Origin: an uncultured delta proteobacterium
GTDB lineage: Bacteria > Desulfobacterota > RBG-13-43-22
Length of the DNA: 64,000 nt
Direction of reading: 5' to 3'
NCBI GenBank assembly: GCA_963746605.1
Contig: CAVVCH010000054.1
Span: 21,366-85,365, forward strand
In this document: one piece after another, positions 1-64,000 of the stretch
Position numbering within the stretch: the first letter of the stretch is position 1
Layout of the letters: each line of letters opens with the position of its first letter
Made by a program: the position numbers and the translations under genes
Notes under the pieces: generated by a model
Told to the model about the DNA's origin: nothing
Seen by the model: only the letters and a program-made list of their open reading frames with translations
The model's database searches: none

Positions 1-213
1 ATGTTCCCGGTTTTCCTGGACGTAGCGCCGAATCTCCTCGCCGGCTCCGGTCTCGGCCATAAATCGTTCGTACCCGTCTATGGAAATGGCAAATCCGGGG
101 GGAACGCGCAGGCCCAGTCGGGTCATCTCCCCCAGGTTGGCGCATTTCTTTCCTACCCGGTCATTGTCCCCGGTCCCCAGTTCCTCAAACCAAAAGATCC
201 ATTGTTCGCTCAT
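1..213 (-). CDS. PEP/pyruvate-binding domain protein (PPDK_N-like); first 71 codons only, gene runs off the window start
   Basis: Minus-strand ATG at 213-211; translation MSEQWIFWFEELGTGDNDRVGKKCANLGEMTRLGLRVPPGFAISIDGYERF fits the N-terminal motif of PEP synthase / pyruvate phosphate dikinase. Confidence 0.55.
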   Translation of the reverse strand, partial: MSEQWIFWFEELGTGDNDRVGKKCANLGEMTRLGLRVPPGFAISIDGYERFMAETGAGEEIRRYVQENREH

Positions 214-231
214 GAAACCTGCTCCTGGATG

Positions 232-264
232 ACCCTTCCCTCCCCGCGGCGGGGAGGGAAGGGT
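232..264. repeat. Perfect 16-bp-arm palindrome ACCCTTCCCTCCCCGC-G-GCGGGGAGGGAAGGGT between two co-oriented genes
   Basis: Arms 232-247 and 249-264 are exact reverse complements; lies between the stop of the upstream gene (277) and the start of the downstream gene (213). Confidence 0.6.
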
Positions 265-276
265 CCCAAAGGTTTG

Positions 277-1959
277 TTACTTGTCCAGAATAAACACCAC
301 ACCCATATTGGCATCTACTTTAATTCTCTGGCCGGACTTGATCTTGGTCGTGCCCTCAAAGACATTCATGACCACTGGGATGCCGTATTCCCGACCCACA
401 ATAGCGGCATGGGAAAGGCTGGCCCCGCGGTCAACCACCACGCCCTTGATCATGGAAAATACCGGAGTCCAACTGGGCGAAGTGCTGGCCGCTACCAGGA
501 TATCCCCTTCGGCGACCAGGTGAAGTTCGTCTTCGTTCAGGATCACCCGGGCCGGGCCTTCGGCCACTCCGGGGGAACCGCAGGTCCCGTAGAGGTCGGC
601 TTTGAGCTCCGGACGCACCTGGGGCATGGAACCGACCACGACCTTAAGGGCGATGGGATCCATGGATTGAACCAGGACCCCCATGGCCATATCCAGATCA
701 AAACCCTCCTTTAAGAAGGCCGGCGGATTGGGGGTCTTTTGCCATTCCTGCCATTCCGCTTTTCGACGGTCCACAATGTAGCGCAAATCAAACTGGTCGG
801 GATTGAGCCCGGCGCGGCGAACTTCATCGGGGATGATGAAGAAGATATCTTCGGCCTGGTCGAGGGCCCCTTTCTGGGCGAAACGCCGTCCCAGCCCCAG
901 GGCGCTTCGACGCATCATGGCATGGGTATAGAGATCCAGATAATGATCGTGTTCTTCGCTGAAGACCCCGCTCTTTTGGGCCAGAAGCATCAAGCGGCCG
1001 AACCAGCCTCGCTGCTCCTGGGGAACCTTGGCCAAAACCTCTTTTTCCGCCGCTTTCCGCTGTTCGGTGATTTTGCTCCTCTCGGCATCGAGGTTAAATC
1101 CCCCGCCCTTCTGGAGAAACTGTTTCACATTGACCAGGGCCGGGGTGGGGTCTTCCACCCAGGTAGGCAGGTTCATCTCGGACATTCGTTGCATGCGCCA
1201 GCCGTCTTCGTTCATGAAAGCCATGAACGCCTTCATGAATTCTTTTCCCTTGGCCGTTTCCTGGAGACGACCCAGGATTTCAGCGGGCTTGCTTTCCAGG
1301 ATGAGGTCAGCCAATCCGTCCTCCCGGGCTCTCTTGGAAAACTCCCACAGGAGGCGGTCCACCTGGAAGACCTTATTGTCAAAACCCGATACTAGATTAT
1401 GAAAGAGCGGCGAGGTATCGTCGATTCCGGCCAGTTCCCGGCACATATTTTCAAATAGGATATAGGCCGTATAGGTGCCGTACATCATGTACATGTGGAT
1501 TTCCCACATACGGCGGCAGGTGTTGATCGTCTCTTCAAAATTATCCAAGAGTTCAATGTTGGAAGCCTGATCGAGATCCAGGGCCTTCAGCTTTTCATAA
1601 CGCCCTAAAATCTCCTTGACGAACCCTCCCCAGAGCCCGTCATAGTCTTCAATAAAAGGGAGGATGGCCTTGCGAAATTCCGTCTCTCTTCTTTGCTTTT
1701 CTTCCTCGCTGTGGACCAGCAACAACGTCAGGTACCCACCCCCCCTATGGAAACGCCAATCCCAGCCCTTAACCGTCGGCAGGCTCAGCTTTTCCGCCCC
1801 GTACTGCATACCGTGGCGGCAGAAGTTGATCCAAAACCAACCAAACATGGGGGTCCAGGGCGGGACGGAATGGGTGCCGTCCAAAAACCAGGCGGGTGAT
1901 TGGGCAAAATCTCTTTCTGGCTCAAATTCCAAACCGGGGACGACATCATACACTTTCAT
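277..1959 (-). CDS. PEP-utilising enzyme mobile (phosphohistidine) domain protein
   Basis: 560-aa ORF; C-terminal GDILVAASTSPSWTPVF...GGASLSHAAIVGREYGIPVV matches the PEP-utilizer mobile domain; RBS AAAGGAGGAGG upstream of ATG at 1959. Confidence 0.8.
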   Translation of the reverse strand: MKVYDVVPGLEFEPERDFAQSPAWFLDGTHSVPPWTPMFGWFWINFCRHGMQYGAEKLSLPTVKGWDWRFHRGGGYLTLLLVHSEEEKQRRETEFRKAILPFIEDYDGLWGGFVKEILGRYEKLKALDLDQASNIELLDNFEETINTCRRMWEIHMYMMYGTYTAYILFENMCRELAGIDDTSPLFHNLVSGFDNKVFQVDRLLWEFSKRAREDGLADLILESKPAEILGRLQETAKGKEFMKAFMAFMNEDGWRMQRMSEMNLPTWVEDPTPALVNVKQFLQKGGGFNLDAERSKITEQRKAAEKEVLAKVPQEQRGWFGRLMLLAQKSGVFSEEHDHYLDLYTHAMMRRSALGLGRRFAQKGALDQAEDIFFIIPDEVRRAGLNPDQFDLRYIVDRRKAEWQEWQKTPNPPAFLKEGFDLDMAMGVLVQSMDPIALKVVVGSMPQVRPELKADLYGTCGSPGVAEGPARVILNEDELHLVAEGDILVAASTSPSWTPVFSMIKGVVVDRGASLSHAAIVGREYGIPVVMNVFEGTTKIKSGQRIKVDANMGVVFILDK

Positions 1960-1990
1960 GGTTCCTCCTCCTTTTGGGGTTATTAATTAA

Positions 1991-2010
1991 GGTCTCTCGG
2001 GAAAGAGACC
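1991..2010 (-). promoter_or_regulatory. 7-bp stem-loop GGTCTCT-cgggaa-AGAGACC in the 5' leader of the PEP-utiliser gene
   Basis: Perfect inverted repeat 1991-1997 / 2004-2010, followed on the transcribed strand by an A/U-rich stretch and the RBS; possible attenuator or terminator of the upstream SDR transcript. Confidence 0.3.
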
Positions 2011-2141
2011 CGGATTCTGCCCGATCACTAATTTCTTACCTCTGACTAACAATATTTGAATTTTTGGCTCAAATTCGACACCCGAAACAAATTCAAATGA
2101 CCAAAATTCAAAACACTGGGCAAGTCAATATGTTTCGGTCA

Positions 2142-2191
2142 TTCGAATTTCTGATATTGCTTTTTGTTTCGAATTTCGTGCTTCGAATTTC
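2142..2191 (+). promoter_or_regulatory. Three direct copies of TTCGAATTTC within 50 bp (candidate regulator binding sites)
   Basis: TTCGAATTTC at 2142, 2168 and 2182; reverse-oriented copy GAAATTCGAA at 3021-3030 near the sigma-54 promoter. Confidence 0.3.
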
Positions 2192-2202
2192 GGATTTGGT
2201 TT

Positions 2203-2955
2203 TTAATGCATGGCCCGTCCGCCATCGATCAGCAGCGTCTGCCCGGTAATAAAATCACTTTCCGGGGAAGCCAGGAAAAGGGCGGCCCCTACCAGATCTT
2301 CCGGCTTTTCCAGCCGCTTCAGGGGCGTCTTAGAAACATCGTATTTCGAGACATCGGCCAGTCCCCGGCTCGCTTCGGTATCGGTAAAACCGGGGGCAAT
2401 ACAGTTGATGCAGATATTGTGCGGTCCCAGTTCCACCGCCAGGGCACGGGTCAGACCGATAATACCCCCTTTGGAGGCCACGTAATGGGCAAAACCATTG
2501 GATCCCGTAAAAAAGACCTCCGAGGCCAGATTAATGATCTTTCCATATCCCTGTTCTTTCATGAAAGGAAAGACGGCCCGGGTGGATAAAAAAGCCCCTT
2601 TGACGTTCACGTTCATCACCAGATCCCATTCCGCCAGATCGATCTCAAAAAAGGGCTTCCTCTTGATCCCGTCGTAAATAGCCGCATTGTTGAGCAGGAT
2701 ATCGAGGCGGCCAAATTTTTTGAGCGTTTCCTGGGCCATGGCCTGGGTATCTCCCTCCACGGCCACATCGGCTTGAAACATTTCGGCTTCCCCGCCCAGG
2801 GAACGGATCATCCGGACGGTTTGCTCCAGGTTGTCCAGATCCTTGCGCGTCACGGCCATGATTCGGGCCCCTTCCTGGGCCAAACCCAGACAGAAAGCCC
2901 GTCCCAGGCCCTTGGCGGCGCCGGTGACGATGGCTACTTTGTCTTTTAATCGCAT
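2203..2955 (-). CDS. SDR family oxidoreductase (3-oxoacyl-ACP reductase-like)
   Basis: 250 aa; TGAAKGLG Rossmann motif near the N-terminus, catalytic YVASK, NNAA motif. Confidence 0.9.
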   Translation of the reverse strand: MRLKDKVAIVTGAAKGLGRAFCLGLAQEGARIMAVTRKDLDNLEQTVRMIRSLGGEAEMFQADVAVEGDTQAMAQETLKKFGRLDILLNNAAIYDGIKRKPFFEIDLAEWDLVMNVNVKGAFLSTRAVFPFMKEQGYGKIINLASEVFFTGSNGFAHYVASKGGIIGLTRALAVELGPHNICINCIAPGFTDTEASRGLADVSKYDVSKTPLKRLEKPEDLVGAALFLASPESDFITGQTLLIDGGRAMH

Positions 2956-3049
2956 GGGTACACCTTTCCGCTTCCAGAGTGGAGGGACTATCTTCTTTCC
3001 TTAAATTTAATCCAAAATCAGAAATTCGAATCTCTGTTTTCCTTGAAGA

Positions 3050-3065
3050 AGCAAGTTCAATGCCA
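3050..3065 (-). promoter_or_regulatory. Candidate sigma-54 (-24/-12) promoter TGGCAT-N5-TTGCT upstream of the SDR gene
   Basis: Minus-strand reading of 3065-3050 is TGGCATtgaacTTGCT against consensus TGGCAC-N5-TTGCW; about 95 bp upstream of the SDR start; a sigma-54 activator gene lies immediately upstream. Confidence 0.5.
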
Positions 3066-3184
3066 AAACCTGCAAAAAGAAACCCGAACGAATTCAGAGC
3101 GTTATTCTGAGAGGTGCCTATTCGACGGATGGTCGCCCTGGAAAATCCTTTGCCAGGACCGGAAAGATCTTTGCCGGTTTGCCC

Positions 3185-4528
3185 TTAAAGGGAAAGCCGG
3201 TACTTTTGAATTTTAGTCCTCAAGGTCGGCCGGGAAATTTTTAATAATTTGGCCGCCTGGGTCAGATTCCCTTGCGTTGTTTTTAAAGCCCTTTTCAGGA
3301 TCTCTTCTTCGGCTTCGCCCAGGGAGGAAACATTCGGGCGATCATAAGGAAGGCGTTGGCTGCGGTTCAGAATCTCTTTGACCGTCTCCTCCAGAATAAC
3401 CTCCTCCTTGCCCAGAATGCAGGCCAGGGTCAGCAGGTTTTCCATCTCCCGTACATTTCCCGGCCAGTCATATTCGCTCAGCAATTGCACCGCCCGGTCT
3501 TCGATCTTTAATACCCTGGTATGGTGCTCGCGATTGATCTTATGCAAAAAATGCTGGATCAATAAAGGAATGTCTTCCCGGCGTTCCCGCAGGGGGGGGA
3601 TATAGATGGTCAGGACTTTGAGTCGGTAGTAGAGGTCTTTTCGAAATTTTCCCTGGGCGATGGCCTGATAGAGGTCCCGGTTGGTGGCGACCACGATTCG
3701 GGCATTGGATTTTTTCTGGGAAGTGCCCCCGATACGCTGGTATTCTTTGTCCTGCAAAAAACGCAGGAGCTTGCCCTGCATGGAAAGAGGGAGATCCGCG
3801 ATCTCGTCGAGAAAAATGGTCCCCTCCGCCGCCATTTCGAATAAGCCCCGGTGGCTCTCAACAGCCCCGGTAAAAGAGCCTTTTTCGTGGCCGTAGAGGG
3901 TGCTCTCCGACAGGGTTTCGACAATCGTGGTGCAGTCCACGGTGACAAAGGGGCCTTCCCGGTTGGGGCTGTTTTGATGGATGACCTGCGCCATCAACTT
4001 CTTCCCCGTTCCCGTTTCGCCTCGAATTCCGACCAGGGCCGTGGTATTGGAGATCAGTCCGATAAATTTATAAATATCCCGCATGGCCTTGCTCTGACCG
4101 ATCAAAGTAAATCCGTTAGCGGAAAGGGACGGCGGTTCCTGGAGAGGAGCAATCTGGGTATTTAAGGTTAAGATACGAATGGCCTTTTGTATTTTATGGT
4201 CCAATTCCTGGAGATCGATATCTTCCAGGACATAATCATAGGCCCCTAATTTTATGGCCTGAATGGTCGTATCCATATCCTGGAAGGCGGAAAAAAGGAT
4301 GGTCTTGGTTTGGGGGAATTCCTGCTGAATCCGCTGGAGTATCTCCAGGCTGTTCGTATCCGGCAGCGGGGCGCCTAAAAGGACCATGGCGGGTTTGCAG
4401 GTCATGAGCAGGGGCAGGGCCTCTTTCCCGGAGAGGGAAACCTTCATCTCATAGCGATCCTGGAAATGATGCCGGACCTTATCCTGAAAGGCTGGCCGGC
4501 CTCCAATGATCAACAATTTGCGTTGCAT
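3185..4528 (-). CDS. Sigma-54-dependent Fis-family transcriptional activator (NtrC-like, atypical receiver domain)
   Basis: 447 aa; AAA+ sigma-54 interaction domain (GETGTGK Walker A, GSFTGA), C-terminal Fis-type HTH QGNLTQAAKLLKISRPTL. Confidence 0.9.
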   Translation of the reverse strand: MQRKLLIIGGRPAFQDKVRHHFQDRYEMKVSLSGKEALPLLMTCKPAMVLLGAPLPDTNSLEILQRIQQEFPQTKTILFSAFQDMDTTIQAIKLGAYDYVLEDIDLQELDHKIQKAIRILTLNTQIAPLQEPPSLSANGFTLIGQSKAMRDIYKFIGLISNTTALVGIRGETGTGKKLMAQVIHQNSPNREGPFVTVDCTTIVETLSESTLYGHEKGSFTGAVESHRGLFEMAAEGTIFLDEIADLPLSMQGKLLRFLQDKEYQRIGGTSQKKSNARIVVATNRDLYQAIAQGKFRKDLYYRLKVLTIYIPPLRERREDIPLLIQHFLHKINREHHTRVLKIEDRAVQLLSEYDWPGNVREMENLLTLACILGKEEVILEETVKEILNRSQRLPYDRPNVSSLGEAEEEILKRALKTTQGNLTQAAKLLKISRPTLRTKIQKYRLSL

Positions 4529-4638
4529 TTTTTTTAAAGCCTACGATTTAGAGGAGCACGCTAAAGGGTTTCGCTGTTATAAATCCTGAAAGTACCCACA
4601 ATAAGAGGTGTTCGCAAAAAGTCCGGCAGAAAGTGCCT

Positions 4639-4747
4639 GTCATTCTGAGCGAAGCGAAGAATCTCGTTTTTTAAACAGGTTGTAAAATCCTTCGCGGAGT
4701 TTACCCTGAGCCAAAGTCGAGATCCTTCGCTTCGCTCAGGATGACAG
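4639..4747. repeat. Family A palindromic element (GTCATTCTGAGCGAAGCGAAGAATCTCG ... CGAGATCCTTCGCTTCGCTCAGGATGAC)
   Basis: 28-bp inverted arms at 4639-4666 and 4719-4747; related copies at 13550, 27262, 56245 and 63744. Confidence 0.65.
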
Positions 4748-4898
4748 ACGAAGGGATCAAAGTAACACTCTAATACTTTCTGCGAGGTTAAACATATAGA
4801 AACCAAGACTATTTTAGAGAATATCGATGGGATAAACAAGCCTAACTTTTTAGACCTTTCCCTTGTTTTAATTTTCCCCCTATAGTATTTTTCCCTTC

Positions 4899-5488
4899 AT
4901 GGATTGGAATGAATTTACCCGGGGGCTTTTTCGGCTGGCCGAACCTTATTTAAAGATAAGAGGCGATCTCCCTCACGCCCAAGTTTCTCACCGCTATGCG
5001 TTGCGCTTGCTGGAAGAAGAGGGGGGCGAATCGCGCATTGTGGAGCCGGCCGTCATTTTACATGATGTGGGCTGGTCGGAACTGGAACCCGAACAAATCA
5101 AGATCGCTTTCGGGGTGCGGGCCGGGGGGAGGAGGCCGAACGGCTCAACCGGATACACGAACAGGCCGGAGCGGCTATTGCCCGCCGGGTGCTGCAATCC
5201 CTGAACTACCATCCTCACTGGATCGAGAGGATTGTTTTTCTAATTGAACGCCATGACTCAGGAGACCGGGCCGAGTCCCTGGAAGAACAGATAGTGAAGG
5301 ATGCCGACAAGCTCTGGCGGTTTTCTCCCCTGGGCTTCTGGAAAGAGATTGAACGGCAAGGCCTGGGGCGGGAAGAACTGTATCGGTATCTATCGGCCCG
5401 GTACCGCCGCTGGTTTTTTACGCCAACCGCGGTGAAATTGGCCGGGGAAGAATTGAGGGACCGGGGGGAGGAAATCGCCGGGAATTAA
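4899..5488 (+). CDS. HD-domain phosphohydrolase, interrupted by a frameshift in a G-run near 5120-5135
   Basis: ORFs 4899..5204 (HAQVSHRYALRLL...ILHDVGW) and 5189..5488 (IERHDSGDR...VKDADKL) are the two halves of one HD domain in different frames. Confidence 0.6.
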
Positions 5489-5534
5489 TCCCCCGGGATC
5501 CTCGAACCCTCTAAACTTCAATGGGCGGAGATTA

Positions 5535-6752
5535 ATGATGGATAATCTTTTGAGTATACTCGATTCCTTCAAACCGGGCTGGAAAGAGAAGAAGGAAGTT
5601 AAAGATTTTCTGGCTATCCTGGAGGAACTGATCATTCCCAGCTATCCGAACCTGGAGACTACGATAGAAGATCATAAAGCTGTTTTCCCCCCGGAATGGG
5701 ATCAGATCACTTCCGGGTTTAAAGAGGCCCGGATCTTTGAACGGTTCGTCCCCCCGAAATACGGCGGTCAAAAAATCTCGGAGTCGGATATCTATTGTCT
5801 CATGGAACTCCTGGGCTATGCCTCTCCGGCTATCGGCATTATCTTTGTGTCCCATGGGCGGGCCATCGATATTGTCTGCCGGGGCAGTCAGCAGCAGAAG
5901 GAAGCCTATCTTCCCCGAATGGCCGCCGGACATTTCGGGGCGATTGCCATGACCGAGGAAAAAGCCGGGTCGGACGCCAGTGCCATCGGCTTTTCAGCCA
6001 AATCGATTGACGGGCAGTACGCGTTGAACGGTGAAAAGATTTTCATCTCCAATAGCGGACTGGCTGAGATTTATGCCATCCTGGTCAATACCAAGGGGAC
6101 GAAAGGCCCCCGGTCCCTCAGCCTGTTTATTGTGGAGGACGGGACCCAGGGTTTCTCCATCGAAGGCTTGCCGGAAAAAGACGGCTTGAAGGCCTTACCC
6201 ACGGGCCGTCTCATCTTCCGGGAGGTCCTGGTGCCCGAAACCAATATGATCGGCGAAGAGGGGAAAGGTCTGTTATTAACCCTGGATGTTATCGACCGGG
6301 GAAGGATCCATATTGCCGGCATCTGTTGCGGATTGGCCTACCGGATTTTTCGGGAAATCTATCATTATGCCCTTCGAAGAAGGCAATTTGACCATCCGCT
6401 GACCAGCAGTCAGGATATCAGCTTCCAGATCGCCGACATGTATTCTAAAATGAATGCGGCCCGGGGACTGTGTTTCCATGCCTTGGAGCAGGTGGGCGGA
6501 CCTTATTACCGTCTGAGCTCTTCCCTGGCCAAACTGTTCGCCACCCAAATGGTCATGGATGTAGCCGCCCGGGCCCAGATTCTAATGGGCGGGAGGGGCT
6601 ATCTTCGAAACGATCTGATTAATCAACTGGCCTCCGATGCCCGGGGCATGGAATATCTGGAAGGGACCTCCAACATTCAAAAAATGATCATTACTCGGGA
6701 ACTGTTCAAGGTGTATTATGAAAAAGCCGATCCGGCCAGTACCAGCAGATAG
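5535..6752 (+). CDS. Acyl-CoA dehydrogenase family protein
   Basis: 405 aa; central GEKIFISNSGLAEIYAILVNT and C-terminal layout typical of acyl-CoA dehydrogenases. Confidence 0.8.
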   Translation: MMDNLLSILDSFKPGWKEKKEVKDFLAILEELIIPSYPNLETTIEDHKAVFPPEWDQITSGFKEARIFERFVPPKYGGQKISESDIYCLMELLGYASPAIGIIFVSHGRAIDIVCRGSQQQKEAYLPRMAAGHFGAIAMTEEKAGSDASAIGFSAKSIDGQYALNGEKIFISNSGLAEIYAILVNTKGTKGPRSLSLFIVEDGTQGFSIEGLPEKDGLKALPTGRLIFREVLVPETNMIGEEGKGLLLTLDVIDRGRIHIAGICCGLAYRIFREIYHYALRRRQFDHPLTSSQDISFQIADMYSKMNAARGLCFHALEQVGGPYYRLSSSLAKLFATQMVMDVAARAQILMGGRGYLRNDLINQLASDARGMEYLEGTSNIQKMIITRELFKVYYEKADPASTSR

Positions 6753-6762
6753 ATTCTACCGT

Positions 6763-7161
6763 TCACCAAACACTTTTAACATGGTGATAATTTAAAATTC
6801 TTTGGTCCTTGGTGAGGACCGTGGCTTTCTCTTCTCGCGCCGTAGCCACGATGATCTGATCGGCCGGATCGTCATGGAATGGTCTGGGTAGTACCGTTGA
6901 GCGGTAGGCTATCCGGGATGTAAGCTGGACTATTCTGAGTTTTGGCATTTCCAAAGCGCCGTCGATCCATTCCTCAGGGTTATAGGATATGCCGACCTTC
7001 CCTTTTTCCAAAAGCTTACAAAATTCCCAGGGAGAAATGGCCGATAAGAGAAGCTCATCGTATTCATCTTCATGCTCAATCAGTTTAGTGACTTTCCGCG
7101 ACAGATTTTGGGGGCGCATATTCCACCAAACCCAGGTATGGGTATCGAGCAGGTATTTCAT
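6763..7161 (-). CDS. vapC: Type II toxin, PIN domain (VapC family)
   Basis: MKYLLDTHTWVWW...DPADQIIVATA PIN motifs; start ATG overlaps the antitoxin stop by 4 bp (ATGA). Confidence 0.8.
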   Translation of the reverse strand: MKYLLDTHTWVWWNMRPQNLSRKVTKLIEHEDEYDELLLSAISPWEFCKLLEKGKVGISYNPEEWIDGALEMPKLRIVQLTSRIAYRSTVLPRPFHDDPADQIIVATAREEKATVLTKDQRILNYHHVKSVW

Positions 7162-7391
7162 TGAGATGCTTCCCACAGTCCTTCACCAAGGGGGGTAACG
7201 ATATCCATTTCGAAGACAAAGGCATCGGCGAGTTTGCCTGGCATAGGTTTCATTTCCGATTTTCGAAAACCAATTACTTGAGCCATGGGTTTGCCCCTCT
7301 TCGTTATAACGATGGGTTCGTTGGATTTGGCAACCTCGTTTAGTACCTTTAACGCCTGGGCCTTAAATTTACTTATGGCCATGGTCTTCAT
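7158..7391 (-). CDS. Type II antitoxin, Phd/YefM family
   Basis: 77 aa; ISKFKAQALKVLNEVAKSNEPIVITKRGKPMAQVI matches the Phd/YefM pattern; immediately upstream of the PIN toxin. Confidence 0.7.
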   Translation of the reverse strand: MKTMAISKFKAQALKVLNEVAKSNEPIVITKRGKPMAQVIGFRKSEMKPMPGKLADAFVFEMDIVTPLGEGLWEASQ

Positions 7392-7584
7392 CTGACCACC
7401 TCCTTCTTTTTAGAAAGTAGTCAAATAAAGTGGTCAAGTCAAGAAAAAATGACGCCGGACTGCTTGTCCTTCAATTTCCCGCAAAATAGATAACCGCCTT
7501 CGGGGCTAAGATAAAAACGGTTCCGATTGACAGGGGAAAACAAACCGGATAGAATACATGTGTATTCGCTGGACAGGAGGTTTT

Positions 7585-7833
7585 ATGCAAACTCAGAAAA
7601 AAGTGAAAACAGTCCGTTTTGATGAATCCGAATTGTCTCGTATAAAAATGGCCGCCGTGCGACTTGACCTTCCCGAGGCGGAGGTTATACGCCGGGCCGT
7701 CACTATTGGAATAATGGATTTGCTTAATGGGGAGGATGAAGATGTGGTTCTCAGACGCCGCCTGGCGGATAAGTCCCCGGATGTAGACGGAAAAACTTTT
7801 CTCCTATCCTTAAGAAAGGAATTTTCTCTCTAA
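7585..7833 (+). CDS. Type II antitoxin (RelB/ParD-like)
   Basis: Small ORF with AGGAGG RBS 5 nt upstream; stop overlaps the start of the RelE/ParE toxin gene by 1 nt. Confidence 0.55.
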   Translation: MQTQKKVKTVRFDESELSRIKMAAVRLDLPEAEVIRRAVTIGIMDLLNGEDEDVVLRRRLADKSPDVDGKTFLLSLRKEFSL

Positions 7834-8123
7834 TGCCCTTCCAGCTCAAGCTGAAACAGGCAGCCGCTAAAGACCTCTATAAATTAGTCAAGAAGAATAA
7901 ATCCCTGGGCCGAGTGATTATCAACCAGGTGCTCCCTGAAATTATCGATAAACCTTTTCAGGGAAAATTGAAGCAAGGTGACCTCAGTCGATTTCGTTCC
8001 TGGGATTTCAATTTTAAGGGCGCCGCCTATCGGGTTCTTTATGAGCTCGAAGGCGACATTGTCCGAATTTTCGCCATCGGCATTCACGATGTATCCTACC
8101 GAAAAGCAAAATCCCGCACCTGA
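7833..8123 (+). CDS. relE: Type II toxin, RelE/ParE family
   Basis: 96 aa; ...GDLSRFRSWDFNFKGAAYRVLYELEGDIVRIFAIGIH resembles RelE/ParE toxins. Confidence 0.7.
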   Translation: MPFQLKLKQAAAKDLYKLVKKNKSLGRVIINQVLPEIIDKPFQGKLKQGDLSRFRSWDFNFKGAAYRVLYELEGDIVRIFAIGIHDVSYRKAKSRT

Positions 8124-8170
8124 CCCTTTAAAAGATAATTTTAGAAAACGCTTCGGAGAAAGGCCCCTTC

Positions 8171-10266
8171 ATGAAATTTTTTTTTGAACCCCGGGGAGTG
8201 GCTGTCATCGGCGCCACGCCCAAGCCCAACACCGGCGGCTTAAGTCTGATCACCAACCTGACCCTGGGCTACGACGGCCCGATTTACCCGGTCAACCCCC
8301 GTTACTCGGAAATCGTCGGCCTCCCCTGTTACCCGCGCATATCCGAAGTCCCCGATCCCATCGAATTGGCCCTGATCTTCGTTCCGGCCCCCGGCGTACC
8401 CTCCGTGCTGGAGGAATGCCTGGCCCGCGGCTTGAAAGGGGCCATCATCGAATCCGGCGGCTTTGCCGAAGTGGGTCCCGAGGGAAAGGCCCTTCAGGAC
8501 CGCTGCCTGGAAATCGCCCGCCGGGGCGGAATGCGGCTCTGGGGTCCCAACTGCATGGGACTGATCGATATCCGGAAACGATATGTTTTTTCCTTTCTCA
8601 CCCCGGATGCCTGGCAGGATGTGTTAAACCCCGGGGGCGTCTCGCTGATCGTTCAGAGCGGCCTGCTGGCCGGCGGTTTTATGACCACCCTCATGAGCCA
8701 TAAGACCCTCGCCCTGGCCAAGGCCTGCTCCATCGGCAATAAAAGCGACGTGGATGAAACCGATCTGCTGGAATATTTCTTGGAAGATGCCGACACCCGG
8801 GTCATCGCTCTCTACGTCGAGTCGTTCCCCCGGGGGCGGCGTTTTTTCGATCTGGCCTCCCAGGGGAAAAAACCCATCGTGGTGCTCAAGGGGGGTAAAA
8901 GCGCCTCCGGCGCCCGGGCAGCCGCTTCCCACACGGCTTCACTGGCCGGGAACTTTGAACTGGTCCGGGGCGCGCTGGACCAGGCCGGGGTTTATCAGGC
9001 CGATGATTTTTTTGAGCTGGTGGACCTGGCCCGGACCCTGGAAATGGATTTCGTTCGGGACCGGCCCGACGAAGGGAAAACCCCGGGTGGGTGTCTTTAC
9101 CTTCAGCGGGGCCGCCGGGATCGTGACCAGCGATCACCTGGAGGCCGAGGGCCTGACGCTGGCCACCCTTTCTCCGGAAACCCGGCAGCGGTTGGAACAA
9201 TATTCTCCCTCTTGGATGCCGGTGAACAATCCGGTGGATTTCTGGCCGGCCATGGAAAAACATGGTCCGGAGATCACCTACCGGGAAGGGCTGGCCGCCC
9301 TGGTGAACGATCCCGGGGTGGACGGGATCATCGTTCATCTTTTTGCCGGGTTCGGGGTCTGGTTCCTGGATATGGAAAAAATTCTGTCCGGCCTCCCACG
9401 ACCCTGCAAGCCCATCCTTTTCTGGGTCATGGGCCATGAGAAAGGTTTTCAGGCCACCCGGCTGGCCATCGAAAAACAGGGCTTCCCGGTCTTCAACGAA
9501 ATCCAACGGGTGGTCCGGGTGCTGGCCGGAATTCTGGAAGGCCGGGAAACAGGAGCCGTTGCCCCCGAAAAACACACTCTCCCGGATTGAACCGCTGCTC
9601 CGACAGATAAAACAAGCGATCGAAGTCCGCCCGGAAAAGGTTCTGGATGAGTGGGAGTCCAAAAAGATACTCCGGGAATTGGGCTTGGCCACCGTGCCGG
9701 AAATCCTCGTCGAGGACCTGCCGGGCGCCCTGGAAGCAGCCCATTCCTTCGGCTACCCGGTGGTGCTTAAAGGCCGGTCACCGGGTCTGGTCCATAAGAC
9801 CGAGGCCGGCCTGGTTCGACTCGACCTCCACACCCCGGAACAGCTGCAATCCGCATTCCGGGAAATGACCGCCCGCCCAAATCCTCCCGCCTCTTTTATG
9901 GTTCAACCGCAGCTCAAAGGCGACCTGGAATTAATCGTCGGGGTGGTCAGGGACCCTCAATTCGGGCCGGCGGTGATGCTGGGCCTGGGGGGGATCCGGG
10001 CCGAAATTTACCGGGATGTGGTCTTTCGCCTGGCTCCGGTAACTGAGGAAACCGTCCGACGCATGGCGGAAGGGTTGAAAGGTCAGGTACTTTTCCAGGG
10101 CTATCGGGGGGCCGCCCCGGTGAAGATGGATTTATTAGCAGAATGGTTGATTCGTTTGGGAGAATTGGCCTGCCAGGTGGAGGCCATCCAGGAAATCGAC
10201 GTGAATCCCCTGTTGGTGGTGCAGGGAGAGCCGATCGCCGTGGATGCCTCCATTATTCTAAGATGA
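8171..10266 (+). pseudogene. Acetate--CoA ligase (ADP-forming) / CoA-binding family protein split into three ORFs by two frameshifts
   Basis: ORFs 8171..9439, 8754..9590 and 9343..10266 carry, in order, the CoA-binding domain (VAVIGATPKPNTGG), the central domain and the ATP-grasp domain; frame changes near 9080 and 9575 coincide with homopolymer runs. Confidence 0.7.
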
Positions 10267-10701
10267 TCGGCTGAAAGGATCCCTTACGTCAAGAAAAGAA
10301 AATTTGAGAAAGTCTCGATCGTGAGTAAAAAGTGTTTTAACGCCATGTTGTCGGAGCAGCGCGGCCAAATGGGAATCCGGCACCAAGTTCCCCCGAGTGG
10401 GAACCTCGGCTGTGACTTCACGGTAGATTTCCCAAAAACCTTCCTCCTCAGATAGAAGGCGGGCATGGGGGAGGTTAAGGAGAGACTCCATATTGGCCAT
10501 GGCTTCTTCGGGTGATAGCGGGTGTTCGAATACCGCCGCGTGCGTGGCTATGCGTAAGTAACCCATAACCGTAGGCCAGCCCAGATAAAATAGGTCCCTC
10601 TTCGTAATACAATCCCCGATAAAGGTCCTGGCCTCATTGAAGAAAGGACTGTTCGTGTCCGAGGCGTAAAGGAGAATGTTGACGTCCAGGGCAAAACTCA
10701 T
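10258..10701 (-). CDS. vapC: Type II toxin, PIN domain (VapC family)
   Basis: 147 aa; LDVNILLYA ... LVPDSHLAALLRQHGVKTLFTHDRDF; 4-bp overlap with the upstream antitoxin. Confidence 0.75.
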   Translation of the reverse strand: MSFALDVNILLYASDTNSPFFNEARTFIGDCITKRDLFYLGWPTVMGYLRIATHAAVFEHPLSPEEAMANMESLLNLPHARLLSEEEGFWEIYREVTAEVPTRGNLVPDSHLAALLRQHGVKTLFTHDRDFLKFSFLDVRDPFSRSS

Positions 10702-10961
10702 GTTTTTTTCGAACTTCGGACAGAGGAAGTTCCTTGTTCCATCGCCCGGTACACGGCCTCACGATCCGCCAAATCAACGCGAACACCCATCGGTTTTGAA
10801 ATCCATCGTGTCGTCTGGATCGGACGCTTAACCGATTGACGCTCCCCTAGCGCCTGGGCCAGCAGATTGGAGATCAACCGTCCCAGGGATTGCTTATCCT
10901 GCTTTTGAATCTTCTTCAAGTCCATTAGAATTCGATCGTCAATATTTACCGTGGTTCTCAT
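10698..10961 (-). CDS. vapB: Type II antitoxin (VapB-like, ribbon-helix-helix)
   Basis: 87 aa; MRTTVNIDDRILMDLKKIQKQDKQSLGRLISNLL; gene order and overlap with the PIN toxin. Confidence 0.65.
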   Translation of the reverse strand: MRTTVNIDDRILMDLKKIQKQDKQSLGRLISNLLAQALGERQSVKRPIQTTRWISKPMGVRVDLADREAVYRAMEQGTSSVRSSKKT

Positions 10962-11390
10962 GATGTTTTGATGATTAAATAGAACGCATCAGATGTCAAG
11001 CCTATTTTTGATCAAAAGATAAATGGCCGTATTTCGCCCAATAACGAATGGGAGGCTTAGCCAACGCACGTTTGAATTTTAATGAGCAGCGCCCCCAAAA
11101 AAAGCTTGACAATGAATTGGCAATGAAATATCACGTTTCTTAAATGGAAACTTTGGTTTAATAAAAAACTTTATATATAATAATTAGTTGATTTATATTA
11201 TATTAATCGTGCTTGACCGTATACAAAACCCTTATGCTTTTGAATCTGATTTAGGATATACTTAATCGGCATCCCGTTCCTCCTCTGGTGATGGTTTGTT
11301 TTCGCACAACTTCCATCTTGCCAGATTTGAGAGCGGGGTGCTCTTCCATTTTAAACTAACTTTTATACTCGATTGGTGACCTTTATTACC

Positions 11391-11543
11391 CACTCTATTC
11401 TTCTTGTAGAGCAGAATATGTTTGTGGCTCTGCGTCAAGCCCAGAGGATCTATGTCATGTCCAAAGGGAAGATCGTCTTCGAAGGAACCAGCCAAGCTCT
11501 TCAGGAAGCAGAAGCTATTCGTAAAAAATACCTGGAGGTTTAA
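11391..11543 (+). pseudogene. 3' remnant of a LivF-like branched-chain amino acid ABC transporter ATPase gene
   Basis: Frame reads HSILLVEQNMFVALRQAQRIYVMSKGKIVFEGTSQALQEAEAIRKKYLEV*, matching the conserved LivF C-terminus; no upstream continuation, AT-rich sequence instead. Confidence 0.5.
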
Positions 11544-11596
11544 TAGGCCGCCGTGCCTGGGCCTTTATTTCTTGATCATTCAAGGAGCGTATCTTC

Positions 11597-13472
11597 ATGA
11601 AAGAGAATTATCTAATTCAAAACCTCGATGACATCGCAGCGCTGGAAGAGGTTCCCCTCCTGGAGCGCATCAAGGAAAGAAATACCTATGAGCTGCTGGA
11701 GAAAGGGGCCGCCATCAATCCTCAGGCCAAGGCCTTGACCTTCCTGCGGAGTGGAGAGGCCTACCTGGATCCGGTTCAATACACCTATCAAGAGCTCATG
11801 GGCAAGATCCGTCAAACAGCCAATCTGTTTCACGACCTGGGAATCGGACCCCGGGATGTGGTCACGTATCTCTTACCCAACCTTCCCCAGACCCACTTTG
11901 TTCTTTGGGGGGGTGAGATCGCCGGCATTTCCAATCCTATCAATCCCATGCTCGAGGCGAATACTATCCGGGACATCTGTCAGGCGGCCGGGACCAAGGT
12001 CCTGGTCGCTTTGGGAGAGACCCCCGGTTCGGATGTCTGGAGCAAAGTTGAGGCCATCCGCAAAGAGATCCCTTCCCTAAAATATGTAGTCCGGGTCCTA
12101 GGCCCCGGTGATGAGGCCGAAGGGATTATCGGTTACGAAGAACGGATGGCCGCCTATCCGGAAGAGAGGTTGACTTTCCAACGGGTCTTCGATCCCGAAG
12201 ATATCGCCTCTCTTTACCATACCGGTGGAACAACCGGTCGGCCCAAATTGGCCCGGCGCAGTCATTTTAACGAAACCGTCCTGGCCTGGGATTTAAGGAT
12301 CAGTATTGGCTTGCAGCCTGGTGAAGCGGTCATGTGCGGGCTGCCCCTCTTTCATTGCAACGGGACTTGTGTGACCGGCTTGTCGCCTTTTTCCATTGGA
12401 GGAGAGGTGGTCCTCCTTTCCCCGGCCGGCTACCGCGATCCGGCCGTCATCAAAAACTTTTATAAGATCGTGGAGCGTTACCGCCCGGTCATGTTTTCTT
12501 GTGTGCCCACGGTCCTGTCCATGCTTCTGGATACGCCGGTGGGAGGTGCGGATATCTCGTCGCTCCGTTATTTGATCTGTGGGGCCGCCCCTTTGAGCGT
12601 GGAACTCTTCCGCCGCTTTGAACAGCACTCGGGGATGAAGATTCTGGAAGGATACGGTTTGACCGAATCAACTTGTGCTTCCGCCGTAAATCCCAAGGAT
12701 GGGGAGCGCAAGGTAGGCAGCATTGGATTGAAATTGCCTTATCAGCAGATCAAGATCGCTATTCTGGATGAGCAGGGTCAATATCTCCGGGATGCCCAGA
12801 CTGGGGAGATCGGGGCGGTCTGCATCAAGGGGCCCACCATCTTTAAAGGGTATGTGGAGGAAATCCACAACCGGGGCATCTGGATCGGGGACGGCTGGTT
12901 CAATACCGGCGATCTGGGCCGGCAGGATGAGGACGGTTACCTCTGGCTGACCGGGAGGAAGAAGGAATTGATTATTCGAGGGCGGTCATAATATCGATCC
13001 GGCCGCTATTGAGGAACCGCTTTATAAGATGGAAGGCATCAAGATGGCCGCCGCCGTGGGACGTCCGGACCCGCATGCCGGCGAGGTCCCGGTCGCCTAT
13101 GTAGAGGTCCATGAGGGAGCCGCGGTGAACCCCGACTCTATCATGGAATGGGCCCGACAGCATGTGGGGGAAAAGGCCGCCATTCCTAAGGAGGTCGTCA
13201 TCCTCGACCGAATTCCCCTGACCGCGATCGGTAAGATCTTCAAGCCGGCCTTACGTTGGGATGCCATCCGTAGGACCTACGAGCAGGAACTGAAGAACCT
13301 CGGCGACTTGGCCCAGACCCTGGAGGTTACCGTAGGGGAGGATAAGGTCCACGGAACCCAGGCGACCATCCGGGTCAAGCCGGCGCCTGAGACCGATCGC
13401 TCCACCCTGGTCAACCGAATTTCCGAACTGCTGGCCCGGTATACCGTTCATTACGAAGTGATTCTGGAATAG
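11597..13472 (+). CDS. AMP-dependent synthetase/ligase (acyl-CoA synthetase), one frameshift near 12975
   Basis: ORF 11597..12991 has the AMP-binding motifs (YHTGGTTGRPK, TGDLG); ORF 13029..13472 is the C-terminal domain; the junction sits in a G-run. Confidence 0.75.
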
Positions 13473-13549
13473 GCTGCCTGGTAAAGATGTCCGTGGTTAG
13501 AACCAGTCAAGAAATAAGCTGTACAATACCGCTAATATCTCCGTTCATG

Positions 13550-13598
13550 CTGAGCCTGTCGAAGCATTGCCGTATCGTTCACCCTTCGACAAGCTCAG
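13550..13598. repeat. Family A-like palindrome (CTGAGCCTGTCGAAG ... CTTCGACAAGCTCAG)
   Basis: Near-perfect inverted repeat in a convergent intergenic region. Confidence 0.45.
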
Positions 13599-13707
13599 GG
13601 CGAACGGTTGTAGGGCCGTTTGTCAAGGTTATTTGTTTACAGATCCTTACCAGGTGGTTGTCGGCGATAGGTTGTTTGAGTTAGCCCAAAGGCCCTGACC
13701 TGGTGGA

Positions 13708-15394
13708 CTACTCCGCCGCGGGAGGGAAGTAGAGAACAAAGCTGGCGCCCGAGCCGACAGTGCTTTCCACCTGGATCCACCCCTTGTGATCCTCCAGGAC
13801 TTTCTTGGCCATGGAAAGACCCAGTCCGATCCTTTTATCGGAGACCCTGGTCGTGAAAAAGGGTTCAAAAATCCGGTTCAGATCTTCTTCCTTAATCCCT
13901 TCGCCGGTGTCGCTTACCTTGACCGTCGCATAGGCCGACCCGTTGACCGTCGCTGTACCCGTGGCCACAGATAGCCGGCCTCCGTGCGGCATAGCGTCGA
14001 TGGCATTGAAAATAAGATTCTCGACCGCCACCAGGAACAACTCCCTTTCCCCCTCGATGGGCGGCACGTCTCCCAAGGACCGCTCTATGGATATGGAGCG
14101 CTCTTTACACAGCTCCTCGAAAATCCCCAGGGCTTCCCGGACAATGTCTTTCAGGTCGCACCTCTCCGGGCGGGCGGCTTGGCCCCAGGATAAAGAAAGG
14201 ACGTTTCGCAATATGATTTCCAGGCGGCCGACCTCGGCCAGAATAAATTTCGTATACTCCTTCTCTTTAGACCCTTCGGGAATCTTTTTGTCGAGTCTCC
14301 TGACGAATCCGCCGACGGCGGTCAGGGGGTTTCTGATTTTGTCGGCCACACTGGCGGTTATTCTGCCCGAGGGCCGCTCTTTTCTCCGCCTCGGCCAATT
14401 CCTCCTTAAGCCGGCTTTTCTCCATTTCGGCTTGCTGACGCATCATCACGGCGGCCAGGGTATCGGCCACGGCCGCCAGGAACCTCTCTTCCTCCAAGGT
14501 TTTTTCGTGGCTTTCTTCGATGGAGATGATGATCAGTCCCAGCGTCTGTCCGGCTGAGGCAATGGGCAGGCAATAATAGCCGTGCGGAAATTGAACGGGC
14601 CGTTGGATTCCCTGTTTTCCGTCCAAACATTCCGTACGGGCCGTCGTACAGGTTGAGATGTCTTTCCCGCACAGGCATTGGCCGAAGGAGATCCTGGCGC
14701 AGGGAGGGGGCATTTCGGGAAGGGTGCGCCAGGCTTTTAAAACCAGGACTTCCGGTTCGTTTTCGACTGTATAGATGCTTCCCTGGCCTTGGGAGGAAAG
14801 GCCGGGGATCATCAAAATCAGGTCCAGTACTCTGTTCAACTGCTCTTCCAGGGAAATCGGCTCCAAGGAAATCTTGAGCACGGAGCTGATGGCCGTCTGG
14901 ATCCGGTAATTCCGCTCAATCTGCAATTCCGCCTGCTTGCGTTCCGTGACGTCTCTAATCGAGGCAATGACCAGCAATTCCCCGTTCGTCTCGATCGGAC
15001 TCAGACTGATGTCAGCCGGGAATTCGGTCCCGTCTTTTCTGAGTCCGTAGATATTAAGGGCGGCTCCCATGTTTCGAACACGGGGATGCGAAAAGTAGTC
15101 GGCCACATTCTTTCTATGGTTGAGGCCATATCTTTCCGGAATCAGGAGGTGAAGGTCCTTACCAATCAAATCTTCATCGGAGTATCCGAATAATTTCTCC
15201 GCCTGGGCATTGGCGAGAACAATCCGGGCCTCTCGATTGACGAAGAACATGGCGTCCGGGGTCGATTCCACGAGTTTATCGTATTTGCCCTGGATGGCCT
15301 GCTTTTCCCAACCGCACCTATCGAGTAACTGAAGTTGCCGGCGCATTTTTTCCAGTTCCTGCGATAGTTGCTCTCTGGTCATGCGTTTTTTCAT
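13708..15394 (-). CDS. PAS/GAF-containing sensor histidine kinase, one frameshift near 14350
   Basis: ORF 14267..15514 carries the PAS and GAF regions, ORF 13708..14349 the HisKA/HATPase_c part (IRNPLTAVGGF, DTGEGI); likely start MKKRMT at 15394. Confidence 0.75.
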
Positions 15395-15734
15395 AATATC
15401 TCCATTGGATTTGCGGATGCGAATTATTATAATGATATTTTTCCATTTATCTCCAAAAAAAGAATGAGGGCCCGACGTGGTCTTTCGCCTCGATCCCGAT
15501 CGGGCGCGAAGCAATTAAGGCTATGATTTCCAAGCAAAAGGGGCAGACCCAGCCGGAAGGCTTTTGCGGGATGGCCCCCGTCAATCTGGACCTCCTGGCA
15601 GACCGTCCTCACTGGTTTAGGTGAATCGGGGATGGCCGCGGGCGGCCTCCTGGGAACCGGTCTTTTATGAATGGATCCAACCAACCGAGGCCCTCGTTTC
15701 ACCCCATACGGTTTTCCCGTTTGAACAACGGGTT

Positions 15735-15950
15735 ACCCCATTACTCCCTCCCTCCTTACTCCTTACGGTATTCAGCCCTGCGATCCGCCCTCGCGACTGA
15801 CAGCTTGCGTTCTCTTTCGGCTCACTGCCTTCCGCTTTCAATCCTCTTTCTCCCAATCTATGATTTCTCTCTTCTGTCCTCTCTCTTCTCCCTTCTTCCT
15901 CTCCCCTCTTCCATCTTGTCTTTTTCCCTTGACTTCCTACAAAACCTTTT
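15735..15950 (+). repeat. Polypyrimidine (C/T-rich) low-complexity tract
   Basis: About 200 bp that is almost entirely C and T on the plus strand, e.g. ctctttctcccaatctatgatttctctcttctgtcctctctcttctcccttcttcctctcccctcttccatcttg. Confidence 0.6.
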
Positions 15951-16052
15951 TATATACGTATACTTACACCATAATGTAGTGGACGCCAATAAAGCGATCA
16001 CCGGCGGTCGCCATTAGAGGTGAGCGTCGCCGGATAGGTTGAGATTTCCGAG

Positions 16053-16337
16053 ATGAGGGCCTTTAAACGCGTTCCGAAGTGAAGAGCTGCTACCCGAGGA
16101 ATTATTGGGTTTATTCAGAACAATGGCTGGTTTTACTCATTGGCCCGCCGGAAGCTGAGACAACTTGAGATTGCCGGTAGGATAGATGATCTGAGAGTGC
16201 CGCCCGGAAATCGTCTTGAAACACTCAAAGGTGATCGTTACGGCCAGTACAGTATTCGTATCAACGATCAATGGCGTGTCTGTTTTAATTGGAATGAAGA
16301 AGTTGCAGAAAATGTTGAAATCGTGGATTACCATTAA
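16053..16337 (+). pseudogene. higB: HigB-family toxin, degraded (N-terminal part out of frame)
   Basis: C-terminal 65 codons read RKLRQLEIAGRIDDLRVPPGNRLETLKGDRYGQYSIRINDQWRVCFNWNEEVAENVEIVDYH, a typical HigB C-terminus; the only ATG (16053) gives MRAFKRVPK then a stop. Confidence 0.55.
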
Positions 16338-16349
16338 GGAGACCCAATC

Positions 16350-16602
16350 ATGAATAAACTCAAACCCATTACTCCCGGTGAAATCCTGCTGGAAGAATTT
16401 CTTAAACCGATGGGGTGAACCAGTTCGCTTAGCCAAAGACATAGGAGTCCCACCCCAGCGCATCAGCGATATTGTTGCCGGTAAGCGAGCCATACGGCGG
16501 ACACCGATGGCACTACGGCTGTCCAGATCCTCTGGTCTGACGAACGGCTACTTGGCTGCGCGCTCAGGCTGCCCATGCATCACTGAAATCGCGGAGCGTT
16601 GA
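16350..16602 (+). pseudogene. higA: HigA-family HTH antitoxin, frameshifted
   Basis: MNKLKPITPGEILLEEFLKPMG then a frame change; second frame ...LAKDIGVPPQRISDIVAGKRAI... is the Xre-type HTH. Confidence 0.55.
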
Positions 16603-16609
16603 ACTGATC

Positions 16610-17500
16610 GGTTCTGGCAAAAATCAGCCCCTCCCCACACCACCTAGCATGCGGGTCCGCACTAGGCGGTTCCCAGAGGCTACCGAGCCGTAGCCGGGTA
16701 ATGGATGTTTACCCACTGATCTTTGACAGACAGCAAACCTTGATCCTTGAGTCACGCCAAGGCGTGATCATGCCTGTCTGGGTGGCCAGCGTGCGTGAGA
16801 GTCGCCAGGGGCCTTTCCGGCTCATCCCGACCGAGATAGCGGTCCGCAGGTGTTCATTGGGATTGGGCTTATCGGCAACGCGCCGGCCACTCGCTCCCCC
16901 GGACGGGTTTATGGCGATGGTCGAGCTTACCGGGCCTTTTCCCTGCTCTGGGTTCGGTCCTTCGTTCGTTGATGGCGAACTACTATGACCTCGGCTGACT
17001 CCTGCCCGGTCAATCGACATGTTTCCAGGCCGGATGCTGTCCAATGTTAACTGGACCGCCTGCCGAACAGGTCTCCCCGGACTCAGTTCAGTACTCCCTC
17101 AGGGGTTAAGACGTGATCTGTCGTTACACAACCGCGGCATTTACCGCGTCTCCTAAACCCGGGGCTTTGTCATGTCGTGCTGACTTACCCGGAGACTTGG
17201 CCTTGTATGCCATTTCTGTACCCCGGATCAGGTCCGGGGCAGGCTTGGCTCATAGCTTTGCGCTCCAGCTTCCTTCGGACGATCCCTCGCGAGCATCGCC
17301 CTTGCTTTCGGCTAGTATTTATGTTCCTGTCTTACGACAGTACGGGTTTACATCAGGGGACTTTCACCCCATAAGATCACGCCCATGCCGGGCGTACACT
17401 AGAATCGTTCGCACCGGATCGGCACCGCTACCCCGGGACAAAACGCGGACATGAAGCTGGTCTCGTGACAAAATGGTCGAGGCTACCGATGGAAAGGATT
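16610..17500. other. ORF-free GC-rich segment of about 0.9 kb; candidate structured RNA or decayed element
   Basis: Six-frame ORFs here give only Pro/Arg/Ser/Gly-rich non-protein-like translations; many local hairpins, e.g. CCCCGGA-ucagg-UCCGGGG at 17221-17239. Confidence 0.2.
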
Positions 17501-18363
17501 ATGGAGGAATACGGACAAGAGGAACCGTGGATGTATAATTCAAAACAAAGTCCTTCGTAATGGTGCAACAAAGATCGATGAAGCAGTTGTATCCTGCTAA
17601 AGAACTTGCCTCCATTAGCTGTAGGTCGCAGGGAATGTTTTCCGGCATGCGGGACGTCATTATGTTTGATCGAAGCAGGTGTCTTGGCGCATATCTGTTT
17701 TTTGATATGCCAGGCGAGGCGAGCTACCTAACGGCAGGACATCTTGCGCAGGTCTTAGGAGGGAAGGCAAGTTTTAAGCGTGAATTGTCGCGCATTTGAT
17801 CAGAAATCCAATGCAAGTCAATCCTCTGGACCTCTATGGGGTCTTTCGTTTCTTTGCGATCCAAGAATTCTTGATGAACTGCTCTGGCATTTCCATAAGA
17901 AAGGAGGTTGGCCATTTCTTTCAGGCCCAGAGATTCGCCCTTTCGGCTCCGGTGGCCAGTTTCTGGATGTCCACGATTTCATGAACGCATGGGCAACGTT
18001 GGGAATCGGCGAACTCACTTTTGCCTTGGGCCAAACGATTGACTCAACTGCGGACATTCTTGCGGTCAATGCAATGCGTGCGGCGGGAATGAGCAACGTA
18101 CTGAATTTGGAGGCGGGCGAATTTTCAGAAGGCCTCTATCATTCTGAAATGGCAATACTTGTCATGCATATCGATCTGGGTACGGATTAGAAAACTCAGG
18201 CCAAGGTGAAGCCGCGAGAGGCTATAAAAGCAAGAAAATGCCCGAACAACCGCGTCAACACCGACCGGCGCCACACGGGTTTCCCAGAGCTCGTTCGCCG
18301 AGCAAAAATGGGGTCAAATCTTTATTATTGACATCTTCTGTTCTAATTTGATACAGGGATTCC

Positions 18364-18906
18364 ATGAGCCGACCTTTGCGCATCCGATATCCCGGGGCGG
18401 TATATCACGTCACCTGTCGGGGCAATGACCGTCAGGACATCTTCCGGGACGATACGGACCGGACGGAGTTCCTGGAAATCCTGGCGGGGTCCCAAACCAT
18501 CTATAACGTGAAGATGTACGCCGCGGTTTTGATGGGGAACCATTTTCATTTGCTGCTGGAGACCCCTCTGGGCAATCTGAACGAATTCATGCGGCGGTTT
18601 AACATCACGTATACCGGCTATTTCAACCGCCGGCACCGGCGGGTGGGCCACTTGTACCAGGGCCGATATAAAAGCATTCTGGTAGAAAAAGAGAGCTATC
18701 TGTCCGAGCTGTCCCGTTATATCCACTTGAACCCGGTCCGGACCCGAGAGCTGGAATCGGAGAACGCCAAAGTCCGGTGGCACTATCTGCTGGACTATCC
18801 CTGGAGCACCTTCCCGGGATATTTGAATGCCAAAGACCGATGGCCGGGGGTGGATTACGGGTTGGTCTTAGGTGAATTCGGCGTGGACAACCCGAATAAA
18901 AGATAA
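18364..18906 (+). CDS. Y1 HuH transposase-like protein (IS200-like fold), truncated paralog
   Basis: 180 aa nearly identical to the first 170 aa of ORF 20843..21823 (HVTCRGN, HFHLLL, YQGRYKS); diverges after ...EFG and ends early. Confidence 0.7.
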   Translation: MSRPLRIRYPGAVYHVTCRGNDRQDIFRDDTDRTEFLEILAGSQTIYNVKMYAAVLMGNHFHLLLETPLGNLNEFMRRFNITYTGYFNRRHRRVGHLYQGRYKSILVEKESYLSELSRYIHLNPVRTRELESENAKVRWHYLLDYPWSTFPGYLNAKDRWPGVDYGLVLGEFGVDNPNKR

Positions 18907-19262
18907 AGTAATGGAACACGTGTTCTCCGGACGTCTTAGTCACGCGGGCATCGATACAGCGAAGCGAAAATCGTCGGCGGTCAATGTTCATGGTACCGGG
19001 TCGGGGAATACCCAACAGGATGCCGGGATACACCATCTAATGCAACGTGCTTCGATCGATGATGTCATTTCGACATGAAGCCTTGACTTGGGGTATGGGA
19101 TCCCAACGGGGCAGGCCCGGTTTGGCTAACAGCATAGAAGCCGATCGAGTGGGCGGAGTTAGATCTGCCAGACGGGGGACCGGGTTTGCCGCCTTGGCTG
19201 GATATTGGCGTTAGCCCGGAGACAAGATTGACAAAAGGCACACATTGTCGTAATCATATTAT

Positions 19263-19541
19263 ATGAATGTCTTTCGATGGGATAATGAAAAAAACGAGAT
19301 GCTCAGGAAGAACAGAGGTGTTTGTTTTGAACAGGTTGTCATACTGATGGAAAGAGGAGATGTTCTCGATACAATAGAACATCCAAACCAGGATAGATAT
19401 CCAGGACAAAAGATCGCCATAGTCAGGATTGATGACTACGCATATCTCGTTCCTTATGTTGAAAAAAGTGAGGAGCTGTTTCTCAAAACCATTATCCCCA
19501 GTAGAAAGGCTACAAACAAGTATGTGAGGACAAAGAAATGA
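19263..19541 (+). CDS. brnT: BrnT-family toxin
   Basis: 92 aa; FRWDNEKNEMLRKNRGVCFEQVV fits the BrnT N-terminal pattern; TTGACA box at 19228-19233. Confidence 0.7.
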   Translation: MNVFRWDNEKNEMLRKNRGVCFEQVVILMERGDVLDTIEHPNQDRYPGQKIAIVRIDDYAYLVPYVEKSEELFLKTIIPSRKATNKYVRTKK

Positions 19542-19831
19542 AAAAGATAGTTTTGGATGCCGAGGAAAAGGATATCCTTGAATCATATGAGCGTGGAGAA
19601 TGGGTGCCGGTCAAGAATCCGAAGAAGGAAATAGCGAAGCTTCGGAGGTACGCAAGGAATACGCTGCAAAAAGACAAGAGAATCAACATTCGAATGTCGT
19701 CGAAGGACTTAGACCAGGTGCAGGTCATCGCCGCACAAGAAGGCATCCCTTATCAGACTCTGGTATCCAGTATCATTCATAAGTATGTTTCCGGATATCT
19801 TATCGAGAAAGAAAGAAGGCTTAACGATTAG
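19538..19831 (+). CDS. brnA: BrnA-family antitoxin
   Basis: 97 aa; KRINIRMSSKDLDQVQVIAAQEGIPYQTLVSSIIHKYV is the BrnA C-terminal motif; 4-bp ATGA overlap with brnT. Confidence 0.7.
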   Translation: MKKIVLDAEEKDILESYERGEWVPVKNPKKEIAKLRRYARNTLQKDKRINIRMSSKDLDQVQVIAAQEGIPYQTLVSSIIHKYVSGYLIEKERRLND

Positions 19832-19895
19832 CTGCACCGGACGAGGCAAAACTAGCACGCCGGTGAGCACCATGTTAGCCTCAGGAGGATAGAGG

Positions 19896-20354
19896 ATGGA
19901 AGAGAAGAATAAAATAACCGAGGCGCTTCGTTTGATATTCGAAGGAATAGACCGCCTGAAGAGGGCATTCCCGAAGAAGGAGTTCACGATTGATGGACGT
20001 CTCGTCGGGGACATAGGCGAGATTATCGCTGCACTTGAATATGATGTTGAACTCTTTGATGTCCTGTGCGAAGGGTATCACGGCAAGACGTCGGATGGTC
20101 GTCTGGTACAAGTTAGGGCGACATTTAAAGACTCTCTTACGTTCCCCTCTGTCCCTGACTATTATTTAGGTCTTAAGCTACACCGAGACGGGACCCACGA
20201 AGAAATCTACAACGGTCCCGGAAAACTGATTTACGAGAAATACAAGCATAGAAGTGGCATAGGAAAGAAATTGCTATCGTTCCCTAATATTGATCTACGA
20301 GAGCTATCTGCCAGGGTACTAAGAAATGATCGTATTCCAAAGCGCAAGGGCTAA
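19896..20354 (+). CDS. Hypothetical protein (152 aa) in the cargo segment
   Basis: Uninterrupted ORF with no family recognised by eye; appears AT-richer than flanking chromosome. Confidence 0.5.
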   Translation: MEEKNKITEALRLIFEGIDRLKRAFPKKEFTIDGRLVGDIGEIIAALEYDVELFDVLCEGYHGKTSDGRLVQVRATFKDSLTFPSVPDYYLGLKLHRDGTHEEIYNGPGKLIYEKYKHRSGIGKKLLSFPNIDLRELSARVLRNDRIPKRKG

Positions 20355-20367
20355 CAAGTGCGTCCAC

Positions 20368-20449
20368 CCGATCGCCGAAAAAACCGGCTCCGGGTGATGT
20401 CATCGTTGATCGTCAAGGTGGAACCGGTCGCGGTGGACGCCTCCTTCGT
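20368..20449. repeat. Cassette-associated repeat, copy A (part 1 and part 2)
   Basis: Part 1 CGATCGCCGAAAAAACCGGCTCCGGGTGATG recurs at 23429-23459; part 2 GTTGATCGTCAAGGTGGAACCGGTCGCGGTGGACGCCTCCTTCGTA recurs at 25938-25982. Confidence 0.5.
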
Positions 20450-20594
20450 AAATGGGTAGATGAGGAGTCATGACGTTCTTTGGATGCTTGTGCAGGTCAG
20501 AGACCGGATCAGCTCCAGCGAAACCTTTCCCTGCTGTCCTTTCCGGTGCCCCTCATGGGATTAGTCAGGGACAAATACCGGGCGAGGTTGTTGC

Positions 20595-20810
20595 ATGAAT
20601 TCTACCGTATCTACTTTTCCAGAACGCGTGGCCTGGATCCTGTTGGGATTGGGCCTCCTCTTCGCCCTCCTTTTCCACCTGGTGCCAGGACTACTGGCGG
20701 GCCTTCTGGTTTACAGTCTCATACATCGCCTGGACCTGCAACTTCACCGCAGGCGCTGGACCAGCAAGAAAAATGCGCGCCTGGCGGCCCTGGGGTCATC
20801 TTATTGTTGA
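20595..20810 (+). pseudogene. Possible N-terminal fragment of a membrane protein (AI-2E/PerM-like) cut at the edge of the duplicated Y1 segment
   Basis: VAWILLGLGLLFALLFHLVPGLLAGLLVYSLIHRLDLQLHRRRW resembles AI-2E transporter N-termini; ORF ends where the duplicated sequence begins (20806). Confidence 0.25.
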
Positions 20811-20842
20811 CATCTTCTGTTCCAATTTGATACAGGGATTCC

Positions 20843-21823
20843 ATGAGCCGACCTTTGCGCATCCGATATCCCGGGGCGGTATATCACGTCACCTGTCGGG
20901 GCAATGACCGTCAGGACATCTTCCGGGACAATACGGACCGGACGGAGTTCCTGGAAATCCTGGCGGGGTCCCAAACCATCTATAACGTGAAGATGTATGC
21001 CGGGGTTTTGATGGGGAACCATTTTCATTTGCTGCTGGAGACCCCTCTGGGCAATCTGAACGAATTCATGCGGCGGTTTAACATCACTTATACCGGCTAT
21101 TTCAACCGCCGGCACCGGCGGGTGGGCCACTTGTACCAAGGCCGATATAAAAGCATTCTGGTAGAAAAAGAGAGCTATCTGTCCGAGCTGTCCCGTTATA
21201 TCCACTTGAACCCGGTCCGGACCCGAGAGCTGGAATCGGAGGACGCCAAAGTCCGGTGGCACTATCTGCTGGACTATCCCTGGAGCACCCTACCGGGATA
21301 TTTGAATGTCAAAGACCGATGGCCGGGAGTGGATTACGGGTTGGTTTTAGGTGAATTCGGCGGGGACAACCCGAAGGGACGGCGTGGTTATGGAAAACGG
21401 ATCCGAGAGGACCTCGTCGGGGGCATCGAACTGAAAGGAAAAATAGTCGGCGGGTGTGTTCTGGGCCGGGCGGGTTATATCCAATGGGTCCGGGAAAAAC
21501 ACATTAAGGAACTGCCGGTCGGGGATTACACCGGATATAAAGCCTTGAAACGCTATCGATCCAAGGAGCAGGTCCTGGATTTGCTGGCAGTAGAAACCGG
21601 CCTGAGTTTGGAAGAGGTTAAATCTTCCAAGGGGGACCGGCGCCGGTTGGCCATGGAATTGCTGTACCGGGTGGGCGGATTGACCGGAGACGAGATCGGA
21701 AGCCTTTTCGGGATAGGCGCCAGCGCAGTCAGTCAGGAAAGGAAAAGGCTGGTGTCCCGAATGGCGGAAGATGAGGCCGTGAAAAAGCTGTTTGAGGAAC
21801 TGTTTTCGAAATGTTCGGTATAG
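20843..21823 (+). CDS. Y1 HuH transposase-like protein with C-terminal DnaA-like HTH domain, full-length paralog
   Basis: 326 aa; HuH motif HFHLLL, tyrosine region YQGRYKS, C-terminal ...GLTGDEIGSLFGIGASAVSQERKRL. Confidence 0.75.
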   Translation: MSRPLRIRYPGAVYHVTCRGNDRQDIFRDNTDRTEFLEILAGSQTIYNVKMYAGVLMGNHFHLLLETPLGNLNEFMRRFNITYTGYFNRRHRRVGHLYQGRYKSILVEKESYLSELSRYIHLNPVRTRELESEDAKVRWHYLLDYPWSTLPGYLNVKDRWPGVDYGLVLGEFGGDNPKGRRGYGKRIREDLVGGIELKGKIVGGCVLGRAGYIQWVREKHIKELPVGDYTGYKALKRYRSKEQVLDLLAVETGLSLEEVKSSKGDRRRLAMELLYRVGGLTGDEIGSLFGIGASAVSQERKRLVSRMAEDEAVKKLFEELFSKCSV

Positions 21824-21998
21824 ATCCCGGGCCAAGTCGTGAGGCCTGGCCCTGGCATGATTTGAAGGGTTATGGAAAAGAAGGAATATAATAAATAAAG
21901 AATTGACCCCTTTTCTCCTTTTTACGCTTTTCTGACCGAAATTTGGGTGAAAAGGATTTTGGCAGAGGAACCATAAACAGTTATTCTTACAAAGGAGG

Positions 21999-22880
21999 AT
22001 GTCAGTGAACGTTAAAGATTTGTATCAAAACAAAAAACCGGCTGTTTCCATGGAATTTTCTCCCCCCAGAGACCAAAAAGCGGCTGAATCCTTTTCGGAC
22101 ACTGTGGATAGCCTATCACGGCTGAAGCCGGATTACCTGTCCGTTACATTCGGCGCCGGTGGTTCCACCCGTGAAGGGTCCTACCAGACGGTCAAGCAGT
22201 TGATAGCCGACAAACACTTGCCTACGGTGGCTTACATAGCGGGATACGGTCTGGGGCCTGATCAGATTGTCAGCGTTCTGGACGATTATAAAGCGCTGGG
22301 CGTCCAAACCATTTATGTAATCAGAGGCGATCAACCCAAAGAAAAGGATTTTACCGCCCATCCGGATAGTTTTGCCCATGCTTCGGATATAATCGCTTTT
22401 ATAAAAAAGCGCTATGATTTTATACTTGGATGTGCCGGATACCCCGAAGGGCATGTCGAAGCTGAAAGTCTGGAAAAAGACATCGAATATCTGAAGCAAA
22501 AAGTGGACAACGGCGTGAACTATGTTGTGACTCAGTATTTCTACGACAACGACTATTTTTTGCGCTTCGTTGACAAGTGCCACACGATTGGCATCAATGT
22601 GCCGATTATTCCGGGCATTATGCCGGTGTATACAGTAAAAATGACCCAAATGTTGTCCAAGATATGTGGCTCCAAAATTGTACCTCAATTGCAGCGTCGT
22701 TTGGATGGCGTGGATCAGGCCGACAGTCAGGCGGTACTCCAGGTAGGCATCGATTTTGCCACCGAGCAATGCCAAGGTTTGCTCAAAGAGGACGTGGCCG
22801 GACTTCATTTTTACACGATGAACCGAAGCTATTCGACCACAGAAATCATCAATCGATTGAAACAAGACCATCTGTTGTAG
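21999..22880 (+). CDS. metF: 5,10-methylenetetrahydrofolate reductase
   Basis: 293 aa with MetF-like layout (SVTFGAGGSTR, YVVTQYFYD); appears AT-richer than neighbouring genes; GTG at 22005 is an alternative start. Confidence 0.85.
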   Translation: MSVNVKDLYQNKKPAVSMEFSPPRDQKAAESFSDTVDSLSRLKPDYLSVTFGAGGSTREGSYQTVKQLIADKHLPTVAYIAGYGLGPDQIVSVLDDYKALGVQTIYVIRGDQPKEKDFTAHPDSFAHASDIIAFIKKRYDFILGCAGYPEGHVEAESLEKDIEYLKQKVDNGVNYVVTQYFYDNDYFLRFVDKCHTIGINVPIIPGIMPVYTVKMTQMLSKICGSKIVPQLQRRLDGVDQADSQAVLQVGIDFATEQCQGLLKEDVAGLHFYTMNRSYSTTEIINRLKQDHLL

Positions 22881-23015
22881 ACAAATATATCAGTCTAAGC
22901 AAAGGAGGACGGAGCCGAGCGTTTCCGGTTCTGGTCAAGAGCACAAAAAGGGGCAATCTGAACGGCGCGAGAGGGAAAAGTTGACTGCCTTATTTTTTGT
23001 GGATACAATAATTCA

Positions 23016-23342
23016 ATGAGAATCGGCTTTGATCCCGCCAAGGGAAAACGATTACCATTGACTGACGAAGACGGCGAGGTCCCCGAACTCACCGCCGATG
23101 ACTTCAAGCACTTCAAACCCGCTTCCGAGGTGCTGCCCCCAGGGCTGTTGGCGGTGCTCCCCAGGCGCGGCCGGCCTACGGTGAAATCTCCAAAGAAGGC
23201 GGTGAACATTCGTCCGGCACCTGACATACTCTCTGCTTTCAAGTCCACGGGTAAAGGCTATACGCATCGGCTATACTCACTCCACTTTGGGTTCAGGTTA
23301 TACGCTAGAGTCGGAACTTATGAAGGGCCTGAAGGGTGTTAG
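23016..23342 (+). CDS. BrnA-like (DUF4415-type) small protein, C-terminus possibly frameshifted
   Basis: ...PELTADDFKHFKPASEVLPP...KKAVNIRPAPDILSAFKSTGKGY fits the BrnA/DUF4415 pattern; no adjacent BrnT. Confidence 0.4.
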   Translation: MRIGFDPAKGKRLPLTDEDGEVPELTADDFKHFKPASEVLPPGLLAVLPRRGRPTVKSPKKAVNIRPAPDILSAFKSTGKGYTHRLYSLHFGFRLYARVGTYEGPEGC

Positions 23343-23428
23343 CGTAGGATGTCACGAGATTTGCAATAGTTGCCAAGATCTGCCTCGTTAGACTTGGAAA
23401 GAAATCCATAGGCCGATGCCATGCAGCG

Positions 23429-23459
23429 GATCGCCAATAAAGCCGGCTCCCGCTGATGG
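23429..23459. repeat. Cassette-associated repeat, copy B (part 1 only)
   Basis: GATCGCCAATAAAGCCGGCTCCCGCTGATGG, about 80% identical to 20368-20398. Confidence 0.45.
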
Positions 23460-23537
23460 CCGTGATTCACCAGGGAGGTCACTTTGAGATACGCGGTCTA
23501 TGGTCCCCAGCTTGTCCGGGCTTTAGGAGGGACCAAG

Positions 23538-25682
23538 ATGGCCAAGGAAACAGTGACCAGCATCTGCGGCATATGCCCCGGCGGATGCGGCGTGAATGTG
23601 GTACTGGTCGACGGGAAGGTTGAGAAGATTTCGCCCATCAAGGGCCATCCTATCGGTGTCGTCTGTATCCGAGGGCTTCATTCAAAGGAAATCATCTATT
23701 CCAGAGACCGGTTGAAGTACCCTTTGCTCCGGGTGGGGGAAAAGGGTGAAGGACACTTCGAACGGATCACCTGGGATGAGGCCATGGACCGCATTGTCCA
23801 TGGGTTTCAGAAAACCAAGGATGAATACGGCGCACAAGCCGTCATGGCCTACTTTGGCCGCGGCAGTTTCGAATCAAACGTTGTGGATGTCTTCGGAGCC
23901 CCGGATCCCACCAGTAAAGGCGTCACCGGTTTTTTGTACCCTTTCGGCTCACCCAACGGCACGGGCGTTTCTTCGGTTTGTTCTGTGTCGTATAACCTCC
24001 TCGCCGCAATACCGACCCTCGGAACTTCCATGCATGCCCTGTACCCGGATTTTGAGAATACGGATATGGTTATCATCTGGGGAACAAATCCGCCCACGGA
24101 TTCGCCTCCGAACAAGGTGAAGAAGATCCTGGCGGCGAAAAAGCGGGGCGCCAGGGTGGTCGTGATCGATCAAATGCGATCCGACATGGCAAAACTTGCG
24201 AACCAATGGATCGGCATCCGCTCCGGCACGGATGGGGCATTGGCTTTGAGCCTCATGCATGTCATTGTGAACGAAGGACTCTTTGACGAGGCGTTTGTGC
24301 GGGACTGGACTACGGGTTTTGAGGACCTTCGAGACTACGTACAACAATTCCCCCCGAAAAAGGCTGAAAAGATTACCCGCGTACCCAGGGAGACCATCTT
24401 CGAGCTGGCTCGATCCATCGCCGGCGCCAAAGGCGCCTCGCTGCACATGTACACGGGACTGGAGTACAGCAACAGCGGCGTTCAGAGCATCCGAGCCGCG
24501 TTGTGCCTTTGGGCCATAACAGGCAACATGGATGTGCCGGGTGGGCTGATGTTCAGACCCCCTAGTCCGGTAAAGTTCCCGCGTATCAAACTGGACCCGC
24601 CCCAAGGGGTGAAACCCATCGGCGCAGACAAGTATCCCTATTTTTGCGACCTGCTCAAATCGGCGCAGTTTTTAGAAGCTCCCCGGGCGATTTTGCGGGG
24701 TGATCCCTATCCAGTCAAGACCCTATTGATTTTCGGGGCCTCGCTCTTGACCAGCTTGCCTGATCCCGAGATGTGGAAGAAATGCTTCAAACAGCTAGAT
24801 TTCATGGTGGTCTACGATAGATTTATGACGGCTGACGCCGCGTACGCGGACATCGTACTCCCGGCCACCACGAATTACGAGAATCTGGGGTATCAGAGAT
24901 ACCCCGGAGGATACTGTCAGTTGCGGCAGAGGGTGATCGATCCGCTGGGAGAGGCGAAATCCGGCTACACGTTCTTGGCGGCACTGGCCAAGGGGCTGGG
25001 TTATGGGGATCTCTTCCCGACAACGGATGAAGATCGCCTCAAATTTGCCTTCGAGACCGGCCCCGTATCCTTGGAAGAATTGAAGGCGCATCCGGAAGGC
25101 GTCAAATTTGATGCCGGCAGACAGGAATACCGGAAATACGCCAAGGGTCTTCTGCGCAAAGGGGGTGAACCGGGATTTGATACGCCTTCGGGGAAGGTAG
25201 AGCTCGCATCGAGCCTGTTGGAGAAGTACGGCTATGATGGCCTGCCTGTATACCTGGAGCCCACTGAAGGTCCCCTGGGCAGCCCAGAACTTTATAGGAA
25301 ATACCCCTTGGTGTTCAACAGCGGGGCTAGGCTTCAGTCGGCGTTTCGATCACAGCATTTGAACATCCCGGGGCTGTTGAAGCTACAACCAAAACCGCAA
25401 GTTCTTATTCACCCCCTGGATGCGAAGGCGAGGGAAATTGAAAACGGGGACCAGGTCTGGGTGGAGTCCCCCAGGGGTCGAGTGAGCTTTTGGGCCAAGG
25501 TGACGGACGACGTGATGACGGGCCAAGTGGAGGTGAATGTGGGCGGAGGGAGCCCCATCCATGCGGAGGGGTGGCGGGAAGCGAACGCAAACTACCTGAC
25601 CGACTATGAAAATCGCGATCCGATTTCGGGTTTCCCGGTATATAAGGCGTTGCTATGCGAGGTGAAAAAACGGGAGGACTGA
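23538..25682 (+). CDS. Molybdopterin-dependent oxidoreductase (DMSO reductase / formate dehydrogenase superfamily)
   Basis: N-terminal Cys cluster SICGICPGGCGV, MopB-like length (about 715 aa), strong RBS AGGAGG before ATG 23538. Confidence 0.85.
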   Translation: MAKETVTSICGICPGGCGVNVVLVDGKVEKISPIKGHPIGVVCIRGLHSKEIIYSRDRLKYPLLRVGEKGEGHFERITWDEAMDRIVHGFQKTKDEYGAQAVMAYFGRGSFESNVVDVFGAPDPTSKGVTGFLYPFGSPNGTGVSSVCSVSYNLLAAIPTLGTSMHALYPDFENTDMVIIWGTNPPTDSPPNKVKKILAAKKRGARVVVIDQMRSDMAKLANQWIGIRSGTDGALALSLMHVIVNEGLFDEAFVRDWTTGFEDLRDYVQQFPPKKAEKITRVPRETIFELARSIAGAKGASLHMYTGLEYSNSGVQSIRAALCLWAITGNMDVPGGLMFRPPSPVKFPRIKLDPPQGVKPIGADKYPYFCDLLKSAQFLEAPRAILRGDPYPVKTLLIFGASLLTSLPDPEMWKKCFKQLDFMVVYDRFMTADAAYADIVLPATTNYENLGYQRYPGGYCQLRQRVIDPLGEAKSGYTFLAALAKGLGYGDLFPTTDEDRLKFAFETGPVSLEELKAHPEGVKFDAGRQEYRKYAKGLLRKGGEPGFDTPSGKVELASSLLEKYGYDGLPVYLEPTEGPLGSPELYRKYPLVFNSGARLQSAFRSQHLNIPGLLKLQPKPQVLIHPLDAKAREIENGDQVWVESPRGRVSFWAKVTDDVMTGQVEVNVGGGSPIHAEGWREANANYLTDYENRDPISGFPVYKALLCEVKKRED

Positions 25683-25690
25683 GGTACATT

Positions 25691-25895
25691 ATGAAGAACT
25701 CAAAGGCGCTTGGGAACAACGTCTCGGTTGAGGTTACGCATATCTCCAAAACAGGAGTCTGGCTGCTTGCCCGAGAAAGAACCGTATGTCGACCATTTCT
25801 ATTGGCCTGATCTTGACGTAGACCTGACTTCCGAGATCATTGACTATCCCGAAAGATTTCCCTTGAAAGTAAAAGAGTGCTCAATAAGACGATGA
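25691..25895 (+). pseudogene. DUF2442-like small protein, frameshifted
   Basis: Frame 1 MKNSKALGNNVSVEVTHISKTGVWLLAR, frame 2 ...PYVDHFYWPDLDVDLTSEIIDYPERF; the motif W-P-x-LD resembles DUF2442. Confidence 0.3.
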
Positions 25896-25937
25896 ACCCG
25901 ATCATGTCCCTGGCGGGCCACTCCGGGTTAGCTCGGT

Positions 25938-25982
25938 GTTGATCGTCAAGGTGGAACCGGTCGCGTGGACGCATCCTTCGTA
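25938..25982. repeat. Cassette-associated repeat, copy C (part 2 only)
   Basis: GTTGATCGTCAAGGTGGAACCGGTCGCGTGGACGCATCCTTCGTA, near-identical to 20404-20449. Confidence 0.5.
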
Positions 25983-26050
25983 CTTAAGTCTCCTGCCCCG
26001 CAGGGCACCCGCGAATCATGAAAATAAAGGGGAAGACATAAGCCTAACTG

Positions 26051-26100
26051 CTTGACATTAATAATTAATAATCAATTGTTAATTATTATTAACTATTAAT
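26051..26100. repeat. AT-rich imperfect palindrome in a convergent intergenic region
   Basis: TTGACATTAATAATTAATAATCAATTGTTAATTATTATTAACTATTAATAA centred on CAATTG. Confidence 0.4.
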
Positions 26101-26151
26101 AAAAGCCTTGCGGTGCCGAGTTCTATTTACATACTAAGGGGTACCAGGGGA

Positions 26152-27243
26152 TCATAAACGGCCGCCATGGCCGGAATGGCCGGTTGGCCGGGAATCCGGG
26201 TTTTGAGATACCCGCTTCTTGTTTTTCCAGATTTCCTCCAGATGAAAGACCTGGACGCGGTGATTCCGCTGGTCGGTGACCAGGATGCTCTTATAAAGAG
26301 GACTGTAATGGATGCCGCCCGGAGAGTTGAACTGACCCGGACGAATCCCTATACCCCCGCCGAAAGAATGCACCGGCCGGCCATCGGGCGTGAAGACCTC
26401 GATCTTGCCCCCGGTTTCATCCACCGCGTACAAATACCCCAGGTCGTCAAACGTCAACCCTTTCACTTCGTTGGCGAACATCCCCGGCCCGAAGCCCTGT
26501 TTCCCCAAAGTCCCGAGGTGCTCTCCCTCGGCGCTGAAGCGGTGGATGCGGGAATGCTTTTCATCCGCCACGAAGATTTCCTCCCCGGGCGGGGGCCCGA
26601 CGGCCACCGATTCGATCCTTTCCATCCGTCCTCCCTCGGGGTTTAACGTCCCAAACTTCCGGACAAAGGTGAAGTTTTTGTCAAAAACCTGAACATCGTC
26701 CCGAGTCCCGTCACCCACATAGAGGTTTCCCCGGGAGTCCAGGGCCAATCCCATGGGCTCCAGAAACTCGCCGTCGCCGGTTCCCTTCCGCCCAAAAGCG
26801 GATAGAAATTTTCCTTCCAGATCAAAAACCTGGATGCGGAAATTGCCCTGGTCGGAGACGATGATCCGCTGCTGCCCGTCCACCACGATGCCCGTGCACT
26901 GATTGAACTGGCCGGGGCCCGCACCCGGTTCTCCGAAAGAGGTCATGAACCGACCGCCCCCGGTGAAGAAGCTGACCCGGTTGTTTCCCTTGTCGGTAAC
27001 CAGTATCCTTCCCCGGGGATCCACCCAGACACCGTCGGTAGTCTCAAAGGCGCCGGGACCGTTTCCAGCCTTTCCAAAGACCAGTGCGGTAGTGACGTCC
27101 AACGCCTTCGGCCGCGCCGGTTCTTTCTGCGTCACTTTCGCTGTCTTCGCCGCGTCTTTTTTCTGTATAGCCGCCGCCGGATCGATGGTGAGGCCGATCG
27201 CGACCAGGATCAACCAGATCGTCGTTCCCCATTTGATTCTCAT
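26152..27243 (-). CDS. NHL-repeat beta-propeller protein, secreted
   Basis: Repeated ...GNLYVGD/...RVQVF blades; signal peptide after MRIKWGTTIWLILVAIGL; the ORF track's N-terminal extension is translation of a family A repeat, so the start is set at 27243. Confidence 0.8.
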   Translation of the reverse strand: MRIKWGTTIWLILVAIGLTIDPAAAIQKKDAAKTAKVTQKEPARPKALDVTTALVFGKAGNGPGAFETTDGVWVDPRGRILVTDKGNNRVSFFTGGGRFMTSFGEPGAGPGQFNQCTGIVVDGQQRIIVSDQGNFRIQVFDLEGKFLSAFGRKGTGDGEFLEPMGLALDSRGNLYVGDGTRDDVQVFDKNFTFVRKFGTLNPEGGRMERIESVAVGPPPGEEIFVADEKHSRIHRFSAEGEHLGTLGKQGFGPGMFANEVKGLTFDDLGYLYAVDETGGKIEVFTPDGRPVHSFGGGIGIRPGQFNSPGGIHYSPLYKSILVTDQRNHRVQVFHLEEIWKNKKRVSQNPDSRPTGHSGHGGRL

Positions 27244-27261
27244 GTTTGGTGCTCCTTCCTT

Positions 27262-27325
27262 CGCAGAGTTTACCCTGAGCCGAAAACCGAGATCCTTCGC
27301 TTCGCTCAGGATGACAGCAGGCGAA
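27262..27325. repeat. Family A repeat unit
   Basis: CAGAGTTTACCCTGAGCCGAAAACCGAGATCCTTCGCTTCGCTCAGGATGACAG. Confidence 0.6.
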
Positions 27326-27395
27326 GGGCTCAGAATCACGGTTCGGGACTTTTTGCGAACATAATCCAAAATGGCGCTCGTGACCGGGAAAAAAG

Positions 27396-29127
27396 CTACC
27401 GCACCGTCAGGTGCCGGTACTTCGGGAGATAGCGCACCGGTTTTTTTAACGCGTCCCGGCGAAAGGGTTCGGCCAGGACCTTTTCACCGCCTTCGATCAC
27501 CGCGTTGATCACGCAGGGCCGGTTGGACTTGACGGCCTCGCGCACCACCTCCGGCACATCCCGGTAATCCTCTACCCGAAAGCCTTTGGCCCCCATATCC
27601 TCAGCCAAACGCGCGATAATCCGGATTGTCCGGCAGGTTGGAGCCCACAAAACGGTTATCGTAATAATCGATCTGATTTTTCTTTTCCGCGCCCCACTCA
27701 AAGTTATTGGCTACTACGGCAATCACCGGAATATTCTCCCGCACCGCCGTCATGACTTCGGCCAGGCCGCTGATCCCGTAGGCCCCGTCCCCCTGGAAGG
27801 CAAAAACCGGCGTTTTCATCCGGCCGATCTTGGCCCCCAGGGCAGCCCCGTAGGCAAAGCCGCAGTTTCCCCAGCTCAAGGCGGCCAGGTGCTGCCGGAC
27901 GTCGGTGAATTTCAGATAGGCATTGCACAGGGAGGAATTATTGCCGATGTCCGTGCTGACGATGGAACCCGCCGGGATGGCCCGGGACAGCTCCCATAGA
28001 AATCGCCGAGGATGCATCAGCCGGGAGGTGGAGAAAGATTTCTTCCTTAATTCCTCGGACCAGTCCCCCTTCTCCTTTTCCAACTCCCGCAGCCGTTTTC
28101 GAACCACTTTTTTCTCCGGTTTGCGGTTTTTGAGCAGCAGGATCATTTCCCGGGCGAAAGCCTTCACCTCCGCCGGGCTGGCCACGTCCACCCGCCGGCT
28201 GAGTCCCAGGACCCGGGCATTCACGTCCACCTGGATGAGTTTGGCCTGTTTGGGCCAGTAATCCAATCCGTACTGGGGCAGGGTGCCGAAGGGTCCCAGA
28301 CGGGTGCCCAAAGCCAGCACCACATCCGCTTGGGCCAAGGTCCGCATGGCCGCCTTGGAGCCGCAATAGCCGATGGGTCCCACGGCCAGCGGGTGGTCCC
28401 CAGGGAAAGAATCGTTGTGCAGGTAGGTGTTGGCCACCGGGGCGGTGAGGTATTCGGCCAGGGCCATCACTTCCTCCAGGGCGTCCCCCTGGGAGACCCC
28501 GCCGCCGGCCAGGATGACCGGGTTTTTGGCCTTGAGCAGCATTCGGGCGGCCGCTTCCAGGGCCTCCCTCGGACCACTGCCCCGAGAGACGGTCAAGGAA
28601 GGGTAGATCTCGTCCTCGCACAGGCCGTAGAAATAATCCCGGGGGATATTTAATTGGGTGGGGCCGTTTTCCAGCTTGGCCAGGTAGAAGGCCCGGCGGG
28701 CCAACTCGGCCATCCGCTCCGGCCGATTGACGCGCACCTGGTACACGGTCTGTTCCTTGAACCAGGCCATCTGGTCCAGTTCCTGGAACCCGCCGGTCCC
28801 GATCCCCAGGGACCCCGTTTCCGGGGTGATGGCCACTACCGGCGAGTGGGCCCAGAAGGCGGCGGTGACGGCGGAAACGAAATTGGCCGCCCCCGGCCCG
28901 TTCTGGGCGATGCAGACCTGGGGCCGGCCGGTCACCCGGGCCAGGCCGTCGGCCGCATGGGCCGCCGCCTGCTCGTGGGCCACGGAAACAAAGCGGATGC
29001 CCGCCGCCGGAAACAGATCCAGGGCGTCCATAAAGGCCGAGCCCACAATTCCAAAAACCGTCTTTACTCCTTCGGCCACCAGGGTCTCGACCAGCGCTTC
29101 GCTGGGGGTCATTTGTTGCTTGGGCAT
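27396..29127 (-). CDS. Thiamine-pyrophosphate enzyme (acetolactate synthase / sulfoacetaldehyde acetyltransferase-like), frameshift near 27600-27700
   Basis: ORF 27601..29127 has the TPP N-terminal and central domains (IAQNGPGAANF, GYCGSKAAM); ORF 27396..27701 is the C-terminal tail. Confidence 0.75.
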
Positions 29128-29154
29128 GATTTTAACCTCCTAAACGTTCAATTT

Positions 29155-30626
29155 CTAATCGATCCAATCAAAAGTGCGGGTGACGGCCTTCTGCCAACCG
29201 CGATACAGCCGGTCGCGCCGTTCCTCCTCCATGTGGGGCTGCCAGGTTTTGTCGGCCTGCCAGTTTCGGCGCAGTTCCTCCAGATTGGACCAGAAGCCGA
29301 CCGCCAGGCCGGCTGCGTAAGCCGCCCCGAGAGCGGTGGTTTCGGAGATCCGGGGACGGATGACCGGGACATCGAGGATGTCCGCCTGGAACTGCATCAG
29401 CAGCTCGTTTTGGACCATCCCGCCGTCCACTCGCAGGGAGCGCAACCGAACGCCGCTGTCTTTGTTCATCGCCTCCAGCACTTCGCGGGTCTGATAGGCC
29501 GTGGCTTCCAGGGCGGCCCGGGCGATGTGCCCCTTGTTCACGTAGCGGGTCATCCCGACGATGGCCCCCCGGGCGCTGTCCTTCCAGTAAGGCGCGTATA
29601 ACCCGCTGAAGGCCGGCACGAAGTAGATGCCGCCGTTGTCGTCCACGGAGCCGGCCAGTTCCTCCACTTCGGCGGCCTGCCCGATCAGACCGAGGTTGTC
29701 CCGCAGCCATTGCACCAGCGCGCCGGCTACGGCGATCGAGCCTTCCAGGGCGTAGATCGGTTTTTGCTTCCCCAACCGGTACCCCGGAGTGGTCAGCAGG
29801 CCGTTTTTCGAAGGCACCGCGGTTTCTCCGGTGTTGATCAGCATGAAGCAGCCGGTACCGTAGGTGTTCTTGGCCTCACCGGGGGAGAAGCAGGTCTGCC
29901 CGAACAGGGCGGCCTGTTGGTCGCCGAGAATCCCCGATACCGGCACGCCCTGGCGCGTATGGCCGTAAACCTCACTCGAGGAAACGATCCGGGGCAGCAG
30001 GGCTCGGCGGCACCCCCAGTTCGCGGAGAAGGTCTTCATCCCAATCCAGGGTCTCCAGGTTCATCAGCAGGGTCCGACCGGCATTGGTCACATCGGTCAC
30101 GTGAGCGCCGGTCAGGTTCCAGACCAGCCAGGCGTCGATGGTCCCGAACAATAATTCGCCGTTTTCGGCCCGCTTTCGGGCGCCGGGCACCTGGTCCAGG
30201 AGCCAGAGGATTTTCGGGGCCGAGAAATAGGTGGCCAGCGGCAGGCCGGTCTTTGGCCGGAATCGATCCTGCCCCCCCTGCGCGGCCAGTTCGGCACAGA
30301 GGCCGGCCGTGCGCGTATCCTGCCAGACCAGGGCGTTGTAGATCGGGCTGCCCGGTGGACTTTTCCCAGATCACCGTTGTCTCCCGCTGGTTGGTAACGC
30401 CGATGGCGGCCAGGTCGCCCGGTTCGCCCCGGACCAATCCCAGGGCCTCGGCGAACACCCCCAGAGTCCGGGCCCAAATCTCGGTCGGGTCATGCTCCAC
30501 CCAACCCGGTCGCGGATATATCTGCCGGTGCTCCTGCTGGGCAGCGGCCTTCGGCTGCCCCGCCTGGTCAAAAAGAATACATCGGGTACTGGTGGTCCCC
30601 TGATCGATGGCAGCGACGTATTTCAT
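29155..30626 (-). pseudogene. glpK: Glycerol kinase split into three or more ORFs
   Basis: ORFs 30036..30626 ([15 protein letters not shown]), 29972..30190 and 29155..30039 (...[11 protein letters not shown]...[11 protein letters not shown]...) together give a complete GlpK. Confidence 0.75.
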
Positions 30627-30725
30627 GGGGAGGCTCCTTTTTTTTGAAAAAAGTATCTTTTTTGCTTTTTTTTTAAAAGACTAAAATGGTATTCTTGCCT
30701 AATTTATTTCTTAAGGAGGAGCCTC

Positions 30726-30824
30726 ATGGCCAAATCAATGGACGCCAAGAAGGACGCAAAAAAGAAGCCGGCCAAAACCGCCAAAGAGAAAAAGAAGGCC
30801 AAACAGGAAAAAAAGAAGAAATAG
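30726..30824 (+). CDS. Small lysine-rich protein (32 aa)
   Basis: MAKSMDAKKDAKKKPAKTAKEKKKAKQEKKKK*; RBS AAGGAGGAG 6 nt upstream of ATG; not in the ORF track because of length. Confidence 0.4.
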   Translation: MAKSMDAKKDAKKKPAKTAKEKKKAKQEKKKK

Positions 30825-30956
30825 GGGGGCTGACCCGGCTCTGAAAAATTGCCCTTCCGCTCCCTGCCTGGGTGAGGGCCGGGAGCGGGGGGCCGCCCCG
30901 CTTCGGCCTGACTTTCCCTCCCTCATCATGATCCCGCGAAGATACTGACTGAAAAG

Positions 30957-31043
30957 ATGAACGTCGAACATCGAACTTCCAACATCGAATGTTGAATGAA
31001 TGGAGTCTTGTTTTTCATTCGACATTGGGCGTTCGATGTTCAT
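30957..31043. repeat. Family D palindromic element (GAACATCGAAC ... GTTCGATGTTC)
   Basis: ATGAACGTCGAACATCGAACTTCCAACATCGAATGTT...CGTTCGATGTTCAT; second copy at 41518-41657. Confidence 0.65.
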
Positions 31044-31066
31044 TTTAATACGATCGGATAGGCGGA

Positions 31067-32365
31067 CTAAGCCTTTTCCACGGACAATGCCACCTTTTCC
31101 ACCTTGGCCAAATCCTTTTCGTAGAAGAAGGACCCGATAAAAAACAGCAGACCGGCCCAAAGGGCCGCCAGCGGCAGGAGGCTCATGGCCGTCTGGATCC
31201 CGTAGCGATCCGAAAGCATCCCCACCGCCAGCGGGCCCAGGGCGCTGCCCAACAGGTGCATGATGATTACGCACAGGCTGTAGGACGTGGCCCGTAGACC
31301 GGGATGGACTACATCCTGGGTGACGGCAATGGCCGAGGAAGCAAAGGCGATGGCTGTGGTTCCACCCGCCAGAAAAAGGTAAAACTGGGCCGGTCCCTGG
31401 AGCAAATAAAAACCAACAATAAAGATGATGCCGGTCACAGTGGAAGAGAGGGCGCTGAACAGCAACCGGGCATTGGCCTTTTTTTTCAACCACCGGTCGG
31501 CCAGATACCCGCCCAGGGGAGACCCGAAGATGGCCATGAGCATGATTAGACTGCTTTTCAAGGAAGCCTTATCCATGGGCAGGCCCTGGACCCGGTTGAA
31601 ATAGGAAGGCAGCCAGCTCATCAGGGCCGTGGTTAAAAACGTATTCCCGGAAAAGGCAAAAAAAGTCAGGTACAGGGAAGGGGTTTGGGTAAATTCCCGG
31701 ACGATCTCCGGCGCCGTCATTCTTTGGGGTGGTCTCGCTTGATCCGGGCGTTTATCCGACTTGACCAGCTCGACCGTACGATAGTCTTTCACGAAGAAGA
31801 AAAGCAGGGCGATCAGCAGTCCGGGCAGGGCCACGATACCAAAGGCGTGACGCCAGCCGTAGCGCGTGGCGATAAACCCGCCCAGGGCGATCCCCAGGGC
31901 GCTGCCCAGGGGAATGGAGGCATTCCAGATCCCAACGATCATGGAGCGTTTTTTTTCCGGAAACAAGGCCGCGATCATGGCCGTCCCGCCCGGGGCATAC
32001 CCGGCCTCTCCGATGCCGATGGCCGTCCGGGACAAAAAAAGTTGGGGGAAATTTTTGGCGAAGGCGCAGGCGGCCGTGGCCAGGCTCCATAAAACCGCCA
32101 TGACGCCGATGCATTTCTTGCGACTCCAACGGTCGATGAGCAGGGAAACGGGAAAAGAAAAAACAAGAATGGCCCAGGAAACGGCCGAGACCAAAAGCCC
32201 GCATTGGGTGTCGGTCAGGCCCCAATCCCTTTTCAGGAAGGGAAACAGGGAGACCACCACCAAGCGGTCAATGTAGTCGAACATGTAGAGTAGAAACAGC
32301 AGGGTAAAGACGTAATACGAATAGCCTTTGGATAATAAATAGCCTTCCGATTGGCCGTTGTCCAT
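31067..32365 (-). CDS. MFS transporter
   Basis: 432 aa, 12 predicted hydrophobic segments, MFS signature region ...LIDRWSRKK... Confidence 0.85.
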   Translation of the reverse strand: MDNGQSEGYLLSKGYSYYVFTLLFLLYMFDYIDRLVVVSLFPFLKRDWGLTDTQCGLLVSAVSWAILVFSFPVSLLIDRWSRKKCIGVMAVLWSLATAACAFAKNFPQLFLSRTAIGIGEAGYAPGGTAMIAALFPEKKRSMIVGIWNASIPLGSALGIALGGFIATRYGWRHAFGIVALPGLLIALLFFFVKDYRTVELVKSDKRPDQARPPQRMTAPEIVREFTQTPSLYLTFFAFSGNTFLTTALMSWLPSYFNRVQGLPMDKASLKSSLIMLMAIFGSPLGGYLADRWLKKKANARLLFSALSSTVTGIIFIVGFYLLQGPAQFYLFLAGGTTAIAFASSAIAVTQDVVHPGLRATSYSLCVIIMHLLGSALGPLAVGMLSDRYGIQTAMSLLPLAALWAGLLFFIGSFFYEKDLAKVEKVALSVEKA

Positions 32366-32410
32366 TGATTCTTCTTAATATGAGACTGGAACAGAAATGC
32401 AAGAGGGCCG

Positions 32411-32808
32411 TTACGGCACGACCTCAAACCCTTGCTCTTTAAAATGGGGGTCAAAGGCAAACGCCCTTCGGATCCCGGTTTCCCGCATAACCTCGAAACT
32501 TACACAATCCACGAGACTCAGACGCCTTCTGGATGAAGAAAGCAGGGCTGCCGTTGCCAGACGATGCATTTTAGGGGTAATAAACTCCAAGGAAAGGAGG
32601 GGAAAATATCCTCCTGGAATCTTCGGACCGCTTCCATCCCTAGGCGGCCCTGCACTAAAGCCAAGGTCTCCACCAGGATATAGTTGCTGGTTACCAGTGT
32701 GTAATTTACATCCAGGATTCGATTCCATTCCCGTCCGGCCTTCAAGTGATGTTCATCCGTCCGGTCGAGCAGGGCGTAAAAGGCGGAGGTATCGATAAAA
32801 ACCCTCAT
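32411..32808 (-). CDS. vapC: Type II toxin, PIN domain (VapC family), frameshifted
   Basis: ORF 32518..32808 MRVFIDTSAFYALLDRTDEHH... plus ORF 32411..32728 ...DCVSFEVMRETGIRRAFAFDPHFKEQGF complete the PIN domain. Confidence 0.6.
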
Positions 32809-33068
32809 CGTTTATAAGCCGCTTCGAGATAGGCATCATGCTTCCCGGAAATATCGCTTTTCCCGGAACTGAATTTTCCAACTATTTCCCTAGCTCGTTT
32901 AACCCGTTCTTCCCGGTCGATAGCGGGGCTCGAATGAATGATCCCCTCGACCGCCTGACGTATGATTTCAGCTATGGAAACACCCCGGGCGGTGGCCAAC
33001 TTCTTCACCATCCTGGCCTGATCATCCGTCAATTGAATCTGTGTTCTAGACTCATATATAGCTCCCAT
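32805..33068 (-). CDS. Type II antitoxin (RHH-type)
   Basis: 87 aa; 4-bp overlap with the PIN toxin start. Confidence 0.55.
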   Translation of the reverse strand: MGAIYESRTQIQLTDDQARMVKKLATARGVSIAEIIRQAVEGIIHSSPAIDREERVKRAREIVGKFSSGKSDISGKHDAYLEAAYKR

Positions 33069-33144
33069 TCAACATGCAATTAGTTGACATTATGATTACA
33101 TTTTTCCCGGTCGAGCGCGTCAAGATAGGGAGACCATTCCCCTG

Positions 33145-34839
33145 TCAGGCTTTATACCCCCCCAGGTTGGCCAAAGCAATGCTTCCCGGGCTGATGACCG
33201 TGGGATCGGTCATGACGTTGATGCAGGCCGTCTTCCCCGAGGCAAAGGCCTCCTCCAGGGCCGGCCGGATCCCCGCGGGTTGATCCACAAAGAGCCCCAG
33301 CCCGCCCAGGGCCTCCACCATCTTGTGGTAATCCACCTTCCCGATATAGGTACCCTCCGGGATGGCCCGCCCGATCTTGATTTCCTGGCTGTGGCGGATC
33401 ATACCCCAACCCAGATCGTTGTTGATGACCACCACAATGGGCAATTGTTTACGGATGGCCGTCTCAAACTCCATGAAGTTGAAGCCCACCGATCCGTCGC
33501 CGGTGAGCAGGCAGACCCGTTTATCGGGATTCAGGAGCTGGGCGGCGTTGGCAAAGGGCAGTCCCACGGCCAGGCAGCCGAACAGGCCGTAGTCCAAATA
33601 ATGACCGGGACGACGGACCGTCCGGGTCATCCCCATCCAGGTGGTGGTATCGCCGCCGTCGGCCACGACGAAGTCCTCCTCGCGGTTCATAAAGTCGTCG
33701 ACCTCCCGGGCCAGCCGCAAAGGATGGATGGGGACCTGATCGCCTTCCCAGTTGGGCCGGGTCATGGCCTTGTTGTCGGACTCCGATTTTTTGAGTTCGG
33801 CGATCCAGCCGGCGAATTGATGTTGCAGACCCTCGGCCGCTCCCTGATGATCGATCAGGCGGTTTAGTTGGGTCAGCAATGCCCGGAGATCACTGACTAT
33901 GGCCAAGTCCACCGCCCGGTTGCGCCCCAGCTCCTCCCCCTGGATATCCACCTGGACCAGCTTGGCCTGGGGATTGAAAACCTCACCGAAGATATAAAAG
34001 AGGCTGATGCGGTTGCCTAAGAGAATAACCAGATCGGTATTCATGAAGGCAAAAAAGCCGGCACCGGGTCGAATGGCCAGCGAAGATTCGAAGCACAGAG
34101 GATGGGTATCCGGGACAGTCCCCCGCCCCAGCCCCGCGGTAAAGACCGGCAGGCCGGTTTTCTCGACAAACTCGGTCAGGGCCGCTTCAGCCCCGGCGTA
34201 CCAGGCCCCGCTGCCGGCAATGACCACCGGCTTCCGGGCCTGACGAATCATTTCGATCAGCGCGGCCGCCTGATCCGGGTCGGCCGGGTGGGAATCCACT
34301 TCGGTCCTTCTTTTTTTTGCCTGATAGGGGTCCACGGCGCCGTTTAAAATATCGATCGGCAGCTCCAGGTAGACCGGTCCCGGCCGGCCGCTTCGGGCCG
34401 TGCGGAAGGCCTGATCGATATACTCCGGGATCCGTTCGGTCCGCTGGCAGACCAGGGCCTTTTTGACCATGGGCTCAATCACCGGGAGCTGGCGCATATC
34501 CTGGAGATCCAATTTTTCACAACTGTCGATCCCCACACAGCCGGAGATCAAGACCAGCGGGGTGTTGGCCAGATAGGCGCTGGCCACGGCGGTCAGAGAA
34601 TTCGTAAAACCCGGTCCGGCAGTGACCATGGCCACTCCGGGTTTTCGGGTCAGCCGTCCGTAGGCCTCGGCCATGAAGACCGCCGCCTGTTCATGCCGCG
34701 TGTCGAACAACCGAACCGGTGAATGCTCCAGGTACTGGTAAATAGGGGTGATGTGCCCCCCGCTCAAGGTGAAAACATATTCCACGTCTCTTTCGATCAA
34801 CGCTTCAGCGGCAAGCTGACCGCCGGAAATGGTGGACAT
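33145..34839 (-). CDS. Thiamine-pyrophosphate-binding enzyme (acetolactate synthase family)
   Basis: About 564 aa; TPP N-terminal domain, GDGS...NN TPP-binding motif (LTGDGSVGFNFMEFETAIRKQLPIVVVINNDLGWG); start set at MSTISGG with AAGGAG RBS. Confidence 0.85.
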   Translation of the reverse strand: MSTISGGQLAAEALIERDVEYVFTLSGGHITPIYQYLEHSPVRLFDTRHEQAAVFMAEAYGRLTRKPGVAMVTAGPGFTNSLTAVASAYLANTPLVLISGCVGIDSCEKLDLQDMRQLPVIEPMVKKALVCQRTERIPEYIDQAFRTARSGRPGPVYLELPIDILNGAVDPYQAKKRRTEVDSHPADPDQAAALIEMIRQARKPVVIAGSGAWYAGAEAALTEFVEKTGLPVFTAGLGRGTVPDTHPLCFESSLAIRPGAGFFAFMNTDLVILLGNRISLFYIFGEVFNPQAKLVQVDIQGEELGRNRAVDLAIVSDLRALLTQLNRLIDHQGAAEGLQHQFAGWIAELKKSESDNKAMTRPNWEGDQVPIHPLRLAREVDDFMNREEDFVVADGGDTTTWMGMTRTVRRPGHYLDYGLFGCLAVGLPFANAAQLLNPDKRVCLLTGDGSVGFNFMEFETAIRKQLPIVVVINNDLGWGMIRHSQEIKIGRAIPEGTYIGKVDYHKMVEALGGLGLFVDQPAGIRPALEEAFASGKTACINVMTDPTVISPGSIALANLGGYKA

Positions 34840-34853
34840 GGTAAGCTCCTTTT

Positions 34854-34982
34854 GTTGCTGGTTGCTGGTTGCTGGTTTTATTTCCAATCGGTTTCAACAA
34901 ATTCAATAAACTTATTGATCTTTCTCCCTAATTCATCATTTTCTTGTTTTGAATATTCAACCAGTAACCAGCAACCAGCAAC
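34854..34982. repeat. Family E element: inverted arrays of GTTGCTGGTT-type repeats around an AT-rich spacer
   Basis: GTTGCTGGTTGCTGGTTGCTGGTT (34854-34877) ... AACCAGTAACCAGCAACCAGCAAC (34958-34981). Confidence 0.7.
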
Positions 34983-34987
34983 TGTCT

Positions 34988-35824
34988 TTAAAGTTCCATC
35001 AACTGTCCGCCGGTCACGTTGACGGCCTGGCCGGTCATATAGGAGGACTCTTGGGAGGCCAGAAAAGCAACCAGATTGGCCACCTCCTCCGGCGAACCGA
35101 TACGACGCAGGGGGATGGTCTGGCACATGGCCTGTTCGCGCTCTTCGCTGGTACAGGAATAGAATTGCGCTTCCAGACCGAAGCGCCATTTTTCCAGATC
35201 GGTCATCACCTGGCCGGGACAAATGGCGTTCACCCGGATATTCATTCCGGCCAATTCCTGAGCCATGACCTTGGTGAGCATGATCAAGCCGGCCTTGGCC
35301 ACGGCGTAGGCCCCGTTGAACAAGGGCGGGACCTTTCCGGCCCGGGAAGCGGTGTTGACGATGCTTCCTCCGTTATTCATCATCAAAGGAAGCAGCGCCC
35401 GGGTCACCCGGAAGACGCTGTGCAGATTGACGTCGATGGTCTTCAGCCAATCGGCTTCGTTATAGGTATGAAACAAATTCGGGACGCCGAAGGAGGCCCC
35501 GGCATTATTGGCCAGCACATCAAGGCGACTGAATCGCTCTTTGATTTTTTCCACCATCCTTTGGATGGATTCATTGGCGGTCACATCCACCTCCACCCCC
35601 AGGGCCGCCACCCCATATTCATCCACCACTTTTTGGACGAGCCCTTCCAGTTCTTCCCTGGTTCCGGTCTTGACTGGTCCGTTGTCCGTCCCTTCCCTTC
35701 CCAGGTCGGCCAGGATAACATTCATTCCGGAGGCGGCCAGTTTCCGCCCAATGGCGTAACCGATTCCGGTCTCTTTTCCCGCTCCGGTCACCAGGGCCGT
35801 CTTGCCTTTTAGATCAGCATACAT
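34988..35824 (-). CDS. SDR family oxidoreductase
   Basis: 278 aa; TGAGKETGIG, NNAG, YAVAKAG catalytic motif. Confidence 0.9.
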   Translation of the reverse strand: MYADLKGKTALVTGAGKETGIGYAIGRKLAASGMNVILADLGREGTDNGPVKTGTREELEGLVQKVVDEYGVAALGVEVDVTANESIQRMVEKIKERFSRLDVLANNAGASFGVPNLFHTYNEADWLKTIDVNLHSVFRVTRALLPLMMNNGGSIVNTASRAGKVPPLFNGAYAVAKAGLIMLTKVMAQELAGMNIRVNAICPGQVMTDLEKWRFGLEAQFYSCTSEEREQAMCQTIPLRRIGSPEEVANLVAFLASQESSYMTGQAVNVTGGQLMEL

Positions 35825-35986
35825 GGATTACCCTTTCAACTCTTGACTGACTCCCCTCCTTAAATCAAAAAAGGGCCGGGGTGTCAATGGAAGAAAGGTT
35901 CGGGTTCCAAAAGCTCCTCAGTCCCTTTCGTTGCAATCTTTCCCCTTTGTGCTACACTGCTCCAAATTTACAAGGAGCTTAATCTT

Positions 35987-37711
35987 ATGAACCTGCGCAT
36001 TGCCCTGGCCCAGATCAACGCTATTGTAGGGGACCTTCCGGGAAATCGCCGGAAGATCGAAGTGCAATTGGAACTGGCCCGAAAGCAGGAAGTGGACCTG
36101 GTGGCCTTTCCGGAAATGGCCGTCACCGGATATCCGCCCGAGGACCTGCTCCTGAAACCGGATTTCGTTTATGCCGCCCGGCAGGTCCTCCTGGACCTCC
36201 TTCCCCAAACCAAAGGGTTGGTGGCCGTTATCGGCGGCCTCTGGGTGGAAGACGATCTCTATAACAGCGCCCTGGTCGTGGCCGACGGTCAAATCCAGGC
36301 GGTCTATCATAAACAATTGCTTCCCAATTACGGGGTTTTTGATGAAAACCGCTACTTCAAGGTGGGGCAAGCCAATGCCGTGTTTCGCTTGGGCGAGGTT
36401 TGTTTCGGGGTCAGCGTCTGCGAAGACCTCTGGTACCCGGACGGCCCGGCCCAGGAACAGGCCGGTCCAGGCGGGGCCCAACTGCTGATCAACATCTCCT
36501 CCTCTCCTTTTTACCTGGGCAAGGGAGGCGATCGGGAGCGGATGCTGGCCACCCGGGCGGCGGACAATCGATCCTATCTGGCCTATTGCAACCTGGTAGG
36601 CGGGCAGGATGAACTGGTCTTCGACGGACAGAGCCTGATTTTCGGTCCCCAGGGAGAACTCCTGGCCCGGGCATTCCAATTTGAGGAAGATTTTCTGGTA
36701 GCCGATCTGGACCTGACCGAAGTCTTTCGCTGGCGTCTCTTTGATCCGCGACGGCGGAAGCAGCCCCGAGAGAACAGCGGCCGCCTAAGGGAGATCGTTA
36801 TTCCGCCCTTTCATCCGGTTTCCAAGACGGTCCCCGTCGAACCTAAAAAGCAAGTGCCTCTGAACCGTTCCGCCGAAGGATACCGGGCCCTCGTCTTAGG
36901 CACCGGAGACTACGTGCGCAAGAACGGATTTAAGGAAGTGGTGCTGGGTCTTTCCGGCGGGGTGGATAGTTCCCTGACCGCCGTTCTGGCCGCCGATGCC
37001 CTGGGGCCCGAACGGGTGCACGGCATTGCCCTGCCCACCCGTTTTTCCTCTTCTCACAGTCTGGAAGACGCCGAGCAATTGGCCCAAAATCTTGGCATTC
37101 ATTTTTCCGTCATCCCCATCGACACCCTATTTCAAACCTACCTGGAGGTCCTGAACCCCCATTTTCGAGGGCTGCCGGAGGAACTGACGGAGGAAAACCT
37201 GCAACCCCGAATCCGGGGAACGATCCTGATGGCCCTTTCCAATAAATTCGGCTGGCTGGTGCTGACTACCGGGAACAAGAGCGAGACCGGTGTGGGGTAT
37301 TCCACCCTTTACGGAGATACGGCCGGCGGATTCGCCGTGCTGAAGGATGTGCCCAAGATCCTGGTCTACGAACTGTGCCGTTACCGGAATCAAATCGCCG
37401 GGAAAGAGCTTCTTCCCCGCCGGGTCCTGGAAAAACCCCCTTCCGCGGAGCTTCGTCCTGACCAGAAGGATTCCGATTCCCTCCCCGAATACGACCTGCT
37501 GGATCCCATTCTTCAGGCCTATGTGGAAGAAAGTTGCTCCCTGGAGGAGATAGTCCGGAGGGGTTTTGATCAGGGCTTGGTGGAAAAGGTGATCCGCCTG
37601 GTGGACCGCAACGAATACAAACGCCGCCAAAGCCCGCCGGGCATCAAAATAACCACCCGGGCCTTCGGCAAGGACTGGCGTTTGCCGATTACCAATCGCT
37701 ACCAGCGGTAG
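35987..37711 (+). CDS. nadE: Glutamine-dependent NAD+ synthetase
   Basis: 574 aa; N-terminal CN-hydrolase domain (AFPEMAVTGY, EDLWYP) and C-terminal NAD synthetase domain (GLSGGVDSS). Confidence 0.9.
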   Translation: MNLRIALAQINAIVGDLPGNRRKIEVQLELARKQEVDLVAFPEMAVTGYPPEDLLLKPDFVYAARQVLLDLLPQTKGLVAVIGGLWVEDDLYNSALVVADGQIQAVYHKQLLPNYGVFDENRYFKVGQANAVFRLGEVCFGVSVCEDLWYPDGPAQEQAGPGGAQLLINISSSPFYLGKGGDRERMLATRAADNRSYLAYCNLVGGQDELVFDGQSLIFGPQGELLARAFQFEEDFLVADLDLTEVFRWRLFDPRRRKQPRENSGRLREIVIPPFHPVSKTVPVEPKKQVPLNRSAEGYRALVLGTGDYVRKNGFKEVVLGLSGGVDSSLTAVLAADALGPERVHGIALPTRFSSSHSLEDAEQLAQNLGIHFSVIPIDTLFQTYLEVLNPHFRGLPEELTEENLQPRIRGTILMALSNKFGWLVLTTGNKSETGVGYSTLYGDTAGGFAVLKDVPKILVYELCRYRNQIAGKELLPRRVLEKPPSAELRPDQKDSDSLPEYDLLDPILQAYVEESCSLEEIVRRGFDQGLVEKVIRLVDRNEYKRRQSPPGIKITTRAFGKDWRLPITNRYQR

Positions 37712-37904
37712 TTGCTGGTTACCGGTTGCTGGTTACTCGTTACTGGTTACTGGTGCTGGGTTATGAAGTTCAAATTTCATTCATGAAATCTTCATCGCCA
37801 GTTGAAACGACAGGTTGTATATATCAAGATCTCGGTAGCTTTTCATTTGGCCTCCTTTAGCAATTTGTTCAACCGGCAACCAGGAACGTGCAACCAGCAA
37901 CGAG
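37712..37904. repeat. Family E element
   Basis: GTTGCTGGTTACCGGTTGCTGGTTACTCGTTACTGGTTACTGG ... CAACCGGCAACCAGGAACGTGCAACCAGCAAC. Confidence 0.7.
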
Positions 37905-37907
37905 TTA

Positions 37908-39440
37908 TTAGGCCGCCCTTTTCATTTCTTCCCGCCAAAAACTCAGGTCCTTTTTTTCCGGTTCGGGAACCGGTTTGGATTCGGGAGGCGCCTGAAGGCT
38001 TTCTTCCATGACCTTATGGAGATCCGTGTTGTCGATGAGTTGGATCTCGCCGCGCTCAAAATCATTGACGGTTTTTAAATATTTCTGAAAATGCTCCATG
38101 CCGGCCCCCTGATACCAGACGCCCACCGGCCGGTTGGTGTGTTCTTTGGAATTATACACATGATCGGGAATGACCCCGCGGCCTTTATTCCCAATGCCAC
38201 GGAGATACCCCGTCTCATGGTCGGCGGTAACGATGAGCAGGTTCTTGTCCCAGCCGCCCCGGGGGTTGAGGGGATCTTCGACCCAGGCCAGCACCGCCTG
38301 CACCGCCTCCTGGAAGCCGAGCAACTCCCCGATGGCCACATTCAGGTCGTTTTGATGGTGACCGCGGTCGATGGCCCCTCCCTCGATCATTAAGAAAAAT
38401 CCTTTCCCTTCCTGGGAGAGGACGGCCAGGGCCCCCTGGGACATTTCCTTCAAAGTGGGCAGCCGGGGGTCCGTCTGAGAACCGTCCGCCAATGACGGTT
38501 TAATACCTTTTTGGTTTTGGATCAGCCCAAACACCTTGGTCGGGGGAATGCCCTTCGTTAATTCCAGAAACTGGTCGCGGGTTTCCACCAGGATGTACGG
38601 CCCTCCCCCGCCCGCCGGGCCCTGGGACAGAAAACGAAAATCTTCCGCGGCCAGGTAACGGTACTCCGGTGTCCTCGGACTGCCATATTCGTCAAAGGCC
38701 GGATGCCCGGCCCCCATGATGACCTCCGGCTGTACGATCCGGATCATCTCTTCGGCGATAGCCCCGTAATTTTTTCGGCTCACATTATGAGCCGCGAAAC
38801 CGGCCGGAGTGGCGTGGCTGAATTGGACCGAGGTCACCACGCCGGTCTTTTTCCCTTTCTCCTGAAACTTTTCAATGATATTTTTGCAGGGCCGGTTGAA
38901 ATTATCCGTCCCGATGGCATTCAAATAGGTCTTGACGCCGCAGGCCATGGAGGTGGCCGAGGATCCGGAATCCGTGGCATAGGTTCGGCCACCCCCTTGA
39001 CCCGGTCCTTCCCCCAATTCTCCTTGGGCCGCCCCAGTGAAGCTCAATTCGGGACCCAACCGGGGATAATCCATTTGACCGGGCTTGCCCCCCCGGGTCC
39101 AGGAGGGGTCATAAGAAACCAGAGGCGCAGCCTCATTGGTCGGGGAAGTGCTTAAATTCAAAGGATAGGTGGTCATCCAGCAAAAGCCGGTCAATTTTTC
39201 AAAATGGAGTTTTTCCTTGCCCCCGAACTTATGAAAGTCCGACCCGAACTGATAAGCCCCGGCCGCCCAGACCGACTCCTGGCCCATGCCGTCGCCGATC
39301 ATTAAAATAATGTTTTGCGGGGCTCCGGCGTGAGACAGCGGACAGACAGCCCACAAGCCGGAGAAAAACAGACAGGTAATCAAAACCAATGGAATAATTC
39401 TTCGAGGAAACGATTGGCCCATAAAACGGTAAACCCCCAA
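37908..39440 (-). CDS. Alkaline phosphatase family protein, secreted
   Basis: 510 aa; signal peptide, LMIGDGMG and TADHETG motifs. Confidence 0.85.
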   Translation of the reverse strand: MGVYRFMGQSFPRRIIPLVLITCLFFSGLWAVCPLSHAGAPQNIILMIGDGMGQESVWAAGAYQFGSDFHKFGGKEKLHFEKLTGFCWMTTYPLNLSTSPTNEAAPLVSYDPSWTRGGKPGQMDYPRLGPELSFTGAAQGELGEGPGQGGGRTYATDSGSSATSMACGVKTYLNAIGTDNFNRPCKNIIEKFQEKGKKTGVVTSVQFSHATPAGFAAHNVSRKNYGAIAEEMIRIVQPEVIMGAGHPAFDEYGSPRTPEYRYLAAEDFRFLSQGPAGGGGPYILVETRDQFLELTKGIPPTKVFGLIQNQKGIKPSLADGSQTDPRLPTLKEMSQGALAVLSQEGKGFFLMIEGGAIDRGHHQNDLNVAIGELLGFQEAVQAVLAWVEDPLNPRGGWDKNLLIVTADHETGYLRGIGNKGRGVIPDHVYNSKEHTNRPVGVWYQGAGMEHFQKYLKTVNDFERGEIQLIDNTDLHKVMEESLQAPPESKPVPEPEKKDLSFWREEMKRAA

Positions 39441-39483
39441 TTTCTTAAATGGTTAATGATAGTTAGCTTATCGAATATCCTGC

Positions 39484-39512
39484 TTGACACCTTAAATTTT
39501 TTTAAATATGGT
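39484..39512 (+). promoter_or_regulatory. Candidate sigma-70 promoter (TTGACA-17-TATGGT)
   Basis: TTGACA at 39484-39489, 17-nt spacer, TATGGT at 39507-39512, about 45 bp upstream of ATG 39557. Confidence 0.4.
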
Positions 39513-39556
39513 AGGCAGGCTTACCACGAAAATATGCCTGTTAAAGAGAGGCCCTT

Positions 39557-41509
<1,953 letters not shown>

Positions 41510-41517
41510 AACGAAAA

Positions 41518-41657
41518 ATGAACATCGAACATCGAACTTCCAACATCGAATGTTTAATGAAAAAGATGAAGAAGCAGAAATAGGGATCCCCTGTTCGGCA
41601 ATAGAGGTTTGTTTTTCATTCGAGGTTGGACGTTCGATGTTCGATGTTCGACGTTCA
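41518..41657. repeat. Family D palindromic element
   Basis: ATGAACATCGAACATCGAACTTCCAACATCGAATGTT ... GACGTTCGATGTTCGATGTTCGACGTTCAT. Confidence 0.65.
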
Positions 41658-41686
41658 TTTTGTACAAGAAAAAGAGACCCTGAGCG

Positions 41687-42268
41687 ATGACCGTATCCCC
41701 CACCCATTCATCCGATCTCAAGCCCCGCATTCCCTCCCGGGAGCAATGCCTGGCCCTCATGGCAGACCAGGAGATGCTGCCTAATATACGCGCACACAGC
41801 CTGCAGGTGGCCCGGGTGGCTCAGGTCCTGGCGGTTCATTTGCCCTCCTTAAGCCCTCCCCTGGATCTGGCCCTTCTGGAGGCCGGGGCGCTGCTTCATG
41901 ACATCGCCAAAACCGAGTGCCTCCATACCAAGAAAAAGCATACCGATATCGGAGCCGCTTTTCTGGAGGCCCGGGGGTATCCGGAAGTGGCTGAAATAGT
42001 CGCCCAGCACGTCACCTTAAATCACGACCATTCCCGGTCTGATCGAATCAGCGAAGCGGAACTGGTTCACTATGCCGACAAGCGGGTCCTGCATGAGGAT
42101 ATCGTTGATCTGGCGACCCGTTTCCGGTATCTGCAGGAGCGCTATGGCCGCACCCCTGATGACCAAAAACGAATCGCCGCCCTTCTGGAAAGCTCCTTAA
42201 AGCAGGAAGAAAAAATATTCCGCTTTCTCCCCTTTTCCCCGGCGGATTTGAATCGGATGCTGGATTGA
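41687..42268 (+). CDS. HD-domain protein
   Basis: 193 aa; H...HDIAK motif (LLHDIAKTE); start uncertain (41687 or 41756). Confidence 0.7.
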   Translation: MTVSPTHSSDLKPRIPSREQCLALMADQEMLPNIRAHSLQVARVAQVLAVHLPSLSPPLDLALLEAGALLHDIAKTECLHTKKKHTDIGAAFLEARGYPEVAEIVAQHVTLNHDHSRSDRISEAELVHYADKRVLHEDIVDLATRFRYLQERYGRTPDDQKRIAALLESSLKQEEKIFRFLPFSPADLNRMLD

Positions 42269-42360
42269 GCCGTTCATACGTCAAGGAATCAGTGCCCTTA
42301 ACCCCCAAGAGGCCACTACTTTACTAACCCCGCGGATGCTCTTATCCAGCCATCAGCCTC

Positions 42361-43251
42361 ATGCCGCCGTCGTTACCCCGCAACCCCCACCTCCCTCTCC
42401 TGGCCCTCATGGGGGGCGCCCTGTCCATAGCCTTTGCCCCTATTTTCGTCAGGATCAGCGAGGTCGGCCCCCTGTCCACAGCCTTCTGGCGGCTCTTCTT
42501 GGCCTGGCCCGCCCTCTGGCTTTGGACGGTCATGGAACGGCGCCGGCGGACGGACGGACGGCGGCCTTCCCGGTACACCGATTATCTGTGCCTGGCCGCT
42601 GCCGGGATTTTCTTTGCCGGGGATCTATCCCTCTGGCATTGGTCTCTCCGCTTCACTCCTGTAGCCAACTCCACCCTCTTGGTCAATTACGCCCCCCTCT
42701 GGGTTACCTTCGCCGGCTGGTGGCTGTTTCAAAACCGGATTGAAAAACTTTTCTTAGCGGGTCTGGTCAGCTCCCTGCTGGGAGCCACACTGATTGTCGG
42801 CGCCAGCTTTCAGATTCGGATGGAACAAGTGAAGGGCGATTTTCTGGCCCTGACGGCCTCTTTTTTTTATGCCGGGTACCTCTTGTCCATCACTCGTCTT
42901 CGCCGCGATTTCTCCACGGCGGCCATTATGACTTGGAGCACGATCGGCTGTACGATAATCCTGCTGGCCGTCACCCTGTTCTCCGGGGAAAAGTTTTTCC
43001 CCGAAACCCCCTGGGGCTGGCTGGTGCTTCTGGGGCTGGCCCTGCTCTCACATGTCGCTGGCCAGGGGCTGATCACCTATGCCCTGGCCCATCTGCCCGC
43101 GGCCTTTTCTTCGGTAACCCTGTTGCTGCAGCCGGTCTTTGCCGCCTTCCTGGCTTGGATGCTGCTAGCCGAGGCCCTGGGGGCCGGACAGGCATTCGGA
43201 GGACTGCTGGTCTTGGTGGGTATTTTTCTGGCCCGCAAATCCGCGATCTAG
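42361..43251 (+). CDS. EamA/DMT-family transporter
   Basis: 296 aa, two EamA-like halves with 10 hydrophobic segments. Confidence 0.8.
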   Translation: MPPSLPRNPHLPLLALMGGALSIAFAPIFVRISEVGPLSTAFWRLFLAWPALWLWTVMERRRRTDGRRPSRYTDYLCLAAAGIFFAGDLSLWHWSLRFTPVANSTLLVNYAPLWVTFAGWWLFQNRIEKLFLAGLVSSLLGATLIVGASFQIRMEQVKGDFLALTASFFYAGYLLSITRLRRDFSTAAIMTWSTIGCTIILLAVTLFSGEKFFPETPWGWLVLLGLALLSHVAGQGLITYALAHLPAAFSSVTLLLQPVFAAFLAWMLLAEALGAGQAFGGLLVLVGIFLARKSAI

Positions 43252-43337
43252 CCGGCGGGGGAGGTATTGAGTGTCTCCGGTATCGGGCCTGCTTTTAAAT
43301 CCGGATTTCCGGCTTGATTCGGATAACCCTTCCCGGG

Positions 43338-43799
43338 CTATTTGCCTTTTTGGCCCGGACAGAGAATTTTATACAAATCTTCTTCGCTGGAATTCTTGAC
43401 GATCGGCTGTCTGGTCAGGAACTCCTCTAGACAACAGGCCCGGGACCCGTTCCCGATCTCTCGCTGCTGCTCATCGTAATCGGAGATCGACAGGATCTGA
43501 TAGGTGCGTTCGGCGCATTGAAAGGCCATCCGGACCCGGGTGGATTCGTAGCGCTCCCATACGGATTTGGGGACCTTCGCTCGGGCCATTTCCTGGGTCC
43601 GGTATTTCTTTCCTTCTTTGGTGGCAATCCAGTTGGTCCAGACCTGAACCACTTCCGGTTCCGGACGGAGCACCCGCCCGGGATCATACAGACAAAGATA
43701 GTATTCGTTGGCGCTGTAAAACTGCCAATCCGTGCCCCGGGCCGCGGACGCCGGAATCAACAGCAGGATGGAAAAAATTGTGAGGATCAACGCGTTCAT
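43338..43799 (-). CDS. Hypothetical secreted protein (signal peptide)
   Basis: 153 aa; N-terminal MNALILTIFSILLLIPASAA signal-like segment; no recognised domain. Confidence 0.5.
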   Translation of the reverse strand: MNALILTIFSILLLIPASAARGTDWQFYSANEYYLCLYDPGRVLRPEPEVVQVWTNWIATKEGKKYRTQEMARAKVPKSVWERYESTRVRMAFQCAERTYQILSISDYDEQQREIGNGSRACCLEEFLTRQPIVKNSSEEDLYKILCPGQKGK

Positions 43800-43806
43800 A
43801 ACCGGA

Positions 43807-45789
43807 TCATTCTCCCGCCTGCGCTTCCAGTGCTTCCAACTCTTGGAGGGCTTCCGCCCAACGCTCGGTCAAGATCTCAATTTCCTTCTGAAGCCGTCCA
43901 TACCCTTGCTGGGCTTCCTGGACCCCCTTTCCCTGCCGGTAAAATTCCGGGTCGGCCAGGATTTCCCCCAGCCTTTCTTTCTCGGTTCCGGCTCCGGCTA
44001 ACCGTCCTTCCAGTTCCTCGATTTCCTTTTTGAGGGGGGCTTTTTGTCTAAACAGGGCGTTGCGCCTTTCTGCCTCCTGTCGCTTCTCTTGTGACGATTT
44101 ACGTCCTGGGGCGCCGTTTTTCGAAGTGCTCGCTCTGGATAGGTCTTTGGAATTTCGCTCCTCGGAGGGCTCCTTCGGTTCCACCCGTGCTTTCCAGATC
44201 TGTTCAAAATCCTGGTAATTCCCCGGAAAAATCTCCAGCCGGCCGTCTCGAATATACACCGTCCGGGTGGCCAGGGCATCGATCAGGTGCCGGTCGTGGG
44301 TAATCAGGCAGAGGGTCCCGTTAAAAGCGCGCAGGGCCTCTTCCAGCACGTCGCGGGAAGGGATGTCCAGATGATTGGTGGGTTCGTCGAAGAGCAGGAA
44401 ATTGGCCCCTCCCAGGAGCATCTTCAAAATAACCAGGCGGCTTTTTTCCCCACCGGAAAGGACCGACACCTTTTTTTTGATATCCTCCTCGTCCCGGAAT
44501 AAAAAGGCCGCCAGATGGTTGCGCAAGGCCCCGTAGGTCCGATCGCCGGCCACATCGCCGATCTCCTGCCAGACCGTTCGCTCGCCCCGCAACTGGTCCA
44601 GTTGATGCTGGGCAAAATAGTCCAGGGTGACATGATGCCCCAGCTCCCGTATTCCTTGGTCGGGTGGGATAATCCCGGCCATGATCTTGATCAGCGTGCT
44701 CTTCCCGGCGCCGTTGGGACCCAGAAAGGCCACACAATCCCCCCGGCTGATGGTCAGGTCGATCCCTTGATAGAGGTTCTTTTCGCCGTACGATTTTCCG
44801 ACTCCCCGGAGTTCCAAAACCACCTTGCCGGTCCGAACCGGCTCCTGGAATTGAAAGGAAACCTGGTGTTCCTCGCGAGGATGTTCGAGGCGTTCCATTT
44901 GCTCCAGGACTTTAATCCGGGACTGCACCTGTTTGGCCCGGTCTTTTCGAGACCGGTTTCGGGCAACAAAGTCTTCGATCTGACGAATCTTCTCCATTTG
45001 ATTAAAATAGGCGGCCTCCTGAAGCTGGAGGCGTTTGGCTTTTTCTTCCCGGTACCGGGTGTAATTCCCGGCGTAAGAGGTCAGCACTCCCTTTTCCAGT
45101 TCGAGGACCCGCTGGACCACTTTATCCATAAAGACCCGATCGTGGGAAATCAACAGCAGCGCCGATGAGGTGCCCTTAAGAAAGTTTTCCAACCATAATA
45201 GCGAGTCCAGATCCAGATGGTTGGTCGGCTCATCCAAAAGCAGCAGGTCGGGCTTCATCAACAAAATCCGGGCCAGGGCCGCCCGCATGACCCACCCCCC
45301 GCTTAAGGTTTCCACCGGGGCCTGAAACTGTTCCTCCGGGAAACCCAACCCGGCCAGGATTTGTTTGGCCCGGGCCTCCAGATCGTACCCCCCCAGGCGT
45401 TCCAGTTCCTCCAATAATCGACTTTGCTTGTGGGCCAATATCTCCTGGTCCGCAGGATCAGAGGCGGCATTCAACCGTCGCGAAACCTCCTGGTATTCGA
45501 TTTGGTACTTTTTCAACTCCGGATCCATTTCCATCACCTGGTCCAGGACCCTCTTCCCTTTCACCCGGATCACTTCCTGGGGAAGATGCCCCAGCCGAAC
45601 CCCCTTCTTCAGGTGCACCTGGCCGCTGTCCGGCTCGATTTCGCCCAGAAGGATTCTGAAAAGCGTGGATTTCCCCGTGCCGTTGGCCCCGACCAGGGCC
45701 ATTTTATCCCCGGGATTGATGGAAAAGGAGACCTCTTTCAGCAGGTCGTGCCGGCCGTAAAATTTGGAAACGCGGTCAATGGAAATCAT
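43807..45789 (-). CDS. ABC-F family ATPase (two ABC domains, no transmembrane domain)
   Basis: 660 aa; two Walker A motifs (GANGTGKST, GPNGAGKST), two LSGG signatures, C-terminal coiled-coil. Confidence 0.9.
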   Translation of the reverse strand: MISIDRVSKFYGRHDLLKEVSFSINPGDKMALVGANGTGKSTLFRILLGEIEPDSGQVHLKKGVRLGHLPQEVIRVKGKRVLDQVMEMDPELKKYQIEYQEVSRRLNAASDPADQEILAHKQSRLLEELERLGGYDLEARAKQILAGLGFPEEQFQAPVETLSGGWVMRAALARILLMKPDLLLLDEPTNHLDLDSLLWLENFLKGTSSALLLISHDRVFMDKVVQRVLELEKGVLTSYAGNYTRYREEKAKRLQLQEAAYFNQMEKIRQIEDFVARNRSRKDRAKQVQSRIKVLEQMERLEHPREEHQVSFQFQEPVRTGKVVLELRGVGKSYGEKNLYQGIDLTISRGDCVAFLGPNGAGKSTLIKIMAGIIPPDQGIRELGHHVTLDYFAQHQLDQLRGERTVWQEIGDVAGDRTYGALRNHLAAFLFRDEEDIKKKVSVLSGGEKSRLVILKMLLGGANFLLFDEPTNHLDIPSRDVLEEALRAFNGTLCLITHDRHLIDALATRTVYIRDGRLEIFPGNYQDFEQIWKARVEPKEPSEERNSKDLSRASTSKNGAPGRKSSQEKRQEAERRNALFRQKAPLKKEIEELEGRLAGAGTEKERLGEILADPEFYRQGKGVQEAQQGYGRLQKEIEILTERWAEALQELEALEAQAGE

Positions 45790-45798
45790 AGATGGTTT

Positions 45799-45944
45799 GC
45801 TTGCTGGTTACTGGTTGCTGGTTGCTGGTTGCTGGATAAAAGAAACAAGGGATAAAGAAAACCGGATAGGCGTACAAGACAAGGAAAACCCTAAAGGAAG
45901 CTCCCATGACTTTAACCGGCAACCAGGAACTTGCAACCAGTAAC
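45799..45944. repeat. Family E element
   Basis: GCTTGCTGGTTACTGGTTGCTGGTTGCTGGTTGCTGG ... AACCGGCAACCAGGAACTTGCAACCAGTAAC. Confidence 0.7.
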
Positions 45945-45948
45945 AAAA

Positions 45949-46293
45949 TCAGTCCTTATTCCCCAGATACTCCCCCAGCAGCTCCCGGGAGTGGGTATCT
46001 TCATGGCAATAAATACACAGATTTTCCCAGTTGCTGCCGTCGGGAGGGTTATTTTGATGGTTGCCGTCCCGGTGATGCACCGTGAGTAATTGCCGCTGGG
46101 CCGGTTCGAATTCCCGCCCGCAGCGGGCGCAGATCAGTCCGTGGATGGCCAGAGACCGCTCCCGGTAGCTTTCCCGGACAGGGAGGGACTTCTTTAAATC
46201 CCGAACAAACGCCGCCGGATCTTTTTCCGAGGATGGGGATTTAACCGGGCTGCGGGAAGACCTCCTTCCGGGGCCAAAACTCATGCGTCCCAT
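45949..46293 (-). CDS. HNH endonuclease (YajD-like)
   Basis: C-terminal CARCGREFEPAQRQLLTVHHRDGNHQNNPPDGSNWENLCIYCHEDTHS matches YajD-type HNH; start trimmed to MGRMSF (46293) with AAGGTGG RBS because the longer ORF overlaps the YceI gene. Confidence 0.75.
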   Translation of the reverse strand: MGRMSFGPGRRSSRSPVKSPSSEKDPAAFVRDLKKSLPVRESYRERSLAIHGLICARCGREFEPAQRQLLTVHHRDGNHQNNPPDGSNWENLCIYCHEDTHSRELLGEYLGNKD

Positions 46294-46422
46294 ACGTTCC
46301 ACCTTATAAATGGTATTATTATTTTTTACAACAGGGTCGCGCCGCTGGAGTAGAAACTTTTCTTTAACTATGTTAAACTTTCCCTTATTTATTAGCAAAT
46401 GGATTTTAAAAAGGAGGTACCT

Positions 46423-46953
46423 ATGTCTGAGTGGAAGATAGACCCTGACCATACCGCAGCCGCTTTTACCGTTCGACACTTCATGATCACCCTGGTTCGC
46501 GGCCAGTTCAACAAGATTTCCGGGTCCATTCAGTTCGATCCGGCTACTCCGGCCCTGGGGAATGTGACCATCGAAATCGAGTCCGCCTCCATCCATACCG
46601 GCATTCCCAAGCGGGACGAACATCTGCGCAGTCCCGATTTCCTAGATGTGGATAAATACCCGCTCATTCGGTTTAAAAGCACCCGGGTTGAGCCGGTAGC
46701 CGTCAACGGCTTTATTTTAACCGGCGATTTGACCATTCGGGGCGTCACCCGATCAATCGCCCTGGATGCGGAATACCTCGGTCAGGTCAAAAGCCCTTTT
46801 GATGAGGATATCAGCATCGGCTTTTCGGCCTCGGCCCGGATCAACCGCCAGGATTTCGGGGTAAGCTGGAACTTTGACATGGAAAACGGTGGTCTGGTGG
46901 CCGGGAACCATGTATTCCTGAACCTGGAAGTGGAGGCGGATCTTATTCGGTGA
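46423..46953 (+). CDS. YceI-family protein
   Basis: YceI-like layout (WKIDPDHT..., GDLTIRGVTR); RBS AAAAAGGAGG before ATG 46423. Confidence 0.85.
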   Translation: MSEWKIDPDHTAAAFTVRHFMITLVRGQFNKISGSIQFDPATPALGNVTIEIESASIHTGIPKRDEHLRSPDFLDVDKYPLIRFKSTRVEPVAVNGFILTGDLTIRGVTRSIALDAEYLGQVKSPFDEDISIGFSASARINRQDFGVSWNFDMENGGLVAGNHVFLNLEVEADLIR

Positions 46954-46969
46954 GAGGGCAGGGATCTTC

Positions 46970-48607
46970 ATGATGCTTAAGAAAGGCAAAACCTACGAAG
47001 AAGTCTACCGCTCGTTTAAATGGAAAGTTCCCAAATTCTACAATATCGGGGTGGACTGTTGCGACAAGTGGGCCGATCAGCGCTACCGCCTGGCCTTGAT
47101 CTACGAAGACGAGCAGGGCCGGGTTGAGAAATATACCTTCTGGGAACTCAAGCGGCTCTCCAACCGCCTGGCCAACGCCTTGCAGGCCTGCGGCCTAGAA
47201 CAGGGAGACCGGGTGGGGATCCTGCTGCCGCAATGCCCGGAGACGGCCCTGTCCCATCTGGCTATCTATAAAACCGGGGGGATCGCCCTCCCGCTTTTCA
47301 CCCTCTTCGGTCCGGAGGCCCTGGAATACCGTCTGGCCAACAGCGGCGCCCGGGCGGTGATCACCGACGAAGGCAATCTCCCCAAAATCCTGGAAATAAA
47401 GGATCGCCTGCCCGAGTTGAAAGCCGTCATCGTCACCCGGGGAGAAACTCCGGAGGGGGTGGTCGATTTCTGGAAAATCCTGGAAAAGGGTTCCTCTTCC
47501 TTTACCCCGCTGCGGACCAGAGCCGATGATCCGGCCCTGATTATCTATACCTCCGGCACCACCGGTCCGCCCAAAGGGGCCCTCCATGCCCAGCGGGTGG
47601 TTCTGGGGCATGTTCCCGGAGTGGAATTCTTCCATAATTTCTTTCCCAAAAAAGATGACCTGTACTGGACGCCGGCCGACTGGGCCTGGATCGGCGGGTT
47701 GATTGACGTCTTGCTGCCGAGCTGGCACCACGGGGTCCCGGTGGTCGCCTTCCGGGCCAAAAAATTTGATCCCGAGCAGGCCTTTCATTTTATCGCCAAG
47801 TACGGTATCCGCAACGCCTTCATGCCGCCCACGGCACTGAAGATCATGCGCCAGGTCCAGGACCCGGGGAAGCGGTACGATTTCGCCATGCGAACCATCG
47901 GCTGCGGCGGGGAGACCCTGGGCGAAGAACTCCTGGAATGGGGCCGCAGGGTCATGGGGCTTACGATCAATGAATTCTACGGACAAACGGAAGTGAACCT
48001 GGTCCTGGGCAATTGTTCCGAGATCATGGAGAACCGGCGGGGTTCCATGGGCCGTCCTATCCCCGGCCATCGGGTGGAAGTGGTGGACGGAGCAGGCCGC
48101 GTCCTCCCGCCGGGAGAGGTCGGAGAGGTGGCCATCCAGCGGCCGGACCCGGTCATGTTCCTCGGTTATTGGGGCAATCCCCAAGCCACGGAAGACAAGT
48201 TCATCGACGACTGGAGCCTGACCGGCGACCTGGCCCGCAAGGACGAGGAGGGCTATTTCTGGTTCGTGGGCCGCAAGGACGACCTCATCAGCAGCGCCGG
48301 CTACCGGATAGGGCCGGCCGAGATCGAAGATTGTCTGATCAAGCATCCGGCCGTGGCCATGGCCGGGGTCATCGGCAGCCCCGACGCAGTGCGGGGGGAA
48401 ATCGTCAAGGCCTTTATCGTTCTTAAGCCCGGGGTACCCCCCGAGCCTTCTCTGAAGGAAGAAATCCAGCAGTTTATTAAAACCCGTCTGGCCGCCCATG
48501 AGTACCCCCGAGAAATCGAGTTCCTGGCCGAACTGCCTTTGACGGCTACCGGCAAGATCATGCGCAAGGATCTGCGGCAGATGGACATGGACCGCAAAAA
48601 GGGGTAG
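46970..48607 (+). CDS. AMP-dependent synthetase/ligase (acyl-CoA synthetase)
   Basis: 545 aa; IIYTSGTTGPPKG, GYWGNPQATE, TGDLARKDEEGYFWFVGRKDD. Confidence 0.9.
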   Translation: MMLKKGKTYEEVYRSFKWKVPKFYNIGVDCCDKWADQRYRLALIYEDEQGRVEKYTFWELKRLSNRLANALQACGLEQGDRVGILLPQCPETALSHLAIYKTGGIALPLFTLFGPEALEYRLANSGARAVITDEGNLPKILEIKDRLPELKAVIVTRGETPEGVVDFWKILEKGSSSFTPLRTRADDPALIIYTSGTTGPPKGALHAQRVVLGHVPGVEFFHNFFPKKDDLYWTPADWAWIGGLIDVLLPSWHHGVPVVAFRAKKFDPEQAFHFIAKYGIRNAFMPPTALKIMRQVQDPGKRYDFAMRTIGCGGETLGEELLEWGRRVMGLTINEFYGQTEVNLVLGNCSEIMENRRGSMGRPIPGHRVEVVDGAGRVLPPGEVGEVAIQRPDPVMFLGYWGNPQATEDKFIDDWSLTGDLARKDEEGYFWFVGRKDDLISSAGYRIGPAEIEDCLIKHPAVAMAGVIGSPDAVRGEIVKAFIVLKPGVPPEPSLKEEIQQFIKTRLAAHEYPREIEFLAELPLTATGKIMRKDLRQMDMDRKKG

Positions 48608-48757
48608 AATGGTTGCAAGTTGCTGGTCTGGACTTGATCCTGGATCCAGGCAGCTCGAAGCTTGAAAGGCCTGGATTCCGGCTTCCGCCGGAATGACGAA
48701 CCTTCAATAAGCTAATCAATTTTCATGCTTCGTGGGTGTCCGCCCCGGGCATGGGGG

Positions 48758-48855
48758 TTTAATACGAAAATAACCAAAGACAGGGTTCAAGGGGTCGAGT
48801 GTAGGGGAGGGGTTAATCCCCTCCCGCACCCAGCCGGGCATAAATCATACTCCTG
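48758..48855. repeat. Family B composite element containing palindrome GTAGGGGAGGGGTTAATCCCCTCCC
   Basis: TTAATACGAAAATAACC...GGGTTCAAGGGGTCGAGTGTAGGGGAGGGGTTAATCCCCTCCCGCACCCAGCCGGGC; paralogous copy at 57011-57176, palindrome again at 63861-63885. Confidence 0.65.
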
Positions 48856-48946
48856 GACTCGAAAACCCGTCGGCCATCCCAGATATTAGGGGAGTACCGA
48901 CCCAAAAGGGCGAAACATAAATCACCGAAGAAAGGAGGTGAAGCGG

Positions 48947-49051
48947 GATGAAAAAAAAGATGAACCCGGAGGGTTTGGTTAAAGAGGCAGCTTTTTGGGC
49001 CAAAATGAAGGCAGCCGCAAAGGAAGGTCCCAAGACAGTGTGCCACAAGTG
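48947..49051 (+). CDS. Small ORF (34 aa) with strong RBS upstream of the radical SAM/SPASM gene; candidate precursor or leader peptide
   Basis: AAGGAGGTG 9 nt upstream of ATG; MKKKMNPEGLVKEAAFWAKMKAAAKEGPKTVCHK then TGA-AAA-GGG-TGA-AAA-TCG-TAA; hairpin TTGCTG-GTT-CAGCAA at 49073-49087. Confidence 0.35.
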
Positions 49052-49195
49052 AAAAGGGTGAAAATCGTAAACGTTGCTGGTTCAGCAATGGAATCAAAGG
49101 GCGGATACGGGGGGAGGCGCAAAAGGAGCATTGCCAACCTGCCCTTTATCCGCCCTTCTCCTTATTACCCCTAAACTCAAAAAAAGGCCTGAACG

Positions 49196-50242
49196 ATGCA
49201 GACCGACCACCCCTTTGATTTCTTTTTTCAATGGCATCTGACCGAAAAATGCAATCTTCATTGCCTCCACTGCTATCAGGAAAAAGGGCCATTGGAGGAA
49301 TTCACTTTTTCTGAAATCAAAGAAACCCTGAACGAGATATCGCTCATGCTGGAAGACTGGTCGAAGAGCTATGACCTGGCTTTCCAGACCAGCATCAATG
49401 TTACCGGAGGGGAGCCTTTCTTACGACCCGACCTGTTCCCCATTCTCGAGGAAATGATTCAACACGGGTATGACCTTTATCTCCTGTCCAACGGGACCCT
49501 CCTGGACCGGGATAAGGCCCGCCGTCTAAGCCGCCTGCCGGTTCGGGGAGTCCAGGTCAGCCTGGAAGGGCTGGAAAAGACCCATGAGGCCCTCCGGGGA
49601 AAAGGCAGTTTTGCCGGAGCGGTAAAAGGGATCGAGTACCTGGTGGAAGCCGGGATTCCGGTCACCATCAATACCACCTTATCCGAGATCAACCGGGAAC
49701 AGTTTTTGGAGATGATACCCTTGGCCCAGGCCTTGGGAGCCCAGCGGTTGGGGTTCTCCCGATTGATCCCCGCTGGCCAGGGAGCCCTGCTTTCTTCCCA
49801 ACTGTTAAAACCGGATCAAGTCCGAGGACTTTACCAGGAAATCCATTCCCTCGCTCCCCGCGGATTGGAACTGGTCAGCGGTGATCCGCTTTATCGGCAA
49901 CTGGATTCAGGCAATGATCAGGAAGACCTGGGAAACATCCCTCGCGGTGGGTGCGCGGCCGGGGTGTCCGGTTTGACCTTGATGGCCGACGGAACGGTGA
50001 CTCCCTGCCGCCGGTTACCGGTCCCCCTCGGGAACGTGCGCCAGGACTCCCTGCGTGAACTTTGGAGCAATTCTCCGGTGTTGGAAATGCTGCGGGATAA
50101 AACCAGTTACCAAGGAAAATGCGGCCGCTGCCGCAGATGGGCCGCCTGCCGGGGATGCCGCGCCATGGCCTACGCCTTTTCCCGGGCCGGCGGCCACAAC
50201 CATCTGGTCGACGAAGACCCGCAATGTTTTTTGGAGCCCTAG
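49196..50242 (+). CDS. Radical SAM/SPASM domain protein (AhbD/NirJ/PqqE-like)
   Basis: 348 aa; CNLHCLHC (CxxxCxxC) cluster, C-terminal Cys-rich SPASM region (GGCAAG...CGRCRRWAACRGC...DPQCF). Confidence 0.85.
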   Translation: MQTDHPFDFFFQWHLTEKCNLHCLHCYQEKGPLEEFTFSEIKETLNEISLMLEDWSKSYDLAFQTSINVTGGEPFLRPDLFPILEEMIQHGYDLYLLSNGTLLDRDKARRLSRLPVRGVQVSLEGLEKTHEALRGKGSFAGAVKGIEYLVEAGIPVTINTTLSEINREQFLEMIPLAQALGAQRLGFSRLIPAGQGALLSSQLLKPDQVRGLYQEIHSLAPRGLELVSGDPLYRQLDSGNDQEDLGNIPRGGCAAGVSGLTLMADGTVTPCRRLPVPLGNVRQDSLRELWSNSPVLEMLRDKTSYQGKCGRCRRWAACRGCRAMAYAFSRAGGHNHLVDEDPQCFLEP

Positions 50243-50271
50243 ATGCCCTTTCAATCGGAGGTAACGAGCCG

Positions 50272-52438
50272 ATGAACTCCCCCAGCGATCCATACCCCCC
50301 GGGATGCGCTTTCCCCCTCGGGGCCACTGTCGGCCCGGAGGGCGTCAATTTTAGCGTCTATTCCAAAAACGCAGACAAAGTGGACCTGCTTCTGTTCGAC
50401 CGGGCCGATGACGCTCGACCGGCCCGGATCATTTCCCTGGAACCAAATAAAAACCGGACTTATTTTTACTGGCATGTCTTCGTCCCCGGCCTGTCTTGCG
50501 GACAGATTTACGGCTATCGTGTTTTTGGCCCTTATGAACCGGAAAAAGGGCTGCGTTTTGACGGCCAAAAGGTTCTGCTGGATCCCTACGGAAAGGCCTT
50601 GGCAACGCCGCTTAATTACAGCCGTCTGGCCGCCGGCCTTCCGGGAGACAACACGGCCACGGCCATGAAGAGCGTGGTGGCGGATTTGAGCCTTTACGAT
50701 TGGGAGGGGGACGCGCCGCTTCGACGCCCTTTTTCCAATACCATTATCTATGAACTGCACGTCCGGGGGTTTACCCGTCATCCCAGTTCGGGTGTGCCAG
50801 CCGGATAAGCGGGGCACCTACGCCGGGTTGATCGAGAAAATCCCCTACCTGCAGGATTTGGGAATCACCGCCGTGGAACTGCTACCGGTCTTTCAATTCG
50901 ATGAACAGGATGCGCCCCCCGACTTCAAGAACTACTGGGGCTACAGCCCGGTCAGCTTCTTCGCCCCTCACGGGAGTTACTGCTCCTGCCGAGACCCCCT
51001 CGGTCCGCTGGATGAATTCCGGGATATGGTCAAGGCCTTGCACCGATTTGGGATCGAGGTGATCCTGGACGTGGTCTTTAACCACACGACCGAAGGGCAC
51101 GAATTCGGTCCGACGCTTTGCTACCGCGGTTTTGAAAACCGGGCCTACTACATCCTGGAAGCCGCCACCGGCCGGTACGCCAACTATTCGGGCTGCGGCA
51201 ATACCCTCAATTCCGGCAACTCCATCGTCCGACGGATGATCATCGATAGTTTGCACCACTGGGTCAAGGAGATGCACGTGGACGGCTTCCGTTTTGATCT
51301 GGCCGCCATTCTCTCCCGAGATGAAACCGGCCAACCGCTCGCCAATCCCCCGGTCCTCTGGGATATTGAATCCGACCCGGTCCTGGCCGGCACCAAGCTG
51401 ATTGCCGAGGCCTGGGACGCAGCCGGCCTTTACCAGGTAGGCAGCTTTGTCGGAGAAAGTTGGAAGGAATGGAACGGCAAGTTTCGGGATGATGTGCGGG
51501 GTTTCATCAAAGGCGATAGCGGCGTCGTCCCCTCGGTGGCCTCCCGTCTGTTGGGCAGCCCGGACCTTTATGGCGGGCAGGAACGCGAGCCGGAACAAAG
51601 CATCAATTTCATCACCTGCCACGACGGTTTCACCCTGAATGACCTGGTCTCTTACAACACCAAACACAACGAGGCCAACGGCGAGGAAAACCGCGACGGG
51701 ACCGACGACAACCTGAGTTGGAACTGCGGGGTGGAAGGTCCCACGGATAACCCGGAAATCGAAAAGCTCCGCAACCGCCAGGTAAAAAACTTTATGACCA
51801 TCACCCTTTTGGCCCTCGGGGCCCCCATGCTGCTCATGGGCGATGAGGTCCGGAGGACCCAGCAAGGCAACAACAACGCTTACTGCCAGGACAACGAAAT
51901 CAGTTGGTTTGATTGGGACCTGCTGGCTAAACACGGGGACCTGCACCGTTTCGTCAAGAACCTGATTGCGGCCCGCCTGCACACGGACACTTTCACTCCC
52001 AGCCAGGAGTTAACCTTGAGCCAGATCATCAGGCAGGCCCGTATTCATTGGCACGGGGTCAAACTCAGCCAACCCGATTGGAGTCCGGATTCCCATAGCC
52101 TGGCCTTGACGGTCTGGAGCCGCCGAGGCCGGCTGTTGACCCACATCATGTTGAACGCCTACTGGGGGCCCCTGGCCTTTGAACTACCGCCCGTTCAGAA
52201 CCTGCAGGGCAAGGCCTGGCACCGGTGGATCGACACCGCGCTGGATCCCCCCGAGGACATCGGCACTTGGGCTCACGCCCCTGCCGTTTCCGGATCTACC
52301 TACCCGGTGCAGCCCCGATCCATCGTGGTCCTGATGGAACGGATTGCGAAAGGATGTCGCCTAACAAGGAAAATGGACGATAATACGATATCTTTTGAAC
52401 GGTCCGTGACAGGATCGTCATTCCCGCAGCGCTTCTGA
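50272..52438 (+). CDS. glgX: Glycogen debranching enzyme GlgX, one frameshift near 50790-50810
   Basis: ORF 50119..50808 from MNSPSD holds the N-terminal domain; ORF 50750..52438 holds the GH13 catalytic domain (GFRFDLA, EAWD). Confidence 0.8.
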
Positions 52439-52531
52439 GCGGGAATCCAGGGTTTTCTTAAGGTACATTGGATCCCCGATAAAAACATTCGGGGAAGACG
52501 AGAAATCAACCTCATTAAGAAAGGAAAAATT

Positions 52532-53560
52532 ATGCCGGTTGCCGATTATCAGACTTACCGTAAAATGTTGGACCGGGCCCGGGAGGGGCGGTTTGCCTAC
52601 CCGGCCATCAATGTCACCTCTCTGACCACCGCCAATGCCGTGCTGAAAGGACTGGCCGAAAGCCAAAGCGACGGGATCATCCAGGTATCGACCGGGGGGG
52701 CCGCTTTCGCCTCCGGGTCGTCGGTCAAAGACATGGTTCTGGGGGCGATCTCCATTGCCGAACACGTCCACCGGGTGGCCGATCGCTATGCCATCTATGT
52801 GGCCCTGCACACCGACCACTGCCAGGCGGATAAACTCGACCACTACGTCATTCCGCTGGTGGAGGAAACGGAACGGCGGCGGGCCGCCGGGAGGCCCAAC
52901 CTCTTCAGCAGCCACATGTTTGACGGCAGCGCCCTGCCGCTCAAGGATAACCTGGACCTCTCCGTCAAGCTGCTGGAACGGTTCCAAAAGAATGATTTGA
53001 TCCTGGAAATCGAGGCCGGCGTGGTTGGCGGGGAGGAAGACGGCATCAAGGCCGAGGCCTCGGCCAAGCTTTATACCACCCCCGAAGATACCCTGGAGGT
53101 GGCCCGACGCCTCAATACCTTTAAAGGGGCCCGTTATCTGTTGGCGGCCACCTTCGGAAACGTGCACGGCGTGTACAAACCCGGACAGGTCAAATTGAAA
53201 CCCGCCATCCTCCGCGACTGTCAGGAGGCCGTGGTCAAACAATATGGTGAAGAGGCCCGGTTCTACCTGGTCTTTCATGGCGGATCGGGATCCGATCAGG
53301 CCGACATCCACGAGGCCATCGACTACGGCGTGGTCAAGATGAATGTGGACACCGACACCCAGTATGCCTTCACCCGGCAGGTAGCGCATCATATGTTTCG
53401 CCACTACAACGAAGTACTGAAGGTGGACGGCGAAATGGGCAACAAAAAGGCTTACGACCCCCGCCAGTATCTGTCCGAAGCGGAAACGGCCATGGCCGAG
53501 CGGGTCAAGCGGGCGGTGAGCGACCTGCGGTCGACCGGCACAACCATGTTTAAAGCGTAA
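52532..53560 (+). CDS. fba: Class II fructose-bisphosphate aldolase
   Basis: 342 aa; SSHMFDGS, LEIEAGVVGGEEDG, GNVHGVYKPG, FHGGSGS motifs. Confidence 0.9.
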   Translation: MPVADYQTYRKMLDRAREGRFAYPAINVTSLTTANAVLKGLAESQSDGIIQVSTGGAAFASGSSVKDMVLGAISIAEHVHRVADRYAIYVALHTDHCQADKLDHYVIPLVEETERRRAAGRPNLFSSHMFDGSALPLKDNLDLSVKLLERFQKNDLILEIEAGVVGGEEDGIKAEASAKLYTTPEDTLEVARRLNTFKGARYLLAATFGNVHGVYKPGQVKLKPAILRDCQEAVVKQYGEEARFYLVFHGGSGSDQADIHEAIDYGVVKMNVDTDTQYAFTRQVAHHMFRHYNEVLKVDGEMGNKKAYDPRQYLSEAETAMAERVKRAVSDLRSTGTTMFKA

Positions 53561-53582
53561 GCATGATCGAGAAAGGGACCCT

Positions 53583-54587
53583 ATGATCTTGGCAGGAGAC
53601 ATCGGCGGGACCAACACCCGCCTGGCGGTGGTGAACATGGACCAGGGCCGGCTACGAATCGAGGCCAAGGAAATTTTTCCTAGCCGGGAACAGCCCAGCC
53701 TGGATACGGCCGTTCGCAAATTTATCGCTCACCATCCGGCACCCTTCGCTTCCGTGGTTCTAGGGGTGGCCGGGCCAATCCGGATGGGCCGTTGCGAGGC
53801 CACCAATCTCCCCTGGATCGTAGATGCCCGCTCGCTGGCCCGGGAACTGCACCAGGAACGGGTCGAGCTGATCAACGACCTGGAGGCCTGCGCCCATGGA
53901 TTGGCGGAATTGGGGCCGGACGATCTCGTGGTCCTAAACGAAGGGGAGGCCGCGGCCCGAGGTAATGCCGGTCTGCTGGCGGCCGGTACCGGATTAGGGG
54001 AAGCCGGCCTTTACTGGGATGGGGGGAAATTCCACCCTTTTGCCTCTGAAGGCGGGCACGTGGACTTTGCCGCGCGCAATCATCTGGAGATAGAGCTGTT
54101 GGATTACCTGCTAAGAAGGTATTCCCGGGTCAGCGTGGAACGGGTGGTGTCCGGACCCGGCCTGTATAATATCTACCAATTTCTCCGGGATACCGGCCGG
54201 GGCGAGGAGACACCGGTCCTGGCCGAGGAAATCCGCCGGAGTGACCCGCCGGCGGTAATCACCCGGTGGGCACTGGAAGGAGGCGATCCTCTCTGCGAGG
54301 ATGCCCTGAGCCTCTTTGTCAACTGCTACGGAGCGGAAGCCGGGAACCTGGCCATGAAGTTGCTGGCCACCGGCGGGGTCTATTTGGGTGGAGGGATTGC
54401 GCCCCGGATTATCCCCCGATTGCAGCACCCGGATTTTATGAACGCCTTTACGTCCAAGGGGAGGCTGAACCCGCTGTTGCAGCAGATACCCGTGCGCGTC
54501 ATCCTCAACCCGGACACCGCGCTGCTCGGAGCGGCCCGCTACGCCTTGGACAAGGATCCGGCGGCCACAAACGACCGGATTAGTTGA
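53583..54587 (+). CDS. glk: Glucokinase
   Basis: 334 aa; GDIGGTNTRLA ATP-binding N-terminus, GGHVDFA motif. Confidence 0.9.
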   Translation: MILAGDIGGTNTRLAVVNMDQGRLRIEAKEIFPSREQPSLDTAVRKFIAHHPAPFASVVLGVAGPIRMGRCEATNLPWIVDARSLARELHQERVELINDLEACAHGLAELGPDDLVVLNEGEAAARGNAGLLAAGTGLGEAGLYWDGGKFHPFASEGGHVDFAARNHLEIELLDYLLRRYSRVSVERVVSGPGLYNIYQFLRDTGRGEETPVLAEEIRRSDPPAVITRWALEGGDPLCEDALSLFVNCYGAEAGNLAMKLLATGGVYLGGGIAPRIIPRLQHPDFMNAFTSKGRLNPLLQQIPVRVILNPDTALLGAARYALDKDPAATNDRIS

Positions 54588-56181
54588 TAGCCGCGCTGTC
54601 CTCCAGGAAACAAAAGGGGTCTCGGTCCTGGAATATATTCAGGCCCATTCCGTAGGCCACGGCCAGGCATCCGCCGCAGACCGGACGGAGGGGACAGGCG
54701 CGGCAAGCCGCGGTGCCGGCCCGGTAGCGCCGCGCCGGTTCGGAATCGTACAGTTCCAGCAGGCTGTTTTCCAGGATATTGCCCAGGGGAGAGGGCAACT
54801 TCCGGCAGGCGTGGACTTCGCCGTCGGGCAGGACGGTGATAAAATTGAAGGCCGCGCTGCAGCCGAATCCGGCGCAGCCCCCGAAGAGGGGGATCCCCTG
54901 GCGATGATGGAGGATATTGATCAGGTTGTCCTTGATCCCCATGACCGGGTTTTTTTCCGCCGTCCGCAGGTAGGCAGCCAGAAAAGCGGCATATTCCTGG
55001 CGGTCGGGGACTTGCAGGTTAGCCCCTTCCCCCACCTGGGAGAGGCGATTAAAAAAGAAGCTGTCGGCCTTCCCCTGAAGCCGTTCGGCCAAGGGGATCA
55101 CTTGGTCCATATTATCCCGGGTCAGCGTCAGCATGACCATGGAATAGAGGTTCAATTCCTTAAGGATCCCCAGGAATTCCATTACCCGGTCAAAATGACC
55201 CGGACCACGGATCCAATCGTTGTGTTCCCGCAGCCCTTCCAAACTGACCTGAAAAAAATGGGGTTCCTGGATGGCCCGGATTTCCAGCAGTCGTTCGCGG
55301 GAGGTGGGGTTCCCCAGGATGGCCGTGCCGAACCCCAATCCCGCTGCCGCCCGGTATAGTTCGTTGAATCGAGGATGAAGCAGGGGATTGCCGCCCGTGA
55401 AACTGACCTGACCTTGAACCCGCTTTTCCCGACAGAATCGATCCAGGTCGTTTAGAATTTTCATTTCCTGCTCCCAGTTCAAGGGAGGGCGCGGACTGCG
55501 GTCGTAACAATGTTTGCAGTGGAGGTCGCAGGCTTGGGTGATGTGCCACTGAAGGGTAAACGTCGGGGACTCCAGAAATTCCCGGCCCCGGATGGCACTC
55601 TGGGGATAAGCCGCCGGGTCTCTTCGGATCTTCGACCGGGGGGGAATCAGAAGTCCCTCCCGCGCGGCCTGCTGCAGAACATTCTCAAGGGCCGCCTGCG
55701 GGACCCCGCCGGAGGCGGCGGCGGATTCCAAGGCCACTTCCTCCAGCACAATCTTCAGCGCTAACAGGTCTTCTTCCCGGGCCGCCCGGGACAGGACCTC
55801 TCGCGTCTCCGCATTCCGCCAGACCAGGACCAGCTCCTCACCCGGCTCCGGAGCAATAGGCTTCGCCTTCCCGGCGGCCTGGACCAGGTGAACCAGGTTT
55901 TTATAAGAAAATTGCATCAGCCGCAGAGCGGGGTTGACGATGACCCGGTCGGGGTCCGGATCACTCTCCGCCGACCCCAAACTCGCCTGATAAAGTCCCC
56001 ATTCCAAGCGGGTCAGATCAAAGAGAAAAGGGGGGCAGCCACTCGCCAAGGAAGTCTCCGCCAAAAATCCGGGGAAATCCTCGGGGGATCTCCCGGCCTC
56101 CACTTGGGCTTTAAAGGTTTCCCAGTCGGCGGGCCTTATGTAAGAACGGCTTACCGGATAAATCTTTTCGAGGGTTTCCAT
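54580..56181 (-). CDS. Radical SAM/SPASM domain protein with about 200-aa N-terminal extension (paralog of 49196..50242)
   Basis: 533 aa; CDLHCKHC cluster, SPASM region (GGCAGFGCSAA...CRACPLRPVCGGC...DPFCF); shared blocks with the first gene such as QWH(L/I)T and (F/V)QVSLEGL. Confidence 0.85.
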   Translation of the reverse strand: METLEKIYPVSRSYIRPADWETFKAQVEAGRSPEDFPGFLAETSLASGCPPFLFDLTRLEWGLYQASLGSAESDPDPDRVIVNPALRLMQFSYKNLVHLVQAAGKAKPIAPEPGEELVLVWRNAETREVLSRAAREEDLLALKIVLEEVALESAAASGGVPQAALENVLQQAAREGLLIPPRSKIRRDPAAYPQSAIRGREFLESPTFTLQWHITQACDLHCKHCYDRSPRPPLNWEQEMKILNDLDRFCREKRVQGQVSFTGGNPLLHPRFNELYRAAAGLGFGTAILGNPTSRERLLEIRAIQEPHFFQVSLEGLREHNDWIRGPGHFDRVMEFLGILKELNLYSMVMLTLTRDNMDQVIPLAERLQGKADSFFFNRLSQVGEGANLQVPDRQEYAAFLAAYLRTAEKNPVMGIKDNLINILHHRQGIPLFGGCAGFGCSAAFNFITVLPDGEVHACRKLPSPLGNILENSLLELYDSEPARRYRAGTAACRACPLRPVCGGCLAVAYGMGLNIFQDRDPFCFLEDSAAIN

Positions 56182-56244
56182 ATCATCATTTTAGCACTGT
56201 TTGCGGATCCATTCGTATGAAAATAATAAATTAGGTCCCAGCTT

Positions 56245-56424
56245 GTCATCCTGAGCCTTTCGCCTGCGGTCATCCTGAGCCGAAGCGAAGGATCTGGATT
56301 CTCGGCTCGGAAAGACTCGGAAGGATCTCGGTATTCGGCTCAGGGACTCGCGAAGGATCTCGTCTTTCGAGCCCAAAGCTCGCCAAAGGGATTCTTCAGT
56401 TGCTTCGCTCCTTCAGAATGACAG
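56245..56424. repeat. Cluster of family A repeat units
   Basis: GTCATCCTGAGCC... GTCATCCTGAGCCGAAGCGAAGGATCT ... CTTCAGAATGACAG. Confidence 0.6.
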
Positions 56425-56602
56425 TTGCTGGTTATTTTCGAATCAAATAAAAGAGGCCGGAACAGATACGATCTCGGATCGTATTGGCCCCGGCCCCCGG
56501 AAGGACTGCCGGCGGATAAGCGCCGGCCTGCAATGGTTGGAAACATTTTGGTTAAACGGCTCTCTGATGGATCGGATAGCGCCACCGGCGCTATTTCTTT
56601 CC

Positions 56603-56735
56603 GCTTCAGGAGCTTGGCGCGGCGGGTTTCGTGTCGGTGCTACCTGCATCGGGTTTAGTCCCGCTTCAGGAGCTGCCGGCTTTTTTCTCGGTTTGGGTGC
56701 TACCTGCATCCGGTTTGGACCCGCCTCAAGCGCTC
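56603..56735. repeat. Tandem repeat, 60-bp period, about 2.2 units
   Basis: Unit GCTTCAGGAGC...GGTGCTACCTGCATCGGGTTT at 56603 and 56663, partial third unit at 56723; about 75% identity between units. Confidence 0.6.
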
Positions 56736-56833
56736 TTGCCATTGGCGCACCCGGAAACCCCTAAACTGGAGCCGGCAATCAGGCTGGCAATACTCAACCC
56801 GGCCAACATCTTTTTGAGCTGGTTCATTTCCAT
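56726..56833 (-). CDS. Small ORF (35 aa) with signal-peptide/lipobox-like sequence and strong RBS, upstream of the second radical SAM/SPASM gene
   Basis: GGAAGGAGGTG 7 nt upstream of ATG; MEMNQLKKMLAGLSIASLIAGSSLGVSGCANGKSA then TGA; the same frame continues through the 60-bp repeats with an in-frame TGA in each unit. Confidence 0.35.
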   Translation of the reverse strand: MEMNQLKKMLAGLSIASLIAGSSLGVSGCANGKSA

Positions 56834-57010
56834 GCGTACTCACCTCCTTCCCTGAGTAATTATTGAAACTGATCGTATTTTCAAAATCTATAGAAAAAAG
56901 CTATCAATAATGAATTTGCCTGTCAAGTTTCAATCCATGCTCAATGACAAAATAACCTGCTTATTGGTGAAAAATACAGGGTTTACCCCATAAGGATCAA
57001 CCATGGTAGT

Positions 57011-57176
57011 TTAGTACGAAAATAACCGAATAGGGTACGAGGGAACCAGGGTTCAAGGGTTCGAATGTAGGGGAGGGGTTCATCCCCTCCCGGACCCAGC
57101 CGGGCCTATATCATGCCCTGGGAAAAATCTGAATCCTTAATTCCCAAGCTCGGGAGGGGGTTAACCCTCCCCTACT
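57011..57176. repeat. Family B composite element (paralog of 48758-48855) with two GGGAGGGG-TTAA-CCCCTCCC palindromes
   Basis: TTAGTACGAAAATAACC...GGGTTCAAGGGTTCGAATGTAGGGGAGGGGTTCATCCCCTCCCGGACCCAGCCGGGC...CGGGAGGGGGTTAACCCTCCCCTAC. Confidence 0.65.
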
Positions 57177-57302
57177 GGAAACTGATAATGGCCTCCGGGG
57201 ATGAGGAGGAAATGCCTCTAAATTCAATTTGGCTGGCGTTATTGTTTAAGGCGGGTGGATAACTGGGGAGAATGTTGAAAGGGATTGATTACTTGGACCC
57301 CG

Positions 57303-57698
57303 CTAAAGTTTTGAGCCTCTTGAAGATCTTCGGTCAGCAGATACCTGACATTGAGCTGTTTGAGCAGCGGAAACGATCAGGGCATCCCACCACGAAAGTT
57401 TATTCCGATCCTGTAACTCCCAAGCTCCCTTGATCACCTGCTTATCAACGGGAAGGGGATTCCAGGTCAGCAAAGCGTTTACATCTTCACGAGCCGTTGA
57501 AACCCTCAGGCCCGGTTGGAGCTTACCGGTTACGGTCACATAGAATTCCTGCAGAACTTGATAACTTATCCGCCCACATTTTTTATCCCAGAGAAAGGTC
57601 ATCCAAGCCAGGGCCTGCTTCTGTTTAACCGGTTCCGAACTATCTCGGATATAAACCAGTACATTGGTATCCACAAAAAATCTGCTATCTTCGTTCAT
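57303..57698 (-). CDS. vapC: Type II toxin, PIN domain (VapC family)
   Basis: MNEDSRFFVDTNVLVYI ... WWDALIVSAA; start set at internal Met 57698. Confidence 0.7.
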   Translation of the reverse strand: MNEDSRFFVDTNVLVYIRDSSEPVKQKQALAWMTFLWDKKCGRISYQVLQEFYVTVTGKLQPGLRVSTAREDVNALLTWNPLPVDKQVIKGAWELQDRNKLSWWDALIVSAAQTAQCQVSADRRSSRGSKL

Positions 57699-57918
57699 AC
57701 AGGTCCTGGCGTGGTGGATATTTTTCTTTCGCTTTTTTAAGTGCCTGAGGGGGTTGAGCCAGGTATCGATCTCCGGCCTTTTTATAGGTTTGGTCGACCA
57801 GCATTTTTTCTTTGAGCATTTGCCCCACCAGGCGGGAAACGCTGGTTTCCAGTTCCGCCGCCCTAATCCTTGCCCACCGGGCAACCTCTTCATCCATGGT
57901 AATCGTTACATTTTTCAT
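57685..57918 (-). CDS. vapB: Type II antitoxin (RHH-type)
   Basis: 77 aa; MKNVTITMDEEVARWARIRAAELETSVSRLV; overlaps the toxin start. Confidence 0.65.
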   Translation of the reverse strand: MKNVTITMDEEVARWARIRAAELETSVSRLVGQMLKEKMLVDQTYKKAGDRYLAQPPQALKKAKEKYPPRQDLYERR

Positions 57919-58002
57919 GTCGCTATTTTAGTGTTTCACTAATTCGTGTCAATAATAAATTTGCTCATAAATTTTTTCTGCAATCTGCTAAAATAACCGC
58001 TT

Positions 58003-59271
58003 ATGGAACCCTTATTTGAATCCGGTCGGATAAACGGCCTGACCTTAAAAAACCGTTTCGTGCGCTCGGCCACCTGGGAGGGAATGGCGGCCGAGGATGG
58101 GTCGGTCACCCCGCCCTTGATCGATCTGTACCGTACTCTGGCCGACGGGGGGGTGGGTCTGATCATCACCGGCCACAGCTTTGTCCACCCGTCGGGGAAG
58201 CATTCGCCCCGTCAGCTCGGCAGTTACGCGGACGACCTGATACCCGGACTGCAACGATTGACCGAGGCCGTCCATGAGCGGAACGGACGGATCGTCTTGC
58301 AACTGAATTATGGGGGGGCTTATCTCTCCCGGTCCCGAGTGGACCAAATGACCCCGGAGGATTTCCGGGCGGTCGGCGCGGCCTTTGCCCTGGCCGCCCG
58401 CCGGGCGCAGCAGGCCGGGTTCGACGGAGTTCAGATCCTGGCCGCCCACGGCTTCTTTCTGAGCCAGCTCCTCTGTCCGCGTTACAATCCCCGAACCGAT
58501 GAATACGGCGGTTCCATCGAAAACCGGGCCCGGGCTCTGATGGAGGTGGTAGGGGCCGTCCGGGAACAGATTAAACCCGAATACCCCCTCCTGGTGAAAA
58601 TCAACAGCCGGGACATGATTGAGGATGGACTCCAGTTGGAGGAATCCATTGAGGTGGGCCTAAGGCTGGAGGCGGCCGGCGTCGATGCCCTGGAGATCAG
58701 CGGCGGCCTGTTGAACCTGCCCAACCTGCTCCAGGATAGAAACACCGAGGAGGAGGACTTTCCCTTTTTTCAAAACGAAGCCCGGGCCTTCAAGCAGCAG
58801 CTTCGAATCCCGGTGATTCTGGTGGGGGGGATCCGGTCTTTTTCCACAGCAAGGCGCCTCCTGAAAGCAGGGACCGCCGATTTTATCGCCCTCTGCCGGC
58901 CCTTTATCCGGGAGCCGGATTTGATCAACCGCTGGCAAAGGGGCGAACGGCAAAAAACCGCCTGCCTTTCCTGCAACAACTGCGTGGAGCAGTTGAAGCA
59001 GGGGAGGGGTCTGGTCTGCAGCCCCCTGGAACCTGAGGCAAAAGAAACCTTTTTTGCCCAGAAAACGGAATCCCTCCCGGCCGGGCCACCCTTTCCGGCC
59101 AATATTTCCTACCAGGTCTCCTTCGGTCTAGAAGAATGGGATGGAATCTTTCTCCCGGTGATCAAGATTCAGATGGTCCGGGAAGGACAAATCCTCAATG
59201 AGGGCGTATCCTTCCCGGCCGGGATCGACGTTTTTGAAAAAATATGCCGATTGATCAAGAATCTAATTTAG
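58003..59271 (+). CDS. NADH:flavin oxidoreductase (Old Yellow Enzyme family)
   Basis: 422 aa; OYE-like FMN-binding TIM barrel (RSATWEG..., HGFFLSQLL, GGIRS) plus C-terminal extension. Confidence 0.8.
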   Translation: MEPLFESGRINGLTLKNRFVRSATWEGMAAEDGSVTPPLIDLYRTLADGGVGLIITGHSFVHPSGKHSPRQLGSYADDLIPGLQRLTEAVHERNGRIVLQLNYGGAYLSRSRVDQMTPEDFRAVGAAFALAARRAQQAGFDGVQILAAHGFFLSQLLCPRYNPRTDEYGGSIENRARALMEVVGAVREQIKPEYPLLVKINSRDMIEDGLQLEESIEVGLRLEAAGVDALEISGGLLNLPNLLQDRNTEEEDFPFFQNEARAFKQQLRIPVILVGGIRSFSTARRLLKAGTADFIALCRPFIREPDLINRWQRGERQKTACLSCNNCVEQLKQGRGLVCSPLEPEAKETFFAQKTESLPAGPPFPANISYQVSFGLEEWDGIFLPVIKIQMVREGQILNEGVSFPAGIDVFEKICRLIKNLI

Positions 59272-59288
59272 AGGAATTCATCGATTGA

Positions 59289-59428
59289 CAGGCGGGCGGG
59301 GATAAACCCCGCCACGATGAGATCCTCCCAGCTTGGGTAAACACGGTGAATAGGCGGGCGGGGATAAACCCCGCCCTACGGCAACACTCGTCCGAGCAAG
59401 GTAGGGGCGGGGTTTATCCCCGCCCGCA
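59289..59428. repeat. REP-like elements (GGCGGGCGGGGATAAACCCCGCC), two direct and one inverted copy
   Basis: Copies at 59291-59313 and 59353-59375, inverted copy GTAGGGGCGGGGTTTATCCCCGCCCGC at 59401-59427; the same unit recurs at 59926-60008. Confidence 0.7.
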
Positions 59429-59444
59429 GAAGCCCATATAACCA

Positions 59445-59925
59445 TTGAAAAACTTGCAGGAAAGAAAAAGAATTCGACTGTCACGAAGCGCGTATGAGGA
59501 GGGCCAGGCCTTCTCCATTACCATAACCACAGCAGAAAGGTATCCATGGTTTAAAATCCATGGACAACTTGCAGACACGAGCATATCCCTGATCTCTGAC
59601 CCTGTCCCAAGAACGGGAGGCCGTGGTTTTTGCTTGGTGCATTATGCCGGATCATATCCACCTGCTCTTGCAGGACAATAATATCCTTGATCTGGTCCGT
59701 TTGCTCAAAGGAAGGCTTACCCCTGAAGCCCGTGGACTGGAACCTGGACGAGCCTTGTGGCAACGCAGCTTTTATGATCACGCCTTACGAAAAGAGGAAG
59801 CACTAGAGGATGTTGCCCGTTACATTTGGGAGAATCCGGTCCGCGCCGGAATAGTTGGTCGAGCTTCGGCCTATCCCTGGTCTGGTTCTCTGGTTTGGCC
59901 CGATTGGAAGGAATTCGTCGATTGA
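59445..59925 (+). pseudogene. REP-associated tyrosine transposase (RAYT, IS200-like Y1), frameshifted
   Basis: ORF 59445..59681 (...GQAFSITITTAERYPWF) and ORF 59623..59925 (WCIMPDHIHLLL HuH motif; WQRSFYDH catalytic Tyr region); flanked by REP doublets. Confidence 0.7.
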
Positions 59926-60008
59926 AGGCGGGCGGGGATAAACCCCGCCCCTACATTTCTCAAGACCGGGGTTTCCCGTAGGGGCGGGGTTTATCCCCGC
60001 CCGCCCGA
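59926..60008. repeat. REP-like elements, inverted pair
   Basis: GGCGGGCGGGGATAAACCCCGCCCCTAC ... GTAGGGGCGGGGTTTATCCCCGCCCGCCC. Confidence 0.7.
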
Positions 60009-60060
60009 TAAGATACGTATATTCCACCAAAAAAATAGTTCATTGAATCAAAAAAAATGC

Positions 60061-60087
60061 TTGACATCAACGGCCTAACTGTATAAA
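60061..60087 (+). promoter_or_regulatory. Candidate sigma-70 promoter (TTGACA-15-TATAAA) for the porin gene
   Basis: TTGACA 60061-60066, TATAAA 60082-60087; about 130-nt leader before ATG 60220. Confidence 0.35.
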
Positions 60088-60219
60088 TTTCTAACCTAAT
60101 TTGGGTAAATTTCGTTCAGAGGGGGAGGTGGTCATCGGCCAGAGCTGAAAAGATAAGTAATAACAAGGAGTTTGTTTACTTAAGAGAAAAGATTAACCTT
60201 AACAAGGAGAAAAGAGACA

Positions 60220-61446
60220 ATGAAAAAAACTTTACTTTTCGCATTGGTCTTGGGCTTGGCCGTAATGTTTGCCGTTCCGGCGTTCGCCTTCAAGATCGAG
60301 AGCGGCAAAGACACGAGCTTTTATTTTGGTGCCCTGGCCTATACGGACCTCGGTGCTTGGAATCGTAGCAAGGAATTAGCCCCGGGCGGCAAAAGCGACA
60401 GAACCGAGCTCGTGTTAGACGTTCCCCGCCATTCCCGTGTCCGAGGAAACCTGGACGTCGGCAATGTGGGCGCCTATTTTGAAGTCCGTTTGGGTGGCGA
60501 CCAGCAACTAGTCCAACGCCGGTAATGCCGCTTTCTCCAGCTCCGGTTACTATTTTGTTGAAAGCGCTAAACTCTATGGGTATTTCAAGTTTGGGAATTG
60601 CACCTTACTGGCCGGCAAGACCGACGGTCATTTTTATTCCGTGGCCCCTTATCAGAACTTAGGGTTCGATAACAATAACCACATCGCCGGTTTCGGCTGG
60701 GGCAACGTGTACGATCAACGGAACGCCCAGGTTCGTTTCTCCTCGGATCCTTCCAAGGCCTTCGGATACGACATTTCCCTGGTCCAGCCCCAGTACTATC
60801 AGGATAATGGCCTCGGACAAGTAGCTACTGGTGGCCAACCAATCCCTGGGCACCTTCCCCCTTACCGCTCTTAAATTGCGGATGAACTTCGGCATGGTTT
60901 CCCTGATGCCGGCCGGCTACGTCCAATACATCAAATGGAATGATTTACAGCAGCTCCCTAACGGCTCCCAGCCCGATGACAACATGACCTCTTGGGCCGT
61001 GGTGTTGCCGGTCGTGGTTAAGGCCGGGGCCTTTACGGGTACTTTCCAGGGTCTCTACGGAATAAACATCGGTTCCGCTCGTTTCTCCGGTTGGCGGCCC
61101 GTTGGCCTTGCAGAGCACCTTTCATGGGTATCGGAGAGATGTTAACGGGGCCGTTAAAAATACCACAGGCTACAACGGGTTTGCCGACTTGGCCTTCACC
61201 GCCGGGGCGGTTACGCCTCACTTCTATATCGGCTGTGACAGGGCCCAGAACGACGACGTCTATGTGGGCGACAAGTACAATGTCCGCATGATGTACGGTG
61301 CGGCCGTCAACTGGAAGATCGCGGATAGCTTCTACATCGTTCCGGAATTCACCTATTACGATTACGGGAAGAACCCGCTCGCTCCCAACAACCCCGATCT
61401 GGGCAAGGAATGGTTGGGCGGCGTGCAGTTCCAGTTTGTATTCTAA
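60220..61446 (+). pseudogene. Outer-membrane beta-barrel porin split into four ORFs by three frameshifts
   Basis: Signal peptide MKKTLLFALVLGLAVMFAVPAFA; successive ORFs 60220.., 60641.., 60831.., 61102.. end with ...GGVQFQFVF (C-terminal Phe typical of OM barrels). Confidence 0.6.
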
Positions 61447-61533
61447 CCTGACTCTAAACGGAAACCCGGGGGAGGAGAGGCTTTACGGCCCTTCCTCCTC
61501 CCTGAAAACCAAATTTAAAAACTATGAGGTGAT

Positions 61534-61926
61534 ATGATGCACGGAATCAAAAAGCAAACGCTGTTACCGGCTGTATTGTTGGTGGTATTCCTCCTGATTC
61601 CCCTGGTGGTCAATGCCGACACGATCAAGGGAAAGCTGGAGGGTATTACTTGTCTCCTGAAAGGGTACATCTGCCCGTTGGATAAAGCCGATCCGATGAT
61701 CAACCTGGAAAAAGATTTTGTGGTGGTCACGGCCGACGGGAAATACTATTACCTGTCGAATCTCGGCCTCGGCCTCAAAGCCCGGCATGCCCTGGAAGTA
61801 GTCGAGGCAACCGGAAAGATTAACGAGAAATACAAAAGCATGAAGGTTGAAACCCTCAGCGTGGGCGGCAAGGTTGTTTGGAGCCAAAAGGCTCAAGATG
61901 AAATGATGAAGGAGATCCAGCCCTAA
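61534..61926 (+). CDS. Hypothetical secreted protein (130 aa)
   Basis: Signal peptide-like N-terminus ...LLPAVLLVVFLLIPLVVNA; no recognised domain. Confidence 0.55.
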   Translation: MMHGIKKQTLLPAVLLVVFLLIPLVVNADTIKGKLEGITCLLKGYICPLDKADPMINLEKDFVVVTADGKYYYLSNLGLGLKARHALEVVEATGKINEKYKSMKVETLSVGGKVVWSQKAQDEMMKEIQP

Positions 61927-62014
61927 TTGATCCAAAGACCAATTAACCCTCAAAGGCGGCGGCTCACCCCGCCGCCTTTTTTTCTTCTTTTTTCCTTCCT
62001 ATCGGGGAGGTTTC

Positions 62015-63067
62015 ATGAACCGTTTGATAAGCCGACGGACCTTTATCCAGGGCCTGGCTGTCTTTAGCGTCGGTTGGAGCGTCAGGAGCTGGTCGGCGCC
62101 GCTGAACACCACTCCTTTTTCCTCTTCCCTTTTTCAAACCACCGAGACCAGGAATCTGATGGGTACTTTTGTCACTGTTACCCTCCTCCATCCTTCCCGC
62201 GATCAGGCCCAGGACGTCCTCGGCGCCGCCTTTCAGCGCCTGGAGGCCCTGATCCCCTTGTTTGACCGGCATAATCCCGTCTCGGCTTTGAGCGTTTTGA
62301 ACGAGAGGGGCGTCCTGCCCGGACCGCCGCCCGAACTGGTCAATCTGCTGGACCGATCCCGGATCATCCATTCCGGGACTCGAGGTCTCTTCGATGTAAC
62401 CATCAAGCCCGTATTGGACCTTTATGAAGCTGAAAAGGAAAGGAGCCGCCTGCCCTCGGCTTCGTCCATCCGGGAGGCCCTGACCCGGGTAGGGACTTCA
62501 CTCCTGGAGATCAGTCCTCAAAAAATCGCTTTCCCCAGGGAGGGCATGGGGATCACCCTCGATGGGATCGCCAAAGGGACCCTGGTCGACGAAACCATCG
62601 CCTTTATCCGCCAGGCAGGGATTCGACATGCCCTGGTCGATGCCGGCGGGGACCTGAGGGTCATGGGAGGACGGGGCCCCGGTTCACCCTGGCGTATCGC
62701 GGTCCATAACCCTTTAGCCGGGAAAAAATCTCAAGAGACCGTTTTAATCCGGGAGGGGGCGATCGCCACCTCGGGAAATTATATGGTCTATTTTGATCAG
62801 GAAAAGATCCATCATCATATACTATCGCCTGAAAACGGATATTCCCCGGCCGGGGCGGTCAGCGCCACCGTCATATCTCCCGACGCGGAAACGGCCGATG
62901 CCCTGGCCAAGCCGCTCATGCTCTTCAGCCCGGCCGAAGGCCGGTCTTTTATCGAAGGGCGGGGACGCCTGGCAGCCATGCTCCTGACCGGGGAAGGGGA
63001 AAAAATCTATTCCGGCGGATGGCCGCGAAAACACCAAACGAAGGAAGGAAATACCAGCCATGTCTAA
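62015..63067 (+). CDS. apbE: FAD:protein FMN transferase (ApbE family), Tat-type signal
   Basis: 350 aa; SRRTFIQGLA twin-arginine region, ITLDGIAKG and ATSGNY ApbE motifs. Confidence 0.85.
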   Translation: MNRLISRRTFIQGLAVFSVGWSVRSWSAPLNTTPFSSSLFQTTETRNLMGTFVTVTLLHPSRDQAQDVLGAAFQRLEALIPLFDRHNPVSALSVLNERGVLPGPPPELVNLLDRSRIIHSGTRGLFDVTIKPVLDLYEAEKERSRLPSASSIREALTRVGTSLLEISPQKIAFPREGMGITLDGIAKGTLVDETIAFIRQAGIRHALVDAGGDLRVMGGRGPGSPWRIAVHNPLAGKKSQETVLIREGAIATSGNYMVYFDQEKIHHHILSPENGYSPAGAVSATVISPDAETADALAKPLMLFSPAEGRSFIEGRGRLAAMLLTGEGEKIYSGGWPRKHQTKEGNTSHV

Positions 63068-63687
63068 AAAATCCGTTCTAACGCCGGTCCTGTGGGGACT
63101 GGGGATGATTTTGTTTTTATCCGGATGGTCGACCGATCTCCGGGCCCAGGACAAAAAGTGGATCAAGAAGGGGGATGCCTTTCCGGAAGTGGCCCTGAAA
63201 ACCCCGTCCCAGGCCAAGGATAAGGCTTACCTGGGAATTTCCGGCGGCGACAACTTTCACGGTCAAAGACCTGAAGGCCGAAGTCATTTTAGTGGAGATA
63301 TTTGACGTCTATTGCCTGCCCTGCCAGAAACAGGTGCCCCTGTACAAACAATTGTTTGGCATGATTCAGGCGAATCCGGCCGTCCGGGATCAAATCAAAA
63401 TGATCGCTATCGCCACCGGGAACGACGAGGGAGAGATCAAAAAGTTTCAGGATCATTACCAAGTGCCCTATCCCATTATCTCCGATCCCAAATTCGTCCT
63501 CCATGAGGCGGTGGGAGGCCCCCCGGCCCCCTTTTCCATTATTGTGCGAAAAGAGCCCGGAGGAAAAACCGCCCTGGTGGCCGACACGCATTTGGGCTTT
63601 AACAATGATATGCAGGGGCTGTTCAAGCAACTACAATCTCTGGTGCGGTCGGCGCCGCCGTCACCGACCTCTCAGCCCAAGAAGTAG
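63060..63687 (+). CDS. Thioredoxin-like (TlpA/redoxin) protein, frameshift near 63290
   Basis: ORF 63060..63305 gives the signal peptide and N-terminus; ORF 63292..63687 has the CLPC active site (CxxC) and redoxin fold. Confidence 0.65.
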
Positions 63688-63743
63688 ATGCCTTAACTTG
63701 AAGAAGGCAAGGATCTCGTATCCCGTGCCTAAAGACGAGACCC

Positions 63744-64000
63744 TTCGTTTCACTCAGGGTGACAGGCAGCCGAAGGACTCCTTTTCTTGTCATTCTGAAG
63801 GAGCGGAGCGACGGAAGAATCCCCCAAGCCGGCTTGGATGACCCCTCGCAGAGTTTTTCGTAGGGGAGGGGTTAATCCCCTCCCGATCTTGGGAATCTGG
63901 GGTTTAGTGGGTGCGGGAGGGGATTAACCCCTCCCCTTCAGCTGGAGTCACGCCTGGGCGTAACGACTGAAGAGGGTAGGCCCTGAGCCGAAAACCGAGA
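63744..64000. repeat. Composite of family A and family B repeats running to the window end
   Basis: CTCAGGGTGACAG, GTCATTCTGAAGGAGCGGAGCGACGGAAGAATC, GTAGGGGAGGGGTTAATCCCCTCCC, GGGAGGGGATTAACCCCTCCCC, CCCTGAGCCGAAAACCGAGA. Confidence 0.65.

What the first reader, a model, noticed from the sequence alone, without database searches (positions are those of the whole stretch)
59289..60008. RAYT transposase flanked by inverted REP doublets; the RAYT gene is frameshifted
An IS200-like Y1 transposase of the REP-associated type (HuH motif HIHLLL, WQRSFYDH tyrosine region) is bounded on both sides by GGCGGGCGGGGATAAACCCCGCC units in direct and inverted orientation, the classic RAYT-REPIN arrangement. 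The gene needs a frame change near 59600-59630, so it is either inactive or affected by an assembly indel.
Basis: partly seen in the sequence, partly recalled or inferred. Interest (0 to 1): 0.45.

Follow-up and report, generated by a model that had tools for sequence, protein, structure and literature searches.

The report
REP transposase gene with flanking REP hairpins
This is an ordinary REP-associated tyrosine transposase (RAYT) gene flanked by its hairpin repeats, and its single-base frame break is one of at least ten in this window, so it is more likely a sequence error than a dead gene.

Summary
At 59445-59925 (+) lies a 159-codon Y1/HUH transposase gene. Once one base is removed, its product passes NCBI's curated REP-associated tyrosine transposase model (98.9 bits, cut-off 80). 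Its best solved-structure match is E. coli TnpA-REP (4ER8).

Five copies of GTAG-tagged REP hairpins (GTAGGGGCGGGGTTTATCCCCGCCC) flank it: three upstream and two downstream. They form two inverted doublets (REPINs).

The frame break is real in the sequence. It is one extra base at 59595-59599, judged against three intact, syntenic orthologues (87-89% protein identity).

The break is not special to this gene. The window holds at least ten frame breaks in otherwise conserved genes, and nine are of the +1 type. Five of the six breaks at 59.4-63.7 kb (the RAYT's and four others) were aligned at base level against relatives with intact genes, and each is a single extra base in the window. The RAYT shows no relaxed selection: dN/dS is 0.13-0.17, also after the break. 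I therefore read the frameshift as probably an assembly or sequencing indel (about 0.7), otherwise a very recent mutation.

The 'WQRSFYDH' motif is conserved but does not hold the catalytic tyrosine, which is Y126 in 'RYIWENP'.

This is a known kind of system and of low interest.

The parts
59272..59289 (+). Direct repeat of the last codons of the RAYT gene (AGGAATTCATCGATTGAC against AGGAATTCGTCGATTGAA at 59909-59926). It sits just 5' of the first upstream REP.
   Evidence: family D2; 59909-59949 against 59272-59313, 95% over 42 nt. Also present upstream in orthologues L001 and L003.
59291..59313 (-). REP copy a. The hairpin is intact but the GTAG tag is lost (the reverse complement reads CGTGGCGGGG...). 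The orthologues have one REP copy fewer in this upstream array, so this copy or copy b is an extra copy.
   Evidence: folds at -10.8 kcal/mol.
59353..59379 (-). REP copy b, the left arm of the upstream REPIN. It reads ...CCCCGCCCTAC, with a C-run one base shorter than the other copies.
   Evidence: I5.
59401..59427 (+). REP copy c (GTAGGGGCGGGGTTTATCCCCGCCCGC), the right arm of the upstream REPIN, 17 nt before the RAYT start codon.
   Evidence: The same position and orientation occur in L001-L003, L124 and L125.
59445..59594 (+). RAYT gene, N-terminal 50 codons. The TTG start is homologous to the start of the intact orthologues.
59595..59599 (+). Site of the single extra base (+1) that breaks the RAYT reading frame.
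   Evidence: alignment with L001-L003.
59596..59925 (+). RAYT gene, C-terminal 109 codons plus stop. Holds HUH (H70-I71-H72), the WQRSFYDH motif, catalytic Y126 and N130.
59927..59954 (-). REP copy d, the left arm of the downstream REPIN. It starts 2 nt after the RAYT stop codon.
   Evidence: (I3).
59978..60005 (+). REP copy e, the right arm of the downstream REPIN.
   Evidence: (I3).
48801..48826 (+). Dispersed REP of variant family B (GTAGGGGAGGGGTTAATCCCCTCCCG), with a compensatory C>A / G>T change in the stem. Intergenic.
57067..57092 (+). Dispersed family-B REP, intergenic.
63860..63940 (.). Family-B REPIN: two inverted family-B REPs (63860-63885 on +, 63911-63940 on -), intergenic.
   Evidence: folds at -29.5 kcal/mol, z -7.1.

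Best explanation
What it is. This is a REPtron: a single RAYT gene (a Y1/HUH single-strand DNA nuclease related to IS200/IS605 TnpA) embedded between its own REP hairpins.

How it most likely works. This is inferred from the E. coli TnpA-REP biochemistry and structure. The enzyme binds the REP hairpin on single-stranded DNA, reads the 5' GTAG tag base-specifically, and cuts and rejoins the strand using the HUH-bound metal and Y126. That activity generates and maintains REP and REPIN copies elsewhere in the genome. The gene itself stays put and is inherited vertically.

The frame break. A single extra base at 59595-59599 most likely comes from an indel error in the assembly, not from biological inactivation. 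The real gene is then an intact 159-codon ORF.
For: Shown:
- NF047646 REP_Tyr_transpos scores 98.9 bits (cut-off 80), while the IS200 model scores only 18.6 (cut-off 55).
- The best PDB hit is 4ER8, E. coli TnpA-REP, at E 1.4e-7. HUH, Y115 and N119 align to H70/H72, Y126 and N130.
- GTAG plus an 8-bp G/C stem and a 5-nt loop, folding with z -3.7 to -10.
- The layout of a (+) REP upstream and a (-) REP downstream recurs around homologues from 90% to about 48% identity.
- The gene order OYE reductase - RAYT - porin-like gene is conserved in L001, and in L002 and L003 as far as those short contigs reach, at 77-88% nucleotide identity. This fits vertical inheritance.
- The same 25-mer is dispersed in other genomes. 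118 of 120 loci have no RAYT within the fetched stretch of at most 8 kb, and there are 55 inverted against 13 direct adjacent pairs.

For the artefact reading:
- Frame breaks are also found in the porin-like gene (3), the AhpC-like gene (1), ADP-forming acyl-CoA synthetase (2), a histidine kinase (1), GlgX (1) and an HD-domain gene (1).
- Nine of the ten breaks are +1.
- All five breaks that I aligned at base level to a relative are single extra bases in the window. One of those relatives is a contig 97% identical over 1146 nt, with that base as the only gap.
- The RAYT has dN/dS of 0.125-0.172 against intact orthologues, compared with 0.086-0.161 among them. Downstream of the break it is 0.127-0.196, with no further stop or indel.
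Against: - No reads are available, so a real 1-nt insertion cannot be excluded.
- The extra bases are mostly not in homopolymers, which is not the textbook signature of any one platform.
- Many long genes in the window are intact, so the breaks are clustered rather than uniform.
- The source genome was not recovered, so genome-wide abundance of this REP in this organism is unmeasured. Within the window, the exact A-type REP occurs only next to the RAYT.
- Cleavage activity and mobilisation are inferred from E. coli, not shown here.
Confidence: 0.7

Rival explanations
1. The frameshift is real. The RAYT was inactivated very recently by a 1-nt insertion, leaving an orphaned REP/REPIN population that will now decay.
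For: The extra base is in the sequence as given and is not in a homopolymer. No database entry holds an intact protein identical to the corrected one; the best is 89-91%. Low dN/dS is also compatible with a very recent event.
Against: This requires that at least nine other conserved genes in 64 kb were broken at about the same time, nearly all by +1 events. From general knowledge, spontaneous bacterial indels are biased towards deletion. A 97%-identical contig lacks the one neighbouring break it covers. There is no second lesion in 330 nt downstream of the break.
Confidence: 0.22
2. The break is a programmed +1 ribosomal frameshift or transcriptional slippage site that regulates transposase dosage, as in some insertion sequences.
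For: Only the general precedent of recoding in transposase genes (own knowledge). All window breaks but one are +1.
Against: The three closest orthologues encode the protein in one frame, with no shift at this site. There is no slippery run and no in-frame stop or rare-codon pause at 59590-59600; frame A stays open to 59681. The other +1 breaks lie in unrelated housekeeping-type genes at sites with no evident common motif.
Confidence: 0.02
3. It is an autonomous IS200/IS605-type insertion sequence whose ends are the hairpins, not a domesticated RAYT.
For: It has the Y1_Tnp fold and flanking subterminal hairpins, as in IS200/IS605.
Against: The IS200 equivalog model scores 18.6 bits against a cut-off of 55, while the RAYT model passes. 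The closest PDB match is TnpA-REP, not IS608 or ISDra2 TnpA. The same chromosomal position is kept in relatives at 77-88% nucleotide identity. The hairpins are GTAG-tagged REPs that occur away from any transposase gene in other genomes. No second copy of the gene lies in the window; the two other Y1 genes are only 28% identical.
Confidence: 0.03

Closest known systems
E. coli TnpA-REP / RAYT (YafM; PDB 4ER8) with its REP/BIME 'REPtron' (Messing et al. 2012, PMC3479197; Ton-Hoang et al. 2012, from my own knowledge)
   Same: Y1/HUH nuclease of about 160 aa. HUH, the catalytic Tyr on helix alpha-D and the Asn four residues later are conserved in the alignment. REPs are hairpins with a 5' GTAG tag and flank the gene.
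   Different: The phmmer hit to 4ER8 is weak and partial (34.7 bits, residues 50-146). The H123 equivalent is Ala here. The hairpin is a perfect 8-bp G/C stem with no bulge, whereas the E. coli REP needs its mismatch for binding. The REP sequence is unrelated apart from GTAG.
REPIN-RAYT systems of Pseudomonas fluorescens and enterobacteria (Bertels & Rainey 2011, PMC3116915; Bertels et al. 2017, PMC5581495; RAYT Groups 2 and 3)
   Same: Inverted REP doublets with a short spacer next to a RAYT that keeps a fixed chromosomal position in relatives.
   Different: Group membership was not determined, because no reference sequences were held. The REPIN copy number in this genome is unknown. Homologues come from metagenomes, and those that carry a taxon name are Desulfobacterota-type, not Gammaproteobacteria.
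GTAG-tagged REP superfamily (Di Nocera et al. 2013, PMC3733652)
   Same: A short stem-loop tagged at one end by GTAG. It occurs as singletons and as head-to-head or tail-to-tail dimers, it is intergenic, and it flanks RAYT genes.
   Different: This exact sequence was not found in the main text of that paper or anywhere in the searched library. Supplementary tables were not checked.
IS200/IS605 TnpA (IS608, ISDra2; PDB 2XM3, 2XO6)
   Same: Same fold and chemistry, with hairpin plus guide-sequence recognition on single-stranded DNA.
   Different: Only marginal sequence similarity (E 0.02). It fails the IS200 model, has no tnpB, and does not behave as a multicopy element.

Membership tests
REP-associated tyrosine transposase (RAYT) | Sequence passes a curated RAYT profile and not the IS200 profile | tested here: met
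   NF047646 scores 98.9 bits against a cut-off of 80. NF033573 (IS200) scores 18.6 against 55. The query was the frame-corrected protein.
REP-associated tyrosine transposase (RAYT) | HUH metal-binding motif | tested here: met
   H70-I71-H72 aligns to H59-M60-H61 of 4ER8. It is invariant in 12 homologues.
REP-associated tyrosine transposase (RAYT) | Catalytic tyrosine on helix alpha-D, with a metal ligand four residues later | tested here: met
   Y126 and N130 align to Y115 and N119 of 4ER8. Both are invariant in alignment A1 (where they are numbered Y128 and N132 because that query carried two extra residues).
REP-associated tyrosine transposase (RAYT) | Gene flanked by REP hairpins carrying a 5' GTAG tag, in inverted orientation | tested here: met
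   A (+) REP lies at 59401-59427 and a (-) REP at 59927-59954. The same layout occurs in L001, L124 and L125 and in many of the metagenome loci; the close orthologues L002 and L003 carry the upstream REPs, with the downstream copy degenerate or replaced.
REP-associated tyrosine transposase (RAYT) | Flanking repeat is over-represented elsewhere in the same genome | tested here: inconclusive
   The source genome was not found. In the window the exact REP occurs only at the gene, while the variant B occurs at three other intergenic sites. In other genomes the 25-mer is dispersed.
REP-associated tyrosine transposase (RAYT) | Single copy and vertically inherited (fixed position) | tested here: inconclusive
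   The position is conserved in L001-L003. Homologues at or below 69% identity sit in other contexts. Copy number in the genome could not be tested.
REP-associated tyrosine transposase (RAYT) | Intact open reading frame | tested here: not met
   As written, one extra base at 59595-59599 splits the ORF. I judge this a probable sequence error.
REP-associated tyrosine transposase (RAYT) | Binds and cleaves single-stranded REP DNA | not testable with these tools
   This needs biochemistry. It is known only for the E. coli enzyme.
REPIN | Two REPs in inverted orientation separated by a short spacer, able to form one long hairpin | tested here: met
   59353-59427, 59927-60005 and 63860-63940, with fold z-scores of -8.4, -10.1 and -7.1.
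REPIN | A population of many copies replicating within the genome | not testable with these tools
   This needs the whole source genome.
IS200/IS605 insertion sequence | Transposase passes the IS200 model and the element is multicopy | tested here: not met
   It scores 18.6 bits against a cut-off of 55. There is no second copy in the window.

The most novel reading that the evidence does not exclude
The exact 25-nt REP (GTAGGGGCGGGGTTNATCCCCGCCC) is shared by genomes labelled as about ten phyla. These include cultured isolates: Desulfacinum infernum, Rheinheimera soli and Actinobacillus indolicus.

It also flanks RAYTs that have diverged to below 50% identity, and the stem variants are only compensatory.

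This could be an unusually frozen protein-DNA recognition pair, or a RAYT/REP unit that moves between phyla. Either would run against the picture of strictly vertical, lineage-specific REPs. I found no paper naming this sequence.
Probability: 0.25. Interest if true: 0.45.

Novelty: new member of a known kind. Interest (0 to 1): 0.15.

Why it matters
It matters little for biology. This is one more RAYT/REPIN locus, here in an uncultured lineage whose named RAYT homologues are Desulfobacterota-type, with the textbook layout.

The practical point is a caution. This window carries about one frame break per 6 kb, almost all +1. Any 'pseudogene' or 'frameshifted gene' call made from this window should be treated as a likely sequence-quality artefact until reads are checked.

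The wide distribution of the same REP 25-mer across distant taxa is a modest lead for people studying how RAYTs and REPs co-evolve.

Tried and rejected
- Finding the source contig by exact-protein look-up. I tried the OYE gene, a 650-aa gene and the 100-aa RAYT fragment, and none is on record. Only the 130-aa neighbour gave a hit, a 97%-identical 1.1-kb contig.
- The genome-contig scan with the REP 25-mer.
- The metagenome-contig scan for RAYT relatives. It found no conspecific copy covering the break; the best hit is the 90% orthologue already held.
- A shared sequence motif at the insertion sites, such as a GATC next to the RAYT break. I saw no consistent context across the five sites aligned at base level, but I did not test this formally.
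- A reverse-transcriptase ORF for the group II intron fragment at 15.5-17.0 kb. None was evident in three-frame translations.
- Programmed frameshifting and the autonomous-IS reading. Both were considered and rejected (see rivals).
- RAYT group (1-5) assignment and a phylogeny. Not attempted, because no reference sequences were held.

Full report
**What is in the sequence**

Region 59272-60005 holds a short gene between G/C-rich hairpin repeats. The 19-nt core GGCGGGGATAAACCCCGCC occurs exactly five times. Three copies lie upstream of the gene (59295 and 59357 on +, 59406 on -) and two lie downstream (59931 on +, 59983 on -). It occurs nowhere else in the 64 kb, against 0.02 matches expected by chance.

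Read on the strand that carries the tag, each full unit is GTAG + GGGCGGGG + TTTAT + CCCCGCCC. The units pair into two inverted doublets. The first is 59353-59427, with 23-nt arms that are 100% complementary. The second is 59927-60005, with 28-nt arms that are 100% complementary.

As single-stranded DNA, a single unit folds at -11.7 kcal/mol (z -3.7). The doublets fold at -35.2 and -42.1 kcal/mol (z -8.4 and -10.1). The first upstream copy has lost its GTAG tag. The second has a C-run one base shorter than the others.

**The gene**

Frame A (59445-59594) reads LKNLQERKRIRLSRSAYEEGQAFSITITTAERYPWFKIHGQLADTSISLI. Frame B (59596-59925) continues LTLSQEREAVVFAWCIMPDHIHLLLQ...WQRSFYDHALRKEEALEDVARYIWENPVRAG...KEFVD*.

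- The joined protein matches Pfam Y1_Tnp (32 bits, cut-off 23).
- It passes NCBIfam NF047646, 'REP-associated tyrosine transposase', at 98.9 bits against a cut-off of 80.
- The IS200 model reaches only 18.6 bits against a cut-off of 55.
- The best solved structure by sequence is 4ER8, E. coli TnpA-REP (E 1.4e-7). The IS608 and ISDra2 transposases are marginal at E about 0.02.

In that alignment H70-I71-H72 match H59-M60-H61. Y126 and N130 (ARYIWENP) match the published catalytic Y115 and the metal ligand N119. That motif is conserved in the family but is not the catalytic tyrosine region.

**The frame break**

A search of 5.8 billion proteins found 464 homologues. The three closest are 87-89% identical over the full query length. 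Two are intact 159-aa proteins. The third was called as 185 aa from an upstream start, with the same 159-aa core.

Their contigs were fetched as L001-L003. L001, at 7.5 kb, carries the full gene order of the window: a 422-aa OYE-type flavin reductase, the RAYT, then a porin-like gene. The short contigs L002 and L003 each carry the RAYT and one of those neighbours.

At the nucleotide level the window reads CTGATC-TCTGA-CCCTG where all three orthologues read CTGATC-CTTG-CCCTG or a close variant. The window therefore has one extra base at 59595-59599.

**Is the break biological?**

The break is not special to this gene.

- Against the proteins of L001 and L002, the porin-like gene (60220-61446) changes frame three times. 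The AhpC/thioredoxin-like gene (63105-63684) changes frame once.
- Elsewhere in the window, Pfam domains that normally sit in one polypeptide are split between overlapping ORFs.
  - An ADP-forming acyl-CoA synthetase (8171-10266) has two breaks.
  - A PAS-GAF histidine kinase (15514-13708, minus strand) has one break.
  - GlgX (50119-52438) has one break.
- An HD-domain gene (4899-5488) shifts in a G-run near 5120-5135.
- That makes at least ten breaks in 64 kb. From the ORF coordinates, nine are +1 and one is -1.
- Five breaks were aligned at base level to a relative. These are the RAYT break, porin breaks 1-3 and the AhpC break. In each, the window has a single extra base.
- The strongest case is L126, a metagenome contig 97% identical over 1146 nt. 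Its only gap is the extra base at about 61078, which causes the third porin break.

After the extra base is removed, the RAYT has dN/dS of 0.125-0.172 against the intact orthologues. Those orthologues give 0.086-0.161 among themselves. The 109 codons downstream of the break give 0.127-0.196, with no further stop or indel.

From general knowledge, natural bacterial indels are biased towards deletions. A near-exclusive run of 1-nt insertions across unrelated conserved genes looks like a technical signature. I put about 0.7 on an assembly or sequencing indel and about 0.2 on a real, very recent mutation.

I reject programmed frameshifting. The orthologues need no shift, there is no slippery or pausing context, and frame A stays open to 59681.

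**The REP family beyond this locus**

Within the window, a variant REP (GTAGGGGAGGGGTTAATCCCCTCCC) has a compensatory C>A / G>T exchange in the stem. It lies at three other intergenic places: 48801, 57067, and an inverted doublet at 63860-63940. In one homologous locus (L124) both an A-type and a B-like REP flank the same RAYT.

By my own estimate, well under one match is expected by chance in 596 Gb.

- Most hits are in Desulfobacterota.
- Others are labelled Rokubacteria, Acidobacteriota, Planctomycetota, Gammaproteobacteria (Rheinheimera, Actinobacillus, Haemophilus), Firmicutes and further groups.
- 118 of the 120 places have no RAYT within the fetched stretch of at most 8 kb.
- Adjacent copies are mostly inverted: 55 inverted against 13 direct.

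RAYT homologues recovered from metagenomes at 90% down to about 48% identity are flanked by this same sequence or by stem-compensated variants. The (+) copy lies upstream and the (-) copy downstream. The copy number in this organism's own genome could not be measured, because the source genome was not recovered.

**How it most likely works**

This part is inferred from the E. coli system (PMC3479197) and the REPIN literature. The RAYT binds the REP hairpin on single-stranded DNA and reads the GTAG tag base-specifically. It cleaves and rejoins the strand through the HUH-bound metal and the tyrosine. This spreads REP doublets while the gene itself remains a fixed, vertically inherited locus.

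The sequence motifs, the flanking architecture and the conserved chromosomal position in close relatives are shown here. Binding, cleavage and mobilisation are inferred.

One difference from E. coli is worth noting. The stem here is a perfect 8-bp G/C helix, whereas the E. coli enzyme needs a mismatch in its REP stem for binding.

**Comparison and verdict**

This is a RAYT/REPIN ('REPtron') locus of the known kind. It is a new member, because the nearest protein on record is 89-91% identical. The 'frameshifted RAYT' is probably an artefact of a window that carries many +1 indels.

Interest is low. The one lead of some wider interest is the cross-phylum identity of the REP sequence. I did not find it named in the searchable literature.

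Noticed in passing
window 4899-5488, 8171-10266, 13708-15514, 50119-52438, 60220-61446, 63105-63684: There are at least nine further frame breaks in conserved genes: HD-domain, ADP-forming acyl-CoA synthetase (2), histidine kinase, GlgX, porin-like (3) and AhpC-like. All are +1 type except the HD gene, which is -1 in a G-run. This suggests systematic indel noise in the assembly.
   Followed up: partly
window 48801-48826, 57067-57092, 63860-63940: A second REP family (GTAGGGGAGGGGTTAATCCCCTCCC) differs from the RAYT-flanking REP by a compensatory stem change. The copies at 48750-48856 and 57002-57121 share a longer repeat of about 120 nt at 78% identity.
   Followed up: partly
Genome-contig loci L004-L123: The exact 25-nt REP occurs in genomes labelled as many phyla, including the cultured isolates Desulfacinum infernum DSM 9756, Rheinheimera soli and Actinobacillus indolicus. 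In Rheinheimera sp. YQF-1 (L016) it forms an 81-nt-period array next to three RAYT-like genes only 26% identical to this one.
   Followed up: partly
window 59272-59289 and 59909-59926: The last 16-18 nt of the RAYT ORF (GGAATTCGTCGATTGA) are repeated just upstream of the first 5' REP. The same is seen in orthologues L001 and L003. This suggests that the upstream REP arose by duplication of the gene's 3' end together with its REP.
   Followed up: partly
window 18364-18906 and 20843-21823: Two paralogous longer Y1_Tnp genes are 97% identical over 588 nt. The first is truncated at 180 aa. The second is 326 aa with a weak C-terminal helix-turn-helix match. They are 28% identical to the RAYT and fall just below the RAYT model cut-off (69-74 bits against 80). 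A DUF6998 gene lies between them.
   Followed up: partly
window 16957-17296 (-): Two Rfam group II intron domain hits (D1-D4-3 at 93 bits, D1-D4-1 at 63 bits) lie in a 2.2-kb stretch with no long ORF. No reverse-transcriptase ORF was evident downstream.
   Followed up: partly
window 41514-41661 and 30953-31041; L003 1277-1401: A palindromic MITE-like repeat occurs at two window sites. A related copy sits just downstream of the RAYT in orthologue L003, where the window has its downstream REPIN.
   Followed up: no
window 4637-4759, 27257-27339, 56245-56357: Another short intergenic repeat family, at 88% identity and partly self-complementary.
   Followed up: no
L124 4001-4498; L125 4001-4525: More distant RAYT homologues (69% and 62% identity) sit inside defence loci. 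One lies between hsdM and hsdS of a type I restriction system. The other lies between type III-A csm genes and a CARF/Card1 nuclease gene. Both still have the same REP on each side.
   Followed up: no
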